A stretch of DNA of 34,662 nucleotides from the NCBI GenBank assembly GCA_048940925.1, contig JBHLOC010000049.1, forward strand, positions 1-34,662, read 5' to 3'. The first letter of the stretch is position 1. Each line of letters starts with the position of its first letter. The translations under genes and the position numbers were made by a program. Shown one piece after another: positions 1 through 34,662 of the stretch. The DNA comes from Promethearchaeota archaeon. Lineage in GTDB: Archaea; Asgardarchaeota; Lokiarchaeia; Sigyniarchaeales; SOKP01. The notes below the pieces were generated by a model. That model had not been told where the DNA came from. It saw nothing but the letters and a program-made list of their open reading frames with translations, and did no database searches.

Positions 1-229
1 CATGAGATCCGTATAATCCTACTAATCGAGCTAAACCTTTATGGGTAATCTCTCTCAATTCTTATCCTTTTCCTCTACTTTTTTAAATAACTTAACTCAT
101 AATATTGTCATGATAAGACTATCTAATATTTTTATTTTTTGAATTTCAGCTTACCTAAAATATTCAATCGAGATTTCTCGAATAGCTATAAATTTAAATA
201 TGAGGGAATAAAAGATATTAAGTGGTAAA

Positions 230-937
230 ATGACAAAAAAGAAATTCTTATTAATTTCAACTCTAATTATAACTTCGTTTATTTTGATAATAAGATCTAA
301 CAGTTTTAATCGAAATACTATCATTCAAAATGAAGTTATTTAGCTTCGCCCCTCTTATGAATCATCATTAAGTTATGGGGAGTATGCCTATTTCAGAACC
401 AAAGCTGATAAGGGGGATAAATTTCATTGGGAGTTTTCGGGAACAAATAGCTATGTTGGAATTACAGTGTATGTAATGACAGCTAGTGAATTCTACAAAT
501 TTCAAAATTTACAAACCTTTTATGCTTATAAGCTTTCGGATGGTTCATATCATAGAGATTCGGGTATATTTAAAATCACCTCATATGATACATGGTATCT
601 TGTATTTCTTAATGCCGATTCAGATATGCAAACAACATATTTAATATACAACTTTGAGGTTGAACGTGCTGTTGATTTTACCCCAATTATAGTAACTATA
701 GCAATAATAGCAGTATGTTTAATAATTAGTATACTTATAGTAGTTGCATATAGGAGAAAGAAGAAAAGAGAGGAACAACCAGTGTACGTACCAATACAAC
801 CTCATTTGTCTCGTAAACCAGTAACTACCACCAAGTCACAAAAGAATAATACCATAAAATTCTGTACTCAATGTGGTACTCCTCAACCGATGGATGCAAT
901 TTATTGTGTAAAGTGTGGGAACAGACTTGTTAGTTAG
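230..937 (+). pseudogene. Signal-peptide / single-TM / C-terminal zinc-ribbon membrane protein interrupted by an in-frame TAG at 341-343
   Basis: ATG at 230 is in frame with ORF 467..937. It reads MTKKKFLLISTLIITSFILII...NEVI*LRPSYESSLSYGEYAYF...GITVYVM, then a TM helix (IIVTIAIIAVCLIISILIVV), RRKKKR and CTQCG...CVKCG. Confidence 0.7.
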
Positions 938-1029
938 TATTATAAAACAAAGATTTCCTGTAATATTATAATTTATTTAAAATAAATTATACAAGTTCAG
1001 TGGAGTATATCCCCATATGCTCTATGACT
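454..1029 (+). repeat. ~576-bp duplication, copy A (copy B 8585-9160; partial copy C 6062-6220)
   Basis: Aligned by eye. Offset is 8131 at both ends to copy B and 5195 to copy C. Confidence 0.95.
967..991. repeat. Perfect 12-1-12 palindrome TATAATTTATTT-A-AAATAAATTATA (identical at 6162-6186 and 9098-9122)
   Basis: Reverse complement checked. Lies ~30 bp after the zinc-ribbon gene stop codon. Confidence 0.85.
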
Positions 1030-1155
1030 TTTTATTATGTTCATTGTTATTATTCCCGCAGTATGTAAGAATATTTTATAACTCTATAATTGACTTCAGA
1101 TTTTTAACTTATTAATGATGGTTGTTAATCATCTAAAAAGTATGAAAAAAATGCA

Positions 1156-2214
1156 TTATTTTAATTTTTTCTTTAATTTACAGACTGTTATAAGCCCCCC
1201 CAAAGGTATAAAAAGTGATATCAGCATGATTGAATAACCTGGTATAACACCATTCTTCAATTTGGCAGGTTTATATTCAATCTCAATTTGCTTCTGTGTA
1301 ATACCATACATATTTTTCACCTCTACGTTTATTGTGTAATTACCTGCTTTATTATCACTTAAATTCCAATTAATTAATTCTAAAGGTTCTATCCATTCAG
1401 TCCAATCTGTTCCATTTAAGATCCGGAATAAATAGTCATCATCAATTTCGCCATCATTATTATTATCAGCATCAAGAATAGATATGTTTAACTTGATATT
1501 TGTTGAATTAACCACCAAAGTTCCTTGATCAACGTAAATTTCAAAATCTGGTGGTAATTGTGAAGGTTCGGATATCAGTGACATATTGGCGGGAGGATAC
1601 GTAACTAAGTGCACTTCAAGGTTTTTTAATATCCCATCGGAGGTATAATTTTCAAGGAAATATGCTTTATTATAAGTCTCGTTCCAATAAGCAATCGAAT
1701 ATTCATTTGGGTAGGTAGCATTATGCTCAAATGAAATACCATAATAAGACCATACTGGTTTAAAAGATTGAGTTGAATATTGTAAAACTTCTTCTGATAC
1801 TAACCCATTTTCATCAATTGGAATAAATAAGGGAGTTACAGCAAAATAACCCATTGATTCACTCCACAAAGCAATATTATTGTTTTCTATCTTTAAATAC
1901 TCTTCCCCTGATGATAAATTTCCTATATATAAATTACCAAAAATACCTACTGTATCACCTGTTACATTCCCCTTTACTACTTCTATAATTGTATAATTTT
2001 CATTAGGATATCCTCCACCTGTAATATTATAAAAATACTGCTCAGAGGGATATACAGAAAAATTTTGAATTCTTTCTGTATTTGCTCCCTCATATGTCCA
2101 TTCGTGACCTACAGTTGTTTTAGGAATAAATGTTATCAATAAGAAAAAAACTAATAAAAATCCAATTAGAGAATATTCAATATGTCTCTTCATATCCCAT
2201 AAATAATAATACAT
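1156..2214 (-). CDS. Exported cell-surface glycoprotein with Loki-CTERM-like C-terminal sorting signal
   Basis: N-terminal hydrophobic signal, many N-x-S/T sequons, acidic DADNNNDGEIDDD loop, Ig-like C-terminal strands, tail IPGY + TM + KLKKKLK. Confidence 0.75.
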   Translation of the reverse strand: MYYYLWDMKRHIEYSLIGFLLVFFLLITFIPKTTVGHEWTYEGANTERIQNFSVYPSEQYFYNITGGGYPNENYTIIEVVKGNVTGDTVGIFGNLYIGNLSSGEEYLKIENNNIALWSESMGYFAVTPLFIPIDENGLVSEEVLQYSTQSFKPVWSYYGISFEHNATYPNEYSIAYWNETYNKAYFLENYTSDGILKNLEVHLVTYPPANMSLISEPSQLPPDFEIYVDQGTLVVNSTNIKLNISILDADNNNDGEIDDDYLFRILNGTDWTEWIEPLELINWNLSDNKAGNYTINVEVKNMYGITQKQIEIEYKPAKLKNGVIPGYSIMLISLFIPLGGLITVCKLKKKLK

Positions 2215-2330
2215 TTTTTTAAATCTATTTCATACGTTAGATAAATAGTCAGTAAGACCTTATGTGTTAAAAAAAACTTTATGTTAAAAGAAAAGATGTT
2301 AACGAGAGGTCCTATTAAATTCTTAATTAC

Positions 2331-3227
2331 TTACATAACTTCTTTTTTCTTTCGTTCTTTTCTTCTCACTAATACAATTATTATAATGCCAGAAACAATT
2401 AAAAAAATAGGAAAGAAATAAGCGAGAATTGGAACTATAAAATCGATAAATTTTTCAAGTGGGGAAGGTTTTCTATAATATCTTATACCAAACCTAAGTT
2501 CCTGAGTTTTAATATTATTCCATTCACAAATAAAAGATTTTCCACCTTGAATATCTATACGTTGGCAAAAAACATTTTCAGGAACCCCATATGTGTATAC
2601 TGGTTGTTCTCCAAACACCTTTAGTTCAATTCTTCCTGTAGTATTTCCAATCCAGTCCAAAGATATTCCTGTAAAATATGCAATAAAGAAAGAATTCCGA
2701 TGATTTAAGGTGTTGATTATTGAACCACTGAACTGATATCTGATTACTGAAGAGCTTTTTTTAAGAAATGTCACATTGGTTCTGATGAAATTAACTGGAT
2801 AAGTATCGATATATTTAATATTTCTATCTATATTTGTATTATTTTCATCCCAAGACGGTATAGTGAATAAATCATATGGGATTTTAGTATTATTTAAATA
2901 TATTTCATACATAAATTTGCTCGTATTTGGAGCTAAAGAAAAGTGAAATATAAATGTCTGAGTAGTGGTGTTCTCCGGATTATAAATTGTGTAATTTGCA
3001 TCAAATTGTATGCCAAGTTCTTTTGAGAAATTTAGTGCATCAAAAGTAATAATCGTATTGGTGTGAATAAGCTGCAAAGTAAAAGAGTAATTTGGAAATA
3101 ATTCACCAATAAATTGATCTGGTGGAAGTAGAGGAGGAGCTGCATCCACATTTGGAGTAAGAAATGAACAATTTAGAATTAATAACAATGTTATTATAAA
3201 TGCATAGCTTTGTCTTTTTATCTTCAA
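2331..3227 (-). CDS. Hypothetical exported protein with C-terminal membrane anchor
   Basis: Signal peptide, C-terminal TM followed by RRKERKKK; TTG start. Confidence 0.75.
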   Translation of the reverse strand: MKIKRQSYAFIITLLLILNCSFLTPNVDAAPPLLPPDQFIGELFPNYSFTLQLIHTNTIITFDALNFSKELGIQFDANYTIYNPENTTTQTFIFHFSLAPNTSKFMYEIYLNNTKIPYDLFTIPSWDENNTNIDRNIKYIDTYPVNFIRTNVTFLKKSSSVIRYQFSGSIINTLNHRNSFFIAYFTGISLDWIGNTTGRIELKVFGEQPVYTYGVPENVFCQRIDIQGGKSFICEWNNIKTQELRFGIRYYRKPSPLEKFIDFIVPILAYFFPIFLIVSGIIIIVLVRRKERKKKEVM

Positions 3228-3258
3228 AATCTTACCCTATTTATTCATTTTAATATAA
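3214..3258. repeat. 45-bp direct repeat (second copy 5086-5130) covering the start and upstream region of gene 2331..3227
   Basis: ctttttatcttcaaaatcttaccc[t/a]atttattcattttaatataa, one mismatch. Confidence 0.9.
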
Positions 3259-3446
3259 TCCGAATGTTATATTTAAATTTATCCTTGAAAGGTGCTTACT
3301 TATTTGAATTTGAAAAAATATAATTCAAAAATAAATGATGTACAATTTCTACCAATTATTTTCGATTTAAACTTTATCAACTATTAAGCTTCACAAAGAC
3401 CAAGAAGATAAAAATAAGAAGGAAAGTTCTTACGCTAAAATGACAC

Positions 3447-3498
3447 ATAAAAATCTTATAGTTAACCTTAATAACGAAAAGAAGAAGTTATTATTTTG
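3447..3498. repeat. 52-bp direct repeat (second copy 13211-13262) with internal 7-11-7 inverted repeat
   Basis: ataaaaatcttatag[t/a]taaccttaataacgaaaagaagaagttattattttg, one mismatch; contains TAATAAC-N11-GTTATTA. Confidence 0.9.
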
Positions 3499-3505
3499 CA
3501 AAATT

Positions 3506-3823
3506 TTAGAAGTGGCTATCGTTAAAAATTTGGCTTGAACGAACGAGTAGAGCTAAAATTCTAGGACTTTTTATATAAACTATTTGTAAAAGTTCTTTTA
3601 CTCTATTAATTTCATCAAGAATAAGGGAATAGGAATCAGAGACGTAAGCATATACCCTAAACATCGAGTCTTTTAAACCTTGAGGTGAAAGATTTTTCAA
3701 GAGTATAAAACTACTCTCATTGGAATGCAGTTGTACTTCATCAAATACTCCAATAATGTTGAGTTCATGATCAATGCCAGGTTCAGTAAAAAAATCCTCA
3801 AAATTAATTTCATTTGCTTCCAT
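3506..3823 (-). CDS. Hypothetical protein
   Basis: 105-aa ORF with ATG start and plausible composition; no recognisable motif. Confidence 0.55.
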   Translation of the reverse strand: MEANEINFEDFFTEPGIDHELNIIGVFDEVQLHSNESSFILLKNLSPQGLKDSMFRVYAYVSDSYSLILDEINRVKELLQIVYIKSPRILALLVRSSQIFNDSHF

Positions 3824-3947
3824 AGTAACTTAATCTTTGCTTCTTTTTATTTAAAGAAAAAGAGTTAGATTATTACAAAAAAATAAATATTTATATTGAC
3901 AAAAGTATAAAACAAGATCAAAATAAGTTTTTGAGAAAATCTATAAA

Positions 3948-5066
3948 ATGAATAAAAAATTAAAAAATATTTCAAAATTTTTAGGGATAGGATTAATTGT
4001 AATTGCTTTATTTTTTGGTTTCGCTTTTTTTATAGCATCAAGTTTCAAAGTTAAAAAGGATGTTTCTGAAGATGATGAAGGTTGGGATATTGCTTTAGAT
4101 AATTCAGGAAATATTTATGTCACAGGTTTTTCAGATAATCAGTTAATTTTATTTAAATTCAACTCATCAGGAGATCTACTCTGGAATAAAACGTGGGATA
4201 AAGGTAGTAATGGATACGGTATTGAAGTATGTAATTCAGGAAGTATATATATTGTAGGTCAGTCTGGCAGAGATCTAGTAATACTTAAGTATAATTCAAC
4301 AGGTAAACTATTATGGAATAAAACAAGGAGTATTTCCAGTTATGATTTAGGATATGGAGTTACCTCAGATAGTTCTGAAAATATATATATTACTGGAAGG
4401 ATAGATGAGGAAAACCAGTATTGTTGTGATATTATGATATTAAAATTCAATTCTTCAGGCGATTTTGAATGGCAATCGTCATGGGGTGGATCAGATATTG
4501 AAGTTGGAAATGATATTGTATTGGATAGTTTGGGAAATGTGTTTGTCACTGGTAAAGGAGGTGATGGTGGTATACTATTGAATTATAATTCTTTAGGAGA
4601 TTTACAATGGACAGAAACTTGGGGCACTTCTGGTTGGGATGAGGGAAATGGAATAGCATCAGATGATTCGGATAATATATATATTACGGGATCTTTGGAA
4701 GGGGATGTTTTACTTCTCAAATATGATTCATCCCAAAAAATGATCTGGAAAGAAACTTGGGGAGATTCTAAACGTGAAGTAGGAAATGGATTATATTTGG
4801 ATAATATGCATAATACATATATTGTTGGTTACTCTTCGGACGACCTACTACTTCTAAAATTCAATTCTTCAGGAGATTTCATGTGGAATAAAACTTGGAA
4901 TAACAATAATTTTCATTCAATTATAGGTAATGGAATTGTTGTTGATTTTTCAGGAAATATTTTTGTAATTGGGACTTCACGTTCCTCTCAAACTGGTGCG
5001 GATATCATTTTCCTCAAATTTAATTCCACTGGAGATTGTGAATGGTTTAAAACGTGGGGGAATTAA
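3948..5066 (+). CDS. Membrane-anchored SBBP-repeat beta-propeller protein
   Basis: N-terminal TM and about 7 repeats of G..I..D.S.NIY(V/I)TG...L.K(F/Y)NSSG...W..TWG. Confidence 0.9.
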   Translation: MNKKLKNISKFLGIGLIVIALFFGFAFFIASSFKVKKDVSEDDEGWDIALDNSGNIYVTGFSDNQLILFKFNSSGDLLWNKTWDKGSNGYGIEVCNSGSIYIVGQSGRDLVILKYNSTGKLLWNKTRSISSYDLGYGVTSDSSENIYITGRIDEENQYCCDIMILKFNSSGDFEWQSSWGGSDIEVGNDIVLDSLGNVFVTGKGGDGGILLNYNSLGDLQWTETWGTSGWDEGNGIASDDSDNIYITGSLEGDVLLLKYDSSQKMIWKETWGDSKREVGNGLYLDNMHNTYIVGYSSDDLLLLKFNSSGDFMWNKTWNNNNFHSIIGNGIVVDFSGNIFVIGTSRSSQTGADIIFLKFNSTGDCEWFKTWGN

Positions 5067-5085
5067 GATGAAATCTTTATTAAAC

Positions 5086-5130
5086 CTTTTTATCTTCAAA
5101 ATCTTACCCAATTTATTCATTTTAATATAA
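5086..5130. repeat. Second copy of the 45-bp repeat (orphan gene start)
   Basis: Matches 3214-3258. Confidence 0.9.
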
Positions 5131-5203
5131 CCAGATCAATATATCATAATTCTTTTGCAAAGAAAATCTAAGTCCTCTTAAAAAATAATTAAAAGGCTTA
5201 ATG

Positions 5204-5626
5204 TTAAAGAGAAACTCTCTTTTGTTTTTTCAACTTTTCCTCCCAATTTATAATTGATCTATTCAAAGTCTCTAAACCAACCCATAGTGTTGGATCGTTC
5301 CATTTACTTCTCATTTGGGAAATTAATAATTTTGATTTTTCCCAGAAAGATTTTACATCATCTGGGCAGAATTCAATAATAAGTTTTTTAGTAATATATT
5401 TTCTCTCAATAAATATACCGAGTAGGTCAAAAAGATTGGCAAGACGGTTAAAATATTTTCTCCCTTCGCTACCTAAAGGATATCGATTGTTATAATCTTG
5501 CAAATCAACTACTTGGAAATCTTTATAGAACCAAGTAAATGCATCAACCATAGGATCAGAAGAATAAAGCGCATAAATCCTCAATAATAATTCAGCTTCT
5601 TTGAATTTTTTACCAGTCATTAACAC
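5204..5626 (-). CDS. Small helical protein, DUF4760-like
   Basis: Pattern AELLLRIY...WF...GSEG..YF..L.NLFDLLG..I....I resembles DUF4760 proteins from memory; not verified by search. Confidence 0.55.
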   Translation of the reverse strand: MLMTGKKFKEAELLLRIYALYSSDPMVDAFTWFYKDFQVVDLQDYNNRYPLGSEGRKYFNRLANLFDLLGIFIERKYITKKLIIEFCPDDVKSFWEKSKLLISQMRSKWNDPTLWVGLETLNRSIINWEEKLKKQKRVSL

Positions 5627-5846
5627 CAGATTCTTTTATCAAGATTATATATTAAAACCGATCCATCTTGTTTCTTAATAATTGTAATTCTATAATGCTT
5701 TTTTTTTTAAATATTATATTCATAAAATTTTATATTTTCAAGAACCGATTCCATAATAAATTTAAAAAAACCATTTAATTTGGTTTTCTTTTGCCTCGCT
5801 ATGTCTATTTCTATTTATTCCTGGTGTAATTCTATAGGGATTTTTC

Positions 5847-5996
5847 CTATGCCATTACGATACCTACTAAAGGAATGTAAACAAACATAGTTTGGAGATT
5901 AGAATTAAAACATAAGAACTGCTCAATTATCAAACCTTCAGCTACAAGATTTCCATAAATATATTCATAACAGAGACTCATTTTAACTAAAAAGAT
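5847..5996 (-). pseudogene. C-terminal fragment paralogous to gene 13779..14528
   Basis: Translates IFLVKMSLCYEYIYGNLVAEGLIIEQFLCFNSNLQTMFVYIPLVGIVMA*, versus IILVKMNLEYNYYYNLGESESLIFTQFLAFNSNFHTMFVYIPLTSLMVQ* in the intact gene. Confidence 0.85.
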
Positions 5997-6017
5997 ATAC
6001 CGAGTAGGTCAAAAAGA
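5995..6017. repeat. 23-bp exact copy of 5413-5435 (internal to gene 5204..5626)
   Basis: atataccgagtaggtcaaaaaga at both sites. Confidence 0.85.
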
Positions 6018-6061
6018 ATTTTTAAATGGAATCTATGAACTTTTAAATAAGTAAATTTACG

Positions 6062-6220
6062 CTCAATGTGGTACTCCTCAGCTGACGGATGCTAATTCTT
6101 ATGTAAAGTGCGGGAACATACTTGTTAGTTAGTATTATAAAACATATATTTCCTGTAATATTATAATTTATTTAAAATAAATTATACAAGTTCAGTGAAG
6201 TATATCCCCATATGCTCTAT
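6062..6220 (+). repeat. Copy C: degraded zinc-ribbon 3' end plus downstream palindrome
   Basis: Matches 867-1025 and 8998-9156. Confidence 0.9.
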
Positions 6221-6225
6221 TTCTC

Positions 6226-6420
6226 CGAGATTTTTCAGCCGGAAAGATTTCTATAACATTAAAGAGATTTATGAGAATAGGTTTTATTGAAAAGGAAAAA
6301 TCCTATAAAAATCGATATATTTATGAAATGCCCGAAATTGGTCAACGTTTTAGAGATTTCCTTTTGGAGTATAACAAAAAATGGTTAACTAGGAAAGATA
6401 TATTAAAGAGATTCGCATGA
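6226..6420 (+). pseudogene. 5'-truncated winged-helix (MarR/GbsR-like) regulator remnant
   Basis: Translates RDFSAGKISITLKRFMRIGFIEKEKSYKNRYIYEMPEIGQRF...RFA*. This fits a recognition helix plus wing; there is an in-frame stop upstream at 6196-6198. Confidence 0.55.
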
Positions 6421-6460
6421 ATAAAAAACAGAGCAGAAAGAATCTTCTTTTTACTTTAAA

Positions 6461-6545
6461 TTATGTTCTTTTCTATTATTCCCGCAGTATGTAAGGATAT
6501 TTTATAACTCTATAATTGACTTCAGATTTTTAAATTCGTAATGAT
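6461..6545. repeat. ~85-bp copy of 1035-1119
   Basis: tattattcccgcagtatgtaag.atattttataactctataattgacttcagatttttaa is shared; offset 5426. Confidence 0.9.
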
Positions 6546-7018
6546 TGTAGCTATTAAATTCTCAATTGGCAGGAATCACCTTTTAATTTTTGATTGTATG
6601 TAAGAATAAAATTATTCTAAACTCTATTCCATTATTTTTTTATTTTCTTCAATTTCAAGAGCTTATTTTAAATTATTAGTAATAAAATCTCTCTAAAAAA
6701 AAAAATTTAATTTTTCAACACGATCCAAATAACCTCCCCTGAATATTGTAAATGAACTGAGATAGTAGATTCAGGAAAAGAACCCCAATTCCTTAATAAT
6801 TCGATAATTTTTTCAGAAACTATGTTGAAATCTTCTATATTGTTAATTTAAATTTCCCTGAGACGATATATAATAACCCTCCTTATGAATCTTCACCAGA
6901 GTTGCAATCAATAGCAAAAGCACTATTGAATATGAGTAAAAATAATTTTGAAATATTTAAGTTTCGAATGGAGGAAAAATTCATTAAATTATACCAAAAT
7001 ACGCTCCAAGATCTCAAA

Positions 7019-8062
7019 TTAAAATAAATCATAATTATTTAAAATATCCTTCATAATCTGATATTCTATTGGATGGGTTTCTTCTTTAATATTAATCCGG
7101 AGATCTAAATTTTCTAAGTCAATAAAAGTAATCCAATTGAGGGAGGAGAGTAATTTTAGAGTTTTTTTGATGAAAAATGATCTTTTCTTTACGGTACCTT
7201 TATATTCAATATTTTCCAACGCTGAAAGATATTTTGAAATAATTTTCTTCCCAGTCTCATAATCTTTGAAACTTACAAAGCAATTATTGATTTTTGAAAG
7301 AGCGATCCACAAGTGAGTATTTTGATCCAGCAATATTTGATTAATTGAAATAAATTTAGTTATATTGTGATCACTTAATGCTTTCCTCTTTTTCTTCATA
7401 AATTTTTCATTTTTGAGTAATGGGGTTACTTTAAACTCGAATCTTGAATATTTATCTTCATAATAATAATTAATTAGTTCTAAACCAAAGTATCCCATTA
7501 ACCCTGCAATTCCTTTGCTGTAAACATAATGAATGTTACTAAAAAATCCTCTGTATTCTATAATGATATTATTATGTTGTAAATAAGAATCAAATCTTTC
7601 CGTTAATTTATTTCTTAATAAAAATCTTTCAATAAGTTTTAAAATATGTATCACTTCTTCATTAGAGAAATCTTCAATTTTTAAAATTCCTAATACAAAA
7701 TTCCTGTAGATCGCATATGTGTTTAACGATAACGTGCTTATGGGTCGATATTTATCAAATTCAATAGATTCTTCATATTGATAAGGATTAACACCAACAA
7801 GTAATTCATTAAAAAAATCACTGACTTCCTTCTTGGGAGTTTTTATGATTGTTTTAAGTTCATCTAATCCATTTCCTATACTAAAAAACTTAACACATAT
7901 TTCCAAAATACTATTAATCAAAACTGATATATTTTTAAATCGTTTATCTCCTGTCTTTCTTAACATAGATCTTTGATATCTTTCAATGTAATTTTTTATA
8001 GATTTAGAAATTGAGACTGATAATGTTGTTTTTTTATTTCCTAAATAGTTCTTATATTTCAT
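7019..8062 (-). CDS. Hypothetical cytoplasmic protein, possible N-terminal ribbon-helix-helix DNA-binding domain
   Basis: 347-aa ORF. KKTTLSVSISKSIKNYIERY...NISVLINSIL fits an RHH strand-helix-helix pattern. Confidence 0.6.
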   Translation of the reverse strand: MKYKNYLGNKKTTLSVSISKSIKNYIERYQRSMLRKTGDKRFKNISVLINSILEICVKFFSIGNGLDELKTIIKTPKKEVSDFFNELLVGVNPYQYEESIEFDKYRPISTLSLNTYAIYRNFVLGILKIEDFSNEEVIHILKLIERFLLRNKLTERFDSYLQHNNIIIEYRGFFSNIHYVYSKGIAGLMGYFGLELINYYYEDKYSRFEFKVTPLLKNEKFMKKKRKALSDHNITKFISINQILLDQNTHLWIALSKINNCFVSFKDYETGKKIISKYLSALENIEYKGTVKKRSFFIKKTLKLLSSLNWITFIDLENLDLRINIKEETHPIEYQIMKDILNNYDLF

Positions 8063-8584
8063 AATTTTAGAAAAATTATAAAAAATTCTATTTATTAAAT
8101 TAAAAGAGTAATTAAAATATAATAAATTTCCTTTTATTTTAATTTTTCTAATAAGTGTTTTAAATTTTCAAGAAAGTAGGTTAAAATACTAAAGTTATTA
8201 CTTGAATTGACCTATGAATTAAAGTAGAAATTATTTAAAAAAATACAAAATTGTTTAAATTTGATCTCTTATAGTTCTTTTTTCAATCTATTTCTTTTAG
8301 AGATTTTTTTATTTTCAAAAATTGATTATAAGGAAGAAATAGGATAAAACCTATATTATCAAGTATCGAAAAAATTTTAAAGGTGACTCCTGCCAAACGC
8401 GACGCAATAACGCGTCAAAAAAATACAATAGGAGGAGGAGGGCGAAATCAGAGTGTAAAAATTTACACTACCAAAAGACAAAAATCCAGGGTGTTAGGCA
8501 GGAGTCTTTTTTTAGGGTTTGTTGTGATATCATGTTTATCCTATATTATGATATTACTTGGGGATGTATAAATAAAAATATTTG

Positions 8585-9068
8585 TGTTGGAATTACGACG
8601 TATACAATAACAGCTAGCGAATACTACAAATTTCAAAATTCTCAAACCTTTTATGCTTATAAGCATTTCAGATAGTTCATATTATAGAGATTCGGGTATA
8701 TTTAAAGTCACCTCATATGATAAATGGTATCTTGTATTTCTTAATGTCGATTCGGATATGCAAACAACATATTTAACATACAACTTTGAGGCTGATCGTG
8801 CTGTTGATTTTACCCCAATTATGGTAATTATAGCAATAATAGCAGTATGTTTAATAATTAGTATACTTTTAGGAATTGTATATAGAAAAAGAAGAAAGGA
8901 GAGGAACAACCAGTGTACGTACCAATACAATCTCATTTATCTCATAAACCAGTAATTACCACCAAGCCACGAACAAATAATACCACAAAATTCTGTGCTC
9001 AATGTGATACTTACCAGCCGATGGATGCAATTTATTGTGTAAAGTGCGGGAACAGACTTGTTAGTTAG
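8585..9068 (+). pseudogene. Frameshifted, 5'-truncated duplicate of the zinc-ribbon membrane gene (copy B; repeat extends to 9160)
   Basis: +1 insertion near 8665 and -1 deletion near 8885-8900 relative to copy A. ORF 8653..8955 is only the middle frame. Confidence 0.85.
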
Positions 9069-9290
9069 TATTATAAAACAAAGATTTCCTGTAATATTAT
9101 AATTTATTTAAAATAAATTATACAAGTTCAGTGGAGTATATCCCCATATGCTCTATGACTCCGAGATTTTTCAGCCAGAAAAACTTATAGGTATATTTAG
9201 AATATTTATATCTATCCCAAACTTGAACTAAAATTATATTAAGTTCAATGCTTTTCAAGATTGTAATTTCAGCGAGTTTGTATGGATTTT

Positions 9291-10019
9291 TTATATCCAG
9301 GGATGATAAAAAGGAAAGACAATGTAAAATAGATAAAATAATCCAATTATAAAAATGTATAATAGTAACATAATGAAATAACGTAATTTTTTATGATCAA
9401 TTACAGAAAAATGTTTGATTAAATTATAAGGAAGTAATCTTGGGAACATAAATCCTGTATTTTCATAATAATCTTGAAATTCCTTTGGGTATTTTTTCTT
9501 TAATCTAGTATCTCCTAAATCTGAATAGATAATTATGAAAAATATGAATTGGACCCATGAGATTAAATTACCTATTCTTATTCCATGAAGAATAAAAAAT
9601 GGAAATACCATGATAATTATTGATAAATTTTGGGGATGTCGAACATACTTATAAAAACCATCTCTTACTATGCATTGTTCTTTTCTTAAACCATGTATTA
9701 ATTGACCTAATGAAATTAAAAAAAGTATTAAACCAACTAGAAAAATGAACAATTGGATAAAATGATATAAATCTGAACCAATGAATGGAAAACAAAACAA
9801 ATATGAATTTAGCCAAGAAAAACTAGGATCTTCCCATATTATGAGGGGATCAGCAAATGTCCATGAAAATTCCCAAAAATAGAATAATAAAAAAAAAATA
9901 CCGCTAAGAAACAACATGGGGAAAAGAATTGCCACTAAAACTGGACTATAAATAATATAAAAACTAAAAAACTTTGAAAATACTTCAATAATCTTCTTTA
10001 AAGAATCTTCTTTAATCAT
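9291..10019 (-). CDS. Integral membrane methyltransferase-family protein (ICMT/PEMT/Ste14-like)
   Basis: Multiple TMs; GFYKYVRHPQN motif and L...Y...F.DY...T..M.P motif. Confidence 0.75.
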   Translation of the reverse strand: MIKEDSLKKIIEVFSKFFSFYIIYSPVLVAILFPMLFLSGIFFLLFYFWEFSWTFADPLIIWEDPSFSWLNSYLFCFPFIGSDLYHFIQLFIFLVGLILFLISLGQLIHGLRKEQCIVRDGFYKYVRHPQNLSIIIMVFPFFILHGIRIGNLISWVQFIFFIIIYSDLGDTRLKKKYPKEFQDYYENTGFMFPRLLPYNLIKHFSVIDHKKLRYFIMLLLYIFIIGLFYLFYIVFPFYHPWI

Positions 10020-10047
10020 AATCTCATAATAATTTTTTATATTAATT

Positions 10048-10992
10048 TTACAATGAAAGATTATGGAGTTGAGCTCTAAATTTTTTCATTCGTTTTGATC
10101 GTCTATAAATAGCATACGCTATTATGGTAACAATTCCGGAAGAAAATCCTATTAAAATGGAAAATACACTCCTTTCTGTATTGTAAACAATAACTTTATA
10201 GAACACTTTATTATCTAAATCTTTTACAATAAAATGGGAGTAAAATCCATTTTTCCCATAGGTAAGTTCAATGTAATATTTTTCTATGCCAAATCGTTCC
10301 ATACTAAGAGTATTTCCTTGAACAGAAGTATGATTTAAAGATAAATTATCTATTAAAGAGGATAAATATTCTTCATAAGGCTCTAATATTACAATCTGGT
10401 TAAGCATAAGGAACAAAAAGAAATCTTCAAGGGTATAATTAAAGAAAATACTAAACCCTACAGATTTTGCTTTAGTATTATTATTAACTTCGTTTTTCAA
10501 AGAAAAAAAGTCTTTAATAAAACTACTGAGATTATCAGGTGTTTTAAATGCATAGAGTAGACTCTTAATATTTGCTTCCTTGTCTGTAAACTGTGAATTA
10601 GTGAACTCCCATTTTGTCCTATCAATATAAATTATGTCATAAGTATTGGGATAATTTCTATTGATATAGATATCACCATACCCAAGATTTTGAAGCATAG
10701 ACCAAATTTCATATTTATCCTTACTACAAAAATAGTTTGATATCAGGGAACTAATGGTTCTATTTAGACAAGAAAATGACCATCTAATAATAAATTTGCT
10801 CCTTACTCCTTTTTGATTCGAATCTCCCGAAAACCATTTATTTGGCTCAAGGGTCTCATTAATTACGGAATTCCATTTTGTTTTATTATATTGGACAACC
10901 TCAATAATCTTTGGTCCTATTTTATATGAAAATTTGTAAGGATGTTTTATACCTACTATTGGTGGAGATAGAAAAGTAAAGAAAACTAACAC
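10048..10992 (-). CDS. Hypothetical exported protein with C-terminal TM; true start probably near 11050
   Basis: Frame stays open upstream to 11046 (KKIITAANKIKGVNLCLLVLVFF...). C-terminal TM followed by RRSKRMKK. Confidence 0.7.
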   Translation of the reverse strand: MLVFFTFLSPPIVGIKHPYKFSYKIGPKIIEVVQYNKTKWNSVINETLEPNKWFSGDSNQKGVRSKFIIRWSFSCLNRTISSLISNYFCSKDKYEIWSMLQNLGYGDIYINRNYPNTYDIIYIDRTKWEFTNSQFTDKEANIKSLLYAFKTPDNLSSFIKDFFSLKNEVNNNTKAKSVGFSIFFNYTLEDFFLFLMLNQIVILEPYEEYLSSLIDNLSLNHTSVQGNTLSMERFGIEKYYIELTYGKNGFYSHFIVKDLDNKVFYKVIVYNTERSVFSILIGFSSGIVTIIAYAIYRRSKRMKKFRAQLHNLSL

Positions 10993-11056
10993 GAGTAGGC
11001 ATAGATTAACTCCTTTTATTTTATTTGCAGCTGTAATTATTTTTTTTCACCTATTA

Positions 11057-11914
11057 TTATAATTCTCTCCTTTTAAACAAGAGCGCTGCTCCCAAAAGAC
11101 AGAGAGCACTATAAATTATCATGGCTACAATTCCTCCGGATATTGAAGGAGTCAGCCACGTTCTTGTTCTAAAATTTTCTCCAATAAAATCATCTGTAAA
11201 TCGCTCTTTTCTTGGGAGGGGTAAATCTTCTGAATATATATAGTAGAGTAAGCGTTGTAAATACTCGATCGAATAGTATGGTTCTAAATCAGGTAATAGA
11301 CCTCCTATCAAAACAGTTATAAACGGGAATCCAATTAATATAAGCAAAAGAGATGATACAATCGTGATACTTTCTGTTTTCATCAACGCACTAAAAAAGG
11401 TAATAAAACTTCCCAATGTAAATATAAATAATAACGCTATACTATAGGCATATAACAGTCTCACATTAAGAGGTGGACCATAAAAGTAAAATCCGAGCAA
11501 TCCTAACATAAAATAATAGAGTGTAATTATCCCTAATAATAATACATAGTTACCTAAGAATTTTCCAATAAGTAATTTATATCCATGTATTTTGGGAAAC
11601 GTCATATAGCCAGTTTTTTTAACAAATTCAGAACATATAATCCCCGAAAAGAAAAAGGTTCCTGTAAGAGTAAGACTAAGTGCAATATCCATAGGATCGC
11701 TCCAATAAAAATCTAATAACGTTTCTGATATAGGGTCATTTTTTAAAATATATGGATACCATTTGTAAAATAAAATAAGAAAAACGGTAATTAAAGAAAA
11801 CGCGATGAATTTTTTCCATTGTTTTTTAATTTCAAAAACACTTGTCTCAAAAACAGACTGAATACCTAAATAAATGTGATTCAAAAATTTCTTTACTTTA
11901 TGCATTTTTCTCAT
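11057..11914 (-). CDS. ABC-2 type transporter permease
   Basis: About 6 TMs; GIICSEF..KTGY..FPKI....LLIGKF motif; overlaps the ATPase gene. Confidence 0.85.
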   Translation of the reverse strand: MRKMHKVKKFLNHIYLGIQSVFETSVFEIKKQWKKFIAFSLITVFLILFYKWYPYILKNDPISETLLDFYWSDPMDIALSLTLTGTFFFSGIICSEFVKKTGYMTFPKIHGYKLLIGKFLGNYVLLLGIITLYYFMLGLLGFYFYGPPLNVRLLYAYSIALLFIFTLGSFITFFSALMKTESITIVSSLLLILIGFPFITVLIGGLLPDLEPYYSIEYLQRLLYYIYSEDLPLPRKERFTDDFIGENFRTRTWLTPSISGGIVAMIIYSALCLLGAALLFKRREL

Positions 11915-12959
11915 TTTCTTCTTCAGTTTTATTATCTTTAGAGTCTTTCTTTCCTATCAGTTCAGTGTAAAGATGCTCAAGTTGTGAAGTCTTAGATTGT
12001 GAAAATGAAGATAACGTGAAGTCAGATTTGAACTTAGTAACTAAAATATCTAAGATATCACTTCTGGTTTTTTCTTCACCATTATAGCGAATTTTGAGCA
12101 TCTGTTTGTTAGAATCATATTGTATTAAGTTATGAAACGCATTTGATTTCATCGAACTTTCTAAATAGGGCTTTGTTATCTTATTCAATTTCTCTAAGAC
12201 TTTGTTAATTTGATTTTTTGGGATGGGATATAGCAATTTACATATTAATTCACTAATTTCTAACTCTCTTTCTAAGTTATCAATTGTGTCAAATCCAACT
12301 ATTTCACCATGATCAATAAGCGCAATTCTATCGCAAAGTTCTGAAATCTCATGAAGTAAATGAGAAGCAACAAAGATGGTCTTATATTGTGTTTGAAGCT
12401 CTCTTATAAAATGTCTAATATCAATGCGTGCTTTCGGATCTATACCTGTCTGAGGTTCGTCCAAGAATATAATTTCCGGATCATGAATTACTGCTTGAAT
12501 TAATCCTAATTTTTGAAGCATTCCTTTAGAGAATTTTTTAGTATTCGTATATTTCCATTCAAATAAATTAAAGCGTTGTAAAAGCTCATCTATTCTCCTT
12601 TCTATGTTTTTTTTAGGGAAATGGTTCACTTTAGCATAATATTTCAAAATTTGATATGGTGTCAGTTTGTAAAAGGAGGGAATATCTATCATAAAACCTT
12701 GGGGAATGAGATTTCCAGTACGCTTAAAGATGTTTTGTAAATTCCCTGATCTATTTCTCAGTAATATTCTACCGGAACTTGGACGTGTAATGCTTGCAAT
12801 CATCTTTATGACTGTAGTCTTTCCTGCTCCATTTGGACCAATAAGTCCGATAATTTCGTTTTCTTGGATTTCTAAATTAATATTACTTACCGCTTTATGA
12901 TTTCCATATTTCTTTGTTAGATCAATTAATTTTAAAATAATAGCTGAGATAAAAGGCAC
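11898..12959 (-). CDS. ABC transporter ATP-binding protein (ABC-2/DrrA-like)
   Basis: Walker A GPNGAGKTT, signature FSKGM, Walker B IFLDEP, switch ASH. Confidence 0.95.
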   Translation of the reverse strand: MPFISAIILKLIDLTKKYGNHKAVSNINLEIQENEIIGLIGPNGAGKTTVIKMIASITRPSSGRILLRNRSGNLQNIFKRTGNLIPQGFMIDIPSFYKLTPYQILKYYAKVNHFPKKNIERRIDELLQRFNLFEWKYTNTKKFSKGMLQKLGLIQAVIHDPEIIFLDEPQTGIDPKARIDIRHFIRELQTQYKTIFVASHLLHEISELCDRIALIDHGEIVGFDTIDNLERELEISELICKLLYPIPKNQINKVLEKLNKITKPYLESSMKSNAFHNLIQYDSNKQMLKIRYNGEEKTRSDILDILVTKFKSDFTLSSFSQSKTSQLEHLYTELIGKKDSKDNKTEEENEKNA

Positions 12960-13210
12960 CTGAACCGGATTTACTAAATTGTCTAACCTATAAATAATTC
13001 ATTTCATATAAAAATTTTTTTTAACATTTAATTAAGATTTATATACAATCTGACACTAATTTGGGATCTTATTTTGTGTGGTAATAATGGCAATTCTAAC
13101 CATGATATTCTACGAGAATACTACATATCGGCTATAAGATTGTATCTTCATATTATATTACTTCTAATAAAATCCTTTGAAAAAAATATTTGACACAACT
13201 TTATTATAAA

Positions 13211-13262
13211 ATAAAAATCTTATAGATAACCTTAATAACGAAAAGAAGAAGTTATTATTTTG
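13211..13262. repeat. Second copy of the 52-bp repeat, directly upstream of ORF 13294
   Basis: Matches 3447-3498. Confidence 0.9.
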
Positions 13263-13293
13263 ATGACAAAAAAAATTTATTGCTGAATATCAA

Positions 13294-13566
13294 ATGGAGA
13301 AAATCAGATTAAAAGATAAACCTAAAGTAAGCGTAAAAAAAATAATAAATAAAATGAGATTAGCACTGATACAAATAATACACCCTATAACACTTATAGT
13401 AATTGCTATTTTGATTACTATTAAGTCTCTATTAATTGGAGTAATTTATATTTGTGATAAAGTTCAAGAAGCTTTAGTTAAATTGTTTTATCTTCAGAAA
13501 GGAAAAAAGAAGAATAAAGATATATATAATCGCTATATAGGGTCTTTTAGTTCCAATCTCCTCTAA
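13294..13566 (+). CDS. Small basic membrane protein
   Basis: 90-aa ORF with a central hydrophobic segment. Confidence 0.5.
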   Translation: MEKIRLKDKPKVSVKKIINKMRLALIQIIHPITLIVIAILITIKSLLIGVIYICDKVQEALVKLFYLQKGKKKNKDIYNRYIGSFSSNLL

Positions 13567-13778
13567 GATAATTCTGAGCGATAATTATTTTTTATGGGAA
13601 ATCAGGAAGAAAATGTGAAATCCTAATAAAGGAATTATAGAGAAGGAGAGTCTATGAAACATTAATTTTGTTAATCTATATTTAGCTAGTTTTATTTTAT
13701 TATAAAATATCACTATAAAATATATTATTTTTTTTAGAATTTGTCATACTTTATATCAACAAAATTTGTGAATAACTC

Positions 13779-14528
13779 CTATTGTACCATTAAACTTGTT
13801 AAAGGAATATAGACAAACATAGTATGGAAATTAGAATTAAAAGCTAAGAATTGTGTAAATATTAGACTTTCAGATTCTCCCAGATTATAATAATAATTAT
13901 ATTCTAAATTCATTTTAACTAGAATAATATTACTTAATGTTATCGTAAAAGCCATATTAAGTGCAAAGGGAATCTGAGTAAAATTTATATACCAATTCTC
14001 TACCCAAAATCGAGATTCATTTTCATAATAGCCACCATCAGCGGAAAATATCTCAGTATGGTTTGCATGCTCTGCTTTAATAATTGAGTTATTGTTGTAC
14101 GTCAGATATATTAAAGATTTATTAGTAGCTTCTAATGAATAAATAAAATTATCCTGATAACCTGGAAATAAATGAAATTTCTTTTTATCTTCATCAATTT
14201 GTACCTTTAAGGATTCGATGAATTCTCTGTCAATATGATAATAAGAATCAGACCTGCTTAAGTTATGAACTTCACCCCAATAATCTCGATACTTACAATA
14301 CTTTTGATATTCAAATAATTCACTTTTTTTGATTACACTCTTAAAATTTTGAATATCTCCTTCATAATTTATCTTATAGTATATTCTCGTTAATATTATG
14401 AAATTATTAATAAATAACCCGAATGTTATGATTAATCCAATTATAATTGTTATTACTATATATCCCCATTTTTTTCTTTTCATTTCGCTCTCTACTCTTT
14501 TGATATAAAAAAAATATGGCTTTAACAT
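13779..14528 (-). CDS. Hypothetical N-terminally anchored protein (probable start MKRKKWGY)
   Basis: TM after MKRKK. The paralogous fragment at 5847-5996 supports real coding status. Confidence 0.75.
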   Translation of the reverse strand: MLKPYFFYIKRVESEMKRKKWGYIVITIIIGLIITFGLFINNFIILTRIYYKINYEGDIQNFKSVIKKSELFEYQKYCKYRDYWGEVHNLSRSDSYYHIDREFIESLKVQIDEDKKKFHLFPGYQDNFIYSLEATNKSLIYLTYNNNSIIKAEHANHTEIFSADGGYYENESRFWVENWYINFTQIPFALNMAFTITLSNIILVKMNLEYNYYYNLGESESLIFTQFLAFNSNFHTMFVYIPLTSLMVQ

Positions 14529-15111
14529 CTTAAAGTATTTTTAGTTTAATAATCACATTATTACCTTCAATAATAAAGATGAACTCTAAAAACTTGTCTC
14601 TCTTTCCATAATAAATTCTAAATTGATTGCATTCAGAAATTTCATTATTATTTTCTGGACCAATTTCTTTTACTCTGAAATCTTCACTTAATCATAATAA
14701 TTTTCATACTTCTCTTATGGATGAATGAATTGCGGGTTTAAGATATAAGGATTCCCATTGACCATTTTGTAATTTTCCATATAACTCTATTGTTAACATT
14801 AATCGTAGAGTGGATTATCAATCCAATATTTCTGTTAGGGTTTCTTGGAATTTTATTATTTGTGGAAATAATGGCAATCCAGATGAAAAGGGATATAAAG
14901 AATTAAAGAGTAGCAACATAATTAAAAGATAAATAATTGGCTATATATCACTAAATACAACATTTTTAGAAAAAAATAATTCTGTTTTTAGAGATTCAAG
15001 GAAGGAGATTCTCGAAAATATTAAAAAATTCGGATTTTTTTAATAAAACACATAATTATTTAATTAAACATTCAATTATAGTTATTAATTAAATTTTATT
15101 TAAATGTTAAT

Positions 15112-16590
15112 ATGCGATCGGTTTTAATTGCTAATCGAGGAGAAATTGCGGTTCGGATAATACGTGCATGTCGGTTAAAAAACTTAAGGTCAATTGCTGT
15201 ATTCTGTGACGAAGATAAAGATTCCTTACACGTAAAATTAGCAGATGGAGCTTATGGATTAGGAGAAGAATCAGTTGAGTGTACCTACCTAAATATTCAA
15301 AAATTACTTGAAATAATTGAACGTTCAAGAGTTGATGCAGTTCACCCTGGGTATGGATTTTTAAGTGAAAACGCTGAGTTTGCTCGAGAAGTAATAAAAA
15401 TGGGCAAAATATTTATTGGTCCAAGTCCAGACATTATCGACTTCTTAGGTAACAAAGTTCAAGCGAAAAAGCTTGCCAAAAAAGTAAGTTTACCTGTCTT
15501 ACCAGGTTCAGATGGATTTGTAAGCTCATTTGAAGAAGCTAAATCAGTTGCTGATAAAATTGGATACCCCATAATAATTAAGGCTGCTTTTGGAGGAGGT
15601 GGGAGGGGAATGGAAATCGTAGAATCTGAGGAACATTTAAGGATGGCATTAGAGGGATGTCAATCAATAGCTTTAAAGTTTTTTGGACGCGAAGAATTAT
15701 TAATTGAAAAATCTGTTAACGCCCCCCGTCATGTAGAAATTCAATTTATTGGAGATAATTATGGAAATGTCGTTCATTTAGGGGATCGGGAATGTACGAT
15801 CCAACGATCACATCAAAAGCTTATTGAAGAAGCCCCTTCTTTTTTAACGAGAGAGATTGTAAATGAATTAGGAGAAAAAACATGCTCTTTAGCACGTGAA
15901 TTACATTATTCAAATGTAGGAACCGCTGAATTTCTTTGGAAAAACAATAAGATTTATTTCAATGAGATAAATCCAAGGATTCAAGTTGAACATGTGGTAA
16001 CTGAGATGGTTACTGGATTTGATTTAGTTGAAGAACAATTAAATATTGCTTCAAATAAGCCTTTAGACTTCACACAAGATGATGTTTCATTGAAAGGCCA
16101 CGCAATTGAATATCGAATAAATGCTGAAGACCCAAACAATTCCTTCTTACCTCAAAATGGGAGGATCACACGCCTGATCGTACCAGGTGGTCCAAATGTG
16201 AGATTTGATAGTCATATCTATCCCAATTATGTTATTCCTCATAATTTCGATTCATTAATCGGGAAATTAGTAGTCTGGGGACGAAACAGACGGAGAGCGA
16301 TTAACCTCTCCAAACATGCTTTAAAAGAATTAGCTATCTCAGGCATTAACACGAATTTAGACTTACATAAAGTAATTATTGAAACTAAAGAGTTCAAAAA
16401 AGGGGATTTAACTACTGACTTTTTGAACCGAACAGATGTCACTAACAACTTGAAAGATTTTGAAAGAAAGAAGCTTGCTGCCGTATTTCAAATAGTTAAA
16501 GATCTTAGATATACAATCCAACCAAATAATATTTATTCTAAAAAATCAAATAGATGGCTAGACATGGCTAAAATTGAGCAAGTGCGTTAA
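15112..16590 (+). CDS. accC: Biotin carboxylase subunit of acetyl/propionyl-CoA carboxylase
   Basis: VLIANRGEIAVRIIRAC, HPGYGFLSENA, GGGGRGM, RECTIQRSHQKL, EINPRIQVEH. Confidence 0.97.
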   Translation: MRSVLIANRGEIAVRIIRACRLKNLRSIAVFCDEDKDSLHVKLADGAYGLGEESVECTYLNIQKLLEIIERSRVDAVHPGYGFLSENAEFAREVIKMGKIFIGPSPDIIDFLGNKVQAKKLAKKVSLPVLPGSDGFVSSFEEAKSVADKIGYPIIIKAAFGGGGRGMEIVESEEHLRMALEGCQSIALKFFGREELLIEKSVNAPRHVEIQFIGDNYGNVVHLGDRECTIQRSHQKLIEEAPSFLTREIVNELGEKTCSLARELHYSNVGTAEFLWKNNKIYFNEINPRIQVEHVVTEMVTGFDLVEEQLNIASNKPLDFTQDDVSLKGHAIEYRINAEDPNNSFLPQNGRITRLIVPGGPNVRFDSHIYPNYVIPHNFDSLIGKLVVWGRNRRRAINLSKHALKELAISGINTNLDLHKVIIETKEFKKGDLTTDFLNRTDVTNNLKDFERKKLAAVFQIVKDLRYTIQPNNIYSKKSNRWLDMAKIEQVR

Positions 16591-16668
16591 ATAAATTAAA
16601 TTTATTTATTTTTTTTAACTAATCTCAAAAAAGTTTAAATCTACAAGAAATCAATCTTACAAAAGTTT

Positions 16669-17157
16669 TTAATTTTCTATTTTAAGTAATTGTTGATCTT
16701 GCCTTACATTATCCCCAACATTCACAAAAATTTGAGTTACCTTTCCTTTTATTGGAGATAATATCCTATTTTTCATTTTCATCGCTTCTATTATTAATAT
16801 TAGTTGTTCTTTTTCAACAAGATCTTGTTCTTTAACTAAGATTTGTAAGATTTTTCCTGGAATGGGGGCACGCACAACAATTTTTTTGCCGTGTTGGTTA
16901 TCAGCACTAGTTTCACCTGATTTTAAATAAGGTTTTATTTCAATATCGATTTCTTCCCCTTCTAAAATTAACTTTCCATCAATTAGTTCTAAAGTAAACT
17001 GACAATCCTCAAATATCACCCTATATAGCTTTTCAGTCTCTCGAATTACAATCGGTGAATAAATATGGTCATCAACTTTTAATTTTCCATCATCTAAAGG
17101 AGTGATAATATATTCTCTACCATGAAATAACACCTTTTTTTGCATGATTATTTTCAC
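16669..17157 (-). CDS. accB: Biotin carboxyl carrier protein (ATG at 17145 is a likely start)
   Basis: C-terminal biotinyl domain VRAPIPGKI...IEAMKMKN...P..G.V. Confidence 0.95.
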   Translation of the reverse strand: MKIIMQKKVLFHGREYIITPLDDGKLKVDDHIYSPIVIRETEKLYRVIFEDCQFTLELIDGKLILEGEEIDIEIKPYLKSGETSADNQHGKKIVVRAPIPGKILQILVKEQDLVEKEQLILIIEAMKMKNRILSPIKGKVTQIFVNVGDNVRQDQQLLKIEN

Positions 17158-17962
17158 ATTTTTTGGCTTTGTTGTTTGAAACTAAATGATTTTGAAAGAA
17201 ATCAGTGATCTTTTCACACATGATTTGAAAATGATTTTTATCAGTAAAATTATGGTTTGCACCATCAATTATTTCAATTTTCTTATTTTTAGATTTAACT
17301 CTATTAAAGAGTTGTTGAAAACCATATTCAGGAAATAATGCATCTTTATTCCCTGCAATTAAATAAAATGGTTTTGTTAAATTGGATGCTAATTTTCTAG
17401 GGTTAAATTGCCTAGTTTGTTCTGAATATGCTTCTTTATAATCAACATCTGGAAATCGCATTTCCTTATTACGAGTCAAAGCTCTTATGAAAAATTTAAA
17501 CAATGGATTATTTGGGATAATCTCTGTATCAAAGACGGGTGATCGTATCGCAAGGCATTTCACACGATTATCTCTCACTGTATGGCAAAGAGCCATTGCT
17601 CCTCCAAAACTTTCCCCAAATAAACCAATTTTTAAAGGATCTATTCTGATATGTTTTACTAAGTAATCTATAACTCGTTCAATATTAGCTTGTGCATCAT
17701 AATATGTAAAAATACCAGTACTCATTCTTACTCCTTGATGATCATAAGTAAAATAGGCAATGTTATTCTTAATAAAGTACGGTGCAAATCTATTTTCATC
17801 TTCTTCTGGCGAATTTCCAGGCATCCCATTAACTCGAATGACAAGAGGGACAGGATTCTTAACTTCTGTTTTGAAATCCTTAACCTCAGGTAAATATAGA
17901 ATACTGTGTAAGATCTCTGAACGCACCTTAACTTCTATAACTAATTTTTCCATGTTAAACAC
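17117..17962 (-). CDS. Alpha/beta-fold serine hydrolase; candidate thioesterase or acyl-release enzyme
   Basis: Nucleophile elbow GESFGG, acid AGNKD, His GANH; begins 25 bp after the megasynthase stop. Confidence 0.85.
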   Translation of the reverse strand: MFNMEKLVIEVKVRSEILHSILYLPEVKDFKTEVKNPVPLVIRVNGMPGNSPEEDENRFAPYFIKNNIAYFTYDHQGVRMSTGIFTYYDAQANIERVIDYLVKHIRIDPLKIGLFGESFGGAMALCHTVRDNRVKCLAIRSPVFDTEIIPNNPLFKFFIRALTRNKEMRFPDVDYKEAYSEQTRQFNPRKLASNLTKPFYLIAGNKDALFPEYGFQQLFNRVKSKNKKIEIIDGANHNFTDKNHFQIMCEKITDFFQNHLVSNNKAKKCENNHAKKGVISW

Positions 17963-17987
17963 AAAATTTATTTATTTGATCTATAGA

Positions 17988-18600
17988 TTAAAGTTCACAA
18001 TAAGATAATACATATTTTTCAGTATATACAGATTTGAGTGTTAATTTCTTAAATCTTTTGGTTAATTCTGATTTACCTTTTTTAGTGATCAGTGAAAACT
18101 TCTTTTGCTTTTCATCAAATCTTAGTTCAAAATCACGAAAATTGACATGAAAACCTTCCCCAATTGCTTTTGAGCATGCTTCCTTGGCAGTCCAATATAT
18201 TGTTCCCAATTTATCATTTTCCGATATAAGCTCTCTTTCTGACTCAGTAAACACTTCTTTATAAAAAGATGGAGAACGTGGTTCAATTAGTTCTAGATCG
18301 ATCCCTACTTGGTTCTTACTAATGATAGCAATGGAAAACTCATGTGAGTGGCTAATTGAAAGATTTATTGGAAGTTTTTGTTTATCTTTCTTTGAATAAT
18401 AGAATGGTTTCCCCTTATTGTTCTTTTGAATTTCAATGTCAAGATAAGAGAAGTTGTTTGAGAATTGCTTTAGATAACATTCTTTTGCGGTTATAATTCC
18501 TGAGAAATATTCAAGCTTTCTTTTCTCATTTTTAAAGCGCTTAGAACCTTCAATCTCGTATTTAGTTAAATGTGTTTCCAAAAATTTATTATCTGATTGA
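17988..18600 (-). other. PKS domain: Sfp-type 4'-phosphopantetheinyl transferase
   Basis: KRKLEYFSG, NNKGKP, NLSISHS, VGIDLE, FTESE, WTAKEACSKAIGEG. Confidence 0.9.
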
Positions 18601-21600
18601 AACTGTAATTTTAATTTTTCAATTGGGAGGATATGAAAAATAGCGGACATTTTTCCATTTTTAAGAAGATAATATTCTTTAAGGGTTCTTAGATAATTTG
18701 TCAGTTTTTCTGAAATGTTTGATGAGAGCGAGGAATGAATAATTTCAAAATTTCCAACTTTGGCGACTATTTCGTTGCTTTCACTTAGGAGCACGCAATT
18801 AAAATAAGAGAGTTCCTCATCTTTTTTCAAAAATTTTGCAACAACGTATTTCGGTTTTTCTTTTGACAATATATCTAATGTTGCAATTTTAGAGGGAAGT
18901 GATAAATGATTGTTGATAATAACATCAAATAACGCCGCTGTTTGGAATATACTCTCAATGGCTAGAGGATCTAGTTGAAAATTATCTCCTTCTCTATTTT
19001 CGGTGAGATTAGTTGTTGGAATATCAACACTTGATATTATTTTTTCATTTTCTAACAGAATTATATTTTTTAAAACCTGGAACTTACTCCCATGGAAAAA
19101 AAGCTCATAAATTTCACTTTTATCGAGAAGAGGTATTAATGGCTCTGATATAGGTTCCTTTTTCCATCTGAATTTTTTACTCGGTTTACCGAGTTTAGCG
19201 TTAAAATGTTCTTTAATTAAAGGTTTTCCTTTCAAAACTAAAGGAAAAGTCTTCGAAAAAAGAGCAATTTCATCATTAGAATTATCATATTTTAGTTCGA
19301 TCTCAACTGATTTGCCTACAGGAATCTTCAAGGGAGTATGAAAGTTAATCTCTGAAATTGAGGTCATAGGCTTCTCAAACAGGTAGTTATAGAATTCAGC
19401 AAAAGTTTCTAAAACCATTACCCCAGGGAATACTGGTTTTTGTTGAATTTGATGATCAAGTAGATAGATGTCAAAATCAGAATTGATTGAATTTGATCCA
19501 ATAATGAAATTTGGTTGATACTCCATTTTGTTTAACATTGGAAAGTTCAATTTGTTAATTGTTTTAGCAACAATAAGTTTTTCTTCGAAAATTCCTAAAT
19601 CTCCACCAACAATAAATTCTCCTTTGAAGCTATTTAGCACTAGCTTTGAAAAGATCTTCACCCCAAGATGTGCAGGAACAGGAACGACTCCTGCTTGAGT
19701 AAGAATTTGCAGTGTTGAACCTCGAGTAGCCATTCCAATATCAGCCCATGCTGTCCAATCAATAGATAAAAATGGGATATTACGCTGAGAATAATCCCAT
19801 GCTAACCTTGATAGATAAGCATTGGCAAACGCATAATCTATTTGGCCTTGATTGCCATAGCGACCTGCTACTGATGAGAATGCAACTATATATTTAACAT
19901 TTTGAATATTGATATACTTTAGTAGATTTAAAAAACCACCTACTTTAACATCTACAACTGTATGAGCCATTTTTAGTTTTTTTTTCAAAAAGCTCTTTGA
20001 TTCCTCTATACCAGCACCGTGAACAATGAATGTTATTGGCTTTTCCAAATTTTCTTGGATTTGTTGGAATGTGCTCTTCATTTTTTCTTTGTCTGTTATA
20101 TCAATAGCATAATATTGGACTTTAAGCCCTTTTATCCTTAATCTTTCAATGTTACGAAGAGTATCTAATTTATCGAGAAAATTCTTCCATTCTCTCTCTA
20201 TCATAACAGGTGTTACCCTTTCTTGTCTTGATCTCAACAAATTAGCTATTTCTTTCTTTTTCTTGTCTAGCATTTCTGGAGTATGAGACAAGTATTCATG
20301 CAAAGAATCATCATAAGGTGCTAACCCAAATAAAATTAGTTCTGGTTTAACATAATTGGTTAGTTTATCGATGCAGGCAAATGTTATTCCTTGTGCTCCC
20401 CCTGTAACTAATAGTACATCCTCTGTTGTTATTAGATATTCTTTCTGTTCTGGAAAATCTCCTAATTTGGTTCTTAGCAAAGTATGTCGAATGCCATCTT
20501 TATAAGCTACTTCCTCTACATCGTCCCAAATTGCGATTTCCTTAATAATCTCATCCGGACTTAATGAGTAAATGAGTTTAATTGGAATTTGAAATTCTCG
20601 ATTTAAAGTTTTGACAAATGCACCTATACTAGCGGAGAGTGCATTGGCTCCCTTTTCCCAACCAAAATAAGTCTCTGAAGCGATCATTGCAATTTTTTCG
20701 ATTGATGGCAAATCTAATCTCTGAAAAATAGTAAATAAACTATCAAAAAAAGCTAAACTTTCATTCGATGAATATTGCTTGTTAGCTGGAATAACTAGAA
20801 TGATAAAATTAAAATCATTTTCTAGGGTTATATTCCTTTGATTATTTTTTAACCTTTCAACAAAATTTAAATTACCAATAATATCGAAAACTTGAGGTTG
20901 TAATCCTAATTTTAGGAGCTTTTCATGCAAATTTATATGATTTGATAATCCTGAATTAATGTTAATGATAAGAGCCTTTTTACCTTCATATTTTGAAATT
21001 TTCTCCAGCTGAGGTAAATTGAAAATTTGTGAAGGAATTACTTGTGAAACATAAATATCTTCTTCTTTTTTAGATCTTTCCAGTGATTGAACATCAACTT
21101 GGTGAGTTTCTAGTCTCTTTTCTGGTAAAGTTGTTGCTTCATTAATATACTGCATAACGAATTCAGCAATTTCATTAGGATTACGTATTTCGGAGATGTT
21201 TATCTCGATAGATTCTCCTACATTGTAATAATCGCGTAATTCTCCGAAAATTTCAGCCTGTTTTACAGTATCTATTCCTAAATCCTCTTCTAAGTCATAA
21301 GTATCCTCAATATCAATAACATCGTAGCCAGTTTTGTCAGCAATAACTCTTTTTATCACGTTTCTTACTTCATTCATATTTATCGACTTATATGTTCCCA
21401 TACCGGTAGTTTTTTGGACAATCTCAATATTGGTATCAATGTTTTGATTACATAAATATTCCTGAATTTTTTGGATAATTTCTTTAATATTTTTTAGTCC
21501 TACTAAATTGATTTCTGTATCTTCAGAAATTTTCAAATAATTACGTAATTCTGCAAAAATTTCTGCCTGCTTAACAGTATCAATTCCTAAATCTTCTTCT

Positions 21601-24600
21601 AGATCAAACATCACATCAATATCTTCCATATCATACCCTGTTTTTTCAGAAATGATTTCAAGTAATTTAGTTTCAAGTAATTTGTCATTAATACTTGGAA
21701 TAGCAGTATCAGAAATAAGATAAGAATTTAAAAACTCGTTAAGCATTAATACAATAGCTTTAATTGTACGATAATCTGAGATGTTAAAGGAATCATCAAC
21801 TTCTAAGTTCCATTTTTCCCGTATTTCTCCAAAAATTTCTGCTTGTTTAACAGTATCAATCCCTAAATCCTCTTCTAAGTCGTATGTCTCCTCGATGTCT
21901 TCTGGATCATATCCGGTCTTAATGGCAATAATGTTTTTAATCTCATTTATTATATCACTAGTTCCAGGTACAGATGATTCATGAGAGACTTCTGTTGGTG
22001 CAGTAATGGGGATTTTTTCAGTGGAAATGGGTTTTGTATTCATTTTTAAAACTCTGCCATCCATGAATAATTCTTTTCCACTTCCACCAACACTTTGTAG
22101 CCATTTTTCGTAGTCTGGATTGCTGAAACGGTTGTCAAACGATGCTAAACGGAATAAAACCATAGCCAACTGAGAACCAAATCCTGCTGCAAAACGTAAG
22201 GCATATTTTTTTCTTTCATTAGAACCTTTAGAAAAATTAAATTTAGTATAATCAGGATCAATTTTATTTAAATTAGCAATAGGTGGAATTATCCCTTTCT
22301 CCATTGATTTAATTGCAACAGCTTCTTCGATTCCTGCTCCCATAGCATGACCAGTATATCCCTTAGTATTAATTATCATCATTTTATAAGCATGCTCTCC
22401 AAATGCCATTTCTAAGGCTTCTAATTCAGATTCGGCGCTTCCACCCCGAGCAGGAGAATATGTTTCATGACTTACAAACATTCCTTCATTTGCTAGTTCC
22501 TTTTTAGTAATACTATGAATTTTTTCCATTTCTGTAACGAATTTTGTTAATTTTTGGCTAATATGGCTTTTATCCAACCGAGTTCCATGAAATGCACTAT
22601 TTGCAAAATATGTACCAAGAATTTCTACAATTGGTTTCACTCCTCTATTTTTTGCTTCAGATTCTTGCTCAATTACAAATGCACTGGCTCCAGCACCCAA
22701 AATAATCCCATTTCTCCCTTCACCAAAGGGGAGAACTGCTTCTTCCCATTGCGATTTAGTTGTAGCAGCCCCACTCGCGAGAAAACCAGCCCCAATCCAT
22801 TGAAAGAGATTTTTGCTTGTAACATTATCACCTGTAATAATTATTACACGTTTGCACCTACCAGTTCGAATCCAATCTTCAGCAATACCGATTGCTTGAG
22901 GTGTAGAAGCACAAGCAGCATTAGTGGAAGTATTTGGACCTTTAGCCTTTATTAGTTGAGCGAACTGAGAATGACCCATCGATAATACTCGAAATAAAAA
23001 TGCTCGATTAAATTCTTTTTCTCCAGCGTTGGAAATTTCTTTAACAAAGTTATCGTATCCTGGAAAGGCTGATGCAAATATGATACCTGTTTCATCTTGT
23101 AAGCTTTCTGGCAAAACCCAATCACTTGGTAATATTTTGCCTGTTGAAGTCTTAAAATTACTTCGGACTAAAGGAATTCCCGCATCTTTTAAAGCTTCAT
23201 ATCCTGCTCCTATTGCTAGTTGGAAGGTGATGTCTAGAGCATTGAGCATTTTCGAATCAAGATGAAAGTCTTCAGTAGGATTAAATTCTCCCATTTGTCC
23301 TGCTAATTGGATAACTTTTGAGATATCATCAATAGCTACAAATTTAGCATTCCCATTTGGGGATTTATCTAACCTTATGACATTTTTTTGAAACAACTGT
23401 TCTTTGTATTCATTACTTACTGGTTCGATTAAATTTATTCCCTTTAAAATATCGTTAATATTTTTATCATCAAAGATTTTTCTATTCTTCCCAGGAAGCC
23501 CAATTCCTACACCGGTAATAACGACTGGAGATGTATTAAAATTTGTACTAATTGTAGAATATTGGCTTTCAAGTAAAGATTGATGTTTATTAAGGAAGTT
23601 CTGAAATCCTTGAATTATAATTGAAGTAAGTAGCTCTTTTTGTTCTTCCAAAAATTCATTAAAAAAAGGAAGTTGCCTGATCTTATTTAAGTTTTTATTT
23701 GAGATAAGTACATCTTGTTTGACACTAGGTTTAGAATCTTTTACTATTTCTTTTTGTAATTGTGCTTCAAAAGAGGGGGATGAAATTTTAATTGCACGAC
23801 TTAAGCTTTTCAGTTTAATTGATTTCAGTTTCTCAATAATCTTAAGAATTTGTTCTTCTTCGGAAGATTTTGGTGAAAGAGTGAAATTTACATAAATTTC
23901 TTTATGTTGTTTCAATATATCTTTAGTAAAAAAGTATAGAGCTTTTTTTGGTCCTATTTCTAAGAATCTTCTACCTCCGTGTTGGTATATATTTTGTATT
24001 TCATCAACCCATCTTACGGGTGAAGTAATTTGCTTGAGTAAAATTTTCTTAATCTCCTCAGGGGATTTAGTGTAAACATCCCCCGTTACGTTGCTAAATA
24101 TTGGAATTTGAGGGGATTTGAACTCAATTGATTTGAGAAATAACTTTAATTTTTCTTCAGCATGAGCAACGAATTTAGTGTGAAATGCATTTGAAACATT
24201 TAACTTTAGAGCCTGTATTCCTTTATCTGAAAATATTTTTACAGCCTCTTCAATAGCCGAAAGCTCTCCAGATATTACAGTCTGAGAGATCGAATTATAA
24301 TTAGATATTGAAACGTCCTCAGTCAAAATTTCATCTAAAATTTCTTCTACTATCTGAGATGATGTAAAAATAGCCGCCATCGAACATTTTATTCCAGTGG
24401 GTAACTCTGACATCGCACTTCCACGAGTGATGACAATTTTTAGAGCATCTTCGAAACTTAGAACCCCCGCAGTAGTTAATGCAGCAAATTCTCCTAAACT
24501 ATGTCCACCTACTATTCCTGGGTTAATACCCTTGGATTTAAGAAGATTTACTAAAGCCATCTCAACGGAATAGATGGCAGGCTGAGTGTATTCCGTTTGT

Positions 24601-27600
24601 CGCAGTTTATTTGAGTTTTCTTCCTCAGTTAAATTTGGTGATCCGAAAATAATCTCAAGTAAATCAAAATCAGCGAACCTTTTACAGATATCATTCGCTT
24701 TATCAAGAGTATTCTTTACTACATGATACTTTTGATATAATTCTTTTGCCATACCGACATACTGGCTTCCTTGACCGCTAAATAAAAAGCAAAGATCAGT
24801 AGGAGGTTTATTAGAAGTTAATTCTGGAGCCCTAACTGGGATTTCATCCTTTATTCCTTCTAATGAAGATGCATTATATAATTGAGGTAAGAATTCTTCA
24901 AGAATTATATGATAGTTTGTTCCTCCAAAACCAAATGAAGATACACCTGCTCTCCTAATCCCATTATCTGGAGTTTCCCAATTTTTAGGCTCGGTGTTTA
25001 CATAAAAAGGGCTTGAATCCCAATCAATAGAAGGATTAGGAGTTAGAAAATTAATTGATGGGGGTAAAATTTTATGATGTAATGCTAATACGGTTTTTAT
25101 AATACCAGCTATACCTGCTGCACTTTTTAAATGCCCGATTTGACTCTTGATGGATCCTATTACAAGTTTTTGGTCTAATTTTCTATTGCTAAAAACTTCT
25201 CTTAATACATTTAATTCAGTAGCGTCACCTACAATGGTAGATGTTCCATGACATTCAAGATATTGAATATCTGATGGTTTAATATTGCTAGATTTTAGAG
25301 CTCGCTCGATAGCTAGTCTTTGACCATCTAGATTTGGAGCTGTGATCCCTTTTCCCTTCCCATCAGAAGATCCGCCATAACCAATAATAATTGCATAAAT
25401 TTTATTCTTGTCCTTGATAGCATCTTCAAGACGCTTTAAAACAATAAATCCAGCTCCTTCACCCATGACAAATCCATTAGCACGAGCATCAAATGGATAA
25501 GTACCATTCTGGGATAAAGCACCAATCTTACAGAACTTAATATATGTTTGGGGATCCATTGAGCTATCAGTTCCTCCTACAAGTGCTGTGTCATAATTTT
25601 TGATAAGTAAACCATTGATTGCTGTATCGATTGCTGCTAAACTTGAGGCGCAAGCAGCATCCGTTGTCATACTTTTACCTGTTAAATTAAATACATTAGC
25701 AATTCTACCTGCTATAATGTTTGACAATTCACCAGGCATAGTATCTTCATTAATAGTCGGAATATCTTTAATAATGCTCTCTTCAAGAAATTGAATAAGA
25801 TTTTCCTTCTCATCTGGATTTAAAATTCTCTGAGAGCTTGCTTCATGGATTCTATACTTAATTTCATTAAAAAGTACTCGTTTATTACTGAGACGTTGGG
25901 CATCTCCTCCTGAGGAGTTACCCACAATCACAGCAATAGGCAATCGCTGCTTTCCATCAGTAGGATAACCAGCATCAATAAGTGCTTCTTCTGCTGTTTT
26001 AATTGCCCAAATCTGGACAAGATCCATTCTTTGAGCCATTTTTGGGGGAATTCGATACTTAATAGATTTGAATTTATATTTTTTAACAAATCCACCGATT
26101 TTTGTATATGTTTTATCAAGAATCGAATGATCTTGATCAAAATAGATTGCAGGATCCCACCTTTCAATAGGGACGTCCATAATTGAATACTTTTTGTTTT
26201 TGATATTGTCCCAGAATTGAGATATATTTTCAGCATCTGGAAAAATACCACCTAATCCTATGATCGCAACCTTATTCCCATACTTTATATCCTTTTTAGC
26301 TTTAATTTCTTCTTTCATAAGCTCACGTCCTGAAGTTATTTCTAGAACATTACTTGACATCCTATTGAAGGAATTCTTTCCTTCTTCGATAACATCGTAA
26401 TGAATTTGAGAAATATTCCTAATAGTTTTTTGTAGAGATATGGAATCACCAGTCATAAAAACACCATTAGTTAGTTGATGATTCCTTGAAGTTGGAATAT
26501 ATTGGGTAGATTCTGCTCCATCAACATGCTTTTCATTCCATATTTCTGCTCTTGAAGCAATTCTTAGGGCTCCTAAATTATCTTCTTCAAACATCTCCTT
26601 TCTTTTTGAAATCGAAATTCCTTGAGCTTTCCGCAAATATTCCTTTTTAACAATTTCACAGGCAAATGAAGATGGAATAACTCTTGCTCGGGTATTCACA
26701 CTTGTACCTATTATCGTTGTAGAGGAGTTATTCAGTAGGAGTTCTTGATAAACTGGGGATAATGCTTGAGAGGTTACAATTTCTTCACTCAGCAGATAGG
26801 CAGTTCCCATTTGAATTCCTGGATTTATCAAATCTAAATGATTCCCAATCATACTAGCTAACATAGCCGTACTGAGTTCATTAATGATACCTCCTGCGAA
26901 AATTATATTTACTTTCTTTTTAAATTCTTTTTTATTCATTTGCAAATATTCTAATATCCTTTCCCAAATAATAAAAGAAGAAAGCATACCAATATGCCCC
27001 CCACATTCATTTCCTTCTAAAATAATAAAATCAAGGTTTTTATCTAGCGCGTTTTTAAACATGGATAAAGTAGGAGTATGGATTAATACAATATTACCTA
27101 ATTTATTAATTTGAACTCCTAGATCGATAGTACCAGCTGCTACTAAGGTAATTTTTGGTCCATGAGTTGAAATTGATTTAAGGTGCTGTTCTCTTCTCGA
27201 TCTTACTACTTCTAAACCAATGATGCCGCTACCATAAGGTTTCTCAGATAATTCACTAACAACCGCTCCAGACAATAAGTTCTCCGCCTCATTTCCTAAT
27301 AAACCCCCAAGAGCAAGTATAGGAAGAGCACCATTTTCTGCTATTTTTTTAGCAAACTCTAATTGATCAGAAATATTTGCCATTGGACCTTGAATGATTG
27401 GATAAGTAATATTTAACTTTTTTGCAAATTCAGAGTTTTTGACAAAAGGCCAGAATGAATGAATATTTTCAATCTGATCTTGGATTATTTTTGGTAAATT
27501 GGAGAGAAAATTCTCTAAGGTTCTAAAATTATTAAAAATGTAATTTGAGAAGGAGATACCATGATCACTGGGCAACCAGGAGTGTTTAGGGTTAGGATCA

Positions 27601-34662: not shown

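What the first reader, a model, noticed from the sequence alone, without database searches (positions are those of the whole stretch)
21140..21960. All three ACPs carry threonine instead of the invariant phosphopantetheine serine
Seen: DLGIDTVKQAE in every copy (Thr2216, Thr2308, Thr2411 numbered from the 28499 start; codon ACT). Neighbouring synonymous sites and linkers have diverged, so a single sequencing error or recent mutation is unlikely. Established: PfaA-type ACPs read DLGIDSIKRVE, and Ppant is attached to Ser. Inference: either Thr-linked phosphopantetheinylation, which could explain a dedicated co-evolved cis PPTase, or non-carrier ACP-like domains with CoA-bound intermediates. I recall a similar DTVKQ motif in uncharacterised bacterial giant PKS-like proteins, but this needs checking.
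Basis: partly seen in the sequence, partly recalled or inferred. Interest (0 to 1): 0.85.

Follow-up and report, generated by a model that had tools for sequence, protein, structure and literature searches.

The report
Threonine-type acyl carriers, Asgard megasynthase
All three carrier domains of a giant, self-priming fatty-acid/polyketide synthase in an Asgard archaeon have threonine where every studied acyl carrier protein has the serine that holds the phosphopantetheine arm; the same swap is fixed in a very large bacterial and archaeal enzyme family, which points to an undescribed and still unproven threonine-linked form of this cofactor attachment.

Summary
Thr2216, Thr2308 and Thr2411 (all ACT) sit in DLGIDTVKQAE in three old, diverged ACP repeats. 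HMMER alignments and an AF2 model place the Thr at the canonical site, the first residue of helix II.

It is a family trait, not a quirk of this window. Of 1231 ACP domains from the 260 nearest proteins, 935 have Thr and 287 have Ser. No other column is Ser-rich, and 193 Thr-type domains contain no Ser at all. All four Thr codons are used. The motif occurs in at least 599 stretches of species-representative genomes.

Ser and Thr alternate inside single arrays, for example S-T-S in Ca. Heimdallarchaeum aukensis.

The fused Sfp-type PPTase keeps all catalytic residues. It is the only PPTase in this 4.8-Mb genome, and the three Thr-ACPs are the only carriers there.

A conserved cluster surrounds the synthase: BirA, carboxyltransferase, megasynthase, hydrolase, BCCP and biotin carboxylase.

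Best reading (about 0.6): the Thr hydroxyl accepts phosphopantetheine. This is inferred and has not been shown. I found no paper describing it, and E. coli ACP S36T cannot be modified.

This scan has already reported the same trait on at least 8 other genomes.

The parts
17988..28499 (-). Megasynthase ORF, 3503 aa: ER(x2)-KS-AT-KS2-ACPx3-KR-DH-PPTase
   Evidence: Active-site motifs are intact: DAACAS, HGTST, KSQIGH, GHSLG, NAFH, YAFAN, HQIQQKPVFP. The database gene call is 3484 aa, 19 codons shorter.
21747..21953 (-). ACP1 (aa 2183-2251); Thr2216 codon ACT at 21852-21854
   Evidence: AF2 model pLDDT 90.9, helix II starts at the Thr. Foldseek TM 0.8-0.9 to solved ACPs.
21468..21677 (-). ACP2 (aa 2275-2344); Thr2308 codon ACT at 21576-21578
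21156..21371 (-). ACP3 (aa 2377-2448); Thr2411 codon ACT at 21267-21269
17991..18647 (-). Fused Sfp-type phosphopantetheinyl transferase domain (aa 3285-3503) with motifs GIDLE (3399) and WTAKEACSK (3436)
   Evidence: It is the only PPTase found in the genome.
25047..26276 (-). KS1 (aa 742-1151), Cys-His-His
23895..24788 (-). Acyltransferase (aa 1238-1535), GHSLG and NAFH (malonyl-type)
22149..23366 (-). Second KS-like domain (aa ~1712-2117), retains Cys-His-His
   Evidence: alignment to FabF 2gqd
19740..20411 (-). Ketoreductase (aa 2697-2920)
18759..19496 (-). Dehydratase (aa 3002-3247)
26556..28214 (-). Two FabK/PfaD-like (NMO-fold) enoyl-reductase units
   Evidence: TIGR03151 at aa 357-648
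28480..30087 (-). Carboxyltransferase (PccB/AccD-type); overlaps the megasynthase start by 20 nt
   Evidence: synteny conserved
17117..17962 (-). Alpha/beta hydrolase, likely chain release
16669..17157 (-). Biotin carboxyl carrier protein
15112..16590 (+). Biotin carboxylase
30503..31264 (+). Biotin-protein ligase (BirA-like), divergent from the carboxyltransferase

Best explanation
The three domains are genuine acyl carrier domains of an iterative, fully reducing type-I fatty-acid/polyketide synthase. Their phosphopantetheine acceptor is a threonine instead of the textbook serine.

Proposed mechanism (inferred):
1. The fused C-terminal Sfp-type PPTase transfers 4'-phosphopantetheine from CoA to the O-gamma of Thr2216, Thr2308 and Thr2411, giving O-(4'-phosphopantetheinyl)-threonine.
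2. The AT loads malonyl units. These are made by the carboxylase encoded around the synthase (BC, BCCP, CT, with BirA for biotinylation).
3. KS1 and KS2 elongate the chain, and KR, DH and ER reduce it.
4. The adjacent alpha/beta hydrolase releases the product.

The Thr state is an ancient, selected trait of a very large bacterial and archaeal clade of PfaA-like synthases. It comes with co-adapted neighbouring residues: T-V-K-Q, against S-I-K-R in canonical PfaA.

Shown here: the sequence facts, the fold, the conservation, the Ser/Thr interchange, the intact PPTase, and the absence of any other carrier or PPTase in the genome. Inferred: that Thr carries the arm.
For: (1) Position. The Thr aligns to the Ppant Ser of solved ACPs. 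It is the first residue of helix II in a pLDDT-91 model whose best structural matches are ACPs at TM 0.8-0.9.

(2) No alternative site. In 935 Thr-type domains no other column exceeds 24% Ser, and 193 domains contain no Ser at all.

(3) Selection.
- The motif is 100% Thr in 196 of the 260 nearest proteins.
- Thr codons in Asgard genomes are ACA 16, ACT 14, ACC 13 and ACG 7.
- Thr codons across 80 species are ACG 97, ACC 84, ACA 16 and ACT 10.
- The motif occurs in at least 599 stretches of species-representative genomes.

(4) Functional equivalence. Ser and Thr alternate within single arrays served by one PPTase: S-T-S in Ca. Heimdallarchaeum aukensis (AGT/ACA/AGT; L008, L012, L043), S-T-T in L038 and L039, and P0108 and P0116. 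Ser-type domains also nest inside the Thr clade.

(5) The PPTase is intact. H100, D117, K155, E156 and K160 are invariant and E119 nearly invariant across 40 fused PPTases. By my reading of the motifs these correspond to Sfp's catalytic residues (H90, D107, E109, E151, K155); Sfp itself was not in the alignment. Motifs GIDLE and WTAKEACSK are present.

(6) Sole substrate.
- In this 4.8-Mb, about 100% complete genome the only PF01648 hits are the fused PPTase. The only carrier hits are the three Thr-ACPs.
- My own profiles run at E<=10 repeat this result.
- The same pattern appears in Asgard genomes G003, G015, G054, G094, G109 and G123.

(7) The rest of the machine is intact. All KS, AT, KR and DH motifs are present. 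The synthase sits in a conserved self-sufficient cluster with ACC subunits, BirA and a hydrolase in Hodarchaeota and Lokiarchaeota too.
Against: There is no direct evidence of modification.

The only experimental precedent points the other way. E. coli ACP S36T cannot be phosphopantetheinylated and is non-functional (PMC3340395). Reviews describe the acceptor as a conserved serine (PMC7949117).

I found no paper describing Thr-linked phosphopantetheine. The library lacks most subscription journals, so this is not proof that none exists.

No member of the Thr clade has a known product or biochemical study.

In mixed arrays the Ser domains alone could be the active ones.

The megasynthase is patchy among close relatives of this genome: 0 of 4 in the same genus and 2 of 25 in the same family.
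Confidence: 0.6

Rival explanations
1. The ACP-like domains are never phosphopantetheinylated. They act as structural or docking modules, and the synthase works on CoA-bound or otherwise free thioesters.
For: S36T in E. coli ACP blocks modification. Archaea are thought to run ACP-independent fatty-acid chemistry (my own knowledge, not tested here). The Thr-ACPs score only just above the Pfam threshold.
Against: A catalytically intact PPTase is fused to the protein, is conserved across the family, and has no other carrier in the genome. The PPTase/partner recognition motif around the site (DLGID-x-VKQ-AE) is nearly invariant over 935 domains. Ser-type domains are interspersed in the same arrays. 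Tandem carriers in PfaA are throughput devices that need the arm.
Confidence: 0.12
2. The Thr carries a different group, or the arm is attached by different chemistry. Examples would be a CoA-derived variant or a phosphoryl intermediate, so the PPTase homologue would have drifted in donor or acceptor specificity.
For: The co-variation T-V-K-Q against S-I-K-R shows a remodelled local environment. Other carriers, such as CitD and MdcC, use a different CoA-derived group on Ser (my own knowledge).
Against: All Sfp-type catalytic and Mg-binding residues are conserved. The same PPTase must serve Ser-type domains in mixed arrays. KS, AT, KR, DH and ER are standard domains that expect a Ppant thioester.
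Confidence: 0.1
3. Thr is a poor or blocked acceptor used as a regulatory brake. Only occasional Ser-type domains are active, or all-Thr arrays are primed rarely or under special conditions.
For: Mixed S/T arrays exist. Thr is sterically harder for known PPTases.
Against: 196 of 260 related proteins have no Ser-type domain at all. It is hard to see how strict retention of Thr over all four codons across phyla, with 2-8 copies per protein, would be selected for in dead domains.
Confidence: 0.1
4. The arm is attached to another serine in or near the domain, and the Thr is merely structural.
For: The window's ACPs do contain a few serines outside the motif.
Against: Those serines are not aligned between copies. 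No column exceeds 24% Ser, and 193 of 935 Thr-type domains have no Ser. The Thr is exactly at the start of helix II.
Confidence: 0.02

Closest known systems
Tandem ACP domains of PfaA with PPTase PfaE (PUFA synthases of marine gamma-proteobacteria; TIGR02813)
   Same: Best-scoring NCBIfam model. Tandem beads-on-a-string ACPs with an almost identical motif frame, (E)(A/E)DLGID-x-(I/V)K-x-(V/A)E. KS-AT-ACPn-KR-DH core. Dedicated PPTase.
   Different: Ser against Thr at the attachment site, with coupled I to V at +1 and R/K to Q at +3. The score of 885 bits is below the 1010 cut-off. ER, a second Cys-containing KS and the PPTase are fused into one polypeptide. The host is an archaeon.
'Type R' secondary lipid synthase cluster of Shulse & Allen 2011 (PMC3098273): Koribacter, Solibacter, Elusimicrobium, Roseiflexus
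   Same: KS-MAT-(second KS, called 'CLF')-ACP(3-6)-KR with its own PPTase. An ACC subunit gene sits in the Koribacter cluster. The product is unknown.
   Different: Here the PPTase, DH and two ER units are fused, and a full ACC set plus BirA and a hydrolase flank the gene. The paper does not mention threonine or serine at the carrier site. I did not test whether this KS falls in the Type R clade.
Fungal type I FAS alpha subunit (my own knowledge)
   Same: A PPTase fused at the C-terminus for self-priming, and an FMN TIM-barrel enoyl reductase.
   Different: Unrelated overall architecture. A single ACP with Ser acceptor. Not a PfaA-like enzyme.
E. coli ACP S36T mutant (PMC3340395)
   Same: Thr at the exact Ppant position of an ACP.
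   Different: It is an engineered change in an AcpS substrate. It is not modified and is non-functional. Here Thr is natural, ancient and paired with a dedicated Sfp-type PPTase.

Membership tests
Carrier protein (PP-binding, PF00550) | Profile match above the curated cut-off | tested here: met
   26.2, 22.4 and 26.6 bits against 20.8. The margin is narrow, and a phylum-scale run missed them.
Carrier protein (PP-binding, PF00550) | Four-helix ACP fold | tested here: met
   AF2 pLDDT 90.9. Foldseek top 50 hits are all ACPs, TMq 0.71-0.89.
Carrier protein (PP-binding, PF00550) | Serine at the N-terminus of helix II as Ppant acceptor | tested here: not met
   Thr in all three copies
Carrier protein (PP-binding, PF00550) | Holo-form carries 4'-phosphopantetheine | not testable with these tools
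   Needs mass spectrometry
PfaA (TIGR02813) | Score above the NCBIfam cut-off | tested here: not met
   885.1 bits against 1010.1
PfaA (TIGR02813) | Tandem ACPs between AT and KR | tested here: met
   Three ACPs at aa 2183-2448, though a second KS lies between the AT and the ACPs
Type R secondary lipid synthase (Shulse & Allen 2011) | KS-MAT-CLF-ACP(3-6)-KR plus an associated PPTase | tested here: met
   Domain order found. Extras here: fused ER, DH and PPTase; the 'CLF' keeps Cys-His-His.
Type R secondary lipid synthase (Shulse & Allen 2011) | KS falls in the Type R clade of their tree | not tested
   No reference Type R sequences were compared by name
Sfp-type PPTase (PF01648, two half-domains) | Two ACPS repeats and the catalytic residues expected from Sfp (H90, D107, E109, E151, K155) | tested here: met
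   Two PF01648 stretches. Hits to 1qr0 and 4mrt. H100, D117, K155, E156 and K160 invariant and E119 nearly invariant in 40 sequences; the mapping to Sfp numbering is read from the motifs, since Sfp was not in the alignment.
Biotin-dependent acyl-CoA carboxylase | BC, BCCP and CT subunits plus a biotin ligase | tested here: met
   Pfam hits. Synteny conserved. Acetyl- versus propionyl-CoA specificity was not tested.

The most novel reading that the evidence does not exclude
O-(4'-phosphopantetheinyl)-threonine is a natural, widespread post-translational modification. A large clade of PfaA-like megasynthases in many bacterial phyla, Thermoplasmatota and Asgard archaea uses Thr as the arm acceptor, installed by co-evolved Sfp-type PPTases. 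In Asgard archaea this would underpin a self-contained, ACP-dependent type-I fatty-acid synthase.
Probability: 0.58. Interest if true: 0.9.

Novelty: new variant of a known kind. Interest (0 to 1): 0.8.

Why it matters
The serine acceptor of phosphopantetheine is treated as universal for all FAS, PKS and NRPS carrier proteins. It is built into PROSITE-type patterns and annotation rules, and into engineering tools such as Sfp tags.

A large natural family with Thr at that site would have several consequences:
- It would add a new cofactor linkage.
- It would imply PPTases with an altered acceptor pocket, which could serve as orthogonal labelling or priming tools.
- It would explain why these synthases always keep their own PPTase.
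- It would warn that automated pipelines under-call or mis-score these carriers.

In this window it also bears on archaeal lipid biology. An Asgard archaeon encodes a complete unit for malonyl-CoA supply, a type-I synthase and product release. That is relevant to the debate over the origin of fatty-acid membranes in eukaryotes. If the Thr carriers were inactive, the whole conserved cluster would be unexplained.

Tried and rejected
- **Complex prediction** of the PPTase domain with CoA, Mg and ACP1. It gave no verdict: 0.43 against a control at 0.30. I do not use it either way.
- **The look-up of sequencing runs** for read-level or RNA support.
- **Literature.** The motif strings, phrases for Thr phosphopantetheinylation and 'replaced by threonine' with carrier and polyketide terms found nothing relevant. 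Searches joining Asgard with PKS, ACP or PPTase terms found no description of this enzyme. The PPTase review PMC3918677 is not held.
- **Sequencing error or recent mutation.** Rejected: three diverged copies, and the family-wide pattern.
- **Another Ser as the site.** Rejected.
- **Mis-binned contig.** There is no compositional sign of this: GC 0.297 against 0.296, and tetranucleotide rank 38 of 62. The gene is, however, absent from the four same-genus genomes searched.
- **PPTase acceptor-specificity residues.** I did not try to derive them. There are too few Ser-type partners with fused PPTases for a fair comparison.
Full report
**What is there.** Window 17988-28499 (minus strand) is one 3503-aa ORF.

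Pfam and NCBIfam give the following domain order:
- two FabK/PfaD-like enoyl-reductase units
- KS
- malonyl-type AT
- a second KS-like domain
- three PP-binding domains
- KR
- DH
- a two-lobed Sfp-type PPTase

The expected catalytic motifs are all present: DAACAS, HGTST and KSQIGH in the KS; GHSLG and NAFH in the AT; YAFAN in the KR; HQIQQKPVFP in the DH; GIDLE and WTAKEACSK in the PPTase.

**The observation.** DLGIDTVKQAE occurs three times, with Thr at residues 2216, 2308 and 2411. All three codons are ACT, at window 21852-4, 21576-8 and 21267-9.
- The repeat cores share only 69-73% DNA identity. Between 12 and 17 of 29-34 codons for identical residues differ synonymously, including five codons inside the motif. 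The Thr is therefore not an error or a fresh mutation.
- HMMER aligns the Thr to the Ppant serine of PigH and of the B. subtilis and T. maritima ACPs.
- An AF2 model of ACP1 (pLDDT 90.9) begins helix II exactly at the Thr. Its structural neighbours are canonical ACPs at TM 0.8-0.9.

**It is a family trait.** The closest homologues are Asgard proteins (Promethearchaeota, Lokiarchaeota, Hodarchaeota and Thorarchaeota MAGs) with the same architecture. Beyond them, hundreds of bacterial and Thermoplasmatota megasynthases carry arrays of 2-8 ACPs that all read GIDTVKQ(A/V)E.
- I extracted 1231 ACP domains with a profile. Of these, 935 have Thr and 287 have Ser.
- In the Thr class no other column exceeds 24% Ser, and 193 domains have no Ser at all.
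- Thr is coupled to Val at +1 (98%) and Gln at +3 (100%). Ser is coupled to Ile (93%) and Arg/Lys (90%).
The taxa include Myxococcota, Acidobacteriota, Actinomycetota (for example Nonomuraea rosea and an Amycolatopsis sp.), Chloroflexota, Gemmatimonadota, Spirochaetota, Thermoplasmatota and Asgard lineages.
- All four Thr codons are used: ACA 16, ACT 14, ACC 13 and ACG 7 in Asgard loci, and ACG 97, ACC 84, ACA 16 and ACT 10 across 80 species. The amino acid is what is conserved.

**Ser and Thr interchange.** On a tree of 519 representative domains there are about 7 S/T changes, with Ser-type domains nested in the Thr clade. The domains are short, so resolution is limited.

Single arrays mix the two states:
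- S-T-S (AGT/ACA/AGT) in the complete genome of Ca. Heimdallarchaeum aukensis (L043; also L008 and L012)
- S-T-T in two deltaproteobacterial/myxococcal MAGs
- T-T-T-S in L056
- one Ser plus five Thr in two Thermoplasmatota proteins that carry one fused PPTase

AGY and ACY are one substitution apart.

**The PPTase.**
- In an alignment of 40 fused PPTases, H100, D117, K155, E156 and K160 are invariant and E119 is nearly so. By the motifs these are the positions of Sfp's catalytic and Mg-binding residues (H90, D107, E109, E151, K155); Sfp was not itself in the alignment.
- In the window's genome (4.82 Mb, 90 contigs, estimated 100% complete, 8.4% contamination), the only PF01648 matches are this domain. 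The only PF00550 matches are the three Thr-ACPs.
- My own ACP and PPTase profiles, run on the six-frame translation at E<=10, find nothing else.
- The same pattern appears in other Asgard genomes: G003, G015, G054, G094, G109 and G123. Each has a sole PPTase fused to a synthase whose only carriers are Thr-type.
- A conserved, intact enzyme whose only conceivable substrates carry Thr is the strongest indirect argument that Thr is the acceptor.

**Context.** The gene sits in a compact unit:
- carboxyltransferase, overlapping the synthase start by 20 nt
- the megasynthase
- an alpha/beta hydrolase
- BCCP
- a convergent biotin carboxylase
- a divergent biotin ligase

The same order is found in a Hodarchaeota contig. 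It is also found on a 4.36-Mb Lokiarchaeota contig, next to exosome and ribosomal genes. So this is a conserved chromosomal Asgard cluster supplying malonyl units to a fully reducing iterative synthase.

**Comparison with known systems.**
- PfaA (TIGR02813) is the best model but scores below its cut-off, 885 against 1010 bits.
- The nearest described cluster type is 'Type R' of Shulse & Allen: KS-MAT-CLF-ACP(3-6)-KR plus a PPTase, with an ACC gene in Koribacter and an unknown product. That paper does not mention the Thr.
- The nearest experimental datum is negative. E. coli ACP S36T cannot be modified and cannot complement.
- Reviews state that the arm sits on a conserved serine at the helix II N-terminus.
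- I found no paper describing the motif or a Thr-linked arm, and none on this Asgard enzyme.

The most likely mechanism is Thr-O-phosphopantetheinylation by the dedicated PPTase, at about 0.6. The remainder is split between unmodified or regulatory domains and a variant prosthetic group.

The chemistry is unproven. The complex-prediction job gave no verdict, and read data could not be obtained.

This scan has already reported the same trait on at least eight other genomes, with the same 'Type R' comparison. My tests were run independently and agree with those reports. For this genome they add the whole-genome sole-substrate result and the conserved cluster synteny.

Noticed in passing
window 22149-23366 (-): The KS-like domain between the AT and the ACPs keeps Cys-His-His (NAACAS, SHET, GYTGH aligned to the FabF active site). 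It is not a classical chain-length factor, although Shulse & Allen label this position CLF.
   Followed up: partly
window 26556-28442 (-): There are two FabK/PfaD-like ER barrels. The first reads GNEAGGL where the second reads GNECGGH, so one may be non-catalytic.
   Followed up: no
whole genome G000 and relatives: The megasynthase/PPTase is absent from all 4 same-genus genomes searched (94-99% complete) and present in only 2 of 25 same-family genomes. G000 is 4.8 Mb against 3.5-3.6 Mb for its congeners, with 8.4% estimated contamination. Contig C46 is nonetheless compositionally typical of the bin. The cause could be patchy gain and loss or a mixed bin.
   Followed up: partly
L007, L030, L031, L035 (other Asgard genomes): Other Asgard families have stand-alone PPTases (150-190-aa frames). 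Near them are Ser-type carriers: an 82-aa ACP with DLGIDSLSSLE, and ~490-aa open frames with NIGLDS. This is a second, Ser-type carrier system in the phylum.
   Followed up: no
The phylum-scale PF00550 run reported no match in G000, although the 'own' run found all three ACPs. Thr-type ACPs score only 22-27 bits, so automated pipelines may under-call them.
   Followed up: partly
window 28480-28499: The 28499 ATG overlaps the carboxyltransferase gene by 20 nt. The public gene call for this protein is 3484 aa, starting 19 codons downstream, so residue numbers may be offset by 19 from the real start.
   Followed up: no
window 32016-34088 (-); L118 3616-5118: A PAS-domain histidine kinase lies beside the biotin ligase both here and in the Lokiarchaeota locus. 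It may be a conserved regulator of the cluster.
   Followed up: no
L043 (CP084166.1, Ca. Heimdallarchaeum aukensis), L008, L012: An S-T-S carrier array occurs in a complete Asgard genome with one fused PPTase. This is a natural test case for Ser versus Thr priming.
   Followed up: partly
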